Origin: Bacilli bacterium
GTDB taxonomy: Bacteria; Bacillota_I; Bacilli_A; RF39; UBA660
Length of the DNA stretch: 64,000 nucleotides
Direction of reading: 5' to 3'
Assembly: GCA_050948865.1 (NCBI GenBank)
Contig: JBMNEQ010000002.1
Span: 131,943-195,942, forward strand
The position numbers and the translations under genes were made by a program. A model generated the notes under the pieces. It worked only from the letters and a program-made list of their open reading frames with translations. It was not told the origin of the DNA and ran no database searches. Of this stretch, positions 1 through 64,000 are shown piece after piece. Position 1 is the stretch's first letter; the number at the start of each line of letters is the position of its first letter.

Positions 1-1
1 A

Positions 2-277
2 AAATATAAAATTAATTATGAAGAAACATTTAATCGCTTATTAGATATCCTTTTAGCTACCTTTGTTATGGTTTTTATTCTTTTATTATTACAATTTATA
101 ATTCCTCTTAATACTACTAATCGTCTTTTAGCTATTCTTTTAACAGGAGGTTATTCTTTAATTGGAATAAGTATTTATCTTTATTTAACAATTAAAGGTG
201 GAGTCTTTGATAATATTTTTGGAAGAGGTTATTTTAAATATTTACTAAATAAAATAAGGAGATGGAAAAATGATTAA
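2..277 (+). CDS. 3' end of a membrane protein gene that begins upstream of the window; product unknown
   Basis: The frame of ORF 68..277 stays open back to position 2 with no stop. The tail is hydrophobic (FILLLLQFIIPL...LLTGGYSLIGISIYLYL). It is truncated by the window edge. Confidence 0.3.
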   Translation, partial: KYKINYEETFNRLLDILLATFVMVFILLLLQFIIPLNTTNRLLAILLTGGYSLIGISIYLYLTIKGGVFDNIFGRGYFKYLLNKIRRWKND

Positions 278-1556
278 ATTTGTAACTAATTTAAAAGAGA
301 AAGAATTTTCTTTATTTGTTGATAATCATCCTAGTAAAGCTCATTTTTTACAATCACCTTTATGGGGTGAAATTAATAAGGAGAGAAAATTTTTTCCTCA
401 TTATGTTGGTTTAAAGAAGGATAATCAACTAATCGCGACAGCTTTAATTTTAGAAAAAAGATTGTATTTTGGGTATTGTTATTTTTATATTCCCAGGGGT
501 TATGTTCTTGATTATTCAGATAAAGAAGTAATAAAGATATTTACTGAATATTTAAAAGTTTATGCTAAAAAAAATAAAGCACTCTTTATAAAAATGGATC
601 CTGATATAAAATTACATTCACTTAATAAAGAAGGAATTCCTTTAAAAGAAGAACCGAATAATTATGCTCTTGTTAAATATTTAGAATCATTAGGTTTTCA
701 ACATCAAGGTTATAATTTAAATTTTGAAGGCAGTCAACCTCGTTATACATTTAGAATTGATTTAACTAAAAAGTGGAAGGAAATAATTGAAGGTTTTTCT
801 AATACTACTAAACAAAGAATAAAAAAGGCCTTGGAATATGAAATAGAGGTATTAGAAGGGACAGAAAAGGAACTTCCTGAGTTTTTTCGTTTAGTTTTTC
901 AAACAGAAGAAAGAAAACAAATATATCAACATGATTACCACTTTTATCAAAAATTATATAGACATTTTCTTCAAGAAGATAAAGTAAAGTTGTTTTTAGG
1001 ACGACTTTATCCTGATAAAATCATTAAGAACTTAGAAAAAGAGAAAGAAATTACAGAAAAGGAATTAGAGAAAATAAATAATTCTAAAGAAACTAAGAAA
1101 AAGAAGAAGTTTCAAGAAGTTAAAAATAAATTAATAAAAATAGATAGTGATTTAAAATTCTTTTTACCTTATAAAGATAAATATCCTAAAGGTTTATTTA
1201 TCAGTGCTCAATTGATTGTTTATTATGGGGATAAAGGTTGGGTTTTATATGCTGGTAATGATTATAAATTTAGCAGAACTTACGCGAATTATTTAGTTTA
1301 TCAAAATCATATTGAAGAAGCTTATCAAAGAAAAGTTAAAATTTATGATCAGTTTGGAACGGTTGGTGATTTAAGAGATGATAATCCTTTAAAAGGGTTA
1401 CATGAATTTAAACGAAAATTTGGTGGAGAATATATAGAATTTATTGGGGAATTTGATTTAATAATTAATAAATTTTTATATTATATATTTATTTATTTAA
1501 TTCCCTTTTATAGAAAAATAAAAAGAAGAATAATTATAAGGAGAATTAAAAAATGA
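270..1556 (+). CDS. FemAB-family (FemX/FemA-like) peptidoglycan cross-bridge aminoacyltransferase
   Basis: The N-terminus MIKFVTNLKEKEFSLFVDNHPSKAHFLQSPLWGEI and a central coiled-coil insertion are typical of FemAB family proteins. It overlaps the downstream ATP-grasp gene by 4 nt (ATGA). Confidence 0.65.
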   Translation: MIKFVTNLKEKEFSLFVDNHPSKAHFLQSPLWGEINKERKFFPHYVGLKKDNQLIATALILEKRLYFGYCYFYIPRGYVLDYSDKEVIKIFTEYLKVYAKKNKALFIKMDPDIKLHSLNKEGIPLKEEPNNYALVKYLESLGFQHQGYNLNFEGSQPRYTFRIDLTKKWKEIIEGFSNTTKQRIKKALEYEIEVLEGTEKELPEFFRLVFQTEERKQIYQHDYHFYQKLYRHFLQEDKVKLFLGRLYPDKIIKNLEKEKEITEKELEKINNSKETKKKKKFQEVKNKLIKIDSDLKFFLPYKDKYPKGLFISAQLIVYYGDKGWVLYAGNDYKFSRTYANYLVYQNHIEEAYQRKVKIYDQFGTVGDLRDDNPLKGLHEFKRKFGGEYIEFIGEFDLIINKFLYYIFIYLIPFYRKIKRRIIIRRIKK

Positions 1557-2782
1557 AGTTTCAAGAAGAAAGTTTTCTCCCCGTTTTACTAGGTGGGGAT
1601 ATTAGTAATTATAGTTTGGCGCGTAGTTTTTATGAAGCCTATCAGATAAAATCGTTGATTGTTGGTCATCATCCTATTTATCCAACAATTTATACAAAAA
1701 TAGTTACAAGCTTTTATGATGAAGATATTGAAAATAAAGAAGTTTTTCTTAATTTAATGAAAAAGATTGATAAGATTTATCCTGATAAAAGAAAGATTTT
1801 ATTAGGAAATAATGATAATTACGTTAGACTTATAATAGAAACTAAAAATAAATTAAGTAAAAACTTTATTGTTCCTTTTATTGATAAATTATTATTTAAT
1901 AAATTAATAGTTAAAGAAGATTTTTATCAAATGTGTGAAAAGTATAATTTGGATTATCCTAAAACATTTATTTTTACATGTTCTAAAAAGGCTAATGTAT
2001 CTATTAAACTTCCTTTTTCTTTTCCTGTTTTTTTAAAACCTTCAGATACTGTTATTTATTCAAAATATAATTTTTTAGGTAAAAAGAAAGGTTATTTTAT
2101 TGAAAATCAAGAAGAATTAGAAAAGACATTAAAACTTTTTTGTAAAGAGAATTATCCTGATAAATTAATTATTCAAGAATATATCCCGGGTGATGATTCT
2201 AAGATGAGAATTGTTACTTGTTATGTTGATCAAAATTCTTTTGTAAAGGGGCTTTCTATGGGACATATTTTATTAGAAGATCATACTCCAATGTTAGTTG
2301 GTAATTATACGGCAATTATGAGTGATTATAATCAGGAGTTAAGTCAAAAAGTTATTCAGTTTTTAGAAGAAATAAAATATCTTGGAATTTGTCATTTTGA
2401 TATTAAATATGATAAGAGAGATAAAAAATATAAATTTTTAGAAATGAATATTCGGCAAGGCAGAAATAATTATTATACAACTGCAGCGGGTCTTAATTTA
2501 GGGGAATGTTTAGTTAATGATTATATTAAAATGAAGAAGTTAAAATTAATCATCGCTAAAAAGCCTTGTATTTGTAGTATTATTCCTAAATATGTTCTTT
2601 ATAAATATGTAAATCCAGAATTAAAAAGTCAATTAAAAAAGATAATTAAAGAAAAAGGTTGGGTTCGTCCTTTATTAATGAAAGGTGATTATAATTTTCT
2701 TCGTTTAAAACAACATATTAAAGCTGATTTTAAAAGTATTTCTAATTATAAAAAATATTATAGAAAGGATGATCAATATTAA
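1553..2782 (+). CDS. ATP-grasp family ligase; candidate peptidoglycan side-chain amino acid ligase (Asl-like)
   Basis: ATP-grasp motifs are present (FLKPSDTVIYSKYNF...KLIIQEYIPGDDSKMRIVTCYV...LEMNIRQGRNNY). It is translationally coupled to the FemAB gene. Confidence 0.5.
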   Translation: MKFQEESFLPVLLGGDISNYSLARSFYEAYQIKSLIVGHHPIYPTIYTKIVTSFYDEDIENKEVFLNLMKKIDKIYPDKRKILLGNNDNYVRLIIETKNKLSKNFIVPFIDKLLFNKLIVKEDFYQMCEKYNLDYPKTFIFTCSKKANVSIKLPFSFPVFLKPSDTVIYSKYNFLGKKKGYFIENQEELEKTLKLFCKENYPDKLIIQEYIPGDDSKMRIVTCYVDQNSFVKGLSMGHILLEDHTPMLVGNYTAIMSDYNQELSQKVIQFLEEIKYLGICHFDIKYDKRDKKYKFLEMNIRQGRNNYYTTAAGLNLGECLVNDYIKMKKLKLIIAKKPCICSIIPKYVLYKYVNPELKSQLKKIIKEKGWVRPLLMKGDYNFLRLKQHIKADFKSISNYKKYYRKDDQY

Positions 2783-3260
2783 AAAACTATTATTAATCTT
2801 TCTTTTAATATTAATAACTAGTTGTTCTAATGATGTAAAAATAGAAAAAGAAGTTTATAATCAATTTCTTAAAGAAATAACTAATGCCACGGAAGATAAA
2901 TTTAATAAAACTTTACCTTTTGATATTGATGTTTCTTTTGATGCGCTAAAAGAAATAGAAATAGCTTATCAAGTTACGATTGATAATCCTAGAGAAAACA
3001 TTAGAAATATTAAAGTAATAGCAGTTCATGATCAAGAAACAAAAGATTTATTTCCTACTTCTGGTATCTTTGAAGAACCTTTAAATTTAATTCCTAATGT
3101 AGTAAATTTAGATTCTAATTATGTGAAAGGAATAATATTAGTCGGTTATATTCCTTATACGGGTTACATAGAAAACTTTACTGGAGAAATTAAAGTTTTA
3201 ATCGAATATGAGGATGATTTATCTAATCTTCATCAAGTATTTTATCGTTTCGAAATATGA
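2769..3260 (+). CDS. putative lipoprotein
   Basis: Signal peptide with a lipobox (LLILITSC). Overlaps the upstream gene end. Confidence 0.45.
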   Translation: MINIKKLLLIFLLILITSCSNDVKIEKEVYNQFLKEITNATEDKFNKTLPFDIDVSFDALKEIEIAYQVTIDNPRENIRNIKVIAVHDQETKDLFPTSGIFEEPLNLIPNVVNLDSNYVKGIILVGYIPYTGYIENFTGEIKVLIEYEDDLSNLHQVFYRFEI

Positions 3261-3305
3261 CAAAGATAAACAGTTAAAAGTTTTATACTTTAATTGGTGA
3301 TCTAA

Positions 3306-3476
3306 ATGAAAGTGAAAATTTTTGATGAAGAACATGAAAAAGATTTAGAAATAGTTATTAATAATTTTTTAAAAGAATTAGAGGGAGAAGTAGTTGATAT
3401 TAAATATCAAGTAGGTTTAGCAGTTTTCTCTTCTGAACAAGTTTTTTGTTTTTCAGCTTTGATTATTTACCGTTAA
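3306..3476 (+). CDS. cse60: Cse60-like small sporulation protein; not in the ORF track (56 aa)
   Basis: Translation is MKVKIFDEEHEKDLEIVINNFLKELEGEVVDIKYQVGLAVFSSEQVFCFSALIIYR, which resembles B. subtilis Cse60/YteV (KVFDEEHEKDLE...IKY...YCFSAL). It lies immediately upstream of spoVA. Confidence 0.5.
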   Translation: MKVKIFDEEHEKDLEIVINNFLKELEGEVVDIKYQVGLAVFSSEQVFCFSALIIYR

Positions 3477-3489
3477 ATAGTACTTAAAT

Positions 3490-3519
3490 GTATTATTTTT
3501 TTTTATTTAATCCATATTA
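3490..3519 (+). promoter_or_regulatory. putative forespore sigma-F/G-type promoter upstream of spoVAC (GTATT-N18-CATATTA)
   Basis: The -10 CATATTA matches the SigG CATnnTA consensus, and GTATT lies 18 nt upstream. spoVA is SigG-dependent in Bacillus. Confidence 0.3.
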
Positions 3520-3536
3520 AATAGTGAGGTGTTAAT

Positions 3537-3974
3537 ATGGATAAAAAAATGTATCAAGATTTAGTTAAGCGTTTATCTCCTAAAGAAAATAAAATTTATA
3601 ATATTATGAAAGCTTTTTTAATAGGAGGACTTTTAGGTCTTTTCGCTCAATTTATTATTGATATTTATCTTTATAATAATATTCCCCAAAAAGAAGCGAA
3701 TACCTTTATGATTATTACTTTAATAATAATTGCAAGCATTTGGACAGCTATTGGTAATTTTGATAATTTAGTTGGTTTTGCTAAGGCTGGTTTAATAGTT
3801 CCCATAACTGGTTTTGCTCATGCGATGACTAGTTCAGCTATGGAATATCGTAAAGAAGGTTTAATACAAGGAATAGGTTCTAATATTTTTAAATTATCTG
3901 GTAGTGTTATTTTATATGGGGTAACTGCCGCTTATGTTTTTGGTTTAATTAGAATACTTTTATTTGGAGGTTAA
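3537..3974 (+). CDS. spoVAC: stage V sporulation protein AC
   Basis: Translation MDKKMYQDLVKRLSPKENKIYNIMKAFLIGGLLGLFAQ is a SpoVAC membrane protein. It is first of the spoVAC-AD-AE tricistron. Confidence 0.9.
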   Translation: MDKKMYQDLVKRLSPKENKIYNIMKAFLIGGLLGLFAQFIIDIYLYNNIPQKEANTFMIITLIIIASIWTAIGNFDNLVGFAKAGLIVPITGFAHAMTSSAMEYRKEGLIQGIGSNIFKLSGSVILYGVTAAYVFGLIRILLFGG

Positions 3975-4968
3975 TATGACAATAAAATTTATAAATGTTT
4001 ATCTTAATGAAGTTAGTACTATAACAGGAGAATTAGAAGAACAAGGTCCTTTATCAAAAAGTTTTGATAAAAGTTATAAAGATTATTATTTTGAACAAGA
4101 AACTTGGGAACAAGCAGAAATTAAAATGATGACAGAAAGTATTAATATTTTATTAAATAAGATTAATAAAGAAAAAAAGGATATTAATCTATTTTTAGCA
4201 GGGGATTTATTAAATCAACTTACTGCTTCTAGTTATACTTCTTCTTATTTAGGAGTACCTTTTTTAGGGCTTTATGGTGCTTGTTCAACTTCTTGTGAAA
4301 GTTTAATAGTGGGTTCAGTATTACTTTCAAACAAACAAATAGAGAATTGTATTTGTTCTGTTAGTTCTCATAATTTAGTTGCAGAAAAACAATTTCGTAA
4401 TCCTGTAGAATATGGGGCTCCTAAACCTAAAACAACAACTTTAACAGCGACAGGAGCAGCAAGTGCCTTTTTAAGTAGAAATAAAAGCAAAATAATGATT
4501 GAAAGTGGAACCATTGGTAAAACTCTAGATTTAGGAATAAAGGATGCTTCTCATTTAGGTTCAGCGATGGCACCTGCAGCTGCGGATACTATTTATCAAC
4601 ATTTAAGTGATTTAAAAAGGGAACCTAATTATTATGATTTAATTTTAACGGGAGATTTAGGTGAATATGGAAAGAAAATTTTTTTAGAATATATGAAAAC
4701 TGAATATGGTTATAATCTTTCTAAAAATTATGATGATTGTGGAACAATTTTATATGATACTAATAGACAAAACGTTTATGCAGGAGCTGGAGGATCAGTT
4801 ACTAGTGCTTTGGTTACTTATGCTTCTATAATTAATAAAATGAAAAAAGAAGAATTAAATAGGGTTTTAATCGTAGCGACAGGAGCTTTATTTTCTCAAA
4901 CAATGGTTAATCAAAAAATGACAATTCCTTCTATCGCTCATGCCATTAGTTTGGAGGTCGTTCCATGA
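3964..4968 (+). CDS. spoVAD: stage V sporulation protein AD
   Basis: LGVPFLGLYGACSTSCESL and the thiolase-like fold signature of SpoVAD are present. Confidence 0.9.
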   Translation: MEVNMTIKFINVYLNEVSTITGELEEQGPLSKSFDKSYKDYYFEQETWEQAEIKMMTESINILLNKINKEKKDINLFLAGDLLNQLTASSYTSSYLGVPFLGLYGACSTSCESLIVGSVLLSNKQIENCICSVSSHNLVAEKQFRNPVEYGAPKPKTTTLTATGAASAFLSRNKSKIMIESGTIGKTLDLGIKDASHLGSAMAPAAADTIYQHLSDLKREPNYYDLILTGDLGEYGKKIFLEYMKTEYGYNLSKNYDDCGTILYDTNRQNVYAGAGGSVTSALVTYASIINKMKKEELNRVLIVATGALFSQTMVNQKMTIPSIAHAISLEVVP

Positions 4969-5315
4969 TTTATGTTAAAGCTTTTATATTTTCTGGTTTA
5001 GTTTGTGTTATAGGACAAATAATATTAGATAATACTAAATGGACACCAGGTCATTTAACGTCATTTTTTGTTACTTTAGGAGCTTTTTTAGATATTTTTT
5101 CTATCTATGATAAATTTGTTTTATGGGCAGGTGGTGGCGCTTTAGTTCCAATTACTAGTTTTGGTCATTTACTTATTCATGGAGCTTTAGAAAAGGCTAA
5201 GGAATATAGTATTCTAGGATTAAGTATGGGAATGTTTGATTTAACAGCTTCAGGAATAATTTCGGCAATTATAATCGCCTTTGTTTTAGCTTTAATATTT
5301 AAACCAAAAAATTAA
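4965..5315 (+). CDS. spoVAE: stage V sporulation protein AE (AEB-type)
   Basis: A 116 aa membrane protein homologous to SpoVAEB. It overlaps the spoVAD stop. Confidence 0.85.
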   Translation: MIYVKAFIFSGLVCVIGQIILDNTKWTPGHLTSFFVTLGAFLDIFSIYDKFVLWAGGGALVPITSFGHLLIHGALEKAKEYSILGLSMGMFDLTASGIISAIIIAFVLALIFKPKN

Positions 5316-5386
5316 AAACTCAAGTAATTATACTGGAGTTTTTAATTGATTTTCATGATATAATTGAAGATAGGGAGTGGTTTAAA

Positions 5387-6109
5387 GTGGCTTATCAAGT
5401 AAAAATTAATGAGTTTGAAGGACCGTTAGATTTATTGCTTCATTTAATAAAGGAAGCGGATATTGATATTTATTTGATAAAATTAGAAGAAATAACTAAA
5501 CAATATTTAGATTATATAAAAGAAATGGAAAAATTAAATTTATCAATCGCTAGTGAATATTTAGTTTTAGCAGCTGAATTAATAGAAATAAAAGCTAAAT
5601 CTTTATTACCAAAAAAAGAATCTAATGATAATGAAGAAGCGGAAGAAGATCCTCGGGAAAAATTAATAAATCGGTTAATTGAGTATCAGGCTTATAAAGA
5701 AATTACGAATAATTTTAAAGAATTAAAAGAAGAGAGAGATAATATTTTTACTAAAATACCATCAAGTTTAAAAGAATATTCTCTTAATATAAAGAGATCT
5801 TCAAATGTTAGTGGGAATGATTTAGTAGAAGCTTTAGTGAAATTTTTAAATCAAACTGAAGAAGATAGACCTTTACAAACAAAAATTATTAATGAAGAAT
5901 GGTCTTTAAAAGAACGTTCTAATTTTATTAAAGAGATCTTAAAAGATAAAAAAAGTGTTTCCTTTTTCAATCTTTTTGCTAAACAATCTAAAAGTTTAAT
6001 TGTGGTAACTTTTCTATCAATTTTAGATTTAGCGAATAAAGGAGAAATAATTATCAGACAAAATAATTCTTTTGATATAATATATTTGGAGTTAAAAGGA
6101 AGTGTGTAA
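5387..6109 (+). CDS. scpA: segregation and condensation protein A
   Basis: N-terminus MAYQVKINEFEGPLDLLLHLI (GTG start). Adjacent to scpB. Confidence 0.85.
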   Translation: MAYQVKINEFEGPLDLLLHLIKEADIDIYLIKLEEITKQYLDYIKEMEKLNLSIASEYLVLAAELIEIKAKSLLPKKESNDNEEAEEDPREKLINRLIEYQAYKEITNNFKELKEERDNIFTKIPSSLKEYSLNIKRSSNVSGNDLVEALVKFLNQTEEDRPLQTKIINEEWSLKERSNFIKEILKDKKSVSFFNLFAKQSKSLIVVTFLSILDLANKGEIIIRQNNSFDIIYLELKGSV

Positions 6110-6674
6110 AATGAACCTTAAAGCAGTCTTAGAAGGACTTTTATTTGTTGTTGGGGATGATGGTTTAACTATGGAACAAATTTGTTTAATAATGGAAATT
6201 GATAATCAAGAAGCTAAGGAATTGATTTTAAATTTAAAAAAGGATTATGAAGAGGAAAATCGGGGTTTAAGAATTAATTTTTTAGGGAATACTTTTAAAT
6301 TAACAACAAAAGAAGAACATAAAGATTATTATTTAAAATTATTTTTAGAGGAAACGTCTGTTTCTTTATCTCAGGCGGCTCTTGAAGTTTTAGCAATTAT
6401 CGTGTATAATGAGCCTATCACAAGAATTCAAGTAGATGATATTAGAGGAGTAAATAGTGGCCAAATAATAAGAAAATTAGTGGCTAAAGGTTTAATTAAA
6501 GAAGTGGGGCGATCTGATTTACCTGGACGTCCAATTCTTTATAAAACGACTAATGAGTTTTTTGATTATTTTGGTTTAGCTTCTAAAGAAGAACTTCCAA
6601 AGTTAGAAATGAAATCTAGTTCTTTAAAAACTGAATTTGATTTATTTTCCTCAAATTATAAAGAAGAAAAATAA
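6102..6674 (+). CDS. scpB: segregation and condensation protein B
   Basis: ScpB winged-helix signature (LEGLLFVVGDDGLT...ITRIQVDDIRGVNSGQIIRKL). Confidence 0.85.
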   Translation: MCKMNLKAVLEGLLFVVGDDGLTMEQICLIMEIDNQEAKELILNLKKDYEEENRGLRINFLGNTFKLTTKEEHKDYYLKLFLEETSVSLSQAALEVLAIIVYNEPITRIQVDDIRGVNSGQIIRKLVAKGLIKEVGRSDLPGRPILYKTTNEFFDYFGLASKEELPKLEMKSSSLKTEFDLFSSNYKEEK

Positions 6675-6676
6675 TT

Positions 6677-6762
6677 GCCAGTGTGGTGGAATGGTAGACA
6701 CGTCAGACTCAAAATCTGATGATGGTAACATTATGTCGGTTCAAGTCCGACCACTGGCACCA
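6677..6762 (+). tRNA. tRNA-Leu (anticodon CAA)
   Basis: Cloverleaf with a long variable arm, anticodon loop CTCAAAA, and a 3' CCA. Confidence 0.8.
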
Positions 6763-6775
6763 AAAAGTAGGTGTG

Positions 6776-7108
6776 ATGATGAAATATTTTAAATTAATTT
6801 TAATAATATTAATAATAAGTGGTTGTGGTTTTAAAAGTAAATATAAAAAATTAGAAGAAGAATTTTTAGAAATAAGTTCTGATTATTATGAAGAGTATAT
6901 TTTAGGGCGTTATGAATTAGATAATTTATTACAAATAACTTTAAGTGATCTTGAAGCGAATGAATATGATATAAAAAACTTTATTAAAAATAAATGTGAT
7001 ATGAATTCTTATGTTTTTATAGAACCTATTTATGATAATGGTGTTGTAATTGATTATGAAATAGAAAGTTTTTTAACTTGTGGAAGTTATCAAACACCAA
7101 AAGATTAA
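6776..7108 (+). CDS. putative lipoprotein; ORF 6719..7108 trimmed to the ATG after the tRNA
   Basis: N-terminus MMKYFKLILIILIISGC with a lipobox. The upstream part of the ORF overlaps tRNA-Leu. Confidence 0.45.
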   Translation: MMKYFKLILIILIISGCGFKSKYKKLEEEFLEISSDYYEEYILGRYELDNLLQITLSDLEANEYDIKNFIKNKCDMNSYVFIEPIYDNGVVIDYEIESFLTCGSYQTPKD

Positions 7109-7160
7109 ATTATTATTGCCTAAATCAAATAAATTTGTTATATTAATAATGTCTTTTTAT

Positions 7161-7237
7161 GGCGATGTAGCTCAGCTGGCTAGAGCGTTCGGCTCATACC
7201 CGAAAGGTCGGGAGTTCAAGTCTCCCCGTCGCTACCA
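7161..7237 (+). tRNA. tRNA-Met (anticodon CAT, elongator-type)
   Basis: GGCGATGTAGCTCAGCTGG...GGCTCATACCCG...CCA with a G1-C72 pair. It is followed by a hairpin and T-run terminator. Confidence 0.8.
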
Positions 7238-7242
7238 AATGA

Positions 7243-7272
7243 GTAAAACTTGTTTAGACAAGTTTTTTTATT
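7243..7272 (+). terminator. rho-independent terminator after tRNA-Met
   Basis: aaaacttgtttagacaagttttttt: a 6-bp stem (cttgtc/gacaag) followed by a T-run. Confidence 0.5.
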
Positions 7273-7325
7273 GACTTTTAAAAATTTTAAATGTTACAAT
7301 TAAATTATAATTGTAAGGAGAATTT

Positions 7326-7787
7326 ATGAAAAGATTTTTAAATTTATTTTCTAAAGAAAATGATAATGAACAACAAAAAATAATTGATCAATATTTAATG
7401 AATGGTTATCAAAAGATAATTGAATATAATAATAATTATTTGTTAATTAATGATCAATATAAGAAATTTACGATGGGGGAAAAGATTTATAAATTTGAAG
7501 ATTTATTATCTGTAGAAATATTAGAAAATAATGAAGTTATTGCGCAAGCCCATAGTGAGAATAAAATATTTAAAACAGATCATTATCAAAATTTATCTAA
7601 TAAAAATAGGCAAATATGTTTAAGATTAGAATTAAGATTGCTTTTTAACTCATTGATTGATTCAGAATTAAAAATTCCTTTAATTAATAAAAAAATGAAA
7701 AAAGGTTCTAAACAATATAAAAAGGCTTATGATATAGCCCAAGAATATTTTTTAAATTTTAAGTTTATTTTAAATCAAAAAAATTAA
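7326..7787 (+). CDS. hypothetical protein
   Basis: A 153 aa ORF with no recognisable family. Confidence 0.35.
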   Translation: MKRFLNLFSKENDNEQQKIIDQYLMNGYQKIIEYNNNYLLINDQYKKFTMGEKIYKFEDLLSVEILENNEVIAQAHSENKIFKTDHYQNLSNKNRQICLRLELRLLFNSLIDSELKIPLINKKMKKGSKQYKKAYDIAQEYFLNFKFILNQKN

Positions 7788-7796
7788 GAATTTCCC

Positions 7797-8405
7797 TTAA
7801 TTTTTTTTATGAGGAATATTATTTAAAAGATAATCAAATAGAGATTTATATTGTTTTATAATTACTGTTTCTAAATTGATATGTTTTATGATAGAAAAAA
7901 TAATATCGATGATTAAGTAAAGAAATAAAAAGAAGGTTATGATCATTAAAGTTAAATTAAAAGTAATTAGTTTTTCAATAAAAGGATGAAGTCCTTTAAT
8001 TAAAAGTAAACTTAAAATTCCCCAAAAGAAAGAATTTAATAAACAGATTCTTCCTTTGATATTAAAAAAACGATTAGAATAATCCCACCATTTCATTTGA
8101 AAAATTAATTCCATTAACCAACCAATAAAATATTCCCATAGACTCATAATTAAAATAGAGGTTATAAAAATTAAAAATATATTATATTGTAAATATTTAA
8201 AAATATAAATTAATATTAAAGAACCAAATCCATAGATTGGACAAAAGGGTCCATATAAAAAGCCACTATTAATTAATTTCTTTTGATAAAGGGAAATATA
8301 GGTAGATTCTAATAACCATCCAACAAAACTATAAATGATTAAAAATAGGATTATATATTTTATATTAGTAAAATCAATTAAAAGTATTTTTAACTCAAGA
8401 AACAT
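7797..8405 (-). CDS. polytopic membrane protein (DUF-type, putative ABC-transporter type IV-like)
   Basis: 5-6 predicted TM helices with FVGWLLE...GPFCPIYGFG motifs. Confidence 0.45.
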   Translation of the reverse strand: MFLELKILLIDFTNIKYIILFLIIYSFVGWLLESTYISLYQKKLINSGFLYGPFCPIYGFGSLILIYIFKYLQYNIFLIFITSILIMSLWEYFIGWLMELIFQMKWWDYSNRFFNIKGRICLLNSFFWGILSLLLIKGLHPFIEKLITFNLTLMIITFFLFLYLIIDIIFSIIKHINLETVIIKQYKSLFDYLLNNIPHKKN

Positions 8406-8541
8406 TCTAATTACTCCTTTATTGTTTTTATTATACTATATTTTGTTTAACTTTTTAATAAAATTATGATTAATTTTATCTTCAAGGAGTCTTCTAAATT
8501 CTTAATATTAAATTAAAAAACTACTTTTTAAGTAGTTCTTT

Positions 8542-8886
8542 TTATAACATTTGCATAGAAGTATGATAAGGATTAGAAGATAAATCTTTGTTCAAATTTG
8601 GTGTTTCTAAGGGTTCAGGACGTTGACTTGTTATGATAGATGATTTTTCTAATCTTGTTAATCGATCATCCATTCTTTTTAAATCCCTTTCTAGGGAATT
8701 TATTCTATTTTCTAATTTGTTAAGTTCAGGGGTGGGCATTCCTGGCATAGTAGTCATTGGTGGCATACCAGTAAAAGGGGTATCACTCATTGGCTGCATA
8801 CTAGGAAATTGGGGTCCTGGCATAGGATTTATTCCTGGAGTAAATTGCATTCCAGGATGAAACATGCCTTGAAAATCTGTTTGCAT
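8542..8886 (-). CDS. Pro/Met-rich low-complexity protein with a C-terminal coiled coil
   Basis: PGMxxP/MPGMP repeats followed by LNKLENRINSLERDLKRMDDRLTRLEK. The opposite-strand ORF 8633..8860 is a Gly-rich artefact. Confidence 0.45.
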   Translation of the reverse strand: MQTDFQGMFHPGMQFTPGINPMPGPQFPSMQPMSDTPFTGMPPMTTMPGMPTPELNKLENRINSLERDLKRMDDRLTRLEKSSIITSQRPEPLETPNLNKDLSSNPYHTSMQML

Positions 8887-9062
8887 TATTCCTCCTTTTT
8901 ATCTTTTTAATTAATATATGCTTTAGTTTATTTTTTGTTTAGGCTGTTGTATAATAACATTATAAGCTTTTTAAAAAGATATTTGATTGACATATTTTGA
9001 AGACTTTAGGTCTTTATATCTTTGTTTTTCCATGTTATAATATGAAGAAAGTAGGTGGCCTT

Positions 9063-9722
9063 ATGCCTAAATATTTTATCTTGTTAGTTATTGTTTTTAT
9101 CTTATTAACTGGTTGCAGTGTTAAAAAGGTTGATCTTGATGAATATGAAGATATTATTGAAACAGTTCTCTATCAAGAAAGAAATCTTTTTAATAGGGTT
9201 TCTAATGGTTATAAATATTATTTACCTCGGGGTGTAGTTTTAGGCTCTACTAATCAATTTAATGAACAATTATATGCTAAAGAAGATCGTTATTATTTAT
9301 ATATTAATATAGTTAGTTATTATTTTAATAAAACTAATGATTATGTATTTAATGATAAAATAGATTATAGTAAAAAATTAGCTTTTAAAGATAAACAAGG
9401 TTATTTAGAAATTAAATCTATAAATGACAAATATTTTATTAAAATGGTATATAATCATGCTGAGATTGAATCTATTGTCTCTAAAGAGAATATAAAACAA
9501 ACCTTAATTAATTTCAGTTATATTTTATCTTCATTAAAATTTAATAAAAATGTTGTTCAATTAGCTTTTAATAAAGATGCTTGGGATTCAACTGAAAAAA
9601 CTTTTAATATTTTTGAATCTAAAAGAACTGAAGGTAATTTTTTAGATTATGTTAAAAGATATGATGTTTATGAAGAAGAGATAGAAGATTTAATTTTATC
9701 AGAATGGGATATTATAGAATAG
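9063..9722 (+). CDS. putative lipoprotein
   Basis: A strong RBS (aggtgg) precedes the ATG at 9063. N-terminus MPKYFILLVIVFILLTGC with a lipobox. An extended -10 (tgttataat) lies upstream. Confidence 0.5.
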   Translation: MPKYFILLVIVFILLTGCSVKKVDLDEYEDIIETVLYQERNLFNRVSNGYKYYLPRGVVLGSTNQFNEQLYAKEDRYYLYINIVSYYFNKTNDYVFNDKIDYSKKLAFKDKQGYLEIKSINDKYFIKMVYNHAEIESIVSKENIKQTLINFSYILSSLKFNKNVVQLAFNKDAWDSTEKTFNIFESKRTEGNFLDYVKRYDVYEEEIEDLILSEWDIIE

Positions 9723-9732
9723 AGGTGTAAAA

Positions 9733-10494
9733 ATGGGGCTTTTTGATCGGATTAAAAACTTATTTTATGAGGAAGAGGAAATAGAAGTTCCGAAGGAATC
9801 TTTAAAGGTAGAAAATAAAGATAGTATTCTTAAGTCAAAAAAGTCTTCTAAAAGAAAAGAAAGTGAAATAAAAGAGGTTCCATCAAAAGAAAATGTTGAT
9901 GATATAGTAAGTGAAAGGGAATTATTTAAATCAGAATCAACATTTAAGTTTCCAATTATTTTTGAAGAAGAAGACTTTTTAACAGAAAAAAAAGAAAGTA
10001 AGAGTATTAATGTTTTGAATAAAGAGAATACTACTAAAGAAGAAAGAAAACCTTCATCGATAAAGAAAAAGGAATTTATGCCCACTCCTATTATTTCACC
10101 TGTTTATGGTGTTTTAGGGAAGAATTATGAAAAAAAGGAATCTGAGGGGTTAGAAGATAATATGTTAGGTTTATATGAAAAGGATGAAGATATAGATATT
10201 GATACCGTAATAGAAAAGGCTTATTCTCGGGAAAAGAAAAATCTTCAAGAGGAAAAGGTAGAAGAGGAAAAATTTGAGGAAACAACGATAGATTTATTTA
10301 CTGATTTAAAAGATGAAGAAGGAAAAGAGGGGGTTGAAAATGAAATAGTATTTAAAGATAAGACAACTGAATTAAATTTAACTGAAGAATTAAAGTTAAA
10401 ATCAATTGACGAATTGTTAGATAGTACTGATGAACAAGATTTTTATAAATTGGTTGATAGTATGTATGAAAAGAAGATAGAAGAAGAGGAGTGA
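9733..10494 (+). CDS. acidic Glu/Lys-rich protein with an N-terminal amphipathic MGLFDRIKNLF segment
   Basis: About 35% E+K. Contains the motif IISPVYGV, shared with ORF 29650..30366. Confidence 0.45.
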   Translation: MGLFDRIKNLFYEEEEIEVPKESLKVENKDSILKSKKSSKRKESEIKEVPSKENVDDIVSERELFKSESTFKFPIIFEEEDFLTEKKESKSINVLNKENTTKEERKPSSIKKKEFMPTPIISPVYGVLGKNYEKKESEGLEDNMLGLYEKDEDIDIDTVIEKAYSREKKNLQEEKVEEEKFEETTIDLFTDLKDEEGKEGVENEIVFKDKTTELNLTEELKLKSIDELLDSTDEQDFYKLVDSMYEKKIEEEE

Positions 10495-10498
10495 TTAA

Positions 10499-10795
10499 AT
10501 GCCCCAGTTATTGGATATATTAATAGTAGTTCTTCATTCATTAGGAATTGTTTTAGTAACAATTTTAATTATAATTAGTTATCGAACTTTAAAAATAGTG
10601 AATCAAATTGAAGCGATGATTCAAGATGTTGATAATAAGATAAAAACATTAAATGGTTTTTTTAGTGCTTTAAATAAATCTTCTAATTTTATGAAATTAT
10701 TAAGTGATAAAATAATTAGTTTTTTAGAAGGAATTATTCAAAAAATATTTAAAAAGAAATATAATAATAATAAGGAGGAAGAAGAAGATGAGTAA
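10499..10795 (+). CDS. DUF948/YtxG-like small membrane protein
   Basis: N-terminal TM followed by a coiled coil (IEAMIQDVDNKIKTLNGFFSALNKSS), next to a ytxH-like gene. Confidence 0.45.
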   Translation: MPQLLDILIVVLHSLGIVLVTILIIISYRTLKIVNQIEAMIQDVDNKIKTLNGFFSALNKSSNFMKLLSDKIISFLEGIIQKIFKKKYNNNKEEEEDE

Positions 10796-11219
10796 TAAAA
10801 AGAAAAGTAGGAAGGGCTTTTTTCTAGGAGCGTTGGTAGGAGCAGCATTAGGTATTTTATTCGCTCCAGCGAAAGGAAGCGATACGAGGAAATCTTTAGG
10901 AAAGAAAATTGATGAATTAATTAAACGAGTAAGTTCTATTGATATTGAAGAAATAAAAGAAGCATTTGATGATAAAATTGAAGCGATTCAAATAGAACTA
11001 GAAAGTTTAGATGGTGAAAAGGTAATGAAGATTGCTAAAGAAAAAGGGGAACAATTAAAAAGAAAAGCTGAAGATTTATTACAATTCGCTAAAGAAAAAG
11101 GAACACCTTTAATTGAAGAAGCTGCAAAAGATGTTTTAGAAAAGGTTGTTGCTGTTTCAACAGAAACAATTAAGAAATTAGAAAAGAAACAAAAGTTAGA
11201 AAAAGAAGAAACAGAATAA
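10788..11219 (+). CDS. YtxH-like protein
   Basis: GFFLGALVGAALGILFAPAKGSDTRKSL, the typical YtxH N-terminus, followed by a charged helical tail. Confidence 0.55.
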   Translation: MSNKKKSRKGFFLGALVGAALGILFAPAKGSDTRKSLGKKIDELIKRVSSIDIEEIKEAFDDKIEAIQIELESLDGEKVMKIAKEKGEQLKRKAEDLLQFAKEKGTPLIEEAAKDVLEKVVAVSTETIKKLEKKQKLEKEETE

Positions 11220-11281
11220 TTCTAACTTTTTCTTTACTAAGATAAATTTATATAATATAATATATTTAATTTATTTAACGA

Positions 11282-11440
11282 AGATCAATGATAGTAGTTA
11301 ATTAATCTAGAAGATTTAATTAATGAATTACACATTGGGAGTTAAATCGCGGGTTGCGTTATGATGAAGAGATAATATTTTATTATAAAATAAGGTGGTA
11401 CCGCGTTATTAGACGTCCTTACGAAAGGATGTTTTTTATT
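11282..11440 (+). promoter_or_regulatory. T-box leader (tyrosine-specific) with terminator, upstream of tyrS
   Basis: Conserved T-box sequence aaggtggtaccgcg at 11392..11405. A UAC codon in the specifier region (aattacaca). Terminator gacgtccttacgaaaggatgtttttt. Confidence 0.75.
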
Positions 11441-11456
11441 TGAAGGAGGAGACAAA

Positions 11457-12692
11457 ATGAATTTGTTTGAAGATTTAGTTTGGCGAGGTTTGGTTGATAA
11501 TATTAGTCATCAAGAATTAATTGATGAACTTAATAAAGGAGAAATAACCTTTTATATAGGGATTGATCCTAGTGCTGATAGTCTTCATATTGGACATTTA
11601 TGTTCTTTATTAACTGCTAAAAGATTACAATTAGCTGGTCATAAAGCGATTGTTATTGCCGGTGGGGGGACAGGCTTAATAGGAGATCCTAAACCTAATG
11701 CTGAACGTCCAATGATTTCTATTGAAGAAATAAAACAAAATATTGATAAGATTAAAATTCAAATGAAAGAAATTATTGATTGTTCAATTGTCAATAATTA
11801 TGATTGGTTAAGTAAATTTGATATCATTACTTTTTTAAGAGATTATGGTAAACATTTTAATATTAATTATATGCTCGCGAAAGAAACAATTAAAAGAAGA
11901 TTAGAGGTAGGGATTACTTATACTGAATTTTCTTATATGTTATTACAATCAGTTGATTATTTAGAATTATATAAAAGATATAATTGTCGTTTACAAATAG
12001 GTGGTCAAGATCAGTGGGGTAATATAACCGCCGGGATGGATTTAATTAATAAACTTTATCAAAAAGCTAATGTTTATGCTTATACTATTCCTTTAATAGT
12101 CAAGGCTGATGGTTCTAAGTTTGGAAAAACAGAAAAGGGAACTGTTTGGTTAGATAAGACTAAAACAACCCCATATGAGTTATATCAATTTTTCTTTAAT
12201 ACTGAGGATGATAAAGTAATAGAATATTTAAAAAAGTTTACTTTTCTTTCTAAAGAAGAAATAGAAGTTTTAGAAGAAAAGGTAAAAGAAAATCCTGAAT
12301 TAAGAGAAGCTCAAAAGAGATTAGCTTTAGAATTAGTTACAATTATTCATGGTCAAGAAGCGAGTAAAGAAGTAATAAAAATCACAGAGGCTTTATTTAA
12401 TGATAATATTACTAGTTTAACTGAAAAAGAAATTAAACAAGCTTTTAAGGATGTTCCTTCTTTTATTATTGAAAAGCCTATTCTTTTAATTGATTTATTA
12501 GTTTTAATGAAAATAGCTAGTAGTAAAAGAGAAGCAAGAGAACTAATTTTTAATAATGCCATAATGATAAATAATCAAAAGGAAATAGATTTATCTAAAG
12601 AAATTACTAAAAAAGATTTATTAAATGAATCTTTTCTAATAATTCGTAAAGGTAAAAAACATTATTTTTTAGTTAAATGGAAAGATATGTGA
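11457..12692 (+). CDS. tyrS: tyrosyl-tRNA synthetase
   Basis: HIGH motif (SLHIGHL), KMSKS-like KFGKT, and a C-terminal S4 domain. Confidence 0.92.
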   Translation: MNLFEDLVWRGLVDNISHQELIDELNKGEITFYIGIDPSADSLHIGHLCSLLTAKRLQLAGHKAIVIAGGGTGLIGDPKPNAERPMISIEEIKQNIDKIKIQMKEIIDCSIVNNYDWLSKFDIITFLRDYGKHFNINYMLAKETIKRRLEVGITYTEFSYMLLQSVDYLELYKRYNCRLQIGGQDQWGNITAGMDLINKLYQKANVYAYTIPLIVKADGSKFGKTEKGTVWLDKTKTTPYELYQFFFNTEDDKVIEYLKKFTFLSKEEIEVLEEKVKENPELREAQKRLALELVTIIHGQEASKEVIKITEALFNDNITSLTEKEIKQAFKDVPSFIIEKPILLIDLLVLMKIASSKREARELIFNNAIMINNQKEIDLSKEITKKDLLNESFLIIRKGKKHYFLVKWKDM

Positions 12693-12716
12693 TAAAATGT
12701 TCTTAGGAGGATTAAG

Positions 12717-13061
12717 ATGAATATATTTGGAAAAGAAAAAGATTTTGTTTTAAGAATAATGAATTTAATTCTTTGTCTTTGGTTAATAGGAGCGATTACA
12801 TATTTTTATGTGAGTGTTGTTAATATATTAATGCCTGAACCAAAAAGAAGTTATGAAGAATATGAAGTGGAGAATTGTTATTATTTTAAATTTGAAGAGA
12901 ACTATAAAGAAGAATGTAAAACTCAATATGAGAATTATTTAACAAGAATTGATGAAGAAAGATATCAAAGGAAAAAGGATTTATTCATTACTTTTGGAAA
13001 TGTTGTTATTGTTTTAGGAACTTTATATTTTTTAAATCATTTTAGAAAGGAACGTTCATAA
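12717..13061 (+). CDS. small two-TM membrane protein with a Cys-containing loop (tandem paralog 1)
   Basis: MNIFGKEKDFVLRIMNLILCLWLIGAITYFY...NC..C..; paralogous to the next ORF. Confidence 0.45.
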   Translation: MNIFGKEKDFVLRIMNLILCLWLIGAITYFYVSVVNILMPEPKRSYEEYEVENCYYFKFEENYKEECKTQYENYLTRIDEERYQRKKDLFITFGNVVIVLGTLYFLNHFRKERS

Positions 13062-13384
13062 TGTTATTATTTAATAAAGAAAAAGATATAGTACACCGTT
13101 TTTTTAATTTAGTTATGGTTGTTTGGTTTATTATTGCTATTGTTGTTTTATATAGTAATTGTGTTGATTTAATAATAAAAAAACCTTTACCATCTTATAA
13201 AAGATTCGAGGCTATTAATTGTCTTAATATTTCTGATAAAGAATCTTGTGAACGTCGTTATGAAAGTGAAAAATTAATGATTAAAAGAAATGAATTTAAT
13301 AATAAAAAAACAATTATTATGTCTTTAGGAAATGTTATTATAGTTTCTACAGCTCTATATTTATTAAATAGAAAGAAAAAGTAA
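13061..13384 (+). CDS. small two-TM membrane protein with a Cys-containing loop (tandem paralog 2)
   Basis: MLLFNKEKDIVHRFFNLVMVVWFIIAIVVLY...NC..C. Its start overlaps the previous stop (ATAATG). Confidence 0.45.
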   Translation: MLLFNKEKDIVHRFFNLVMVVWFIIAIVVLYSNCVDLIIKKPLPSYKRFEAINCLNISDKESCERRYESEKLMIKRNEFNNKKTIIMSLGNVIIVSTALYLLNRKKK

Positions 13385-13402
13385 AATTCATTTAATCAAA
13401 GA

Positions 13403-13430
13403 AAAAAACGCCTTTTAAAGCGTTTTTTTT
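13403..13430. terminator. bidirectional rho-independent terminator between the paralog pair and rpsD
   Basis: aaaaacgc-cttttaaa-gcgttttt, flanked by an A-run and a T-run. Confidence 0.6.
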
Positions 13431-14031
13431 ATCTACTATAAAATTCTACTACTAAAGATTCGTTTAAATCAGCATTTAATTCATTACGTTCAGGATATCT
13501 AATATAATTTCCTGTCATACTATTTAAATCAAAATTAACATAAGCAGGTCTCGTAGTAATTTTTTCTAAGGCTAATAAGATAGCGGGATGATTTTTAGCT
13601 TTTTCTTTTAAAGAAATAACATCCCCTGGAGATACTTGATATGATGGAATATTAACTTTTTCATTATTAACTAAAATATGACCATGATTAACAATTTGTC
13701 TTGCACTTCGTCTTGTAGTTGCTAATCCCATTCGGTAAATAACATTATCTAAGCGACTTTCTAATAGTTTAAGGAAGTCTTCTCCATAAACTCCCCTTAA
13801 TTTTTTAGCCTTTTCAAACGTTCTTTTTAATTGTCGTTCATTAAGGCCATACATAAATCTTATTTTTTGTTTCTCTTTTAACTGAAGACCATAGTTAGAA
13901 AGTTTTCTTTTTCTTTTCATCCCGTGTTGCCCTGGTTCATAAGGCTTTTTTTGTAATTCTTCACCTGTTTCTAAAGTAGAAAAACCAACACGACGACTTT
14001 TTTTATATCTTGGACCAAGATATCTAGACAT
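13429..14031 (-). CDS. rpsD: 30S ribosomal protein S4
   Basis: N-terminus MSRYLGPRYKKSRRVGFS. Confidence 0.95.
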   Translation of the reverse strand: MSRYLGPRYKKSRRVGFSTLETGEELQKKPYEPGQHGMKRKRKLSNYGLQLKEKQKIRFMYGLNERQLKRTFEKAKKLRGVYGEDFLKLLESRLDNVIYRMGLATTRRSARQIVNHGHILVNNEKVNIPSYQVSPGDVISLKEKAKNHPAILLALEKITTRPAYVNFDLNSMTGNYIRYPERNELNADLNESLVVEFYSR

Positions 14032-14044
14032 TTAAATTCCTCCT

Positions 14045-14068
14045 TCAATGTTAATGCGCTAACATTGA
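14045..14068 (-). promoter_or_regulatory. rpsD leader stem-loop abutting the RBS (candidate S4 autoregulatory element)
   Basis: Perfect 8-bp stem caatgtta/taacattg directly 5' of the rpsD SD ggagg on the minus strand. Confidence 0.3.
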
Positions 14069-14287
14069 ACTTCTATCATTTTTTTCTAGGGTGTCTATTT
14101 TTAATACGTTCATCAGGCAGCCACTGACTATTAATAATCCCATTAAGGTAATAAACACATTAGAGTTCAAATGATAAAGCTGCTCAAATAATTAGCATTA
14201 TTATTATATTATCAAATATTAATAATAGTCAAGGAAAAACGCTTTTTTTTGTTAGGGAAATATGATAAAATATATTTAAGAATAGTG

Positions 14288-16018
14288 ATGGTGGTATATG
14301 TGAATGATTTAACTTTAGAAATAACTACTTATTTTTTATTAGCGATTTTCTTTATTACCATTGTTTTAAACATAATAAGTTATTTTCATAATAAAAAAAT
14401 CAAAAAGGAATTAGCGGTATTAGAGTTAAATAAAAATAAAATTATTAGTGTTCCTCTTATGAGTGAATTATCGAAAGTAGAAGCTTTAGTAAAGAATGAA
14501 AAAACTGAAGAAAAGTATCAATTATGGAGAAATCGTTTTGATGAAATTAAAAATATTGAACTTTCTAGAATAAATGATATGTTATTAGAGGCTGATTTTT
14601 TATTAGAACAAAAAAATTATAAGGATCTTTTAAATAAGGTTGCTAAAATTGAAATTAAATTATATGAAGTAAAAACGAAAACTAATTTTTTATTAGAAGA
14701 AATTCAAGAAATAACTTTAAGTGAAGAAAGAAATAGAGAGATTATTACTAAACTTAAAAGTGATTACCGAGAATTATTACAAACTTTTATTAATTCTAAG
14801 GAAGAATTTGGCTTTGTTATGAAATCAGTTGAACTTCAATTTGAAAATATTGAAAAAAGATTTGTTAAGTTTGAAAATGCGATGGATAATAATGATTATG
14901 AAGAAGTAAATCATATTGTTAAAGCATTAGATGATATGATTAATCATATGAAAGTAGTTGTTGAAGAAGTTCCAGCAATTGTTTTAACTACTGAAAGTTT
15001 GATTCCTAAAAAAATTGAAGAAATTAATAAGATTTATGAAAAAATGAGAGAAAATGGATTTCAATTAGATTATTTAAATGTGGAGTATAATTTAGAAGAG
15101 ATTAATAAAAAGATTAATAATATCGTTGACCGAGTTAAAGTCTTAAATTTAGAAGAAGTTTTATTTGAATTAAAAACCTTTTTAGAATACTTTGATACTT
15201 TATTTAATGATTTTGAAAGAGAAAAATTAATTAGAAAGGTATTTGAAGAAAATGTTATTGAATTTAAAGCAAAATTAATTAGATTAGATGGAGTTATGAA
15301 AGAATTATATAAAAAAATTGAAGAAACTAAATATAATTATACGATCTCCAAAGAAGAAATAAAATTATTAGATAATTTAAATGATGAATTAATTGAATTA
15401 AATGATAGTTTTAATTCGTTGTATGATACCACTAGAACAAAAAGTTTTCCTTATTCTAAACTAAATAAAGAGTTAGAAATTTTAAATAATCGAGTTTTAA
15501 CCTTAGAAGAAGAATTAGATGATTTAGTTCAAACTTTAGGGAATATGCAAGATGATGAAAAAAGAGCTAAAGAGCAAGTGAATAATATTAAAGCTTTATT
15601 AAAACGTTCTAAATATAAAATTAGAAGTTATAAATTGCCTCTTCTTCCTAATAATTATTTTGTAGAATTAAAAGAAGCTAGTGCTGCTGTAGAAGAAATA
15701 AACAAAGAATTAGATAGAAAACCAATTGATATTGAAACTTTAAATACAAGAGTGGATACTGCTCGTGATTTAGCCTTTAAATTATATAATACTACTAATG
15801 AGATGATGAAAACAGTTATGTTAGCGGAAATGGCTATTATTTATGGTAATCGTTATCGTAGTAATAAAGAAGTTATAGATGAAGGATTAAAAAGAGCAGA
15901 GTTAGCTTTTACTAAAGGAGAATACAAAAAATCATTAGAAATTACTATTAATACTATAGAAATAATAGAACCAGGAATTTATCGTCGTTTATTGAATTTA
16001 TATGATAAGAAGGTTTAA
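14288..16018 (+). CDS. ezrA: septation ring formation regulator EzrA
   Basis: N-terminal TM (LTLEITTYFLLAIFFITIVLNIISYF) plus about 540 aa of coiled coil. Divergent from rpsD as in Bacillus. Start uncertain: the ORF opens at TTG 14249, with ATG 14288 or GTG 14300 as alternatives. Confidence 0.7.
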   Translation: MVVYVNDLTLEITTYFLLAIFFITIVLNIISYFHNKKIKKELAVLELNKNKIISVPLMSELSKVEALVKNEKTEEKYQLWRNRFDEIKNIELSRINDMLLEADFLLEQKNYKDLLNKVAKIEIKLYEVKTKTNFLLEEIQEITLSEERNREIITKLKSDYRELLQTFINSKEEFGFVMKSVELQFENIEKRFVKFENAMDNNDYEEVNHIVKALDDMINHMKVVVEEVPAIVLTTESLIPKKIEEINKIYEKMRENGFQLDYLNVEYNLEEINKKINNIVDRVKVLNLEEVLFELKTFLEYFDTLFNDFEREKLIRKVFEENVIEFKAKLIRLDGVMKELYKKIEETKYNYTISKEEIKLLDNLNDELIELNDSFNSLYDTTRTKSFPYSKLNKELEILNNRVLTLEEELDDLVQTLGNMQDDEKRAKEQVNNIKALLKRSKYKIRSYKLPLLPNNYFVELKEASAAVEEINKELDRKPIDIETLNTRVDTARDLAFKLYNTTNEMMKTVMLAEMAIIYGNRYRSNKEVIDEGLKRAELAFTKGEYKKSLEITINTIEIIEPGIYRRLLNLYDKKV

Positions 16019-16058
16019 TATTTTAGGTTTTTAAACATATAATTTGTTAGGTGATTAT

Positions 16059-16928
16059 ATGTTTAAAAAAGCCTTTAAAATATTAGGTTTATTAATACTT
16101 TGTTTGTTTAGTTTTTTTTATACTGAAAAAATAGTTCTTCTTGTTAAAAATCAAGATCCTATTATGAAAAAGATTAATGAATATGAAAAAACATATCAAG
16201 TAGAACCTGTTAATGCTTTAATTAAACAAAATAAGGTAATACCTGGTATTAATGGTTGCGGGATAGATATTAATCAAAGTTATATCAATATGAAAAGAAT
16301 TGGTAGTTATAATCCTAATATGATTGAATATAAAGAAATAAAACCTGAGTTATCAATTAGTAATATTTATGATAAATATTTAATTAAAGGAAATAAAAAG
16401 CATTTTGAAGTAGCCCTTATCTTTAAAGTAAAAGAAATTGAACAATTGAAAGATATTTTAGTTGTTTTAGAAACAAAAAAGGTTAGTGGTAACTTTTTTC
16501 TTGATGGAAAATTTATTGAAGAGAATAGCCATCTAGTGATCGAGATAATAAAAAGAGGACATGAAATTTATAATGGAGGTTATGAGGGAAGTTATGATAA
16601 AAAATTATTAACTTGGACTAATACAATGATTGAAAGTGTAGCGGATAATAAATCAAAGTATTGCCTAGTAATAGAGGAAAATCAAAATGTTTTGGATTTA
16701 TGTAGTATTAATAAAATGCATACAATAAAAGCTGAATTATTAATTAATTCCCATTTAACTTTTAATTTATTAAATAAAAATATTGAAAAAGGAAGTATGA
16801 TAGTATTTGAAGATAATAGTAAAATAAAATTAGAATTAGTAACAGTTATTAATTTTTTAAAACAAAAAGGATATAAATTTAGTAAATTAAGTAATCATTT
16901 AAAAGAAGAAGATTGTCTTTTTAGATAA
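16059..16928 (+). CDS. membrane-anchored polysaccharide-deacetylase-like protein (divergent, PdaB-like)
   Basis: Signal anchor plus weak similarity to sporulation deacetylase PdaB (FEVALIFKV...GNFFLDGKFIEENSHLVIEIIKRGHEIYNGGY). The catalytic Asp/His motifs are not obvious. Confidence 0.35.
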   Translation: MFKKAFKILGLLILCLFSFFYTEKIVLLVKNQDPIMKKINEYEKTYQVEPVNALIKQNKVIPGINGCGIDINQSYINMKRIGSYNPNMIEYKEIKPELSISNIYDKYLIKGNKKHFEVALIFKVKEIEQLKDILVVLETKKVSGNFFLDGKFIEENSHLVIEIIKRGHEIYNGGYEGSYDKKLLTWTNTMIESVADNKSKYCLVIEENQNVLDLCSINKMHTIKAELLINSHLTFNLLNKNIEKGSMIVFEDNSKIKLELVTVINFLKQKGYKFSKLSNHLKEEDCLFR

Positions 16929-16975
16929 TCTTTTTTATTGGAAAAAGTTACCAACAAAAATACCTCGTAAAACCT

Positions 16976-17004
16976 TGACAGACAATATCTTAGGTGCTAT
17001 CTTG
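16976..17004 (+). promoter_or_regulatory. sigma-A-type promoter (TTGACA-N17-TATCTT) upstream of the pilin-like gene
   Basis: cTTGACAgacaatatcttaggtgcTATCTT, then RBS ggaggaattaaggtATG. Confidence 0.4.
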
Positions 17005-17023
17005 AAAGTGGAGGAATTAAGGT

Positions 17024-18061
17024 ATGAAAGTTTTATTTAAGAAGCTAAAACAAGGTTTTACATTAATTGAATTACTCGCGGTAATTATAATTTTAGGGGT
17101 AATTATTGCTATAACAGTTCCTACTATTAAAGGAGTAATAAAAAATTCAACCAAAGAAGCATTTTTAGTTGATGCTAAAAATGTAATAAAAGCAGTTGAT
17201 TATTATTTAATAGATGAGGAAGAACCTTCTTTACTAGAAACTTTAAAAGTATCATCATTAGAAGATATGTTAAAGATAAGTGGTTCTAATTATCTTAGTA
17301 TAGATATCTCATTTGATCGATATTTAAATCCTTTTATAAAGTTGGTAGGTAAAGATAAATGGGAAGGTTTAACTGCTTGTGGAACTTCTAATGATTTAGA
17401 AGTAGGATCTGATATAGATTGTGAAGTTCTTCCTTTTCCAGCAATACTTCCTGATGGACAGTTATGTGGTAGTGTATTTTATGATTTTAGGGATGGTAAT
17501 AAATATAAGACAGTTCAAATAGGAAAACAGTGTTGGTTTGGGGAAAATTTAAGGTATACGGGAAGTGGTTGTTTAAATAATAAATGGGATTCTGAAAAAT
17601 ATAATGCTTGCCGAATTCATACTAAAAAGGACTGTCAGGGTACAAATTCTAATTATTATTGTAGTTGGTCTGGTAGTGAAGTTTTATATCAATGGGGAGT
17701 AGTGGAAAAAGATAATAATGAACAGGATTTATGTCCTGCTGGTTGGCATGTTTCTTCTAAAAAGGAATGGGAGGATTTAATTACCTTTTTAGGAGATAAT
17801 GCTGGGGATAAAATTAAATCAAAACTTAAATGGAATGGTTCTAATGAGGCTTTATTTAATGCTTTTCCTATTGGAGATCGGATAGAAGGTTCCCTTTTTA
17901 ATGTTGGAACTTTTGCTTATTGGTGGACTTCAACAACATTTCTTGATTCAAATGTTTGGTATTATTATATTTATACGGATAATAGTAATATTAATTTTAT
18001 AGCGGATGATGTATTAGATTTTGGTTACTCAGTCCGTTGTGTTTTAAATAGTGAAATTTAA
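17024..18061 (+). CDS. type IV prepilin-like N-terminus fused to a Fibrobacter-succinogenes-major-paralogous (FISUMP) domain
   Basis: Class III signal KQGFTLIELLAVIIILGVIIAI (G|FTLIELL with Glu5). The C-terminus carries QCWFGENL...YQWG...CPAGWHVSSKKEWEDL...AYWWTST...YSVRCV, which matches the Fib_succ_major domain. Confidence 0.6.
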   Translation: MKVLFKKLKQGFTLIELLAVIIILGVIIAITVPTIKGVIKNSTKEAFLVDAKNVIKAVDYYLIDEEEPSLLETLKVSSLEDMLKISGSNYLSIDISFDRYLNPFIKLVGKDKWEGLTACGTSNDLEVGSDIDCEVLPFPAILPDGQLCGSVFYDFRDGNKYKTVQIGKQCWFGENLRYTGSGCLNNKWDSEKYNACRIHTKKDCQGTNSNYYCSWSGSEVLYQWGVVEKDNNEQDLCPAGWHVSSKKEWEDLITFLGDNAGDKIKSKLKWNGSNEALFNAFPIGDRIEGSLFNVGTFAYWWTSTTFLDSNVWYYYIYTDNSNINFIADDVLDFGYSVRCVLNSEI

Positions 18062-18078
18062 GAAGGAGGAATTAAGGT

Positions 18079-19207
18079 ATGAAAGGTTTATTTAAGAAGC
18101 TAAAACAGGGTTTTACATTAATTATAATTATTCGCAGTAATTATAATTTTAGGGGTAATTATTGCGATAACGGTTCCTACTATTAAAGGAGTAATAAAAA
18201 ATTCAACCAAAGAAGCATTTTTAGTTGATGCTAAAAATGTAATAAAAGCAGTTGATTTTTATATGCTTGATGAAGAAGAACCTTCTTTACTAGAAACTTT
18301 AAAAGTATCATCATTAGAAGATATGTTAAAGATAAGTGATTCTAATTATCTTAGTATAGATATCTCATTTGATCGATATTTAAATCCTTTTATAAAGTTG
18401 GTAGGTAAAGATAAATGGGAAGGTTTAACTGCTTGTGGAACTTCTAATGATTTAAAAATAGGATCTGATATAGATTGTGAAGTTCCTCCTTTTCCAGCAA
18501 TACTTCCTGATGGACAGTTATGTGGCAGTATATTTTATGATTTTAGGGATGGTAATAAATATAAGACAGTTCAAATAGGAAAACAGTGTTGGTTTGGGGA
18601 AAATCTAAGGTATACGGGAAGTGGTTGTTTGGTAGAACCACCAGAAGAATGGTTAAATAGTTTGACTGCATGTACATTTATTACGAGAAAGGATATAATT
18701 AATACTTCTTCTAATTTTCCATGGTTAATTGGGGAAATATTGTATCAATGGGGTGCAGCAATGGATGGTGGTAATGAAGGTGCGAGAGGATTATGTCCTG
18801 TTGGTTGGCATATACCAACTGATAAAGAATGGGTGAAATTAGAGAGTTTTGTTGATTCTAAAGTTGAATGTGATGAAAACTTTTTTCTTAATTCATATTA
18901 TAATAGAGGATTTGATGTAGGTAAAAAATTAAAAGCTAAAACTACAAAATGGATATTTAATAATAATGGTAATGGTGATGATAGTTTTGGATTTAGGGCT
19001 ATTCCTGCTGGTTTTCGTGGTTCTTATGGTTATGTTGGTTTTGGTGGTATGACAGCTTATTTTTGGACTTCCTCATTTTCTATAGAAAATCCTAATGAAA
19101 TTTTGTATCGCTCGATAGATGCTAATTTTGATACTGTTGGTAGATTTTCTTCTTCTGAATTAGATTTATATGGTTTATCTCTTCGTTGTCTTTTAAATGA
19201 AGAATAA
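18079..19207 (+). pseudogene. frameshifted tandem paralog of the pilin-FISUMP gene; the intact downstream ORF is 18263..19207
   Basis: The first ~185 nt are ~95% identical to 17024 onward, including the RBS. A +1 insertion near 18125..18131 breaks the frame (MKGLFKKLKQGFTLIIIIRSNYNF...stop). The downstream frame then encodes a diverged FISUMP domain (GFRAIPAGFRGSYGYVGFGGMTAYFWTSS...SLRCLLNE). Confidence 0.5.
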
Positions 19208-19232
19208 ATTTATTTATAAATAATTAAATTTA

Positions 19233-19270
19233 AAAACATCTAATTAATGTATAATTTAGATGTTTTTTTA
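19233..19270 (+). terminator. rho-independent terminator after the pilin-FISUMP pair
   Basis: aaacatcta...tagatgttttttt. Confidence 0.55.
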
Positions 19271-19284
19271 ATATAATATAAAAT

Positions 19285-19311
19285 ATAGCACTCTCTACTT
19301 GACAATGCTAA
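19285..19311 (+). promoter_or_regulatory. CIRCE-like HrcA operator (aTAGCACTC-N9-cAaTGCTAA)
   Basis: Left half matches 8/9 and right half 7/9 to TTAGCACTC-N9-GAGTGCTAA. It overlaps the hrcA promoter. Confidence 0.55.
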
Positions 19312-19327
19312 AAGTTCTTATTATAAT
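19299..19327 (+). promoter_or_regulatory. consensus sigma-A promoter TTGACA-N17-TATAAT of the hrcA-grpE-dnaK operon
   Basis: ttgacaatgctaaaagttcttattataat. Confidence 0.65.
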
Positions 19328-19357
19328 GGTATTGAATTTCCTTGGAAGGAGAAAAAT

Positions 19358-20347
19358 ATGATTACAAAAAGACAAAAAGAGATTTTAAAAATAATCGTTG
19401 ATGAATATATAAAAACAGCTAGACCTGTTGGTTCTAAATCTATTTGTGAAAAAGTAGATTGTTCTAGTGCGACTATTCGTAATGAAATGTCAGAGTTAGA
19501 AAAGATAGGTTATTTAGAAAAAACACATACTTCTTCTGGAAGAGTTCCTAGTGAAGAAGGATATCGTTATTATGTAGATAATTTAATGGAGCCTAAAAAG
19601 ATGACTGGGGAAGATATGTTAAAATTACAAACCATTTTTCAAAATACTTCTTTAGAATTATCTGATGTTATTAGTAAGAGTGTTCAGATTATTTCAGAAA
19701 TGACTAGTTATACTTCAGTAGTTTTAGGAGAAGCATCATTTGATAATAAATTAAAAAAAGTCGAAGTGGTTCCTCTTGATGAAAATAATTTAATAGCTAT
19801 TGTAATAACGGATAAAGGTTATGTGGAACACAAAAATATGTTTATTGAAGAGAACATTTCTTTAGAAGAAATTAAAAAGATGGTTGATTTAATCAATAAT
19901 TTATTAGGAGGAACATTATTAAATGAAATAGGAGAAAAGTTAGAATTTGAAATTAAACCAATTATCGGTAAATATGTTAAACAACATGAAATGATTTATA
20001 ATGTTTTTTATAATGCTTTTAATGATTTTGCTATTAAGAGTACTGTGCAATTAACAGGAAGAAGTAATATTTTAAAACAACCAGAATTTGATAATGTGGA
20101 AAAAGTTAGGAATATTATTAGAAAGTTTGAAGATCAAGATTTAATTAGTAATATTCAAGAAGATAGTGATGATATAAATATTTATATTGGTAAAGAAAGT
20201 AATATTGATGAAGATGTAACCATTATAAAAACTGGCTATAATATTAATAATAAAAAAGGGACAATCGCGATTATTGGTCCGAAAAGAATGGAATATAATC
20301 GGGTTGTTGCTTTATTAGAATATATTAAAGAAAATATAGAAAGGTGA
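19358..20347 (+). CDS. hrcA: heat-inducible transcription repressor HrcA
   Basis: N-terminus MITKRQKEILKIIVDEYIKTARPVGSK. Confidence 0.9.
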   Translation: MITKRQKEILKIIVDEYIKTARPVGSKSICEKVDCSSATIRNEMSELEKIGYLEKTHTSSGRVPSEEGYRYYVDNLMEPKKMTGEDMLKLQTIFQNTSLELSDVISKSVQIISEMTSYTSVVLGEASFDNKLKKVEVVPLDENNLIAIVITDKGYVEHKNMFIEENISLEEIKKMVDLINNLLGGTLLNEIGEKLEFEIKPIIGKYVKQHEMIYNVFYNAFNDFAIKSTVQLTGRSNILKQPEFDNVEKVRNIIRKFEDQDLISNIQEDSDDINIYIGKESNIDEDVTIIKTGYNINNKKGTIAIIGPKRMEYNRVVALLEYIKENIER

Positions 20348-20351
20348 TAAT

Positions 20352-20903
20352 ATGGAAGAAACGAAAGTAAAGAAAAAGTCTACGACGAAGAAGAAAACTT
20401 CTAAAGATAAGGAAAAGATAAAGGAATTAGAAAGTAAAGTTAATGAATTAGAAGAAAAGTTACTTCGTAATCAAGCTGAATTGCAAAATTATAAAAGGAG
20501 AAAAGAAGAAGAAATAGAAAAGATTCGTTTATATAGTCAAGAAGATTTATTAAAAGAAATGTTGCCTATTTTTGATAACTTTGAAAGAGCAATTGATATG
20601 GATGATGAGAATCTAGAAGATGAAGTATCGAAGTTTTTAGAAGGATTTAAAATGATTTATGTTTCTTTTGTTAATGTGATGGATAATTTGGGAGTAGAAG
20701 AAATAGAGGCTTTTGGTAAAAAGTTTGATCCTAATTTCCATCAAGCTCTTTTAACTGATGAAATTGAGGGAAAAGAGAATGAAGAAATCATTGAGGTTTT
20801 ACAAAAAGGATATAAATTAAGAGAAAGGGTTATTAGACCAGCAATGGTAAGAGTTAATATAAAAAATAAGGAAAAAGAAAAGGAGAATGAAGAAGATGAG
20901 TAA
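20352..20903 (+). CDS. grpE: nucleotide exchange factor GrpE
   Basis: GrpE signature ([14 protein letters not shown]...FDPNFHQAL). Confidence 0.9.
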
Positions 20904-22725
20904 AATTATAGGTATTGATTTAGGAACAACTAATAGTTGTGTAAGTGTTTTAGAAGGAGGAGATCCAATAATAATCCCTAATAAAGAAGGGGGAAGAACA
21001 ACGCCTAGTGTTGTCGCTTTTAAGGGGGGAGAAAAGATTGTTGGAGAAGCGGCTAAAAGGCAAATTATAACTAATCCTAATACAGTTTCTTCAATTAAAA
21101 GATTAATGGGATCTGATAAGAAAATTGAAGCGGAAGGGAAAAAATATACTCCAGAAGAAATAAGTGCGATGGTTTTAAGTTATATGAAAGATTATGCTGA
21201 AAGTTATTTAGGAGAAAAGGTTACAAAAGCTGTTGTTACTGTTCCGGCTTATTTTAATGATTCAGAACGTCAAGCGACTAAGAATGCTGGAAAAATAGCA
21301 GGTTTAGAAGTAGAAAGAATTATTAATGAACCAACTGCTGCTGCTTTAGCTTATGGTTTTGATAAGCAAGAAGGAACTCAAACAATTTTAGTTTATGACT
21401 TAGGAGGGGGAACTTTTGATGTTTCTATTTTAGAATTAGGAGATGGAGTTTTTGAAGTTAAATCAACTAATGGAAATACTAGTTTAGGGGGAGATGACTT
21501 TGATAAAAGAATTGTTGATTTATTAGTAGAAAACTTTAAAAAAGAAAATGGAATTGATTTAAGTAAAGATAAAATGGCTATGCAACGTTTAAGAGATGGA
21601 GCAGAAAAAGCTAAAAAGGATTTAAGTGGAGTTGTTACAACTCAAATTTCTTTACCATTTATTTCTCAAGGAGAAGATGGACCATTACATTTAGAACTAT
21701 CTTTAACTCGGGCTAAATTTGAAGAGTTAGTTCGTGATTTAATTGAATCTACTATGGAACCAGTTAGGGCTGCTTTAAAGGATGCTAAATTAACTAAAAA
21801 TGATATTAATAAAGTTATTTTAGTGGGTGGTTCTACACGGATTCCTTTAGTTCAAGAATTACTTCAAAAAGAATTAGGAAAAGAACCTCATAAGGGGGTT
21901 AATCCTGATGAAGTTGTAGCTTCTGGAGCAGCAATCCAAGGAGGAGTGTTATCTGGTGAAGTAGATGATATTGTTTTACTTGATGTAACACCATTATCTT
22001 TAGGAATAGAAACTTTAGGAGGGGTTATGACACCTTTAATTGAACGTAATACAACAATTCCTACTTCTAAGGCTCAAATATTCTCAACTGCCGCTGATAA
22101 TCAACCAGCTGTTGATATTCATGTTTTACAAGGGGAAAGACCAATGGCTAATGATAATAAAACATTAGGTAGATTTCAATTAACTAATATTCCCCCAGCA
22201 CCAAGAGGAATACCACAAATAGAAGTTACTTTTGATATTGACGCTAATGGGATAGTTAATGTTAAGGCGAAAGATTTAGGGACAAATAAAGAACAATCAA
22301 TTACGATTACTGCGACTACTAGTTTAACTGATCAAGAAATAGAAAAGATGGTTAAAGAAGCAGAATTAAATAAAGAAGCTGATCAAAAAAGAAAAGAAGA
22401 AGCAGATCTTAAAAATGAAAGTGAACAATTAATTTTTGCCACAGAAAAAGCTCTTAAAGACTTAGGAGATAAAGTAGAGAAAGGTGAAAAAGAAGAAGCC
22501 GAACAATTAATTAAAGATTTAAAAGAAGCTTTAGAGAAAAATAATATTGAAGAAATTAAAACTAAAAAAGAAGCATTAAATGAAAAATCAATGGCTTTAG
22601 CGACAAAGGTTTATGAACAAGCAGCTAAAGAACATCAAGAAAAAGAACCAGCTCAAAAAGAAGAAGAAAAACATCAAGATGATAAAGATAATGTAATTAA
22701 TGCTGAATTTGAAGAAAAGAAGTAA
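20896..22725 (+). CDS. dnaK: chaperone DnaK (Hsp70)
   Basis: [16 protein letters not shown]...; the ATG at 20896 has a properly spaced aaggag SD. Confidence 0.95.
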
Positions 22726-22791
22726 TAGAAAGTTCTAGGAATATTTCCTAGAACTTATCTAATTAATTAAAATAAAACGATCGGAGATTTT

Positions 22792-24585
22792 ATGAATAAA
22801 AGGCGCCTAAAAAGAGAAGAAATATCAGATTTATATAAATGGGATTTATCTTCTTTATATAAATCAAGAGAAGAGTGTTTTAAAGATATAAAAAGGATAG
22901 GACCATTATTAGGGGAATTAAACCTCTATAAAGGAAAAGTAATGAGTAGTAGTTTTAATTTAGTTAATACTTTAATAATAAATGAACAAATAGAAAGGTT
23001 AAGCACTAATCTCTATGTTTATTCTAATATGAAATATCATGAGGATACAACTAATGATCAGTCTTTAATTTTAAAAGAAGAAATAGATAAATTATTAATT
23101 CAGATTAAAGAAAAAACTATTTTCATTGTTCTTGAGATTTTAAAAAGTCAAGAAGAAGTGGTTAATAAATATATTAAAGAAGAAGAAAAATTAAAAGAAT
23201 ATTCTTTTTGGTTTAAAAGAATGTTTAGAAAAAAGAAACATCTTTTAAGTGACCAAGAAGAAGAAATGATTGCTAAGATGGGAGAATTATTAGAAGCTCC
23301 TAGTAATACTCATTCTATAATTTTAAATACTGATTTTAAGTTTGGGAGTATTAATATTAAAGGAGAAGAGGTAGAAATAACTAATAGTAATTTTCCTGTT
23401 TTATTACAAAATGAGGATCAAGCAGTAAGAGAAGAAGTATTTAAAAAATATTATTCTAAATATGAAGACTTTAAAAATACTTTAGGTTCTACCTTAAAAT
23501 ATAATATTAAAACAACAATGTTTATTTCTAAAATAAGAAAATATCAAAGTCCTTTACAAATGAATTTAGATAGTGAGGATATTCCAATAGAGCTTTATAA
23601 TAATTTAATTAAAGTGGTTAAAAGTAATTTAAAGCCTTTTCATCATTTTTTAGCTATGAAAAAAGAAAATTTAGGAGTAGAGGATTTTCATATGTATGAT
23701 ATTTATGCTTCTAAGTTAGAAAAAAGTAAGAAGAGGTTTACGTATGAAGAAGCTAAAATAATGATTAAAGAAGCTTTAAAACCTTTAGGGAATGAATATT
23801 TAAAGATTATTGAACAAGCTTTTCAAGAAAAGTGGATTGATGTTTATGATAATATTGGTAAAAAGAGTGGGGCTTATAGTTGGGGAACTTATGATAGTAA
23901 TCCTTATATTCTTTTAAATTATCAAGGGACTTTAAATGATGTTTCAACAGTTATTCATGAATTAGGACACTCTTTACACCGTTATTTATCTAATCAGAAT
24001 CAACCATATATATATGCTAATTTTTCTATTTTTACTGCTGAAATAGCTTCGACAGTTAATGAAATCTTGTTATCTAAATATCTTTATGCTACTATGGATG
24101 ATGTTCAAGAAAAGAAAGTTATTTTATATGAATTATTAGAGAAGTTTCGAACAACTTTATATCGGCAAACAATGTTCGCGGAGTTTGAACAAATATTATT
24201 TACTAAAGAAGAGAAGAATGAGATTCTAACGGAAAGTTTGATTAGTGAAATTTACTATGATTTAAATAAAAAATATTATGGAGAAGAAGTTCTTCATGAT
24301 GAAGAAATAAAATTAGAATGGGCACGGATTCCCCATTTTTATCGTCCCTTTTATGTTTATCAATATGCTACTGGTTTATGTGCGGCTTTTATTATTACTG
24401 AATCTATATTAAAAGAAGAAAAAGGAATGCCAACTAAATATTTAGAGTTTTTAAGTAGTGGAAATAGTGACTATTCATTAAAGTTATTAGAAAAAATGGG
24501 AATTAAAATGACAGATGAGAAGGTTTTTAGTAAGACGATAAAAATATTTGAGAATCTTCTTTTAGAATATATTAATTTAAAATAA
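22792..24585 (+). CDS. pepF: oligoendopeptidase F (M3 family)
   Basis: HEXXH zinc motif VIHELGHSLH and M3B family length. Confidence 0.85.
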   Translation: MNKRRLKREEISDLYKWDLSSLYKSREECFKDIKRIGPLLGELNLYKGKVMSSSFNLVNTLIINEQIERLSTNLYVYSNMKYHEDTTNDQSLILKEEIDKLLIQIKEKTIFIVLEILKSQEEVVNKYIKEEEKLKEYSFWFKRMFRKKKHLLSDQEEEMIAKMGELLEAPSNTHSIILNTDFKFGSINIKGEEVEITNSNFPVLLQNEDQAVREEVFKKYYSKYEDFKNTLGSTLKYNIKTTMFISKIRKYQSPLQMNLDSEDIPIELYNNLIKVVKSNLKPFHHFLAMKKENLGVEDFHMYDIYASKLEKSKKRFTYEEAKIMIKEALKPLGNEYLKIIEQAFQEKWIDVYDNIGKKSGAYSWGTYDSNPYILLNYQGTLNDVSTVIHELGHSLHRYLSNQNQPYIYANFSIFTAEIASTVNEILLSKYLYATMDDVQEKKVILYELLEKFRTTLYRQTMFAEFEQILFTKEEKNEILTESLISEIYYDLNKKYYGEEVLHDEEIKLEWARIPHFYRPFYVYQYATGLCAAFIITESILKEEKGMPTKYLEFLSSGNSDYSLKLLEKMGIKMTDEKVFSKTIKIFENLLLEYINLK

Positions 24586-24604
24586 GAAGATAAGAGGTGA
24601 TGAA

Positions 24605-25702
24605 ATGAAAAAAGATTATTATGAATTATTAGGCGTTAATAAAGATGCTAGTGAAAGTGAAATAAAGAGTGCTTTTAGAAAAAAAGCGAAGGAATTTCAT
24701 CCTGATGTTAGTAAAGATCCTAATGCTGAAGAAAAGTTTAAAGAAGTTCAAGAAGCTTATGCTGTTTTATCAGATAAAGAAAGACGAGCTCAATATGATC
24801 AGTATGGTCATGCTGCTTTTGAAGGTGGTTTTGGTGGGGGTGGCTTTGATTTTTCTGGTTTTGATTTTAGTGATATCTTTTCTGATTTGTTTGGTTCTTC
24901 TTTTGGCTTTGGTGGTTCTTCTTCAACTCGTTCAAGAAAAGGAAATGATGAAATTATGGGAATGCGCATTTCCTTTAAAGAGGCTGTTTTTGGGACTAAA
25001 AAAACAATTAAGATTGATATTGATGAAGAGTGTCCTGATTGTAAGGGAAAAGGTGGTTATAATGAAAAACAGTGTTCTCATTGTTATGGGAGTGGAACTA
25101 TTACATCAGAACAAAGAACGTTATTAGGAACTTATTTAACTAAAACTACTTGTCCTTATTGTCAAGGAAAAGGCTTTACTTATGATAAGACTTGTTCGAC
25201 TTGTAAAGGGCGAGGTATAAAAAGAGTTAAAAAGGAAATTGTGGTTTCTATTCCGGCTGGTATTGATACTGGAAATCAATTAAGGATAGCTGGAAAAGGA
25301 GGAACTGGTTTAAATGGAGGGCCTAGTGGAGATTTGTATATTGAATTTATAGTAGAGAATCATCCTTTATTTGTAAGAGAAGAAGATGATATAAATTTAA
25401 CTTTACCAATAACTATTACAGAAGCAATTTTAGGTTGTAAAAAGGATATTCCAACTTTATATGGAGATGTTGTTTTAACTGTTCCTTCAGGAACACAAAG
25501 TGGTAGCAAGTTTTTATTAAAGGGAAAAGGAATTTCTAATGTTTCGACTAGTAGAAAAGGAAATATGTATGTGATTGTTCAAGTAATAATCCCTGATAAA
25601 TTAGATCGTCAGCAAAAGGAATTAATTAAGAAATTAGAGAAAACTAATTTAACCAATCATTTAGATTTTAAAAATTATGAAAAGAATAAAAAGGAAGCCT
25701 AG
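24605..25702 (+). CDS. dnaJ: chaperone DnaJ
   Basis: J domain with HPD, a G/F-rich region, and four CxxCxGxG zinc-finger repeats. Confidence 0.95.
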   Translation: MKKDYYELLGVNKDASESEIKSAFRKKAKEFHPDVSKDPNAEEKFKEVQEAYAVLSDKERRAQYDQYGHAAFEGGFGGGGFDFSGFDFSDIFSDLFGSSFGFGGSSSTRSRKGNDEIMGMRISFKEAVFGTKKTIKIDIDEECPDCKGKGGYNEKQCSHCYGSGTITSEQRTLLGTYLTKTTCPYCQGKGFTYDKTCSTCKGRGIKRVKKEIVVSIPAGIDTGNQLRIAGKGGTGLNGGPSGDLYIEFIVENHPLFVREEDDINLTLPITITEAILGCKKDIPTLYGDVVLTVPSGTQSGSKFLLKGKGISNVSTSRKGNMYVIVQVIIPDKLDRQQKELIKKLEKTNLTNHLDFKNYEKNKKEA

Positions 25703-25756
25703 AGATTAAAAACTAGGTTTTTTTATGCTATAATTTTAAAGGAAGAAGGTGTTTTT

Positions 25757-27001
25757 ATGGATAAAGAAATATTTAATCTTATTCAAAAAGAGTATCTAAG
25801 GCAACAAAATAATATTGAGTTAATTGCTTCTGAAAATTTTGTTTCTCCTGAGGTTTTAAAGGCTCAAGGAAGTATTTTAACAAATAAATATGCTGAAGGT
25901 TATTCTAAAAAAAGATATTATGGGGGTTGCCATTATATTGATCAAATAGAGGATTTAGCTATTTCCCGAGTTAAAAAGTTATTTAAGGCTAAATATGCAA
26001 ATGTGCAACCTCATTCTGGTTCCCAAGCGAATATGGCTGTTTATAAAGCTTTATTAAAAGTAGGGGATAAGGTTTTAGGAATGAACTTAAGTCATGGGGG
26101 GCATCTTTCTCATGGTCATCCTTTAAATTTTAGTGGTAGTGAATATCAGATTATTGAATATCAAGTTGATAAAGATACAGAAACTATTGATTATGATGAA
26201 GTAATCAAAATTGCTAAAAAAGAAAAACCGAAAATGATTATAGCCGGGGCTAGTGCTTATCCTCGGGCAATTGACTTTAAAAAATTTAAAGAAGCTGCAG
26301 ATAGTTGTGGAGCCTATTTAATGGTTGATATTGCTCATATAGCTGGTTTAATAATAGCTGGTTTACATCAAAATCCTTTACCTTATGCTGATGTTGTAAC
26401 ATCAACTACCCATAAAACTTTAAGAGGTCCAAGAGGAGGATTAATTTTAACAAATAATGAAGAGATTGCGAAGAAGATTGATAAAACAATTTTTCCAGGA
26501 ATTCAAGGTGGTCCTTTAATGCATGTTATTGGGGCTAAAGCAGTAGCTTTTTATGAAGCAGGTCAAAAAGGTTTTATTAAGTATCAAAAACAGGTAATAA
26601 AAAATGCTCAAGTTTTAGCAAAAACACTTCAAAAAGAAGGCTTTAGAATTGTTTCTTTAGGAACAGATAATCATTTATTATTAGTTGATGTTAAAGAATC
26701 TTTAAATATAACAGGAAAAGAAGCAGAAATAATCTTAGATAAAATAAATATAACTTGTAATAAAAATACCATTCCTTTTGATTTGGAATCTCCTTTTACA
26801 ACAAGTGGTATTCGTTTAGGAACGCCTGCTATGACAACAAGAGGTTTTAAGGAAAAAGAATTTATAAAAATAGGTAAAATAATTAGTCAAGCTTTAAAAA
26901 ATAATCAAGATCAAGTTTTCTTAAATGATTTAAAAAAACAAGTTTTAAGTTTGACAAAAGATCTTCCTTTATTTAAAGGAGATTTGTTTGATGAAGAATA
27001 A
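25757..27001 (+). CDS. glyA: serine hydroxymethyltransferase
   Basis: PLP site [12 protein letters not shown]. Confidence 0.92.
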
Positions 27002-27839
27002 AAATTTAGATGGTTTAAAATTAAGTTTAAAACTAAAAGAAAAATATTTAAAAATAATTAAAGATTTACCATCTAAACCTAAATTAGTAGTTATTCAAAT
27101 AGGAAATGATCAAGCGAGTAATATTTATATTAATAATAAAAAAAGGATTTGTGAAGATTTAAAACTAGGTTTTGAACATCTAAGATATTCTTCTTCTGTT
27201 AAAGAAGAAGAAATAGAAAAAAAAATAAAAGCTTTAAATAATGATGATAAAGTAGATGGCATTATGATTCAATTACCTCTACCTTCAAAATTTAATTCTT
27301 CTTTCTTAATTAATTTAATAAATCCTTTAAAAGATGTCGATGGATTAACTTCTACTAATATGGGGAATTTAGTGAATAATATACCATTTAATGTTTCTTG
27401 CACAGCTCTTGGGATTATGGAAATTTTAAAAGAGTATAATGTTTCTCTTTTTGGAAAAGAAGTCGTAATAGTTGGGCGGAGTATACTAATTGGTAAACCT
27501 TTGATTCATCTTTTATTAAATGAAGATGCGACAATTACTGTTTGTCATTCAAAAACAAAGGATTTAATAAAACATACTAAGAAAGCTGATATTTTAATAG
27601 TTGCTGTTGGAAAACCAAAGTTTATAAAAAAGGAAATGATTAAAAAGGAAGCTATTTTAATTGATGTTGGAATCAATAGAAGTAAGGGTAAAATAGTAGG
27701 AGATATTGATTATTTAGATGTTTTTAAAAAATGTTCTTTTATTACTCCTGTTCCTAAGGGAGTTGGTCCCATGACAATTATGATGTTAATAAATAATTTA
27801 CTTAATTCTTATTCTAAAATAAAAAAAGATAGTGATTAA
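26988..27839 (+). CDS. folD: bifunctional methylenetetrahydrofolate dehydrogenase/cyclohydrolase
   Basis: FolD signature ([20 protein letters not shown]...[13 protein letters not shown]...GVGPMT). Confidence 0.9.
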
Positions 27840-28792
27840 CTATCTTTAAATTTATTTAAATCAACATTTTCTTCTTCTAAAAAATTATGAAATTGTTTTT
27901 GAAAGGCTATTTTTTCTTTTTTTAAAACATCGGGATATATTTTATCAAAAGAAGAGATAGCTTCATAAATATGTTTAAAGGTAACTTTATCTTGATTGTC
28001 AAAAATGGCAAAAGCAAAAGCTTTTATAAGCAAAGTAAAAGAAATATCTGGATATTTTGATGTTGCTTCAAATAATCTTTTATATTCAGAAGTCATATTA
28101 ACAATAAATTTAATTATAAGTTTAAGAACAAAAGGAGAATAATCTAATTTAGCTCCTGTTTGAACTTCTATTTTGGGAAGACTTCCGATTAATATTTTAA
28201 CTGTTGTTTCTTGATCAGGTTCTTCAATTTCAATTTTTTCAAAACGTCTTAAAAAAGCTCGGTCTTTAACTAAATAAAAATCAAATTCCTCAGTAGTTGT
28301 TGCTCCAATGATTTTAATGGAACCACGATCCAAACCTGTTTTTAACATATTAGCAAAATCAATTGAGTTATTCGCACTCGCTCCAATTAAAGTATGAATT
28401 TCATCAATAAATAAAATAACATTTTCTTTAGTTTTCAATTCTTCGACTAAAGTTTGAATTTTAGTTTCTGTATTTCCATCTTGACTAGTAGTACCTAATA
28501 AAGCCGAAATATTAATTTTTATTATTTGATATTTTTTTAATACATTAGGAACTGTTCCTTGTTGAATTTGGTAAGCTAAACCTTCAACTAGAGCTGTTTT
28601 ACCAACTCCAGGTTTACCAACTAAGATTGCTGATTTTTCTGGGATTAATAAAGCTAGAATCATTTTTTTAATCTCTTCATCTCTTTCAATAGCAGGATTA
28701 GTTATATATTTTCTATCTAGTAAATTTTCTCCATAACGAGTTAAAATAACATCTTCATTATTATCAAATTCTAATATTTCAATTTTTTCCAT
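27836..28792 (-). CDS. stand-alone AAA+ ATPase homologous to the ClpC/ClpB D1 module; no N-domain, no D2
   Basis: ITNPAIERDEEIKKMILALLIPEKSAILVGKPGVGKTALVEGLAYQI (Walker A) and ILFIDEIHTLIGA (Walker B) align with ClpC D1. Confidence 0.6.
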   Translation of the reverse strand: MEKIEILEFDNNEDVILTRYGENLLDRKYITNPAIERDEEIKKMILALLIPEKSAILVGKPGVGKTALVEGLAYQIQQGTVPNVLKKYQIIKINISALLGTTSQDGNTETKIQTLVEELKTKENVILFIDEIHTLIGASANNSIDFANMLKTGLDRGSIKIIGATTTEEFDFYLVKDRAFLRRFEKIEIEEPDQETTVKILIGSLPKIEVQTGAKLDYSPFVLKLIIKFIVNMTSEYKRLFEATSKYPDISFTLLIKAFAFAIFDNQDKVTFKHIYEAISSFDKIYPDVLKKEKIAFQKQFHNFLEEENVDLNKFKDS

Positions 28793-28941
28793 TGTATCTT
28801 CCCCTTATTCATCTTAAATTATTATATCATGGAAATTTACAGATATAAACCAAATTTTTTGGAGTGTCAATCACTAGACATCTTCTCTAGTAAAAAAAGT
28901 CAAGGTTCGCTATAATAAAGTTTAAAGTAGGGGTGTAATTA

Positions 28942-29646
28942 ATGCCTAGATATTTTGCTTTAGATGAAAATTTAACCTTATCAAAAGAGGATATTCATCA
29001 TATAGTTAAAGTTAGACGAATGAAAATGGGGGATTTAATTACTATTGTTTATAATAAAGAAGTTTATCTTTGTCAATTAAAAGACATAATGAAAAATCAT
29101 TTAGAATTATTGGTTATTAAAAAAGAACAAGAAGAAGAATTAGATCTTAAAATAACAATTGGGATGGCTTTATTAAAAGAAAGTAAATTTGATTTGGTTT
29201 TACAAAAAGGAACAGAATTAGGAGCAACGGCTTTTTTACCATTAAAAACAGTAAGATCAATTGATATTTCTTTTGATAAAAAGAGTAAAAAAAGGGAAAG
29301 ATGGTCGCGGATTTGTCAGGAAGCTTCTAAACAATCAAAGAGAATAAATGTGCCCCTGGTATTTCCAATAATAAACTTAACGGAGATAAATGAAAAAGAA
29401 TATGATTTAAAAATACTTTGTAGTCTTCAAGAGAAAGAACTAAATATTAAACAGTTATTACAAAAAAGTAAAAATTATGATAAAATAATAGTGATTATTG
29501 GTCCTGAAGGTGGTTTAACTAAAGAAGAGGAACAAATTTTAGTAGATAAAGGTTTTATTAAGGTTTCTTTAGGAAGCAGGGTTCTTCGAACAGAAACAAC
29601 CCCAATTTTTATTTTAAGTATTTTAAATTATGAATTTATGAGGTGA
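28942..29646 (+). CDS. rsmE: 16S rRNA (uracil1498-N3)-methyltransferase RsmE
   Basis: Family features (PRYF...IHHIVKVRRMKMGD...IIGPEGGLT), upstream of mtaB as in the Bacillus yqeU-yqeV arrangement. Confidence 0.8.
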   Translation: MPRYFALDENLTLSKEDIHHIVKVRRMKMGDLITIVYNKEVYLCQLKDIMKNHLELLVIKKEQEEELDLKITIGMALLKESKFDLVLQKGTELGATAFLPLKTVRSIDISFDKKSKKRERWSRICQEASKQSKRINVPLVFPIINLTEINEKEYDLKILCSLQEKELNIKQLLQKSKNYDKIIVIIGPEGGLTKEEEQILVDKGFIKVSLGSRVLRTETTPIFILSILNYEFMR

Positions 29647-29649
29647 AGT

Positions 29650-30366
29650 ATGATAATTTTAAATAATTTTTTAAGTAAGATAGCAGATAATTTTCATCAT
29701 TATTATGAAAATTTAACTGATGAAAGCAAATTAATTCTTTTTATTATAATTATTTTACTTTTTATTTCAGTAATAATTTTAATTATGTTATTAGAAAAAA
29801 AGAATTTAAAAGTTATGAAAATAACTCCAAAAGAAATCTTACCAAAAGAAGAAAAAAAGATTTCTCCTGAGTTTAAAATAGATGTGGAAAATGAAAAAAC
29901 GAGAAATTTAAAAGAAATAACGGATAAAATAAAAGAGGATATTGATAATAAAAATATAAATTTAACTAATTTTGAACAAGAACAAGAAGAAACTTCAATT
30001 ATAAGTTATGATGAACTTTTAAAAGCTGTAGGCCAAAAAGAAACAAATCCTAATGAAGAGAAGTTTTCAATGTCTAATTTGGCAAGAAAAATTGAAGTTG
30101 ATGAAGTTTTAGAAAAAGAATTAGAACCGAAGGTAACAGATTTAAAGTTTAAAAAATCAGCTTATATATCACCTATTTTTGGAATTCAAGACATAGAAAG
30201 TATAACTCAGGTAGATAATATAAGTATGGAAAAAGAAGATGAGAAGACAGAAGAAATTGAACTTTTATTTGAAGAAGATGAACAACCTTTAAAAGAGGAA
30301 ACATCTTTTAATGAAGATGAACAATTTCTGTCATTTTTAAAAGAATTCAGGAGTAATTTAAATTAA
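29650..30366 (+). CDS. membrane-anchored acidic hypothetical protein
   Basis: N-terminal TM and a Glu-rich body. Contains YISPIFGI, related to IISPVYGV in ORF 9733..10494. Confidence 0.4.
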   Translation: MIILNNFLSKIADNFHHYYENLTDESKLILFIIIILLFISVIILIMLLEKKNLKVMKITPKEILPKEEKKISPEFKIDVENEKTRNLKEITDKIKEDIDNKNINLTNFEQEQEETSIISYDELLKAVGQKETNPNEEKFSMSNLARKIEVDEVLEKELEPKVTDLKFKKSAYISPIFGIQDIESITQVDNISMEKEDEKTEEIELLFEEDEQPLKEETSFNEDEQFLSFLKEFRSNLN

Positions 30367-30399
30367 CCTCTTTTAGAGGTTTATTTTTTGGAGGGGAAA

Positions 30400-31692
30400 A
30401 TGAAAGTTGCAGTTTATACATTAGGTTGTAAAGTTAATACTTATGAATCAGAATTTGTTCTAAGTTTATTTAAAGAAAAAGGATATAAAGTAGTTAGCTA
30501 TAAGGAAGAAGCGGATATTTATATTATTAACACTTGTACCGTAACTAATCAAAGTGATGTTAAAAGTAGAAAAATTATTAGGCAATTAATTCGTCATAAG
30601 AATCAAGGAATAGTTGTGGTAATGGGATGTTATGCTCAATTAAATAAAGAAGAAGTTGAAAAAATTAAAGGTGTTGATATAATTATAGGAACGAAAAATA
30701 GAAACAAAATAGTTGATTATGTAGAGAAGTTTTTAAAAACAAAGAAAGTAATTAATGCTGTTGATGATTTAGTTTCTAAGAAGTTTGAAGATATGAAGAT
30801 TTCTAATTTTATTAATCAGACAAGAGCTTTTGTTAAAATCCAAGATGGTTGTTCTAATTATTGTTCTTATTGTATTATTCCTTATGCAAGAGGACCTCTT
30901 CATTCAAAGAAAAAGGAAGTGGTAATAAAAGAAGTAAAAGATTTAGTTTTAAAAGGATTTAAAGAGATTGTTTTAACAGGTATTAATATTGGAAAATATG
31001 GAATAGATTTAAAGGATTTAACTTTAACAAAATTGCTTCAAGAATTAGTAAAGATTCCTAAATTAAAAAGATTACGTATTTCTTCTATTGAAATTACAGA
31101 AATAACAGAAGAATTTTTATTGTTATTAGAGGAAACTAAAATAATTGTTGATCATTTTCATATTCCTTTACAATCAGGTAGTAATAGAATTTTAAAAGCA
31201 ATGAACCGAAAATATGATGTCAATTATTATTATAATAAAATTACTGAGATAAGAAGAATTAGACCTCATGTGGCCATTACAACTGATGTGATAGTAGGTT
31301 TTCCCGGAGAAACAAAAGAGGATTTTAAAGAAACAGAACAATTTATTCGAAAAGTTAACTTTGCTTCTCTTCATGTTTTTCCATACTCTAAGAGAAAAGG
31401 AACTAAAGCTTCGCTTATGCTTAATCAGGTTAGTCCTTCAATTAAGAAAGAAAGAGCTTTAATTTTAAGAAGTTTATCAAAAGAATTAGAATATAACTAT
31501 AGAAAAGGATTTCTTCACCAAGAATTGGAGGTTCTTTTTGAACAAGAAAAAGATGGTTATTTAATAGGTCATGCGGCTAATTATATATTAATAAAGGTAA
31601 AGTCTTCCAAAAGTGAAATAGGGAATTTGAAAAAGATTATCTTAAATAAAATTGATGATCCTTATTGTCTAGGTTTTTTTCTAGATTTGTAA
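30400..31692 (+). CDS. mtaB: tRNA (N6-threonylcarbamoyladenosine) methylthiotransferase MtaB (radical SAM)
   Basis: MKVAVYTLGCKVN..., radical-SAM CSNYCSYC, and a TRAM C-terminus. The ATG at 30400 has a ggagggg SD. Confidence 0.8.
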   Translation: MKVAVYTLGCKVNTYESEFVLSLFKEKGYKVVSYKEEADIYIINTCTVTNQSDVKSRKIIRQLIRHKNQGIVVVMGCYAQLNKEEVEKIKGVDIIIGTKNRNKIVDYVEKFLKTKKVINAVDDLVSKKFEDMKISNFINQTRAFVKIQDGCSNYCSYCIIPYARGPLHSKKKEVVIKEVKDLVLKGFKEIVLTGINIGKYGIDLKDLTLTKLLQELVKIPKLKRLRISSIEITEITEEFLLLLEETKIIVDHFHIPLQSGSNRILKAMNRKYDVNYYYNKITEIRRIRPHVAITTDVIVGFPGETKEDFKETEQFIRKVNFASLHVFPYSKRKGTKASLMLNQVSPSIKKERALILRSLSKELEYNYRKGFLHQELEVLFEQEKDGYLIGHAANYILIKVKSSKSEIGNLKKIILNKIDDPYCLGFFLDL

Positions 31693-31720
31693 TATAATTG
31701 TTTTAAAGGAGGAAACTAAA

Positions 31721-32068
31721 GTGATTTTTTTAATAGGCGTTTTTCTAATTTTAATAATATCTCTTTTTTTAGTTATGAAAAATTTAAAAAGGATGTGGGG
31801 AAAATTAATAACATTAGGAATAATCTTACTAGTTTTTTATTTAGGAATGCTTTTTTTAGAGGTAAATAGAGTTTATTCTTTAAAAAAACCATTATTTGTG
31901 TTTTCTAGTCAATCATATCAATATAATGATTATAGTAAAGTTGTTTATAAAGGTTTCGGTTATAAAGTTGAAGTTAAGATGATTGAAAAGCAAAAAATAA
32001 TATCAAGCGAACTATATTTATTAAAGAAAAAGATTGCTGTTTCAGCTGGTTTCGTAACGAAAATTTGA
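31721..32068 (+). CDS. hypothetical membrane protein (GTG start)
   Basis: Two predicted TM helices. RBS aaggagg. Confidence 0.35.
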   Translation: MIFLIGVFLILIISLFLVMKNLKRMWGKLITLGIILLVFYLGMLFLEVNRVYSLKKPLFVFSSQSYQYNDYSKVVYKGFGYKVEVKMIEKQKIISSELYLLKKKIAVSAGFVTKI

Positions 32069-32146
32069 CAACGTTCCCAAATTATGATAGAATATATCTA
32101 CCTTATGAGAATGGGGTATAAAATTTAAGGTAGGGGGTTGATTTTT

Positions 32147-32566
32147 ATGGTTAATCATTATATTTTTGAGTATTTAAATGAAAATGAATTTAAGAAACTA
32201 GAAAAATCGGTCAAAAAATACAATATGGGGGCTTATAAGAAATTAATTTTTGAATTTTATCCATCTTTAAAAAATGGTAAATTTTTAGGTAAATTAGTTT
32301 CTACTAATAGTAAAGAACAAATTGATACTTATGAATTAAAGCTTCCAACAACTGATATGTTTTCTAAAGTTCATGGAGATATGATATTACATTATAGTGT
32401 TTATAAAAATAAAGGTATTATTTTATTAAATACTATTACTCCAGAAGATATTTTAGCAGAAGGTCATAAATCAGAACTAAATACTTATAAAGGTGTTATG
32501 GTTTCAAAAACTAATACTGAAAAAGATATGTTTAAGATTAATTTACTTAGAATGTTAGAGAGATAA
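32147..32566 (+). CDS. hypothetical protein
   Basis: A 139 aa ORF after a gggggt SD. No recognisable family. Confidence 0.35.
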   Translation: MVNHYIFEYLNENEFKKLEKSVKKYNMGAYKKLIFEFYPSLKNGKFLGKLVSTNSKEQIDTYELKLPTTDMFSKVHGDMILHYSVYKNKGIILLNTITPEDILAEGHKSELNTYKGVMVSKTNTEKDMFKINLLRMLER

Positions 32567-32632
32567 AACTCTCTTTTTTTATATAAATTATATTGATTTC
32601 CTAATATTATTATGATATGCTATTAAAGCAAT

Positions 32633-32709
32633 GGACCCTTAGCTCAGTTGGTTAGAGCATCCGGCTCATAACCGGACGGTCGTAGGTTCGAGTCCTACAG
32701 GGTCCACCA
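32633..32709 (+). tRNA. tRNA with anticodon CAT; sequence type resembles tRNA-Ile2 (lysidine), or tRNA-Met
   Basis: GGACCCTTAGCTCAGTTGGTTAGAGC...GGCTCATAACC...CCA, very similar to Bacillus tRNA-Ile(CAU). Confidence 0.7.
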
Positions 32710-32757
32710 TTAAATTTCGTATTTTAAATAAATACGTTTTTTTATGAGAAAAAATTA

Positions 32758-32786
32758 TTGTCAAAAGATAAGTTAATGTGTATAAT
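32758..32786 (+). promoter_or_regulatory. sigma-A-type promoter TTGTCA-N17-TATAAT for tRNA-Leu(TAG)
   Basis: ttgtcaaaagataagttaatgtgtataat. Confidence 0.4.
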
Positions 32787-32796
32787 TAATTAACAG

Positions 32797-32881
32797 GCGG
32801 GTGTGGCGGAATTGGTAGACGCGCTAGACTTAGAATCTAGTGGATTATTCCTTGGGGGTTCAAGTCCCTTCACCCGCACCA
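32797..32881 (+). tRNA. tRNA-Leu (anticodon TAG)
   Basis: Long variable arm, anticodon loop CTTAGAA, and a 3' CCA. Confidence 0.8.
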
Positions 32882-32991
32882 AAAGTTAAACAGAGTCTTA
32901 TATTTAAGGCTTTTTTGTGTGCTTAATATGGATATTTTAATAGATAGAGAAAAAATTATTTATAATGTTATAATTTTAAAAGGAGGAAATT

Positions 32992-33219
32992 ATGAAAAAA
33001 ATTAATAAAAAATATAATATACAACTAGGTTTAGCAATATTTTTAATTGTTGCACAAATAATTAGTATATTGGGGTGTATTGAAAGTGGTAATAATTCGT
33101 TTTATTTTTTTGATAATATTTTTGAATTTATAGGTTATTATATCGTAGGTATTGTTGGTATTGTAACCTTAATAATTGAATTAAAAAAAAGAAAAAATAA
33201 AAAAGGACCAGGAAATTAA
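32992..33219 (+). CDS. small two-TM membrane protein
   Basis: A 75 aa ORF with RBS aaggagg. Confidence 0.35.
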   Translation: MKKINKKYNIQLGLAIFLIVAQIISILGCIESGNNSFYFFDNIFEFIGYYIVGIVGIVTLIIELKKRKNKKGPGN

Positions 33220-33450
33220 TTCTGGTTTTCTAATGTTAACATATAAAACATTAACTCTTTATCAGTTATTTCAAACATTTTATCATTTTTTATTTTATAA
33301 TACGAGGTGTATTTGTATATCCCTTTTTTAAAATAAAAAAACTAGGTTTTTATGCTTAGAATATTTTTAATTAAATGTTAAATTAAATTGCGTAATTTCC
33401 AAGGGAATTAGATATTATAAAAATTAATAATAAGATATAATTATATTGAG

Positions 33451-34038
33451 GTGATAAAAGTGGGTTTAGGGAATAAGATTTTAGAGTTGAGAAAAAAGAA
33501 AGGATATTCTCAAGAAGAATTAGCTGAGAAATTATCTATTACCAGACAAACAATTAGTAAATGGGAATTAGATGAAACAAGTCCTGATATAAAACAAGCT
33601 AAAGAATTATCAAAGATATTTAATATTAGTTTAGATGATTTACTTGAAAATGATGTTAAAAATATACTAACAGAAAAAATTAGTAATACAGAAAGATTAG
33701 CAGGTTTAATTATTAATATTTTAAAATTTATCGGTATATTTATTCTTGTTGTGTTTTTACTTGTTATAATTTCCATTTTTCTTTTTATGGCAGTTCGAAC
33801 AGAAATGAGTAAAAAGAATTCCAAAGTTATGACGATAGAAACAATTATTTGTAATTTAGATAATCAATCTTATACTTTGGGAATTAAATATAATGAAAAT
33901 AATGAAATAGTAGAAATAGGTGGAGATTTTTCTTTACAGAATCTTTTAGATTTAGAACAATATAAATATGCTGATCAAGTTAAAGAGAATCTAAGTGAAT
34001 ATTTTAAAAGAAATGGTGGCGGTTGCAAAATTGAATAA
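33451..34038 (+). CDS. XRE-family HTH transcriptional regulator with a TM segment and C-terminal extracytoplasmic domain
   Basis: HTH_3 region (LRKKKGYSQEELAEKLSITRQTISKWE) followed by a TM helix (LIINILKFIGIFILVVFLLVIISIFLFMAV). Confidence 0.6.
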   Translation: MIKVGLGNKILELRKKKGYSQEELAEKLSITRQTISKWELDETSPDIKQAKELSKIFNISLDDLLENDVKNILTEKISNTERLAGLIINILKFIGIFILVVFLLVIISIFLFMAVRTEMSKKNSKVMTIETIICNLDNQSYTLGIKYNENNEIVEIGGDFSLQNLLDLEQYKYADQVKENLSEYFKRNGGGCKIE

Positions 34039-34081
34039 GGATTAAAAATATTTTAAGTTAACTAAATTTCTAATTGAATAG

Positions 34082-34124
34082 AAAACCCCTTTTATGTTCA
34101 AGATATAACATAAGGGGGTTTTTA
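34082..34124 (+). promoter_or_regulatory. strong hairpin (aaaacccctt...aagggggtttt) sequestering the sigG SD; possible sigF/G promoter GAATA-N18-CAAGATA overlaps it
   Basis: A 10-bp inverted repeat whose 3' arm contains the sigG RBS aaggggg. Confidence 0.4.
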
Positions 34125-34901
34125 ATGGCTAGACATAAAGTAGAAATAAGTGGAGTTAATACGGCAAAAATAAAGGTTTTAACTAATCAGGAAATGACTG
34201 ATTTTTTTATTAGATTAAAAGATGGTGATATAACAGTTCGAGAAGAATTAGTTAATGGTAATTTAAAATTAGTTTTAAGTATTTTAAGAAAGTTTAATAA
34301 TAGAACTGATAATATGGATGACTTATTTCAAATTGGTTGTATTGGTTTAATTAAAGCAATTGATAATTTTGATTTAAGTCATAATGTAAGATTTTCTACT
34401 TATGCTGTTCCAATGATTGTTGGAGAGGTAAGAAGATATTTAAGAGATAATAATAGTATTAGAATATCTCGTAGTTTAAAAGATTTAGCTTATAAAACTT
34501 TAAAATTAAAAGAAGAGTTAACTAATGTTTATGGTAAAGAACCTAGTTTAGAATTAATTTGTCAAATTTTAGAAACAGATGAAATAGATATTATTATGGC
34601 TTTAGATGCTTTAAAGGAACCTATAAGTATGTTTGAACCTATCTATGATGATGGTGGAGATACTATATATTTAAGTGATCAGTTAAAAGATAAAAAAGAA
34701 GATGTTCGGACTTGGGATTTAAATATTATTTTAAAAGAAGCTATTGAGCAGTTAAAAGAAAAAGAAAAACAAATCTTAATAGAAAGATTTATTGTTGGGA
34801 AAACACAAATGGAGATTGCTAGTGAGATAGGAATTTCTCAAGCACAAGTTTCAAGATTAGAAAAGAATGCTCTTAATAATATAAAAAATTTAGTTAAATA
34901 A
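34125..34901 (+). CDS. sigG: sporulation sigma factor sigma-G
   Basis: MARHKVEISGVNTAKIKVLTNQEM...DLFQIGCIGLIKAIDNFDLSHNVRFSTYAVPMIVGEVRRYLRDNNSIRISRS, nearly collinear with B. subtilis SigG. The ORF-track start at 34074 is too early. Confidence 0.85.
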   Translation: MARHKVEISGVNTAKIKVLTNQEMTDFFIRLKDGDITVREELVNGNLKLVLSILRKFNNRTDNMDDLFQIGCIGLIKAIDNFDLSHNVRFSTYAVPMIVGEVRRYLRDNNSIRISRSLKDLAYKTLKLKEELTNVYGKEPSLELICQILETDEIDIIMALDALKEPISMFEPIYDDGGDTIYLSDQLKDKKEDVRTWDLNIILKEAIEQLKEKEKQILIERFIVGKTQMEIASEIGISQAQVSRLEKNALNNIKNLVK

Positions 34902-34934
34902 AAAATATTTTCATATAATTGTAATGGTGGTAGT

Positions 34935-35168
34935 ATGCGTTTATCAGATTTACAAAATAAAGATATTATTAGTGTTGCTGATGGAAGAAAGATTGGTAAT
35001 ATTATTGATGTTAAAATAGAAGAAAAAACAGGTCAAATAACTTCTTTATTAATAGAACCAAATCGTTTCTTTTTAAAATTTTTTAGTTTAAGAGAAGAAT
35101 TTGAAATATATTGGTCAGATATTGAAAAGATAGGAGAAGATGTAATTTTAATTCGGGTTAATTTATAA
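34935..35168 (+). CDS. ylmC: YlmC/YmxH-family sporulation protein (PRC barrel)
   Basis: MRLSDLQNKDIISVADGRKIGNIIDV; located after sigG as in Bacillus. Confidence 0.7.
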   Translation: MRLSDLQNKDIISVADGRKIGNIIDVKIEEKTGQITSLLIEPNRFFLKFFSLREEFEIYWSDIEKIGEDVILIRVNL

Positions 35169-35225
35169 TGCTTTTTAGGCACTTTTTTTATTTTAGAGCA
35201 TAAATTAAATTGAGGAGGGATAGTT

Positions 35226-35762
35226 ATGCCAATATATAAGGAAATAGTTACGAAAGCGGTTATTGGTAAAGCTAAAAAATATTTTAAAAATACTTATACT
35301 TTAACACCAGAAACAAAACCATCAACAGTTTTAGGGTGTTGGATTATTAATCATAAATTTAAAGGATATGAAATGGGAGATAAAATAGTTGTAGATGGCT
35401 CATTTGATGTAAATATTTGGTATTCTTATGATAATGATAGTAAAACATCAGTAGTAACTAAAAAGGTTGATTATAATGAATTAATGAATGTTACTATTAA
35501 AGAAGAAACAGAGTTTAATGGTGATACAGAAATAATAGTTCGAGCATTAAAACAACCTAATTGTATTAATATAGAAATAAAAGATAATAATATAGAATTT
35601 GAAATTGAAAAGGAAATAGGGGTAGAAATTGTTGGAGATACTAAAGTTAAAATTGCTATTGAATCTAGTGAAGATCCTTGGGAAGTAATTACTGATGATG
35701 CTTTAGATGAAGAAACAGAAAAAGAAATAGAAGAAACAGTTGATGAAGAATATTTAAAATAA
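35226..35762 (+). CDS. cotE: outer spore coat morphogenetic protein CotE
   Basis: EIVTKAVIGKAKKY...KPSTVLGCWIINHKF...IWYSYDND...KQPNCINIEI and an acidic C-terminus match B. subtilis CotE. Confidence 0.7.
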   Translation: MPIYKEIVTKAVIGKAKKYFKNTYTLTPETKPSTVLGCWIINHKFKGYEMGDKIVVDGSFDVNIWYSYDNDSKTSVVTKKVDYNELMNVTIKEETEFNGDTEIIVRALKQPNCINIEIKDNNIEFEIEKEIGVEIVGDTKVKIAIESSEDPWEVITDDALDEETEKEIEETVDEEYLK

Positions 35763-35893
35763 ATCCATTCACGCTCTAAAATAGGCTATTTAAACAAATT
35801 GGTAAAAATTGGAGTAACATTTTATGGTATTTCAGTTGACTTGGTAATATTTTTGATGATAAAATATACTTAATAAATTTAAAAGAAAGAGGG

Positions 35894-36430
35894 ATGAAGT
35901 TGAGGTCAACGGGAATGTTAAGAAGAATTGATGAATTAGGAAGAATAGTTGTTCCAAAAGAAATCAGGGATAATTTAAAAATAAGTAATGGAGAATCTTT
36001 GGAAATATTTGTTCATAATAATAGGATTATTTTAAAAAAACATTCAGTTTTAGACGCTATTAGTGATATAGCTCAAAACTTTTTGGATTCTATTAAAGAA
36101 TTAACTAATGTTGCAGTTATAATTACTGATCGTAGTAAAGTTATTGCAACAACTGAAGAATTTCAAAAGGAATATTTAGGTCAAGAAATAAGTAATGTTT
36201 TATCAGATAGTATTTTAGAACAAAATGTTAATAAAATTAATGATAATTATAATAAAATAAATATTATTAATAATGTAGAACTTAAAGGTAACTTTTTTGT
36301 TAAACCAATTATCTTTAATAATGATTATACAGGTTTTATTATAATTTTAAATCAAAAAGAAAAAATTACTGATGCTGATAAAACTATAGCTGATTTTATA
36401 TCTGATTTTTTAAGTAAACAAATTGGATAA
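35894..36430 (+). CDS. spoVT: stage V sporulation protein T (AbrB-N / GAF-C regulator)
   Basis: STGMLRRIDELGRIVVPKEIRDNLKI (AbrB fold) plus a GAF-like C-terminus; 178 aa, as for SpoVT. The true start is probably the TTG two codons in (MRSTGM...). Confidence 0.8.
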   Translation: MKLRSTGMLRRIDELGRIVVPKEIRDNLKISNGESLEIFVHNNRIILKKHSVLDAISDIAQNFLDSIKELTNVAVIITDRSKVIATTEEFQKEYLGQEISNVLSDSILEQNVNKINDNYNKINIINNVELKGNFFVKPIIFNNDYTGFIIILNQKEKITDADKTIADFISDFLSKQIG

Positions 36431-36454
36431 TAAAAAGTTTAAGAAAAATCAAGG

Positions 36455-36490
36455 TTATACTAAACATTATGTTTAGTATAATTTTTTTTA
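36455..36490 (+). terminator. rho-independent terminator after spoVT
   Basis: ttatactaaacat/atgtttagtataa stem plus a T-run. Confidence 0.6.
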
Positions 36491-36648
36491 TGGAAAACAT
36501 TTTTAAAAACATATTATCTGTTGGTTTATGACAAATTTAATAATAAAATGGATAATAAATTTACACTATCGTTCTTTTATTATATAATTATGGTATTGAA
36601 GAAATGAACTTCTAGACTAATATCACATATAATAAGACAGGTGATTGG

Positions 36649-37392
36649 ATGAAAGTTAAGGATACTTATATTAATTATGTTCAATATGGTAAAGAAAAAG
36701 CTCAAGATTTAGTTTTATTGCATGGTTGGGGGCAGAATATTGAAATGATGGATCCTATTGGTCAAAGGTTAAAGAATAATTTTAGAATAACAATTCTTGA
36801 TTGGCCTGGTTTTGGAAATAGTTTTGAGCCTTCTTTTTCTTGGACTGTTTTGGATTATTATGAAATGCTCACAGAATTTTTAGATAAATTAAATATAAAG
36901 GATCCTATTATAATTGGACATTCTTTTGGTGGCAGAATTGCTATTATTTATGCGGCTAAAAAAAAGGTAAAAAAATTAGTCTTATTCGCGGCTCCTTTTC
37001 GTCGCACAAATAAAAAGGCGACAGTTAAAATTAAAGTTTTAAAAACTTTAAAAAAGATTCCTCTTTTGAATAAGTTAGAAAACTATGTAAAAAGTAAAAT
37101 AGGTTCTACTGATTATAAAAATGCAACTCCCATTATGAGAAGGGTTTTAGTGAATGTTATTAATGAAAATTTAAGTTTTTACTTAGATAAAATAAAGTCT
37201 CCAACACTTTTAATTTGGGGTTCTAATGATAGTGAAGTTCCTCTTAAGGAAGCTAAATATATTGAATCTATTATAAAAGATTGTGGTTTAGTAGTTTATG
37301 AAGGATGCAGTCATTATGCTTATTTAGAAAGAATTAATCAAACTATTAGTGTTTTAAAAGAATTTTTTAAAAATGATCAGGATGTGATTTGA
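36649..37392 (+). CDS. alpha/beta-fold hydrolase (esterase/lipase family)
   Basis: HGWGQN oxyanion region and nucleophile elbow GHSFGG. Its stop overlaps the murF start (ATGA). Confidence 0.7.
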   Translation: MKVKDTYINYVQYGKEKAQDLVLLHGWGQNIEMMDPIGQRLKNNFRITILDWPGFGNSFEPSFSWTVLDYYEMLTEFLDKLNIKDPIIIGHSFGGRIAIIYAAKKKVKKLVLFAAPFRRTNKKATVKIKVLKTLKKIPLLNKLENYVKSKIGSTDYKNATPIMRRVLVNVINENLSFYLDKIKSPTLLIWGSNDSEVPLKEAKYIESIIKDCGLVVYEGCSHYAYLERINQTISVLKEFFKNDQDVI

Positions 37393-38984
37393 TGAATCTA
37401 TTTTTTTTAACTTTGATTCCATGGTTAAGTTATGTTGTTTTAATTACTAGAAGAGGTTTACATATGCTTCAACAAAATTTGTATGATAATGATTTACGTT
37501 ATTTTAAATGGATTAAAAATAATTTATTAAAATTATTTGGGGGTGCTTCTTTAGTTCCTTTATTACTTTTAAAAGGCTTTTTTATCTATAATATTTCAAT
37601 TATTATGTTTTTCTTTGTTTTAGTTTATAGTTTATTATTTTTAAAAGAATTTTGTTTATTAAAAAAGGAAGAATATAAAAAACCATTAGTAATTACTGCT
37701 AGAATAAAAAGATTAATTATGACAACTTTCTTAATTTATTTAATTCTTCTTTTTTATATTATTTTCAATTTTAAAGATCATAAAATTCCTTTCTTTTATA
37801 ATTATTTTATTATTTTAGGTTTCTTTCAATATTTTCTTCTTATGATAGTAGTTAGAATTAATATTCCTTTAGAAAAGTGTGTTTATTATTATTATTTAAA
37901 TAAAGCTAAAAGAAAAATTAAAGGGATGCCTAATTTAAAAGTAATAGGGATTACTGGTAGTTATGGAAAAACTAGTAGTAAGAATATTTTAAGTGATATT
38001 TTAAATATAAAATATAATGCTTTAGCTACTCCTAAAAATTTAAATACTCCTTATGGTTTAATGATTTCTATAAATAATCATTTAAGTAAATTTGAGGATA
38101 TTTTTATTGCTGAGATGGGAGCTTATCATCAAGGAGAAATAAAGGAACTATGTAATATAGTTTATCCTAAGTATGGTATTTTAACAAAAATAGGAGAAGC
38201 TCATTTGGAGTTATTTGGTTCTAAGGAAATTATTCAAAAGACTAAATTTGAATTAATTGAAAGTTTACCGGAAGATGGAATTGGAGTTTTAAATAAAGAT
38301 GATAAATTACAAGTTAATTATCCTTTAAAAAATAGATGTCGTCTTCTTTGGATTGGAATTGAAGAAGAAGAAGTCGATGTTTTAGCTAAAAATATTAAGA
38401 TAAATTATCAAGGTATTAAATTTGATGTTTTATTTAAAGGTGATAAAAAATTATATCATTTTGAAACAAAATTATTAGGTTATGAAAATGTTTATAATAT
38501 TTTAGCGGGAATTGCTCTTGGTTATGAATTTGGTTTAACAAAAGAGGAATTAATTATGGCAGTAAGAATGATAAAGCCAATTCCTCATCGTTTAGAATTA
38601 AAAAAAATAGGAGATCTTCATATTATTGATGATGCTTATAATTCTAATCCTCTTGGATCAAAAATGGCCTTAGAAGTTTTAAAACTAATGCCTGGTAAGA
38701 AGATAATAGTAACCCCAGGAATGATTGAATTAGGCGAAAAACAAGAAGAATTAAATAAAGAATTTGGAAAACAAATAGCTTTAGTATGTGATGAAGTTAT
38801 ATTAATTGGAAAAGATCAAACTAAACCTATTTATGAAGGTTTAAAAATAAAAAAACATCCTGAAAAAGATATTTATATTTTAAATGATGTTAAAAAAGCT
38901 TTTTCTTTATTAAAAAAATTAAAGGGAAAAGAAACTTATGTATTGTTAGAAAATGATTTACCAGATATATTTAGTGAGGAGTGA
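37389..38984 (+). CDS. murF: UDP-MurNAc-pentapeptide synthetase MurF with an N-terminal polytopic membrane extension
   Basis: P-loop VIGITGSYGKTSSKN at about residue 190, plus DDAYNSNPLGSKMAL and a Mur ligase C domain. Residues 1-180 form 5-6 hydrophobic helices. Confidence 0.7.
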   Translation: MMNLFFLTLIPWLSYVVLITRRGLHMLQQNLYDNDLRYFKWIKNNLLKLFGGASLVPLLLLKGFFIYNISIIMFFFVLVYSLLFLKEFCLLKKEEYKKPLVITARIKRLIMTTFLIYLILLFYIIFNFKDHKIPFFYNYFIILGFFQYFLLMIVVRINIPLEKCVYYYYLNKAKRKIKGMPNLKVIGITGSYGKTSSKNILSDILNIKYNALATPKNLNTPYGLMISINNHLSKFEDIFIAEMGAYHQGEIKELCNIVYPKYGILTKIGEAHLELFGSKEIIQKTKFELIESLPEDGIGVLNKDDKLQVNYPLKNRCRLLWIGIEEEEVDVLAKNIKINYQGIKFDVLFKGDKKLYHFETKLLGYENVYNILAGIALGYEFGLTKEELIMAVRMIKPIPHRLELKKIGDLHIIDDAYNSNPLGSKMALEVLKLMPGKKIIVTPGMIELGEKQEELNKEFGKQIALVCDEVILIGKDQTKPIYEGLKIKKHPEKDIYILNDVKKAFSLLKKLKGKETYVLLENDLPDIFSEE

Positions 38985-38988
38985 TGGT

Positions 38989-40167
38989 ATGAAAATTAAA
39001 ATTGGAGTTATTTTTGGAGGTCAAACAGTTGAACATGAGGTAAGTATTATTTCAGCTATTCAAGCGATGAAAGCGATAGATTTGGATAAATATGAAGTAA
39101 TTCCTATTTATATTTCCAAAGAAAAAGAATGGTATACAGGTAATTTATTAAAAGATATTGATAATTATCAAGATTTAGATAATTTAAAGAGGTATGCTAA
39201 AAGGGTAGTTTTATATAATGATAATGGTCGTTTTGTTTTACAAAATAAAAGTGGCTTTCGTTTTGCAATTAGTGAAATAGATATTGCTTTTCCTATTGTT
39301 CATGGGGTTAATGTGGAAGATGGAACTTTACATGGATATTTGGAAATGGTGGGAATACCTTATATAGGTTGTGATATTTATGGTGGGGTTGTTGGTCAAG
39401 ATAAAATATTTATGAAACAAATACTAGAAACAAGTAAAATACCAATTCCTAAATATGTTTGGTTTTTTGATAGTGAATATCAAGAAAATAAATCTTTAGT
39501 TTTAGAAAAAATTAAAAAATTAAAGTTTCCTGTCATTTTAAAACCTTCTCGTTTAGGAAGTAGTGTTGGTATTAATATAGTTACTGATATTAATAAATTA
39601 GAAGAAGCGATTGAAGATACCTTACAGTATGATCCTAAAGTAGTTGTTGAGGAAATGGTAGAAAATTTAATAGAAGTTAATTGTAGTGTGTTAGGTAATT
39701 ATACTTATCAACAAACTAGTGAATTAGAAGAGGTCATGAGTAGTGAGGAATTTTTAACTTACCAAGATAAATATTTAGGTTCTACTAAAGGTGGAAAATC
39801 AGAAGGAATGGCTTCAACAAATAGAGTGTTGCCTGCTCGAATTGATGATAAATTAAGAAAAGAAGTTCGAGATTTAGCCAAAGATACTTTTAAAGTTTTA
39901 AATGCTTCAGGAGTTTGCCGAATAGATTTTCTAATCGATAAAAAGAAAAAGAAAGTTTATGTTAATGAAATAAATACGATTCCTGGTTCTTTATCTTTTT
40001 ATCTTTGGGAACCTGTTGGAAAGAGTTATACTAGTTTGATTGAAGATTTAGTTTCTTTAGCAATAAAAAATCATAAAAGAAAGAACAAATTAATCTTTTC
40101 TTTTGAAACTAATATATTAAAATTTCATGGTGGCTTAAAAGGAAATAAAAATAAATTAAAATCTTAG
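38989..40167 (+). CDS. ddl: D-alanine--D-alanine ligase
   Basis: MKIKIGVIFGGQTVEHEVSIISA...; ATP-grasp; the ATG at 38989 has a gaggag SD. Confidence 0.8.
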   Translation: MKIKIGVIFGGQTVEHEVSIISAIQAMKAIDLDKYEVIPIYISKEKEWYTGNLLKDIDNYQDLDNLKRYAKRVVLYNDNGRFVLQNKSGFRFAISEIDIAFPIVHGVNVEDGTLHGYLEMVGIPYIGCDIYGGVVGQDKIFMKQILETSKIPIPKYVWFFDSEYQENKSLVLEKIKKLKFPVILKPSRLGSSVGINIVTDINKLEEAIEDTLQYDPKVVVEEMVENLIEVNCSVLGNYTYQQTSELEEVMSSEEFLTYQDKYLGSTKGGKSEGMASTNRVLPARIDDKLRKEVRDLAKDTFKVLNASGVCRIDFLIDKKKKKVYVNEINTIPGSLSFYLWEPVGKSYTSLIEDLVSLAIKNHKRKNKLIFSFETNILKFHGGLKGNKNKLKS

Positions 40168-40209
40168 TTGTCAAATAAGGCTTTATATAATATAATATCA
40201 TTGTCTGTT

Positions 40210-40286
40210 GGACGATTAGCTCAGTTGGTTAGAGTGCTACCTTGACATGGTAGAAGTCATAGGTTCGAGTCCTATATCGTCCACCA
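40210..40286 (+). tRNA. tRNA-Val (anticodon GAC)
   Basis: GGACGATTAGCTCAGTTGG...CCTTGACATGG...CCA. Confidence 0.8.
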
Positions 40287-40307
40287 GTTAAATGGATGGT
40301 GGTTTAG

Positions 40308-40523
40308 ATGGAATGTGATTTATGTAAAGAGAAGATCGCTATTTATGATTATCTCTTAAATGATAATAGTAGAGCAAGAATTTGTGAAGAATGTGGGAAA
40401 ATAGTTTATGGGGTTAAAGTTAATCCCGTAATTCCTAATAATAGATTGTTTCATTTAATAGCCTTAAAAGAATATATTTCTTTTAAGAAAGAGAGGCAAT
40501 TAAAAGTAAAAACTAAAAAATAA
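40308..40523 (+). CDS. small zinc-ribbon protein (CxxC...CxxC) embedded between tRNA genes
   Basis: MECDLCKEKIAIYDY...RICEECGK. An SD ggtgg sits 5 nt upstream. Confidence 0.4.
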   Translation: MECDLCKEKIAIYDYLLNDNSRARICEECGKIVYGVKVNPVIPNNRLFHLIALKEYISFKKERQLKVKTKK

Positions 40524-40527
40524 TTTT

Positions 40528-40603
40528 GTCTCCTTAGCTCAGTTGGTAGAGCAATTGACTCTTAATCAATAGGTCGTGGGTTCGAACCCCTCAGGGGACA
40601 CCA
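40528..40603 (+). tRNA. tRNA-Lys (anticodon CTT)
   Basis: GTCTCCTTAGCTCAGTTGGTAGAGC...GACTCTTAATC...CCA. Confidence 0.75.
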
Positions 40604-40670
40604 AAAAATATTTAATCAACTTTGTTTGATTTTTTTATTAATATTGAAGCAAAATATAATAGGTGATTTA

Positions 40671-41192
40671 ATGAAAAAAGTAAAACCTAGTTTTTATAAA
40701 CAAGATGCTTTAATTGTTGGACCTTCTTTACTTGGAAAGATATTAGTTAGGAAACTAGATAATGGTAAAATATTTCGTTATCGAATTACAGAAACAGAAG
40801 TTTATCGTGGAGAAGAAGATAAAGCTTGTCATGCTAGGTTTGGTATAACTAATAGAACGATGCCCTTATACGCTGAAGGAGGTCTTATTTATGTTTATTT
40901 ATGTTATGGCATTCATTATTTATTTAACATAGTAACAGGGGAAAAAGGGAAGCCTCAAGCTGTTTTAATTAGGGGAATAGAAAATTATAATGGACCAGGT
41001 AAATTAACAAAAGCTTTAAATATAGATTTAAATTTAAATAAAGAAAATTTAAATACTTCTAAAGAAATTTGGCTTGAAGAAGATGGTTATCAACCTTTTT
41101 ATAAAACAACTTCCCGAATTGGAATAGATTATGCCACTGAACCATATAAAAGTATTGAATGGAGATTTGTTTTAATTGATAAAGATAGTTAA
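40671..41192 (+). CDS. mpg: DNA-3-methyladenine glycosylase (Mpg/AAG family)
   Basis: PSLLGKILVR...ITETEVYRGEEDKACHA...GLIYVYLCYGIHYLFNIVTG...AVLIRG. The ATG at 40671 has an aggtga SD. Confidence 0.8.
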   Translation: MKKVKPSFYKQDALIVGPSLLGKILVRKLDNGKIFRYRITETEVYRGEEDKACHARFGITNRTMPLYAEGGLIYVYLCYGIHYLFNIVTGEKGKPQAVLIRGIENYNGPGKLTKALNIDLNLNKENLNTSKEIWLEEDGYQPFYKTTSRIGIDYATEPYKSIEWRFVLIDKDS

Positions 41193-41272
41193 TTTGTATA
41201 TAAATATTGAATTGGTGGTTGCTTTTTTATAAAAATTAAGATAAAATGTAATAGTCCATTAAAAAGATTGAT

Positions 41273-41349
<77 letters not shown>

Positions 41350-41356
41350 TTTATTT

Positions 41357-41433
41357 GGCCCGTTGGTGAAGCGGTTTAACACACATGCCTTTCACGCATG
41401 CATTCATGGGTTCAAATCCCGTACGGGTCACCA
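41357..41433 (+). tRNA. tRNA-Glu (anticodon TTC)
   Basis: GGCCCGTTGGTGAAGCGG...CCTTTCACG...GGGTTCAAATCCC...CCA. Confidence 0.8.
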
Positions 41434-41516
41434 GTTGTTAATTATGAGAACTTACTACTACATGTAGGAGGTTTCTTAGTTAGTATAATAAGGCTTGATA
41501 TTCAAGTATATAGTTA

Positions 41517-41556
41517 GAAATAGATTGTTACCTAAAGAAAGGAGCAATCTATTTTT
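41517..41556 (+). terminator. rho-independent terminator after the tRNA-Ile/Glu pair
   Basis: gaaatagattg-ttacctaaagaaaggag-caatctattttt. Confidence 0.5.
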
Positions 41557-41749
41557 AAATTAGAATTAAAAACAATAAAACAATTTACAATTCATTTTTT
41601 TAAGAAAGTTTTGGAAAAGATCTTGTAGTGAGGAGTCATATGGTAAATAGAAAAGTAGTATAAGAAGTTTAGTTAAAATAAGGTGATGTTGTATTCTTTA
41701 AATTATTTAAAAAATATGATATTATTTTTATTGTAGGAGGAAAGTATCT

Positions 41750-42298
41750 ATGGAAATTTATATAGTTATTGGAATCGTTGCTTTATTATTAATTTATACA
41801 TTTATTGTTTATAATAATTTAATAAAATTAAGCAACAAAATTAAAGAGGCATTTGCAACGATGGATGTTTATTTAAAGAAAAGATGGGATTTAATTCCTA
41901 ATATTGTTGAAATTGTTAAAGGCTATGCAAAACATGAAAAGGATACCTTAGAAAAGGTTATTAATTTAAGAAATGATGCTTATGACAAAATGAGTATAAA
42001 TGATAAAATTGATACCAATGAGAAATTAACAGCGGGCATTTCAAAATTAATGATGTTAGTTGAAAGTTATCCAGATTTAAAAGCAAATCAAAACTTTTTA
42101 GATTTGAGTTTGCAATTATCTAAAGTGGAAGAAGATATTGCTAATTCGAGAAAATATTATAATGCTGTCGTTAGAAATATGAATGATAAAGTACAAATGT
42201 TTCCAAGTAATATTTTTGCTAGTTTATTTGGGTTTAAAGAAAATAAATTCTTTGAAGTAAGTAATTCTGAAAGAGAAAATATTAAGGTAAAATTATAA
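41750..42298 (+). CDS. lemA: LemA family membrane protein
   Basis: N-terminal TM plus LemA domain (NNLIKLSNKIKEAFATMDVYLKKRWDLIPN). Confidence 0.85.
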   Translation: MEIYIVIGIVALLLIYTFIVYNNLIKLSNKIKEAFATMDVYLKKRWDLIPNIVEIVKGYAKHEKDTLEKVINLRNDAYDKMSINDKIDTNEKLTAGISKLMMLVESYPDLKANQNFLDLSLQLSKVEEDIANSRKYYNAVVRNMNDKVQMFPSNIFASLFGFKENKFFEVSNSERENIKVKL

Positions 42299-44766
42299 TG
42301 AATAAGTATAGGTTATTTCTAACGAGTATATTTCTTTTTCTTTTTTTGGTTATTTTACCAATCAAGGTAGAAGCTTTAAGTTATAAAAGTGATTTTGTTG
42401 ATTTAAAAAGTGATGTTGTTTTTCAGACTGATGAATTTGAATTAGATTTAAAATATATTGAATTTGCTAATGAGATAATTGATAAACCAGCTGCCATAAC
42501 TGGTGAGGGAAGAAGAAAAATTAGTAATATATATTATTATCATTATGTAGTTTACTATTATAATGATCAAAAAGAAGAGATTGGGGCAACTGATGGTTAT
42601 AATGGGATATGGAATATGATTTCAGACTCAGCTGGTAGTTATCTAAGCAGTTTTTTAGAATCGAAAGATATGAAATTACCTTATAAACTGTCAGATATTA
42701 AATATTATAAATTATTTATTGAACCATCTACAAAAGAAATGGTTGATAATTATAACTATGAAAATTATAAAAAAATTAATATGAATGGACTTGATCCAAT
42801 TACTGATTTTAATACAATAGAGATGAAGATTGGTGAAAAGATTATAACTTCTAATGAAAGTAATAATGACAATATTAATAATTATATAAATACTTATGGA
42901 AATGGTGAATATGCATTAACAAAATATAAAATAGATATTAAGGTCAATGAAAATAATACATTTAATATAACAGAATTTATAACAGCTTATTTTAATGTAG
43001 AGAAGCATGGAATTTTTAGAAAAATACCATTAAGAAATAAAGTTGTTAGATTAGATGGTACAAAAAGTAATAATCGTGCCAAAATAAGTGATATAAGAGT
43101 TAATGAACAATCTATTACATATAATGAGTTGGGTTATCAAGTTATAAAAATTGGTGATCCTAATTCTATTTCAATTGGTAGCAAAGATTATGTAATTAAT
43201 TATTTATATAACATTGGAAAAGATACTGGTAAAGGGTATGATGAATTTTATTTTAATTTAATAGGTTATGAATGGGATACAACGATTAGTAATGTAGAAT
43301 TTACTATAACTATGCCAAAAGAGTTTGATAAAACAAAATTAGGTTTTTCAAGTGGTGTTGTTGGCTCGCTAAATACTAATAATATAGAATATAATGTTGA
43401 TGGTAATGTAATAAAAGGTAGATATAATGGTGTTTTAGATGTAGGTGAATCATTAACAGTAAGATTAGAACTTCCGGAAGGTTATTTTGTTGGCTCTAGT
43501 GATAATTTTGCTCTAATGATAATTATATTATTTGTTTTGCCAATTGCCTTTGCTATTATTTCATTCTTATTATGGGTTAAATATGGTAAAGATGATAAAG
43601 TTATTGAAACAGTAGAATTTTATCCTCCAGAAGGTTTTAATAGTGCGGAAGTTGGCTTTTTATATAAAGGTCAAGTTGATGAGAAAGATGTAGTTTCATT
43701 ATTAATATATTTAGCGAACAAGGGATATATAAGGATAGAAGAATCAGAAGAAAAGTCTCTATTCTCTACTAAAAAAGGTTTTAAGATAATAAAAATGAAA
43801 GAGTATGATGGGAATAATATAAATGAAAAAGTATTCCTAAAGGGATTATTTAATACAAAAAGAAGTAGCATAACTTCAGCGATTAAGTTAATGAAGGATA
43901 TGAAAAATTCTAAGCAAGAGGTTACAGATGAAAATAATTCACAATCAAAATTAGAAGAAGTTACAGCAATTGATTTGTATGATAGTTTTTATGTTATATT
44001 AAAGGTTATTGTGGAAAATCTAAACGATAAAGAAAACAAAGATAAAATATTTGAAAAATCAACATCTGGTAAATCGATAGCTGTTATTTTAATGATAATT
44101 ATATCTGTATTTATTATAATTGGTATTCCTACTTTGGAATATTCTGGTGTTGGTGAATTAGGGATGACATTGTTTATAACTTTATTTTATATTCCATTCT
44201 ATGCTGTTATTTTTATTAAAAAGATGCCACTAATAATTAGATTACTCTGGGGAGGTTTTACAATTTTTCATTCTATTATGTTTTTTAGTGTGTTTCCAAT
44301 AAGAGAAGCATTGTTTGATAATTCTATTTTATTATTAGGCTTTTTAGTTGGTTTAGTTTGCATAATTTTTATGATTATCTGTTTTAAAGCAATGCCTAAA
44401 AGAACTCCTTATGGAAACGAAATATTAGGTAAGATAAAAGGGTTTAGAAATTTCTTGGAAACAGCAGAAAAACCTAAACTAGAAGAATTAGTAATGCAAA
44501 ATCCACTTTATTTTTATAATATATTGCCATTTACTTATGTATTGGGTGTGTCTGATAAATGGATTAAAAAATTTGAAACAATAAGTTTACAAGAACCTGA
44601 TTGGTATGGTGGAAGTGCAGCATTTAGTATGGCATCGTTTGGAAGTTTTATGGATTCAACAATGTCTTCAGCTTCAAGCGCTATGTCATCTAGCTCTTCT
44701 AGTAGTAGTAGTGGTGGAGGATCATCAGGTGGTGGTTCAGGTGGTGGTGGGGGTGGTTCTTGGTAA
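42298..44766 (+). CDS. DUF2207-family membrane protein with a Gly/Ser-rich C-terminal tail
   Basis: Signal peptide, large extracytoplasmic domain, a TM cluster, and a terminal SSSSSSSGGGSSGGGSGGGGGGSW. The LemA-adjacent arrangement is classic. Confidence 0.7.
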   Translation: MNKYRLFLTSIFLFLFLVILPIKVEALSYKSDFVDLKSDVVFQTDEFELDLKYIEFANEIIDKPAAITGEGRRKISNIYYYHYVVYYYNDQKEEIGATDGYNGIWNMISDSAGSYLSSFLESKDMKLPYKLSDIKYYKLFIEPSTKEMVDNYNYENYKKINMNGLDPITDFNTIEMKIGEKIITSNESNNDNINNYINTYGNGEYALTKYKIDIKVNENNTFNITEFITAYFNVEKHGIFRKIPLRNKVVRLDGTKSNNRAKISDIRVNEQSITYNELGYQVIKIGDPNSISIGSKDYVINYLYNIGKDTGKGYDEFYFNLIGYEWDTTISNVEFTITMPKEFDKTKLGFSSGVVGSLNTNNIEYNVDGNVIKGRYNGVLDVGESLTVRLELPEGYFVGSSDNFALMIIILFVLPIAFAIISFLLWVKYGKDDKVIETVEFYPPEGFNSAEVGFLYKGQVDEKDVVSLLIYLANKGYIRIEESEEKSLFSTKKGFKIIKMKEYDGNNINEKVFLKGLFNTKRSSITSAIKLMKDMKNSKQEVTDENNSQSKLEEVTAIDLYDSFYVILKVIVENLNDKENKDKIFEKSTSGKSIAVILMIIISVFIIIGIPTLEYSGVGELGMTLFITLFYIPFYAVIFIKKMPLIIRLLWGGFTIFHSIMFFSVFPIREALFDNSILLLGFLVGLVCIIFMIICFKAMPKRTPYGNEILGKIKGFRNFLETAEKPKLEELVMQNPLYFYNILPFTYVLGVSDKWIKKFETISLQEPDWYGGSAAFSMASFGSFMDSTMSSASSAMSSSSSSSSSGGGSSGGGSGGGGGGSW

Positions 44767-44931
44767 AATTTTATTTATTCTATAAGAATTGTAAAATGGA
44801 GTGTAATTATTTTTTGGAAGTAGTAATTATAAGAAAAGCAAGTAATTTAATACTTGTTTTTTTATTTCTTTAAGTTAATTTTTTAGTTTGTTATAATAAA
44901 CTTAATTAATATTTCTTAAAAGGAGTTAAAT

Positions 44932-45651
44932 ATGATGGAAAAAGTTAAAGAATTAGTTTCTAAATTATTAAAAGGTGATAATTCAGGACATGGTATGGAA
45001 CATATAAATAGGGTTTTAAATTTATCTTTAAAATTTGCTAAAGAAGAAAAAGCTGATTTAAATATTGTAGCATTAAGTGCTTTATTACATGATGTTGATG
45101 ATTATAAATTAGTTGGTAGGAAAAAAGCAAGGGATTTAACTAATGCTAAAAAGATAATGGAAATAGCAAAGATAGAAAAAGATATTCAAAAAAAAGTTTT
45201 AAAGATAATAAGAACAATGGGTTATAATAAATTATTAAAAGGAATCAGACCAGATATTATAGAAGGAAAAATAGTATCTGATGCTGATATGTGTGATGCT
45301 CTTGGATCTAATGGAATACTTCGTAGTTATGCTTTTTCTCTTAAAAATAATCGTCTTTTTTTTGATAAAGATATTTGGCCGATAGAAGATATTTCTTATG
45401 ATGATTATGTAAAAAGAGTTGCTGATACTAGTGTTTGTCATATGTTTGAAAAGATCTTAACATTAAAAGACTTAATGTTAACAGAGTCAGGTTATAAAGA
45501 GGCTTTAAAAAGACATAATATTGTAGTAGATTTTTTAAGAAATTTATTTGAAGAAGAAGAGGCTCTGGATTGGTTAGATTATTTAAATAATTATTTACTA
45601 AAGGAAAAAAATAACGTTGAATTAAAAAGTAAGTTCACGTTTGAATGCTAA
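44932..45651 (+). CDS. HD-domain phosphohydrolase
   Basis: HGMEHINRV...LLHDVDD motif. Confidence 0.75.
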   Translation: MMEKVKELVSKLLKGDNSGHGMEHINRVLNLSLKFAKEEKADLNIVALSALLHDVDDYKLVGRKKARDLTNAKKIMEIAKIEKDIQKKVLKIIRTMGYNKLLKGIRPDIIEGKIVSDADMCDALGSNGILRSYAFSLKNNRLFFDKDIWPIEDISYDDYVKRVADTSVCHMFEKILTLKDLMLTESGYKEALKRHNIVVDFLRNLFEEEEALDWLDYLNNYLLKEKNNVELKSKFTFEC

Positions 45652-45940
45652 AATATAATTTCGTTACAAAGTTCTCGTTTGTGGGAGTTTTTTTAGTGTT
45701 TAAAATCTAAAAAGATGGTCTTTTTTTCAATATTATGATACTATATATTCGATGTTATAAATTTATAGCAGCTAAAAAAGGATACGTACTTGGTCATTTT
45801 AAGACTTAGTTCCCGTATCGGAATAATAAAAAAGAATTGTTGTTGGCTATTATTTGCCAACCAATCATTTAAAGTTATAGTAGATTTTTAAGTGATTGGT
45901 TGACAATCATTTGTAAGCAAAATGATCATCAATGAAAACT

Positions 45941-47128
45941 TTATTTAATTTTATAATCACTTAGATTAAATGTTACATTATCAGGTTTTATGTAAGAGCA
46001 ATTTAATTTTTTTATAAAATTCGGATAAAGTTTTTTAGTTAATTCATATGGTGTCTTATTATCTAAACTTACTCTTGGAGTATTGTTTATGTTATTCTCA
46101 AGAAACTTCACTGTTTCATCAGTCAAATTTTCAAAAGATGTTCCTTTAGTAAAAACCTTTCTGATGTAATAGTGATTTTTTTCTATTTCTGCTTTTTGAT
46201 TTGATTGATAAGGATCACAATAAAACACATTACATATTTTTTTATTGTTTTTATAATCTCTTTCCATCATATCAGGATTGAAAAATTCTCCTCCATTGTC
46301 GGTCAAAATAATCCGTAAAACTTGAGCGTATAACTTAATACCAAGTGTGTCTTTTAAAAATACAAATTTATCATCTACTGATGCTATATTATTTTTATCT
46401 AATAAAAAAATCAACATAAACTTAGTTTTAATAATTAAAAGCGTTAATAATACTTTTGAATTACCTTGTTTTCCAATAACAGTATCCATTTGGGCAACGT
46501 TCATTCTAGGATGTATAGTTGTGAAAAGCAGATAATCGTTATAAGTTCTATTTTTTAGAATAGCTAATTCACGTCTATTTCTACGTTGATTTAATTTCCT
46601 TTTTTTGTATTTTACTTTTTTAGGTAAATCTAAATTTGTTAAAGACAAAGCGTTAATATCAATGTACTTATAAAAAGTTGTTTTGCTCATGCAAAGAATG
46701 TCTTTGTGGTTTGCAAATACTTGGTTAACACTTTGTTTTTTATCTTTTATAAGTGGAACTATTATTTCTTCTATTTCTTCAATCTCTTGAGGAGTGATAT
46801 CAATGCCTTCTCTTGTTGTACGAAGTTTAAGTTTATATAAATCGTATGCTATCTTAGCGTTATAGTAAAGCTTTTTTTTAGAGCATCCTCCTTTGGCTGA
46901 ACAATTATTACAAACATATGGAACTTTATTGAGTTTAGGACAATTTGATGTGTTTTCATTGTTGTTTGAATATTTAGAGTATCTATTTCTTTTTACTTCT
47001 TTAGCAATAGTGGTGCGATCCTTTTCAATTGTTTTTCCAATATCAGTAAATGTAACGTTTTTTCTTATTAAAATTTCTATAACATCTCTTTGTTCTTTAG
47101 TAAGATGATTGTAACTTGATTTTGCCAT
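45941..47128 (-). CDS. IS30-family transposase (HTH + Cys-rich linker + DDE)
   Basis: MAKSSYNHLTKEQRDVIEILIRKNVTFTDIG...DRTTIAKEVKRNR, with DDE region LTDNGGEF...IEKNH. The ATG at 47128 has an aaggaag SD. Confidence 0.85.
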   Translation of the reverse strand: MAKSSYNHLTKEQRDVIEILIRKNVTFTDIGKTIEKDRTTIAKEVKRNRYSKYSNNNENTSNCPKLNKVPYVCNNCSAKGGCSKKKLYYNAKIAYDLYKLKLRTTREGIDITPQEIEEIEEIIVPLIKDKKQSVNQVFANHKDILCMSKTTFYKYIDINALSLTNLDLPKKVKYKKRKLNQRRNRRELAILKNRTYNDYLLFTTIHPRMNVAQMDTVIGKQGNSKVLLTLLIIKTKFMLIFLLDKNNIASVDDKFVFLKDTLGIKLYAQVLRIILTDNGGEFFNPDMMERDYKNNKKICNVFYCDPYQSNQKAEIEKNHYYIRKVFTKGTSFENLTDETVKFLENNINNTPRVSLDNKTPYELTKKLYPNFIKKLNCSYIKPDNVTFNLSDYKIK

Positions 47129-47468
47129 TTTGACACTTCCTTTCATTAATGGCAAATAAACCAACATAGAATATAATATAACTAATTAATAAATATAGCA
47201 AAGTAAAATTCATTTCTAATAATTGATGAACTAAGTTTGATGGTTAAAATCCCTAAATTATTAAGTGATATGAATTTGCTCGTTTCTTGTTTGTTATATA
47301 TAATGAATTAGGAATTTAAAAAATAGGTTCTTAATAAAAACAGTTCTATTACAGATGATATTACTGATAAAGATTGGATTTAAGTCAAGTATTTAGACGC
47401 TTTTTTATAAACGTTTTAATTTATATTTAAATTTATTCCAATTTCCTTTATGATTTTAGGAACCCAAT

Positions 47469-47530
47469 TCGTGTTAATTTTGTCGTGGAAAGCGTATAGA
47501 CGCTTTCGCTTTTACGACTAACACGAATTG
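47469..47530 (-). other. compound stem-loop inside the leader of IS copy A
   Basis: ttcgtgttaattttgtcgt...acgactaacacgaa nested around aaagcgtatagacgcttt. Confidence 0.35.
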
Positions 47531-47710
47531 CCTAAAATAATAAAGTTTTCTCGGCATAAATACAAAAAAATTCCTTAAAAGGAATCCAAAAAATTATTTC
47601 AACAACTAAGTTCCCATATGGTAGTTGGGCGGGAACTTACCTTTTTATTTAACAAAGGAAAAAAATAATATTGACCATCTTTAGATAATGAGGTAAAATA
47701 AAGATGTATT

Positions 47711-47803
47711 GGAGCAGTACTCAAGTAGGCTGAAGAGGCGCCCCTGCTAAGGGCGTAGATCGGGAAAACCGGTGCGAGGGTTCGAATCTCTCCTGCTCCG
47801 CCA
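47711..47803 (+). tRNA. tRNA-Ser (anticodon GCT)
   Basis: Long variable arm and anticodon loop CTGCTAA. The IS copy A end lies about 70 nt upstream. Confidence 0.85.
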
Positions 47804-47869
47804 AATTTATTTATTAAAAATATTTAAAAAGGCTTGCTTTTTTTTAAGTTTTATTTTAAAATATTAAAT

Positions 47870-48029
47870 ACAAACCCAAGAAGAATAGTTATGTTTTATC
47901 ATTGGAAATTAATTTCTAATGTTTTGTAGAAATATCTACATGTAGCTTTGACTACTTAAAATAAGTGTGATTTATTCACGATACAGTTTTAACTGTTTTA
48001 ACAAACTATTCTCTGGGTTTGTTTTTTTT
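47870..48029 (+). repeat. roughly 20-bp inverted repeat pair flanking about 115 bp and ending in a T-run (MITE-like, or long-stem terminator/structured RNA)
   Basis: acaaacccaagaagaatagtt at 47870..47890 versus aactattctctgggtttgt at 48004..48022, with a TTTTTTTT tail. Confidence 0.4.
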
Positions 48030-48067
48030 ATAATGGGCATATGCTATAATTAAATGTGGTGAAAGAT

Positions 48068-49768
48068 ATGGGAAAGATAAAAATATTAAATGAAATTTTA
48101 ACGAATAAAATTGCTGCTGGAGAAGTAGTAGAGCGTTTGGTTTCGGTAGTTAAAGAATTAGTAGAAAATAGTATTGATGCTAAAAGTACTAATATTAAAA
48201 TTGATTTATTAAATAGTGGTATTAAAGAAATAAAAGTAACGGATAATGGTAGTGGGATGAGTAAAGAAGATGCTTTATTATCTTTTTCTTCTCATGCAAC
48301 TAGCAAAATTAAAAATGAACAAGATTTAAATTTTATTGCTTCCTTGGGATTTAGAGGAGAAGCTTTAGCTTCTATAGCTTCAGTAAGTGAAGTAATATTA
48401 AAAACAAGTATGGGAAAGAAAGGAACAGTTATTAATGTTAAAGGTGGTAAAATACTTAAAGAATCAGTAGCTCCCGCTAGAAAGGGAACTATTATCATTG
48501 TTAAAAACCTCTTTTATAATACTCCCGCTCGTTTAAAACATTTGAGTAGTTTATATCATGAACAAGCTTTAATAGTCGACTATATAAATAAAATAGCATT
48601 ATCTTATCCAAATATTTCTTTTTCTTTAACTAACGATAAGAAGAGTTTATTTTTAACTGATGGATTAGGTAAGCAATTAAAAGTTATTAAAGAGATTTAT
48701 GGAATAGAAGTAGTTAAAAAGATGTTAAAGATTGAAGGAAGTAATGATGATTATGAAATATCTGGTTTTATTTCTTATCCAGAAGTAACTAAATCTAATC
48801 GTAATTCTCTTATTACTTTGGTTAATGGCCGTGTTGTTCGTAATTTTGAATTAAATAAAGCTCTTAATGAAGCTTATCATACTTATAAACCAGAAGATCG
48901 TTTTCCAATAGTTATTTTAAATATAAAAACAGATCCTTCTTTAATAGATGTAAATATTCATCCCACTAAATTAGATATAAAGTTTAGTAAATTTAATGAT
49001 TTAAAAGAATTAATTTATCAAGAGATTCAATCAAAATTAAAAAGTATTTCTTTAATACCAGAAATTAAAGAAAAAGAAGAAAACTATAGTTATGAAGAAA
49101 TTACTTTAGAGATCGAAAGAAAAGTTGCAGAACCAGTTATTGATTATTCTATTTTTGAAGAATTAAAAGAAGAAGAAGAAAGTAATAAAATTCCTGAACT
49201 TTATCCGATTGGAGCTATTCAAGGAACCTATCTTGTTTGTCAAAATGAAAAAGGGATGTATTTAATTGATCAACATGCCGCTAATGAGAGGATTAATTAT
49301 GAGTATTACTTAAAAAAGTTAGGTCAACCAACTTTAGAATATACTTCTTTATTAGTCCCAATTACGATTGAATTATCTAATAATGAATATTTGATTTTAA
49401 AAGAGAATATGGAAGTTTTAATTAATATGGGTTTTGAGGTTGATGAAATTGGGATTAATACTATTTTAATAAGAAGTCATCCTTTATGGTTACCTAAAAA
49501 TTATGAGGAAGAAGCTATTAGAAAGATTATTGATGTTTTAATAATTAAAGAAAAGGATTTTAGGATAGAGAAATTTAATGAATCTATTGCTATTATGATT
49601 AGTTGTAAAATGTCAATAAAAGCTAATGAAAATATTAGTATTAGGGAAATGGAAACCTTAATTGATAATTTACGTTCTTGTTTAAATCCTTGGACTTGTC
49701 CTCATGGTCGCCCTGTAATTGTTTTTTATTCTAACTATGAATTAGAAAGAATGTTTAAAAGATCTTAA
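48068..49768 (+). CDS. mutL: DNA mismatch repair protein MutL
   Basis: GHKL ATPase N-terminus (ILTNKIAAGEVVERLVSVVKELVENSIDA...VTDNGSGM) and a C-terminal dimerisation domain. An extended -10 tgctataat lies upstream. Confidence 0.9.
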   Translation: MGKIKILNEILTNKIAAGEVVERLVSVVKELVENSIDAKSTNIKIDLLNSGIKEIKVTDNGSGMSKEDALLSFSSHATSKIKNEQDLNFIASLGFRGEALASIASVSEVILKTSMGKKGTVINVKGGKILKESVAPARKGTIIIVKNLFYNTPARLKHLSSLYHEQALIVDYINKIALSYPNISFSLTNDKKSLFLTDGLGKQLKVIKEIYGIEVVKKMLKIEGSNDDYEISGFISYPEVTKSNRNSLITLVNGRVVRNFELNKALNEAYHTYKPEDRFPIVILNIKTDPSLIDVNIHPTKLDIKFSKFNDLKELIYQEIQSKLKSISLIPEIKEKEENYSYEEITLEIERKVAEPVIDYSIFEELKEEEESNKIPELYPIGAIQGTYLVCQNEKGMYLIDQHAANERINYEYYLKKLGQPTLEYTSLLVPITIELSNNEYLILKENMEVLINMGFEVDEIGINTILIRSHPLWLPKNYEEEAIRKIIDVLIIKEKDFRIEKFNESIAIMISCKMSIKANENISIREMETLIDNLRSCLNPWTCPHGRPVIVFYSNYELERMFKRS

Positions 49769-49832
49769 AAATTTGACAATAAAAAATTTTTAGGTATAAT
49801 AATAATACTTTTATTGGAAGGGGAATGGTTAT

Positions 49833-50081
49833 ATGAGTTATACAGATGATGTTATGTCTTCATTATCAATTAATATTCGTAATTTAAATAATAATATGAG
49901 AATTATAAAAAAGTTTAGTGAAGATATGACGGTTATTAATGAAATGAACGAATTATTAAAAAGGGATATTGAATTAAGAGAAAGGGAACTTTTAATTCGA
50001 GAAAGGGAATTATCACTTCGTGAAGAAGAATTAAAAGTTAAAGAACAAGCACCTTTTGTTAAAGTAAAAACAAAATATTAA
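49833..50081 (+). CDS. small coiled-coil hypothetical protein
   Basis: RERELLIRERELSLREEELKVKE. Confidence 0.35.
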   Translation: MSYTDDVMSSLSINIRNLNNNMRIIKKFSEDMTVINEMNELLKRDIELRERELLIRERELSLREEELKVKEQAPFVKVKTKY

Positions 50082-50126
50082 GAGGGTTTATATTAAATAA
50101 ACCTTTTCTTTTTAAGGGGTGAAAAG

Positions 50127-50876
50127 ATGTCAAAAATAATTGTAATTGTAGGACCAACAGGGGTAGGGAAAACGAAATTATCTATATCTTTAGCTAAACT
50201 ATTAGATGGAGAAATTATAAATGGTGATAGTGTTCAAATTTATAAAAAATTAAATATTGGAACTGCTAAAATAAAAGAAGAAGAACAAGAAAATATTCCT
50301 CATCATTTAATTGATTATCTTGAATTAGAAGAAGATTTTACTGTTTATGATTATCAAAAATTAGGAAGAAGAATAATTAAAGATATTATTGCTAGAAAAA
50401 AGGTTCCTATTATAGTTGGAGGAACAGGTTTATATATTAAGGCTTTATTATATGATTATCAATTTAAAAAAGATAATAAAAGAGGCAATCATCTTTTATA
50501 CGATGTTCTTTTTATTGGACTTACCCTAGAAAGAGAAAAATTATATCAAATAATTAATAAACGAGTAGAGAAGATGATTCAAGAAGGATTAATAAAAGAA
50601 GGAGAAGAATTATATCAAACTAATAAAAAAAGCAAGATGTTAAATACTGTTATTGGTTATAAAGAATTATTTAAATATTTTAATAAAGAAATAGAGTTAG
50701 AAGAAGCGATTAATTTAATTAAAAAGAATTCTCGCCATTATGCTAAAAGGCAATATACTTGGTTTAATAATCAGATGGAGGTTCAATGGTTTAAGGTTAA
50801 TTTAGATGATTTTTCTAAAACTATTGAAGAAGTAATCACTTATATTAACAATTCACTTGACAGTTTTGGTTGTTAA
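50127..50876 (+). CDS. miaA: tRNA dimethylallyltransferase MiaA
   Basis: IVIVGPTGVGKTKLSISLAK...GDSVQIYKKLNIGTAK. Confidence 0.9.
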   Translation: MSKIIVIVGPTGVGKTKLSISLAKLLDGEIINGDSVQIYKKLNIGTAKIKEEEQENIPHHLIDYLELEEDFTVYDYQKLGRRIIKDIIARKKVPIIVGGTGLYIKALLYDYQFKKDNKRGNHLLYDVLFIGLTLEREKLYQIINKRVEKMIQEGLIKEGEELYQTNKKSKMLNTVIGYKELFKYFNKEIELEEAINLIKKNSRHYAKRQYTWFNNQMEVQWFKVNLDDFSKTIEEVITYINNSLDSFGC

Positions 50877-50916
50877 ACTAACTTATTTTTTGTATAATTA
50901 TTATAAGGAGGCTTTC

Positions 50917-51450
50917 ATGAAAAAAGTAATAAGTTTAATAGTTATTTTTTTATTAATAATGATTAGTGGTTGTGAAAAAGTAGATAAAGGTAATTATCAA
51001 CCAGGAACTTATTTTAGTTTTGATGAGGAAACAAAGTATTCAGTAGTAATGTATGTTGATAAGGAAGGAAGTATTAAAAGTTTGTTTTTTGATGCTATTC
51101 ATTTAATTGATTGTGATGATCCTGATATAATTGATGATAGCTGTAAGATTATAACAAAACAAGCCCTAGGAAATGATTATGGAATGAAGATTGCTAGTCC
51201 TATTAATAAAGAATGGTATGAACAAGTGGAATCTTTTTCTAATAAAGTTATTTTGGAGCAAGATATGGAATGGTTAGAATTTAAATATCGAATAAGAAAT
51301 GCTGATGGTCAATATGAATTTACTAAAGAACAACCAGAAGGACAAACTAAAAAAGATAAAGCTTATACTGATTCAGTAGCAGGAGTTACTATTTACGTTG
51401 ATAATTTATCGAAGTTAGTTAATGATGTTTTAAATCAAGCTAAAAAATAG
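50917..51450 (+). CDS. putative lipoprotein
   Basis: MKKVISLIVIFLLIMISGC lipobox. The ORF-track start at 50857 overlaps miaA. Confidence 0.5.
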   Translation: MKKVISLIVIFLLIMISGCEKVDKGNYQPGTYFSFDEETKYSVVMYVDKEGSIKSLFFDAIHLIDCDDPDIIDDSCKIITKQALGNDYGMKIASPINKEWYEQVESFSNKVILEQDMEWLEFKYRIRNADGQYEFTKEQPEGQTKKDKAYTDSVAGVTIYVDNLSKLVNDVLNQAKK

Positions 51451-51525
51451 GGATTTAAAAGAAATTATCTAAGGGGATAGTTTCTTTTTTTTTGGATTTT
51501 TGTTATAATCTTGGCAGGTGATTAC

Positions 51526-51981
51526 ATGAAAAGGAAAGTTTTCATTTTAAGTTTATTTATTGTTTTAATAGATCAATTATCTAAATTATTAATTATTAAA
51601 TCTTTAGTTTTAAATGAAGGAAGGATGTATCTTAAAAATTTCTTTTATTTTACTTATGTTCAAAATACAGGAGCAGCTTGGAGTATTCTTCAAGGTGGAC
51701 GTTGGTTTTTTATTTTTTTATCTTTATTTATGTTATTCGTGATAATAAAATATTTTTTACTTGATATTAATGTTAAGAAAATTGAACTAATTGGTTATAG
51801 TTTAATAATAGGAGGAATAATAGGTAACCTAATTGATCGTTTATTTAGGGGATTTGTAATTGATTTTATTGATCTTCGCTTTTTTAATTATCAGTATCCT
51901 ATTTTTAATTTAGCTGATTCTGCTATGGTAATTGGAGTTTTTCTTATAATATATCATTTAATTACAGGCGTTAAAAGATGA
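51526..51981 (+). CDS. lspA: lipoprotein signal peptidase II
   Basis: NTGAAWSIL and FNLADSAMVIGV motifs. Confidence 0.85.
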   Translation: MKRKVFILSLFIVLIDQLSKLLIIKSLVLNEGRMYLKNFFYFTYVQNTGAAWSILQGGRWFFIFLSLFMLFVIIKYFLLDINVKKIELIGYSLIIGGIIGNLIDRLFRGFVIDFIDLRFFNYQYPIFNLADSAMVIGVFLIIYHLITGVKR

Positions 51982-52886
51982 GAGAATTAATTGTTTTAGA
52001 AGATTGTAATCTTCGTTTAGATAAATATTTAATGGATAAAGTAAAATATAGTAGGAATAAGATTCAAAGATTAATCAAAGATCAAAAAGTTTTAGTTAAT
52101 GATTTAATTGTTAAAAGTAATTATGTGGTTAAAAAGAATGATTGTATTTTAATGTTTGATGAGGAAATAAAAAAGGAAATAAAGCCTGAGAAGATTAAAT
52201 TAAATATTATTTATGAAGATGATGATTTATTAGTGATTAATAAACCTAGTGGAATGGTTGTTCATCCAGCTCCAGGAATTTATGCAAAGACTTTAGTTAA
52301 TGCTTTATTAGATCATTGTTCTAATCTTAGTATGATCAATGGAGAGGTTCGTCCAGGAATCGTTCATCGTCTTGATAAAGAGACTAGTGGTTTATTAATT
52401 GTTGCTAAAAATAATAAGACTCATTTAGCTTTAATTAATCAATTTAAATCTAATAAAGTAAAAAGACATTATTTAGCTTTAGTTCATGGTATTATAGAGC
52501 ATGAAAAAGGAACAATTGAAGCTCCAATTAAAAGAGATAATATTGATCGAAGGAAGATGATGGTTTCTAGTCTTCAGGCTAAAGAGGCGATTACTCACTT
52601 TAAAGTTTTAGAGCGTTTTAAAAATAAAACTTTAATAGAGTGTCAATTAGTAACTGGAAGAACTCATCAAATTAGAGTTCATCTAAAATATATTAATCAT
52701 CCTTTAGTTAATGATCCTCTTTATGGAAAAGAAAATGTTTGTTTAGGTTTTGGGCAAATGCTGCATGCTAAATTATTAGGATTTTATCATCCAAAAACTA
52801 ATAAATATTTAGAGTTTGTTGTAGAACCACCAGCAATCTTTCAAGAAATAGTTGATAAATATCAGAAGGAGGTTAATTATGAATGA
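51978..52886 (+). CDS. rluD: RluA-family 23S rRNA pseudouridine synthase (RluD-like)
   Basis: S4 domain, HRLDKETSGLLIVAKN catalytic motif, and the lspA-rluD pairing. Confidence 0.85.
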   Translation: MRELIVLEDCNLRLDKYLMDKVKYSRNKIQRLIKDQKVLVNDLIVKSNYVVKKNDCILMFDEEIKKEIKPEKIKLNIIYEDDDLLVINKPSGMVVHPAPGIYAKTLVNALLDHCSNLSMINGEVRPGIVHRLDKETSGLLIVAKNNKTHLALINQFKSNKVKRHYLALVHGIIEHEKGTIEAPIKRDNIDRRKMMVSSLQAKEAITHFKVLERFKNKTLIECQLVTGRTHQIRVHLKYINHPLVNDPLYGKENVCLGFGQMLHAKLLGFYHPKTNKYLEFVVEPPAIFQEIVDKYQKEVNYE

Positions 52887-54033
52887 ACAAATGGTTAATC
52901 CAAGAGATGAATTAGTAATGAAATTATTACATTATTTTATTACTGAAGAAGGATATAATCCAATAATTATTCATGGTAGTAAAAATGAAATATGGTTAGA
53001 AAAGTTTGATGCTCCTTATCGAATAATTAGGATAATGACAGGTCATATTCATAATAAAGAACAATTAGAATTTGATTTATATAAAACTCATACGATTATG
53101 TCTAAAATAAAAAGAAAAACTTTTACTTTTAAATTAAATCTTTTAGCAATTTTTATTGATTTAGAAGAAGATGTTACTCTAAATAAAGTAGGGGAAATAG
53201 ATTGTATTAATATTAATAATGAATATGATCTTTTTAAAGATGAAAAGATCAAAAGGGTTTTTCCGAAGATGCCAAAAAAGGTTAAGTTTGTTGAAGAAGG
53301 GTTGCAATTATTCGCTAAAATAACGAAAGATATTAATGAAAAAAGTAAAAAGGAAGCTTTAAAAGCAGAAAATCTTTTTAAAATAAAAAAACCTTATCTT
53401 ACTTACTTTTTAATGGGAATAAATATTTTAATTTTTTTATTAATGTATATTTATGGTAAAGGTAGTGAAGATTTATATACGCTTTTAAAGTTTGGTGCTC
53501 TTCAAGCAGATTTGGTTAAGCATGGACATTATTTTCGTTTATTATCTTCAGCCTTTATTCATATTGGAATTTTTCATTTGGCTTTTAATATGTATGCTTT
53601 AAATATTTTAGGAACTCAATTAGAAAATCTTTATGGTAAATATAAATTTTTAATGGTTTATCTTTTTAGTGCTTTAACTGGTTCTTTAATGTCGATGGCG
53701 TTTAATCCTACTTCGATATCAGCTGGGGCTAGTGGGGCGATTTTTGGCTTACTAGGTTCTCTTTTATACTTTGGTTATCATTATAGAGTTTATTTAGGAA
53801 ATGCTCTTACTAATAGTATTATTCCTATAATAATTTTAAATTTATTTCTTAGTTTTATGATTCCAGGAATTGATCAATTTGCCCATTTAGGAGGATTAGC
53901 TGGTGGTGTTTTAATGTCGATGGCAGTAGGAATAGATAGTAAAACTAAAAAAATAGATCAAATTAATGGAATTATCTTATCTTTTTTAACATTATTATTT
54001 TTAATCTATATTGCTTTTATTTATGTTCATTAA
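52879..54033 (+). CDS. rhomboid-family intramembrane serine protease with an N-terminal cytoplasmic domain (GluP/YqgP-like)
   Basis: GASGAIFGLLGS (catalytic Ser) and AHLGGLAGG (His) in a 6-TM core. Confidence 0.8.
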   Translation: MNEQMVNPRDELVMKLLHYFITEEGYNPIIIHGSKNEIWLEKFDAPYRIIRIMTGHIHNKEQLEFDLYKTHTIMSKIKRKTFTFKLNLLAIFIDLEEDVTLNKVGEIDCININNEYDLFKDEKIKRVFPKMPKKVKFVEEGLQLFAKITKDINEKSKKEALKAENLFKIKKPYLTYFLMGINILIFLLMYIYGKGSEDLYTLLKFGALQADLVKHGHYFRLLSSAFIHIGIFHLAFNMYALNILGTQLENLYGKYKFLMVYLFSALTGSLMSMAFNPTSISAGASGAIFGLLGSLLYFGYHYRVYLGNALTNSIIPIIILNLFLSFMIPGIDQFAHLGGLAGGVLMSMAVGIDSKTKKIDQINGIILSFLTLLFLIYIAFIYVH

Positions 54034-54053
54034 AAAAACCTCTAGATTTATAT

Positions 54054-55004
54054 TTAGAGGTTTTCTTTTAAAAGAATTTTATCAGTATTTTTAAAGTTTA
54101 GTTTAGCAATTTCTTTTAATATTTCTTTTCCATATTTATTAACAATCTCTTTTCCAATGCTATCTACCTTAGAACCAGCTCCTTTAGGTAAGTTAAGATT
54201 AAACTTTTTATTTAATTTGTCTAATTCTTTTAGAAAAATAAATCGACTAATAATAGAAGCACAAGCGACACTTAAGTTTTTATCTTCGGCGTTAGTTATA
54301 AAGGTAATATTAGATATTTTAGTGGGAATTTCTTTTAAATATTCATAGTATTTTTTTTCATGAACAAATTGATCCATAATAATTTTTTCATAATTTAAAT
54401 TATTATTATTAATTAAAGAAAGAAGAACTTTATTATGTAAGAGGGCTTTTATTTTATTTAAGTTGGTTTTTTTATTATGAGTCTCATTATATTCTTGGTT
54501 ATTTAAAATAATGCTCGAGTGTTTTATTCTTTTTATAAGAAAGGGAGCAATTTCTTTTATATTTTCATCTGTTATCTTTTTAGAATCTTGAACTCCTATT
54601 TCTTCTAAGTAATTAATATCTTTTTTAGAAACATAAGCACTAGTAACAACAATTGGACCAAAATAATCTCCGGTTCCAACTTCATCAGATCCAATTGAGT
54701 TTAAGTAGTAATAATCACTTTTATCCATTATTACTTTCTCTTTTTTCTTTTTTGTTAAATCAATAACTTTTTTTCCTTTATTTAAAAATTCTTCTTTTTC
54801 TTTCCACATTGCAGCATCTATATCAGCACTAAGGCCTTGAAACATTACTTTACCTGATTGATATAAAGTTATAACAGTATCAGCTTCTTCAGCTTGAAAA
54901 ACAGCATAAGGAGGTGTTTTTGAACGTTTTTTATCTTCAAAATATTTAATCATTTCTTTTTGAGTATTAGCACTAATTTTATAAACAATTGTTTTATGTT
55001 TCAT
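54054..55004 (-). CDS. rnhC: ribonuclease HIII
   Basis: Characteristic N-terminal domain plus GSDEVGTGDYFGPIVV catalytic core. Confidence 0.85.
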   Translation of the reverse strand: MKHKTIVYKISANTQKEMIKYFEDKKRSKTPPYAVFQAEEADTVITLYQSGKVMFQGLSADIDAAMWKEKEEFLNKGKKVIDLTKKKKEKVIMDKSDYYYLNSIGSDEVGTGDYFGPIVVTSAYVSKKDINYLEEIGVQDSKKITDENIKEIAPFLIKRIKHSSIILNNQEYNETHNKKTNLNKIKALLHNKVLLSLINNNNLNYEKIIMDQFVHEKKYYEYLKEIPTKISNITFITNAEDKNLSVACASIISRFIFLKELDKLNKKFNLNLPKGAGSKVDSIGKEIVNKYGKEILKEIAKLNFKNTDKILLKENL

Positions 55005-55093
55005 AAAAAATCACCTACTTTTTTTATTGTATCATATAGTTAGATAACATTAAATATTTTTTAAGAACTTTATATTTTATGTTAAATAAAAAG

Positions 55094-56685
55094 GTAAGTT
55101 CCCGTTTATTATTAAAATGGGAATTTAACATTTTATATGATTATTTTAGTATAATAACTATTAAATTTGAATTGAAGTTGCTTTTATAGGAGGTAAAAAA
55201 TGAAAAAGCATCTTACAAAAGATTTAAGAGTTATTATTGAACAACTTTTAAACAATGGAATGAATTTTACTGAAATTAGTGATGCCATAAGATATGACAG
55301 AACTACCATTTCAAAAGAAATTAGAAAACACTTTTATAAAAAATGTCCTTCAAAATTTAACAACTGCACAAACTTGTGTATGAATAGGCATCTTTGCGGT
55401 AGTTTTGATTGCAGTAATAAAAAAGATTGTTATGAAGAGTTTATATGTGAATTTTTAAAAAAACCACCTTATGTATGTAATGCATGTGATAATAAAGCAA
55501 GATGTCGGAATATAAAACGTTATTATGATGGAGTAAAAGCCCATAATTCTTATTTAAAAACATTATCTTCTTCTCGAGAAGGCTTTCACATTAATAAACA
55601 AACCATTAATCTTATTAATAAAACTATTGTTCCTTTAATTAAAGAGAAAAAGCAAAGTATTAATCATATCTTCATAAATAATCCTAAAATTCTTTCTTTT
55701 TCTTTACCAAGTTTTTATTCTTATATTGATAATGGATTATTTGATCTACAAAACATGGATTTACTAAGAAAAGTTAGTTATAAAAAACGAAAGAAAAAGA
55801 AAAATAACAAAATAATTTTAAGCAATCACAGAATAAATAAGACTTATGATGATTATTTAAAATATATTAAAAAGAATCCTAATGCTTCAGTTGTTCAAAT
55901 GGATACTGTTGAAGGAAAGAAAGGAAAAAATGAAAAGGTTTTATTAACTCTGTTATTTTTAAAATCAAACGTCATGTTAATTTTTCTTTTAGATTCCAAC
56001 ACTAATTCAGCAGTTAACAAAGTTTTTGATAATATTAAAAGAGCTATAGGTATTGATAACTTTAAAATACTATTTGAAGTTATTTTAACTGATAATGGCT
56101 CAGAATTTATAAACTCTTCAATAATAGAAACAGACTTTGAAAAGAATAAAATTATTAATATCTTTTATTGCGATCCTTACGCCTCTTGGCAAAAAGGAGC
56201 TTTAGAAAAAAACCATGAGTTTATTAGATATTATTTAAGAAAAGGAATTTCTTTTAATTTTCTAAAACAAGAAGACTGTAATTTAATGTGTAATCACATT
56301 AATAGCACTTCTAGAAAAGAATTAAAAAATAAAACACCAATAGATATGTTTGAATACAAATATTTATTAGAAAAGTTAAATATTAATTTAATAAGCCCAA
56401 ACGAAGTTAATTTATCAAAAAATCTATTTAAAAAGTAATTTAATTTTAATAAATAAAGCAACTTCATATTCAAATTTTTTTAAAAAAATTTGAAATTAAA
56501 CGGGAATTTAACATTAAAATTTTAAAAAACATACCCTTTTAATCTTTTTAGTGTGCTTATATTTTTAAAAAAACTTCCTTTTCTACGTTATTATATTACT
56601 TTTTCTGTTTTTTTTCTATAAAAAAGTATAATTTTGACCTTTAAATCCAATACTTTCAGTTTTTACTAAACAAACGGGAACTTAC
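55094..56685 (+). mobile_element. IS30-family insertion sequence (copy B), about 1.59 kb
   Basis: Terminal inverted repeats GTAAGTTCCCGTTT at 55094 and AAACGGGAACTTAC at 56672..56685. Subterminal direct repeats aaa(t/c)gggaatttaacatt at 55113 and 56496. Confidence 0.65.
55200..56438 (+). CDS. IS30-family transposase (divergent paralog of the 45941..47128 transposase)
   Basis: HTH (FTEISDAIRYDRTTISKEIRKH), Cys-rich linker, and DDE region ILTDNGSEF. Roughly 40-50% identical to copy A. Confidence 0.85.
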   Translation: MKKHLTKDLRVIIEQLLNNGMNFTEISDAIRYDRTTISKEIRKHFYKKCPSKFNNCTNLCMNRHLCGSFDCSNKKDCYEEFICEFLKKPPYVCNACDNKARCRNIKRYYDGVKAHNSYLKTLSSSREGFHINKQTINLINKTIVPLIKEKKQSINHIFINNPKILSFSLPSFYSYIDNGLFDLQNMDLLRKVSYKKRKKKKNNKIILSNHRINKTYDDYLKYIKKNPNASVVQMDTVEGKKGKNEKVLLTLLFLKSNVMLIFLLDSNTNSAVNKVFDNIKRAIGIDNFKILFEVILTDNGSEFINSSIIETDFEKNKIINIFYCDPYASWQKGALEKNHEFIRYYLRKGISFNFLKQEDCNLMCNHINSTSRKELKNKTPIDMFEYKYLLEKLNINLISPNEVNLSKNLFKK

Positions 56686-56758
56686 TTTTTAATTCAACCA
56701 CTTTATATTTTAAATAAATTGTAGTATAATATTAATACTTAAGAAGTGAGGTGGAGTT

Positions 56759-57469
56759 ATGTCAATTGTTGATGCAATTATTTTTATTGCTTTAGGTTTT
56801 GGAGCTCTTTTAGGTTTTAAAAGGGGATTTTTTAAACAAACAGTAATTCTTATTGGGGTTGGTTTAATATTTGTTTTAGCTTTTTCTTTTAAAAATGTAG
56901 TTTCAATTTTTTTATATGAACATTTACCTTTTTTTAACTTTGATGGAATTTTTGCTGGTGTTACTTCGATTAATATTTTAGTTTATGAAATGATTGCTTT
57001 TCTTTTAGTAGCGAGTGCTTTAGTAATTATCTTTCGAGTTTTACTTGGCATTTCTGGTTTAATAGAAAAGGTTCTTAATTTCACTATAATTTTAGGAATT
57101 CCTTCTAAAATATTAGGTGCTGTTGTTGGAGTTATTGAGGTTTATATTTATATTTTTGTTTTTATTTATATTTTATCTTTACCTGTTTTAAATCTTAAAT
57201 TGATGGAACAATCTAATTTAAAAGGAGTAATTTTAGAAAGAACTCCAATAATTAGTAAGGTAACTGATCAATCTGTTCAAACTTTTAATGAAATTTATAG
57301 TTTAGAAAAAGAGTTTGTTGGTTCTACTGATAGTAATGAACTTAATTTAAGAGTTCTTGATGTTTTATTAAAAAATAAAATAGTGACTGTTAAAAGTGTG
57401 GAGAAGTTATATTCTAATGGTAAACTTAAAGTTAGTGGAATTAATGAGGTTGTTAATAAATATAAATAA
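56759..57469 (+). CDS. cvpA: CvpA-family membrane protein
   Basis: MSIVDAIIFIALGFGALLGFKRGFFKQ. Confidence 0.75.
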   Translation: MSIVDAIIFIALGFGALLGFKRGFFKQTVILIGVGLIFVLAFSFKNVVSIFLYEHLPFFNFDGIFAGVTSINILVYEMIAFLLVASALVIIFRVLLGISGLIEKVLNFTIILGIPSKILGAVVGVIEVYIYIFVFIYILSLPVLNLKLMEQSNLKGVILERTPIISKVTDQSVQTFNEIYSLEKEFVGSTDSNELNLRVLDVLLKNKIVTVKSVEKLYSNGKLKVSGINEVVNKYK

Positions 57470-57484
57470 GAAAGGAGATAAAAA

Positions 57485-57796
57485 GTGAATTTATTGGAAT
57501 TAAATAAAGAAAATTTTGAAGAATTAATAAAAGACGGTTTAGTTTTAGTTGATTTTTATGCTGAATGGTGTGGACCTTGTAAAATGTTAAGTCCTGTTTT
57601 AAAATCTTTAGCTGAAGAAAGAGAAGATTTTAAAATTATTCAAGTTAATGTTGATAAACATTCTAAATTAAATCAAAAGTTTGGAATAATGTCTGTTCCA
57701 ACATTGTTACTTTTTAAAGATGGGGAAGTAGTAGAAACTAAGCAAGGTTTTCAAACTAAGGAAATGTTACTTAGATGGATTAGTAAGTATCAATAA
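57485..57796 (+). CDS. trxA: thioredoxin
   Basis: WCGPC active site (GTG start). Confidence 0.85.
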   Translation: MNLLELNKENFEELIKDGLVLVDFYAEWCGPCKMLSPVLKSLAEEREDFKIIQVNVDKHSKLNQKFGIMSVPTLLLFKDGEVVETKQGFQTKEMLLRWISKYQ

Positions 57797-57801
57797 GAAG
57801 A

Positions 57802-57842
57802 TAATGGTGTATCATAATTTAGTTGACACCATTATTTTTTTG
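57802..57842 (+). terminator. rho-independent terminator after trxA
   Basis: taatggtgt...acaccattattttttt. Confidence 0.55.
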
Positions 57843-57873
57843 TGATAAATTGTTTTAGAAAGGAAGAGATATA

Positions 57874-58146
57874 ATGGCTGTTAAGTTGAGATTAAAAAGA
57901 ATGGGAGTTAAAAAAAGACCCTTTTATCGAATTGTAGCGATGGATTCAAGGAGTCCTCGTGATGGTAAAGAAATAGAAATTTTAGGGACATATAATCCTT
58001 TAATGAAACCTGAAGAAATTAAAATTGAAGAAGATAAGGTTTTAAATTGGTTACATAAAGGGGCTAAACCATCAGATACTGTTCGTAATATTTTAAGTAA
58101 AGAAGGTCTTATAGCAAAATATCATCAACAAAAAGGGGAGAAGTAA
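57874..58146 (+). CDS. rpsP: 30S ribosomal protein S16
   Basis: [21 protein letters not shown]. Confidence 0.92.
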
Positions 58147-58147
58147 A

Positions 58148-58393
58148 ATGGATTTAGTAGATTTAACAGAAACTTTAGTTAAAGCTTTAGTGAAAGATAA
58201 AGAAGCAGTTTCAGTTAAAGAATTAGAAATTGAGGAAGATTATATTTTAATTCAAGTTTTAACGAACAAAGAGAATATGGGAGCAATTATTGGTCGTCGT
58301 GGTAATATTGCTAATTCTATTAGAACCATTGTTCAAGCTGCTTCTTATTTACATGAGAATAAAAAAGTAAAGATTAATATTGATTCTATTTAA
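58148..58393 (+). CDS. KH-domain RNA-binding protein (YlqC-like)
   Basis: GAIIGRRGNIANSIRTIV, downstream of rpsP. Confidence 0.8.
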   Translation: MDLVDLTETLVKALVKDKEAVSVKELEIEEDYILIQVLTNKENMGAIIGRRGNIANSIRTIVQAASYLHENKKVKINIDSI

Positions 58394-58413
58394 TTTTATA
58401 GAGGAGTGAACAT

Positions 58414-59106
58414 ATGGAAGAACAACTACCTAATCATTTAGCAATTATTATGGATGGTAATGGCCGCTGGGCGAAAAAACAAGGTTTAAATAGAAGCAAA
58501 GGGCATTTAGAAGGCAGTAAGGTTTTAATTGATATTGTTGAATACGCTTTTAAAAGAGGAATTAAAGTTTTAAGTGTTTTTGCTTTTTCTACAGAAAACT
58601 TTAAAAGACCTTTAAAAGAAGTAAATTATTTAATGAGTTTAACTGTTAAATTATTAAATGATCAATTAAAAAGAATAATTGATAATAATACCAAAGTATT
58701 ATTTTCAGGACGAAAAGAAGGCCTATCTAAAGAAGTATTAAAAGCTATGAAGAAGGTAGAAAATGAATCTAAAAAGAATGATGGTAATATCTTAAATATT
58801 TGTTTTAATTATGGTGGTCGTGGAGAAATTGTGGACGCTACAAAGAAAATTATTGCGGCTAATATTAAGATTAAAGATCTAGATGAAGATTTATTTAAAA
58901 AGTATTTATATAATGATTTACCTGATATTGATTTAGTAATTAGGACTAGCGGGGAACTTCGACTTAGTAATTTTTTATTATTTCAATTAGCTTATGCTGA
59001 ATTATATTTTACTGAAGTTTATTGGCCTGATTTTAACTATGAATGCTTAGAAAAAGCAATTAAAGAATATAATCATCGTCATCGTCGTTTTGGAAATATA
59101 AATTAA
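58414..59106 (+). CDS. uppS: undecaprenyl diphosphate synthase
   Basis: HLAIIMDGNGRWAKKQG... Confidence 0.9.
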   Translation: MEEQLPNHLAIIMDGNGRWAKKQGLNRSKGHLEGSKVLIDIVEYAFKRGIKVLSVFAFSTENFKRPLKEVNYLMSLTVKLLNDQLKRIIDNNTKVLFSGRKEGLSKEVLKAMKKVENESKKNDGNILNICFNYGGRGEIVDATKKIIAANIKIKDLDEDLFKKYLYNDLPDIDLVIRTSGELRLSNFLLFQLAYAELYFTEVYWPDFNYECLEKAIKEYNHRHRRFGNIN

Positions 59107-59224
59107 TTAAAGATTAAAACTAAATAATCTAAAAAATTAAGTTTTAATCTTTTTTATAATATTGTATAAATTAAATAATTATATTATAATGAGGATGTAA
59201 AGATAGTTTGGAGGTAATAAAAAT

Positions 59225-60025
59225 ATGGGAATCAGGGTTATTAGTTCAATTATTGGTTTAATTATTTTTATTCCTGTTACCTTAATAGGAGGAACATTAT
59301 TTAATTTATTTATTTTAATTTTATCCTTGTTAGCGTTAAATGAATTATTAGATGTTAAAGAAAAAAATAAACAATTGCCACTTTTTTTAAAATTATTATC
59401 CCTATTAGCTTTCACTTATATTGTTATTAATTTGTCAGAGACAAATAAGTTTATTTATTTACTTGATTACCGTAGTATAACTTTAATTTTATTTCTTTTT
59501 TTAATTCCAATTATTATATATCACGATAATAAAGTATATAATATTAATGATGCCATGTTTTTAATAGGAAGTGTTTTCTTTTTAGGGATTTCCTTTAATT
59601 TATTTATTATGTTAAGAGAACATAGTTATATGCATATTTTTTATTTATTTACAATTACTTCTATTACTGATACTTATGCTTATATAAGTGGTAAGTTAAT
59701 AGGAGAACATAAATTATTACAAAGTATTTCTCCTAAAAAGACTTGGGAAGGTTTAATTATTGGGACAATTTTTGGAGTTTTAATTGGAAGTGTTTTTTAT
59801 TATATAGCTATTGATTCTAAGATTTCTATTTATTTGTTAGTTTTATTAACAACTCTTTTATCTTTAATCGGTCAATTAGGAGATTTAGTATTCTCTTCAA
59901 TTAAACGTTTATATCATAAAAAAGATTTCTCTAATCTAATGCCTGGTCATGGTGGGGTTTTGGATCGTTTAGATAGCCTTATCTTTGTGGCTTTAGGCTA
60001 TGTTTTATTTATGTTTATGCTTTAG
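59225..60025 (+). CDS. cdsA: phosphatidate cytidylyltransferase
   Basis: C-terminal PGHGGVLDRLDSLIF. Confidence 0.85.
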   Translation: MGIRVISSIIGLIIFIPVTLIGGTLFNLFILILSLLALNELLDVKEKNKQLPLFLKLLSLLAFTYIVINLSETNKFIYLLDYRSITLILFLFLIPIIIYHDNKVYNINDAMFLIGSVFFLGISFNLFIMLREHSYMHIFYLFTITSITDTYAYISGKLIGEHKLLQSISPKKTWEGLIIGTIFGVLIGSVFYYIAIDSKISIYLLVLLTTLLSLIGQLGDLVFSSIKRLYHKKDFSNLMPGHGGVLDRLDSLIFVALGYVLFMFML

Positions 60026-60040
60026 AAAAGGAAGGTTTAT

Positions 60041-61084
60041 ATGACATTAATATATTTTTTACTTATTTTAGGAGTTACAGTTTTTTTTCATGAGTTAGGT
60101 CATTTTATTTTTGCTAAAAGAGCTGGAATTTATGTTTATGAGTTTTCTATTGGGATGGGACCAAAATTATATAGTTTTAAAAGATCTAATGATGAAACTG
60201 TTTATTCTATAAGAGCGATTCCTTTAGGTGGATTTGTGCAAATGGCTGGTGAGGAAGTAGATGATGATAAGAATATTCCTCCTCATCAAAAAATGCAAGC
60301 TAAAACATGGGGGGAGCGTTTTATAACAATTGTGGCTGGAGCTTTATTTAATTTTCTTTTAGCTCTTGGTTTATTATTTATAATTGGACTTTTTTATGGA
60401 GCTCCTGAAACTAGACCTGTAATGGGAAAAATAGAGGAAGGTTATCCTACTTTCTTAAAAGGAATAGAGGAAGGGGATTTAGTTTTAAGTATTGAGGATA
60501 AAAAGGTTAAATCCTGGGATGATGTTTTATTATATTTAGCTTTAACTAAAGAAGGGAAAACTTTAACATTTAAGTTTCAAAAAAAAGATGGATATATTGA
60601 AAAGGTTTCTTTAACCCCTATTTTAAAAGAAGAGAATGGAGAAAGTTCTTATAAATATGGTCTTGTTATGACTGATAAAATTAATCGAGGGTTTATTTCT
60701 GCTGTAAAGTTTTCTATTGTAAAGTTTGGAGCTGTTATGAACTCTATGGTTCAAGTTTTAAAAAGTTTAATTACTGGTGGATTAGGATTAGAAAATTTAG
60801 CTGGTCCAGTTGGTATTTATTCTATTGTTGAACAAGAGGTTAGTCATGGTTTTGGGAATGTATTTTATTTAATTGCTTTTTTAAGTATTAATGTTGGTTT
60901 TATTAATCTTCTTCCTTTTCCAGCCTTTGATGGCGGACGAGTATTATTTTTAATAATAGAAAAGATTAAAGGAACAAAAGTAGATCCTAAAATAGAAAAT
61001 ATTATTCATGGGATTGGTTTTGCTTTATTAATATTATTAATGATTGTGATTACTTATCAAGATATTAAAAAGTTATTTATGTAG
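60041..61084 (+). CDS. rseP: RIP zinc metalloprotease RseP/RasP (site-2 protease)
   Basis: HELGHF, a PDZ region, and LDGG motif NLLPFPAFDGGRV. Confidence 0.85.
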   Translation: MTLIYFLLILGVTVFFHELGHFIFAKRAGIYVYEFSIGMGPKLYSFKRSNDETVYSIRAIPLGGFVQMAGEEVDDDKNIPPHQKMQAKTWGERFITIVAGALFNFLLALGLLFIIGLFYGAPETRPVMGKIEEGYPTFLKGIEEGDLVLSIEDKKVKSWDDVLLYLALTKEGKTLTFKFQKKDGYIEKVSLTPILKEENGESSYKYGLVMTDKINRGFISAVKFSIVKFGAVMNSMVQVLKSLITGGLGLENLAGPVGIYSIVEQEVSHGFGNVFYLIAFLSINVGFINLLPFPAFDGGRVLFLIIEKIKGTKVDPKIENIIHGIGFALLILLMIVITYQDIKKLFM

Positions 61085-61096
61085 GAGGTATTTTGT

Positions 61097-61456
61097 ATGA
61101 ATAAGCAACAAAAAATTTTATCTTTTTGCCCTCATTTTAATGAAATAGTTAATTGTGAGTTTTTAGAAGATGATCTTTTAACTTCTAAACTAATTCAATA
61201 TTATCAGGATTATATCTTTAATATTAATGAAGAAGATGAAGAAGAAATAAAAGTAATAAGTAATTTAGATCAAGCGATGTATAAATATATTGAAGATTAT
61301 CGTTTTGCTAAAAGTTTAAGAGAGACGCTTCAAGTTGAGGCTGTTTTATCTAAAGATTTTGCTTATTTAGAACAATTAATGAAATATATAATTCAATTTT
61401 TTAATGATTTTGAAAAACAAGAAGTTCGTAATATCTTTCAAACAAAATGGATTTAA
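61097..61456 (+). CDS. hypothetical protein
   Basis: 119 aa, acidic, no recognisable family. Confidence 0.35.
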   Translation: MNKQQKILSFCPHFNEIVNCEFLEDDLLTSKLIQYYQDYIFNINEEDEEEIKVISNLDQAMYKYIEDYRFAKSLRETLQVEAVLSKDFAYLEQLMKYIIQFFNDFEKQEVRNIFQTKWI

Positions 61457-61468
61457 GGAGGAATATTT

Positions 61469-62392
61469 GTGGAGAATATTAGAATAATTTTTATGGGAAC
61501 TCCAAAGTTTGGTGTTCCTATTTTAAAAGCTTTAATCGATAATTATCATTTGGTGGGGGTTATTACGCAACCAGATAAATCTTTTAATATTTCTCCAATA
61601 AAAAAACTTGCTTTAGAATTTAATTTACCTCTTTTTCAACCAGAAGATATTACTAAAGAAGAAGGATTAATAAAGGATTTAAATCCTGATCTTATTATTA
61701 CTTGTGCTTATGGTCAATTTATTTCTAAAAACACCTTAGATTATCCAAAGTTTGGTTGCCTTAATGTTCATGCTTCTTTATTACCAAAATTAAGAGGGGG
61801 AGCTCCTCTTCATCGGGCAATTATTAATGGATATCATAAAACGGGAGTTACGATTATGAAAACGATTCTTAAAATGGATGCTGGAGATATTATTAGTCAA
61901 ATTGAAACAGAAATTAAAGAAGATGATACTGTTGGTACTTTGCATGATCGTTTATCCTTATTAGGAAGAGATCTCTTAATAAAAACTCTTCCTAAGATAA
62001 TAAAAGGAGAAGTCAAATATTTAAAACAAGATCATTCTTTAGCAACGTATGCTCCTATTTTAACTAAGAATGATGAAAAAATAGATTTTAATAAAAACAA
62101 AAGGGAAATTATTAATTTAATAAGGGGATTAAATCCCTATCCTGGAGCTTATGCTTTATTAGATAATAAGGTTTATAAAATATGGAAAGCTAGAATGGGA
62201 GAAAATGGATTTATGAATTATTTAAATGGGGAAATAATAAAAATATACGATGATGGTCTTGGAGTTAAAGTTGGTAATGGCGAAATAATAATTGAAGAGA
62301 TTCAAGTTGAAGGTAAAAAAAGATTAGCGGTTAAGGATTTTTTAAATGGTTTACAAAATAAAGAAACGTTAATAGGGAAGGTTTTTCAGTGA
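61469..62392 (+). CDS. fmt: methionyl-tRNA formyltransferase
   Basis: IIFMGTPKFGVPIL...ITQPDK...HASLLPKLRGGAPL. Confidence 0.9.
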   Translation: MENIRIIFMGTPKFGVPILKALIDNYHLVGVITQPDKSFNISPIKKLALEFNLPLFQPEDITKEEGLIKDLNPDLIITCAYGQFISKNTLDYPKFGCLNVHASLLPKLRGGAPLHRAIINGYHKTGVTIMKTILKMDAGDIISQIETEIKEDDTVGTLHDRLSLLGRDLLIKTLPKIIKGEVKYLKQDHSLATYAPILTKNDEKIDFNKNKREIINLIRGLNPYPGAYALLDNKVYKIWKARMGENGFMNYLNGEIIKIYDDGLGVKVGNGEIIIEEIQVEGKKRLAVKDFLNGLQNKETLIGKVFQ

Positions 62393-63027
62393 AAAATGAT
62401 AATAAAAATAATTTAAATTTTGATCTCCTTCAACATCCCCATTCTAAAGAGTTTCTTTTTTTTGGTTTTTATTTAATATTTTTTGGTTTTTTAATTTTTT
62501 TAGGATTAAAAAGTGGGTCCTCTAATATAAAAAAAGAAGAACCAGTAAACAAAGAAGATGAGATAATAATAATCAATAATTATGAATTTTTGTGGGAAAT
62601 AAGATTTAAAGAAGAAGATAATCAGAATTGTTTTTTATTAGAAGGAAAAAGATATCAAGATAAATTTTTAGTATATAAATATATTGATGGTATTTATAAA
62701 GGAGAATATTATTTAGAAAATGATCTTCTTAAAATTAAAAAAGGGGATGACTTTGAAGAAATTGATGGATATTTGATTAAAGAAGATTTTAATCAGCAGT
62801 GGTTAGATCTTAATTATTTAAATGGTTATTTAGAAGAAGGAGTTTTTATAGAAAAGTTTCAAAGATTTGATGGATCTCTTTCTAAAAGATATAAAATTGA
62901 TGATAATTTTTTTATTACTCTTAATTCTAAGAAGGATGGAACAGAAGAAATTGTTGTCGAGAATATCTTATTTGACATCTTTTTACAATATAAAAATATA
63001 AATAAAGTAATAGATTTTGATATTTAG
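62389..63027 (+). CDS. membrane-anchored hypothetical protein
   Basis: Single N-terminal TM. No recognisable family. Confidence 0.35.
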   Translation: MKNDNKNNLNFDLLQHPHSKEFLFFGFYLIFFGFLIFLGLKSGSSNIKKEEPVNKEDEIIIINNYEFLWEIRFKEEDNQNCFLLEGKRYQDKFLVYKYIDGIYKGEYYLENDLLKIKKGDDFEEIDGYLIKEDFNQQWLDLNYLNGYLEEGVFIEKFQRFDGSLSKRYKIDDNFFITLNSKKDGTEEIVVENILFDIFLQYKNINKVIDFDI

Positions 63028-63080
63028 AAGAAGTAATATTCAGGACTTCTTTTTTTTAGTATAATAAAAGAGTGATTGTG

Positions 63081-64000
63081 ATGAAAGAAAATATATATAA
63101 TTTTACGAGAAATGATTTGGAACTTTTTTTAGAAAAAGCAGGTGAAAAGAAATTTCGTAGTCTTCAACTTTTTGATTGGTTATATAAAAAGAAAGTTGTA
63201 TCTTTTGAAGAAATGATCAATATAAAAAAAGAAAGCATTAATAAATTTAAGAATCTTTTTACTTTTAAGCAAATAAAGATATTAAAAAAAGAAGAAGATC
63301 TAAAAGTTAAAAAGTATTTATTAGAATTAGAAGATAAACATCAAATAGAAGCAGTGTTAATGCTTCATGATTATGGTAATAGTTTATGTATTTCTACTCA
63401 AATAGGATGTCAAATGGGTTGTTTATTTTGTGCTAGTGGAACTTTAAAAAAGATTAGAAATTTAGAAGTCGGGGAAATGATTTCTCAAGTTTTAGAAGTA
63501 GAAAGAGATTTTAAAGAAAGAATATCTCATATAGTAATAATGGGGATTGGAGAACCATTTGATAACTATGATAAAGTAATGAAGTTTATAGAAATAATAA
63601 ATGATCATAAAGGTCTTAATATTGGAGCTCGGCATATTACTTTATCTACTTGTGGGATAGTTCCGGGGATTAAAAAGTTTAGTCAAGAAGAAAGACAAGT
63701 TAATCTAGCGGTTAGTTTACATGCGTCAACAGATGAATTAAGAAATAAATTAATGCCTATTAATAAAGTTTATCCACTATCTCTTTTAATTAGTTCCCTT
63801 CAAGATTATATTAAAATAACTAAAAGAAGAGTAACTTTTGAATACATTTTATTAAAAGAGGTTAATGATAATAAAGAAGATGCTTTAAATTTATGTAAAT
63901 TAATTAAAGGGATGAATTGTTATGTTAATTTAATTCCTTATAATGAAACTAGTCATAGTTCTTTGAGGAAAAGTAAGAAGATGAAAAGGGATAATTTTTA
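63081..64000 (+). CDS. rlmN: 23S rRNA m2A2503 methyltransferase RlmN (radical SAM), 5' partial; runs off the window end
   Basis: MKENIYNFTRNDLELFLEKAGEKKFRSLQLFDWLY...CQMGCLFCASG. The ORF is open to position 64000. Confidence 0.85.
   Translation, partial: MKENIYNFTRNDLELFLEKAGEKKFRSLQLFDWLYKKKVVSFEEMINIKKESINKFKNLFTFKQIKILKKEEDLKVKKYLLELEDKHQIEAVLMLHDYGNSLCISTQIGCQMGCLFCASGTLKKIRNLEVGEMISQVLEVERDFKERISHIVIMGIGEPFDNYDKVMKFIEIINDHKGLNIGARHITLSTCGIVPGIKKFSQEERQVNLAVSLHASTDELRNKLMPINKVYPLSLLISSLQDYIKITKRRVTFEYILLKEVNDNKEDALNLCKLIKGMNCYVNLIPYNETSHSSLRKSKKMKRDNF

Follow-up and report, generated by a model that had tools for sequence, protein, structure and literature searches.

To our knowledge, FISUMP domains have no known ligand, and we know of no pilin combining an N_methyl segment with a FISUMP domain that has been studied experimentally. 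For the FISUMP domain, we take IPR011871 to be the corresponding entry. The architecture IPR012902-IPR011871 was listed as the fifth commonest among the 'modular pilins', with 40 proteins, and the authors assigned 'no clear function' to the FISUMP module (Raynaud et al., 2021, PNAS, PMC8179133). S. sanguinis assembles into its pili two modular pilins, PilB with a vWA module and PilC with a ConA-like lectin module (PMC8179133). A C-type-lectin fold is also found in DGR variable proteins such as TvpA of Treponema denticola, TaqVP, Mtd, and LdtA of Legionella. Wu et al. (2018, PMC5758913) placed DUF1566/DUF823/Fib_succ_major (CLec2) proteins in category 'd' of DGR targets and described MSL-containing DGRs of 'architecture D'. 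The CLec2 targets known so far are either lipoproteins or proteins exported via Sec. In Bacteroides, a retroelement varies the binding end of type V pilus adhesins, which are sorted as lipoproteins and assembled by strand exchange (bioRxiv 10.1101/2024.11.15.621889). For type IV pilins, we know of no account of DGR diversification beyond passing mentions in surveys.

Here, we analyzed a 64-kb stretch of DNA (the window) from an uncultured Bacilli lineage. The initial annotation had described two tandem genes on the same strand, each fusing a prepilin N-terminus to a FISUMP domain, and had considered this architecture unrecognized. Both open reading frames were confirmed (Table 1); the architecture, however, is already catalogued, and both Pfam domains (N_methyl and FISUMP) occur together in 43 of the best 120 database clusters. 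Gene 1 is thus a modular type IV pilin in the sense of Raynaud et al. (2021). Like PilB and PilC, it encodes a class III signal with a small pilin module, a short linker, and a C-terminal non-pilus binding domain, but the grafted domain is a FISUMP module with a C-type-lectin fold. Unlike modular pilins encoded in a pil operon, it belongs to a lineage-specific family with at least 11 paralogues dispersed over the genome, without the machinery nearby. By themselves, the two window genes are one more, half-dead example of a catalogued architecture and add little. Their value lies in the context, in which the FISUMP domain of these pilins acquires a structural identity, namely the C-type-lectin fold of the DGR-variable-protein type.

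Table 1. Positions of the features of the two tandem genes, numbered from the first letter of the window.
Feature	Positions	Strand	Residues	Remarks
Promoter-like site 5' of gene 1	16975..17003	+		TTGACA, 17 nt, TATCTT; TG preceding the -10 hexamer; consensus scan, 10/12 matches
Shared 5' module, copy 1	17010..17574	+		RBS and gene 1 codons 1-184 (leader, pilin module, linker, first ~30 FISUMP residues to GSGCL); 96% nt identity to copy 2
Gene 1, intact bimodular type IV pilin	17024..18061	+		345 aa
Gene 1 leader	17024-17056	+		MKVLFKKLKQG, then Phe1 and Glu5
Gene 1 alpha-1 helix			14-64	
Gene 1 pilin beta-sheet			~90-128	
Gene 1 FISUMP/C-type-lectin-fold module	17477-18046	+	~152-341	
Shared 5' module, copy 2	18065..18630	+		One extra base
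Gene 2, disrupted start	18079..18186	+		ATG at 18079, stop at 18184-18186 after 35 codons; translation, alignment
Gene 2, residual leaderless ORF	18263..19207	+		314 aa; most of the pilin globular part and complete FISUMP
Gene 2 FISUMP, longer subtype with insertion	18533-19192	+	91-310 of the ORF	
AT-rich hairpin, then T run, 3' of gene 2	19232..19269	+		RNA fold -10.2 kcal/mol; z-score -3.6 vs shuffles

An intact modular pilin and its decaying neighbor

In the gene 1 product, the N-terminus of a type IV prepilin is joined to a FISUMP domain. Its class III motif, in which the leader is followed by FTLIELLAV, contains Gly-1, Phe+1, and Glu+5, and the N-terminal segment matched PF07963 (N_methyl) with 28.1 bits (cut-off 21.2) and TIGR02532 (IV_pilin_GFxxxE) with 28.9 bits (cut-off 16.3); it is therefore not an ordinary Sec signal. 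The FISUMP domain was recognized by PF09603 with 83.7 bits (cut-off 33.9) and by TIGR02145 (Fib_succ_major) with 104.2 bits (cut-off 41.65). In the family alignment, residues F12, T13, L14, and E16 are invariant, and gene 1 keeps all invariant residues of the family. The AF2 model of the gene 1 product (pLDDT 86) consists of an N-terminal helix of 50 residues, followed by a beta-sheet and a second domain. The first two form the pilin fold, with a long alpha-1 helix on an antiparallel beta-sheet, and the C-terminal domain of the window proteins adopts the C-type-lectin fold of the kind seen in DGR targets. The FISUMP domain of gene 1 is a C-type-lectin-fold module, structurally akin to DGR variable proteins. 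The promoter-like site preceding gene 1 carries little evidential weight, as the count of such sites in the region did not exceed that in shuffled sequence.

The class III leader had been ascribed to both genes, which turned out to be correct for gene 1 only. In gene 2, an extra base at approximately position 18125 and a GAA to ATA change eliminate Glu5 and shift the frame, so that translation yields MKGLFKKLKQGFTLIIIIRSNYNFRGNYCDNGSYY followed by a stop codon; the ribosome-binding site and the ATG are retained. The residual open reading frame matched PF09603 with 101.7 bits and TIGR02145 with 105.5 bits (cut-offs 33.9 and 41.65) but neither PF07963 nor TIGR02532. The FISUMP matches extended over 2-175 of 176 and 1-186 of 187 model positions, and the hallmark motifs YQWG, CPxGWH, WTS, and S(V/L)RC were found in both products, as proposed in the initial annotation. 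An identical lesion is present in two further assemblies (ENA ERZ27247346 and JGI 3300061563). We rejected an assembly error as the source of the frameshift, since a MEGAHIT short-read assembly and a second JGI sample both show the same lesion. Phase variation through repeat slippage was likewise dismissed because four changes cluster at the site, which does not consist of a simple repeat; the absence of an intact allele from the protein database also disfavors it, no intact full-length orthologue of gene 2 being present among 5.8 billion database proteins. Gene 2 is a decaying tandem paralogue and, as regards the leader, a fixed pseudogene. With its leader destroyed, it could therefore be neither exported nor assembled as a pilin. 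The hairpin downstream of gene 2 is likely the terminator of a two-gene transcription unit, and the consensus scanner missed it because the stem is poor in G-C pairs.

Paralogue mosaics and the DGR of sister genes

The two genes share a 5' module of 565 nt, which includes the ribosome-binding site GGAGGAATTAAGGT. Nucleotide identity between the copies is 96% (the initial annotation gave approximately 95%) and falls abruptly to ~47% on the 3' side (maximum chi-square 332). The module ends within the conserved QCWFGENLRYTG block, and the breakpoint is located 47 nt downstream of where the QCW motif begins. Breakpoints in four independent paralogue pairs lie 21-53 nt past this motif. Within pairs, the N-terminal parts show 96-98% nt identity, and all C-terminal parts 54-76%. 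The abrupt end of the module and the recurrence of the same breakpoint in other pairs thus indicate recombination or gene conversion. Furthermore, gene P0002 from another assembly joins an N-module of the L003 type to a C-module of the L001_d type. Judged from these alignments, the paralogues have a mosaic structure, with recombination at a single conserved junction, QCWFxENLRYTG. Across the 170 codons compared in the shared module, we counted 7 synonymous and 11 non-synonymous codon differences. The low number of synonymous changes is further evidence for recombination, and the excess of non-synonymous ones is compatible with relaxed constraint on gene 2.

The genome does contain further FISUMP cassettes: the N-methyl+FISUMP family comprises at least 11 genes at five places. 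Four paralogues possess GC-rich variable regions (VRs) at the extreme C-terminus that match the Asn-rich template repeat (TR) of an MSL-avd-TR-RT DGR. In two of these four, the TR-VR mismatches are essentially confined to TR adenines, with 17/37 at A versus 3/153 at other bases for P0004, and 12/36 versus 2/157 for P0008. The cassette target-MSL-bAvd-TR-RT was found at two loci, L004 and L003, the latter on the contig of the window genes; the DGR on this contig lies ~225 kb away from them. In their C-terminal VRs, Asn-rich TR, A-specific mismatches, and MSL-avd-TR-RT cassette, the sister paralogues resemble the DGR systems with C-type-lectin-fold variable proteins, although the carrier here is a type IV pilin.

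The window genes, in contrast, have no TR match, no IMH-like end, and no between-sample variation. Neither TR gave a blastn match to them; in a forced alignment, identity was 56-60%, and all four bases were affected by mismatches. GGTCCGTTGCGTCCGGGAC and GCCCGTAGGGC, the IMH-like GC-rich end and the downstream hairpin, follow all four real VRs and are missing after both window genes. The GC content of the window gene tails is 29-31%, that of the real VRs and the TR 47-56%. On sequence grounds, the window genes are not current targets of the DGR, whereas sister paralogues on the same contig are. We also considered that the window tails might be decayed copies of the same TR; homology is visible at the protein level, but the sequences are too diverged for more. 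A likeness of this kind is DNSNIN in gene 1 versus GNSNVN in the TR peptide.

Over three independent assemblies, the tail of gene 1 was 99.8% identical (1 change in 461 nt) and that of gene 2 100% identical. Chimeric or variant copies of gene 1 or gene 2 were detected neither in the three metagenome assemblies nor in the protein database. The C-terminal halves, described as hypervariable in the initial annotation, are therefore divergent rather than hypervariable. Since the window copies are invariant between samples and have no TR match, nothing indicates that antigenic or adhesin variation is ongoing here. For the family, with its mosaics and DGR-targeted sisters, the proposed diversification of a surface-displayed binding domain is broadly right. 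Some paralogues appear to have damaged features, namely VR frameshifts in P0004, a nonsense codon in the avd gene of L003, and the loss of the leader in L001_b. The 1-nt 'deletions' observed at TR-adenine positions in the assembly may be a consensus artefact of adenine-site polymorphism in the VRs. The paralogue at positions 8919-9911 of L001 has lost the GFTLIE motif and retains only a hydrophobic N-terminus, which suggests that the class III signal may be dispensable for some family members.

Genomic context and pilus machinery

The initial annotation had noted the lack of pilus-biogenesis genes nearby, and we found none in the 64-kb window when all open reading frames were read by eye and ten were scanned with Pfam. 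The window contains housekeeping, sporulation, and IS30-like genes, and the class III motif, searched for in all six frames, occurred in gene 1 only. T2SSE, T2SSF, and Peptidase_A24 were absent around P0010, P0013, P0004, P0008, P0018, P0037, and P0102. A gene for a prepilin peptidase, an assembly ATPase, or a platform protein was found neither in the ~20-kb loci (~80 kb) at four further paralogue sites in this genome or sample nor in three related loci. A regular expression for the T2SSE Walker A motif had no match in 1.29 Mb of scanned DNA. Altogether, the search for machinery covered the window, the paralogue loci, and 1.29 Mb of loci, the host contig being 788 kb in size. As no pilus machinery occurs in the DNA examined, we infer rather than observe the assembly of a filament. 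In the loci examined, the family genes are single or in tandem, scattered among housekeeping operons and never beside pilus genes. The host is a spore former, as previously noted, with SpoVAC, SpoVAD, and SpoVT encoded in the window and SpoIVA and CotH elsewhere on the contig.

Proposed mechanism and alternatives

With a probability of roughly 0.6, we propose that gene 1 encodes a modular FISUMP-tipped pilin, that gene 2 is decaying, and that the family is recombining and partly written by a DGR. A prepilin peptidase would cut the gene 1 product after Gly-1, and the helix would insert the protein into a type IV filament, either a pilus or a Com-like pseudopilus. There, it would most likely be a minor or tip subunit with the lectin-fold module serving as a ligand-binding (adhesin) head. 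Recombination or gene conversion at QCWFxENLRYTG would homogenize neighboring 5' pilin modules and reshuffle the 3' lectin cassettes, and mutagenic retrohoming by the DGR would act on the last ~190 nt in a subset of paralogues located elsewhere. The window genes would take part in the recombination process but not in the current DGR process.

The class III signal might instead serve only for peptidase processing and for anchoring in the membrane or in a pseudopilus stub, so that the FISUMP paralogues would form a ligand-capture layer through the wall. An analogue would be the 'bindosome' of Sulfolobus, whose sugar-binding proteins have prepilin-like signals. The dispersal of the family genes in housekeeping operons, never adjoining pilus genes, would suit such a surface anchor, as would the many paralogues in each genome, an uncommon number for tip pilins, and the paralogue that swapped its pilin leader for a plain hydrophobic anchor. 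We nevertheless regard this as unlikely, because the whole family conserves the alpha-1 helix, Glu5, and the pilin-fold domain, and Glu5 is a feature of filament assembly rather than of anchoring. Moreover, the S. sanguinis pilins PilB and PilC, built to the same design, go into pili (PMC8179133). Another possibility is that both genes are decaying remnants of a once-active family without present function, as might be suggested by the broken gene 2, the apparently damaged features of other paralogues (the P0004 VR, the L003 avd gene, and the L001_b leader), and the preponderance of non-synonymous over synonymous differences in the shared module (11 vs 7). This is improbable, as gene 1 has all invariant residues, a full-length open reading frame, a ribosome-binding site, a promoter-like site, and a high-confidence model, and is conserved in three samples, with a single change in 461 nt.

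Neighboring copies in which a conserved 5' pilin part precedes divergent 3' cassettes, gene conversion within the family, and one copy that is not expressible as a pilin recall pilE/pilS of Neisseria. By this comparison, gene 1 would be the expression locus and gene 2 a silent donor, and conversion of the cassette would switch the adhesin specificity. Gene 2 is indeed silent for export, yet its FISUMP domain is complete and HMM-perfect; both genes have the 565-nt homology block ending at the conserved junction, and the mosaicism across the family attests to such exchanges on evolutionary time scales. However, the 'silent' copy is a single one, and it is a frameshifted full-length gene with a ribosome-binding site and an ATG rather than a promoterless, 5'-truncated cassette like pilS. 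A 3' homology block to resolve the conversion is missing because the tails differ, and genes 1 and 2 are the same in three metagenome assemblies, in which neither a chimera nor population variation was detected; a switch of this type is very improbable. Finally, the C-termini of the window genes could be VRs written from a TR, given that fold and family are those of proven targets and that a DGR lies ~225 kb off on the contig; DGRs can act on remote targets >100 kb away (PMC5758913). This would be hard to reconcile with the missing TR match, the mismatches at all four bases in the forced alignment, and AT-rich tails (29-31% GC) without the GGTCCGTTGCGTCCGGGAC end and the GC hairpin. In addition, the divergence extends, with indels, across the whole ~160-codon half and not merely the last ~63 codons. 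A second tail copy, an RT, and an avd gene are absent from the window, no second tail copy was found in the other loci examined, and the tails are invariant (99.8% and 100%) in three samples. We consider hidden DGR targets extremely improbable.

Within the favored reading of gene 1 as a FISUMP-tipped pilin, the pilin-lectin fusion makes up, in a single uncultured lineage of spore-forming Bacilli, a large multigene family that recombines and has some members written by a DGR. One may tentatively go further and envisage two tiers of adhesin diversification acting on the type IV filaments of a Gram-positive spore former, although we hold this to be doubtful. In some pilin paralogues, the lectin-fold tip would be hypermutated by a DGR of the Legionella type (MSL-avd-TR-RT). 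Recombination at QCWFxENLRYTG would then carry evolved lectin cassettes to other pilin carriers, among them 'fixed' copies independent of the DGR (for example, gene 1) and silent reservoirs (for example, gene 2). If the proteins reside on type IV filaments, this would amount to retroelement-driven adhesin evolution on monoderm type IV pili, paralleling the type V pili of Bacteroides. The parallel concerns the sister paralogues only and links a type IV pilin of a monoderm spore former to a system from another phylum.

Among the GTDB species representatives, we found no close relative, the top match having 39% identity in the FISUMP domain only. A syntenic contig from a Bacilli MAG encodes a 125-aa stand-alone pilin and no pilus machinery. 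In related MAGs, the pilin module of the family is fused, in keeping with the idea of modular pilins, to other adhesin-type domains (PF16403, PF09479, and LRR_5).

Architecture and presumed role of the gene 1 product

The product of gene 1 matched PF07963 N_methyl (28.1 bits; cut-off 21.2), TIGR02532 (28.9 bits; cut-off 16.3), PF09603 Fib_succ_major (83.7 bits; cut-off 33.9), and TIGR02145 FISUMP (104.2 bits; cut-off 41.65), in agreement with the initial annotation, and the gene 2 ORF matched the FISUMP models only (101.7 and 105.5 bits). The AlphaFold2 model of gene 1, built from an alignment of 35 family members (mean pLDDT 86), comprises a helix (14-64), a small beta-sheet (90-128), and then a second mixed domain; a Foldseek search with this model revealed no significant match in the PDB. 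Together, the HMM matches and the model identify a bimodular protein, in which a type IV pilin module is followed by a predicted C-type-lectin-fold module as in the variable proteins of diversity-generating retroelements (DGRs). We take IPR011871 to be the FISUMP entry. The fusion, unrecognised in the initial annotation, is not new: IPR012902-IPR011871, with 40 proteins, ranks fifth in frequency among the catalogued modular-pilin architectures, and its extra domain is described as having no clear function (Raynaud et al., 2021; PMC8179133).

By analogy with characterised modular pilins, the gene 1 product would most likely be processed by prepilin peptidase and displayed on a type IV filament, where the lectin-fold module would form the binding head. 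The main rival, a bindosome-like surface anchor for the same product, appears unlikely to us. No gene for a prepilin peptidase, ATPase, or platform protein was found in the window or in the paralogue and related loci read, which cover a minor part of the genome; within these limits, the reported absence of nearby pilus biogenesis genes holds.

The tandem locus and the lesion in gene 2

The window corresponds to ~332-396 kb of the 787,845-bp contig Ga0534105_00077 (JGI 3300053716; MAG 'Bacilli bacterium') and has a G+C content of 25-26%. A spore-forming host is supported by SpoVAC, SpoVAD, and SpoVT, encoded in the window, and by SpoIVA and CotH, encoded at other sites of the contig. A polysaccharide-deacetylase-like gene lies on one side of the gene pair and the hrcA-grpE-dnaK operon on the other. 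The sigma-70 promoter upstream of hrcA is a perfect consensus (TTGACA, 17 nt, TATAAT); an imperfect inverted repeat of the CIRCE type, TAGCACTC-N9-CAATGCTAA, overlaps it and is the operator at which HrcA would be expected to control the hrcA-grpE-dnaK-dnaJ operon. Two mutually diverged IS30-like transposase genes (HTH_38; weak rve match in one) flank mutL, miaA, lspA, and rluD, and a DUF2207 membrane protein gene lies immediately 3' of a LemA-like gene, a commonly conserved pair.

Coordinates of the features and distribution of family members (L001-L004, paralogue loci of the same genome or sample, with their own coordinates)
Feature	Position	Strand	Size or number	Remark
Gene 1 ORF	window 17024-18061	same as gene 2	345 aa	
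Gene 2 residual ORF	window 18263-19207	same as gene 1	314 aa	
Shared 5' block	window 17010-17574 and 18065-18630			
Promoter-like site	window 16975-17003			brackets gene pair with hairpin
AT-rich hairpin and T-run	window 19232-19269			brackets gene pair with promoter-like site
hrcA promoter	window 19285-19330			
DUF2207 gene	window 42298-44766		822 aa	
IS30-like transposase gene	window 45941-47167	-		
IS30-like transposase gene	window 55200-56438	+		
Family members	window		2	
Family members	L001, window contig		3	one without GFTLIE motif
Family members	L002, window contig		4	tandem
Family member	L003, window contig		1	directly 3' of rplQ
Family member	L004, contig _00645 of same sample		1	
Complete DGR	L003 10001-13656			window contig ~122.3-126.0 kb
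Complete DGR	L004 10001-13656			Ga0534105_00645
Cognate variable region	L003 10901-11086			
Cognate variable region	L004 10897-11085			

Alignment of both genes confirmed the near-identical 5' module, which begins at the ribosome-binding site GGAGGAATTAAGGT, 14 nt 5' of each ATG, and stops after GGAAGTGGTTGTTT at codon 184. The best breakpoint (maximum chi-square 332) separates a left part with 96% identity from a right part with 47%. A prepilin leader had been assigned to both genes; in a six-frame motif search, the class III signal was detected in gene 1 only, whose N-terminus is MKVLFKKLKQG followed by FTLIELLAVIIILG. From its ATG at 18079, gene 2 translates to MKGLFKKLKQGFTLIIIIRSNYNFRGNYCDNGSYY and then reaches a stop at 18184-18186. 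The lesion comprises one extra base at ~18124-18125, a change of the Glu5 codon from GAA to ATA, and two more substitutions within 22 nt; Glu5 is lost regardless of which base is counted as the insertion. The ORF from 18263 is the rest of gene 2 in the +1 frame. The frameshift is real: both ERZ27247346, an ENA assembly of short reads, and a second JGI metagenome (3300061563) reproduce it base for base. Among 5.8 billion proteins, no full-length gene 2 orthologue was found, only the truncated 314-aa form. Unable to work as a pilin, gene 2 may have become a pseudogene; that it serves as a silent cassette is less likely.

The divergent 3' parts ("tails") had been described as hypervariable. They are not: across three assemblies, identity was 99.8% for the gene 1 tail (461 nt) and 100% for that of gene 2 (552 nt). 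Divergence between the genes covers the entire ~160-codon half, indels included, rather than only the last ~63 codons, and no second copy of either tail occurred in the window or the paralogue and related loci examined. We also rejected both genes as DGR targets. Neither tail gave a blastn match to the two template repeats (TRs) of the sister DGRs; forced alignment yielded 56-60% identity with mismatches at all four bases; the G+C content of the tails is low (29-31%); and both lack the hairpin and the IMH-like GC-rich 3' end of a variable region (VR). The window contains no reverse transcriptase or avd gene, and none was tied to the tails in the loci searched. Thus, the locus is neither hypervariable nor DGR-targeted; it comprises one member and a dead copy of a known, catalogued kind. 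Overall, the initial observation was confirmed in part, and its interpretation was supported in part.

The family and its probable recombination

At least 11 members occur at five places in this genome or sample. In one 330-aa paralogue (L001 8919-9911), the pilin globular part and FISUMP are kept, and a plain hydrophobic N-terminus, MKRNGFKKILLFILILFILIIIIF, replaces the class III motif GFTLIE; the product may be exported or anchored by a different route. N_methyl and FISUMP Pfam domains occurred together in 43 of the 120 best database clusters, and full-length matches extended to MAGs of Gammaproteobacteria and Patescibacteria. In related MAGs, the same pilin module is joined to other adhesin-type domains (PF16403, PF09479, LRR_5). 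In one related MAG, another modular pilin (L089 18805-21122; >841 aa, N_methyl, LRR_5, and Glug) lies ~8 kb from the pilin-FISUMP gene. In the GTDB MAG 'Bacilli bacterium STF1_271', whiA and parA enclose a stand-alone pilin gene (L064 3915-4292; 125 aa) with the family N-module and no grafted domain; this contig shares synteny (lgt, whiA, parAB, abgT, ychF) with L004. At L003, L004, the related loci L088 and L089, and the window, the pilin-FISUMP genes recurrently lie directly 3' of housekeeping operons, behind rplQ, ychF, rpoC, or uppP, or between ezrA-deacetylase genes and hrcA; none is in a pilus operon.

The nucleotide identity matrices of the N- and C-terminal parts were incongruent. N-terminal identity reached 96% for gene 1/gene 2, 98% for L002_b/c, 96% for L001_d/L003, and 87% for L001_c/L004, and all C-terminal parts were 54-76% identical. 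The block shared by genes 1 and 2 has 7 synonymous and 11 non-synonymous codon differences in total over 170 codons, and the 3' half is saturated; this contrast reflects a recent common origin of the 5' block and not stronger selection. In four independent pairs, identity dropped 21-53 nt past the start of the QCW codons, within the nearly invariant block QCWFxENLRYTG, and a protein from another assembly (P0002) combines an L003-type N-module with an L001_d-type C-module. These sequences are best read as the outcome of repeated recombination or gene conversion, for which the conserved QCWFxENLRYTG junction is the putative crossover site. Diversification by gene conversion, as initially proposed, is supported at the junction across the family, gene 1/gene 2 included; ongoing variation is not supported for the window copies, which are stable in three assemblies.

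DGRs at sister paralogues

A more interesting lead than the window genes is provided by the DGR-targeted type IV pilin-lectin fusions of this spore-forming Bacilli lineage. Two paralogues, P0004 at L003 (same contig as the window, at a distance of ~225 kb) and P0008 at L004, each precede a cassette of a 108-aa MutS_I-like (MSL) gene, bAvd, a non-coding segment with a 190-nt TR, and an RVT_1 reverse transcriptase of 401 aa. The two DGR copies are 96.5% identical; avd has a premature stop in the L003 copy and is intact in L004. The TR is 89-93% identical to the 3'-terminal ~190 nt of the adjoining pilin gene, and the mismatches fall nearly all on TR adenines (17/37 A versus 3/153 other bases, and 12/36 versus 2/157, in the P0004 and P0008 pairs). 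It codes for an Asn-rich peptide (ARPAGYRNTSGTLNNVGYNANWWSSS...NSGNSNVNRNSNSQANGYSVRCVRD). The G+C content of TR and VRs is 47-56% versus 26% for the genome, and the VRs terminate in GGTCCGTTGCGTCCGGGAC, with a GC hairpin after them. Target-MSL-avd-TR-reverse transcriptase order and the Fib_succ_major/DUF1566-type VR fit 'architecture D' and target category 'd' of the Legionella type DGRs (Wu et al., 2018; PMC5758913). In the open-access literature searched, pilin-type DGR targets receive passing mentions only.

Two more paralogues, L001_c363 and L001_d361, carry older copies of the same VR type that have partly diverged, with 83% and 75% identity to the TR and mismatches also at non-A bases. 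The cognate VRs contain single-base deletions at TR adenine positions, which frameshift the called proteins P0004 and P0008. These deletions may not be real lesions; a heterogeneous population in the course of active diversification could have produced them as artefacts of the consensus.
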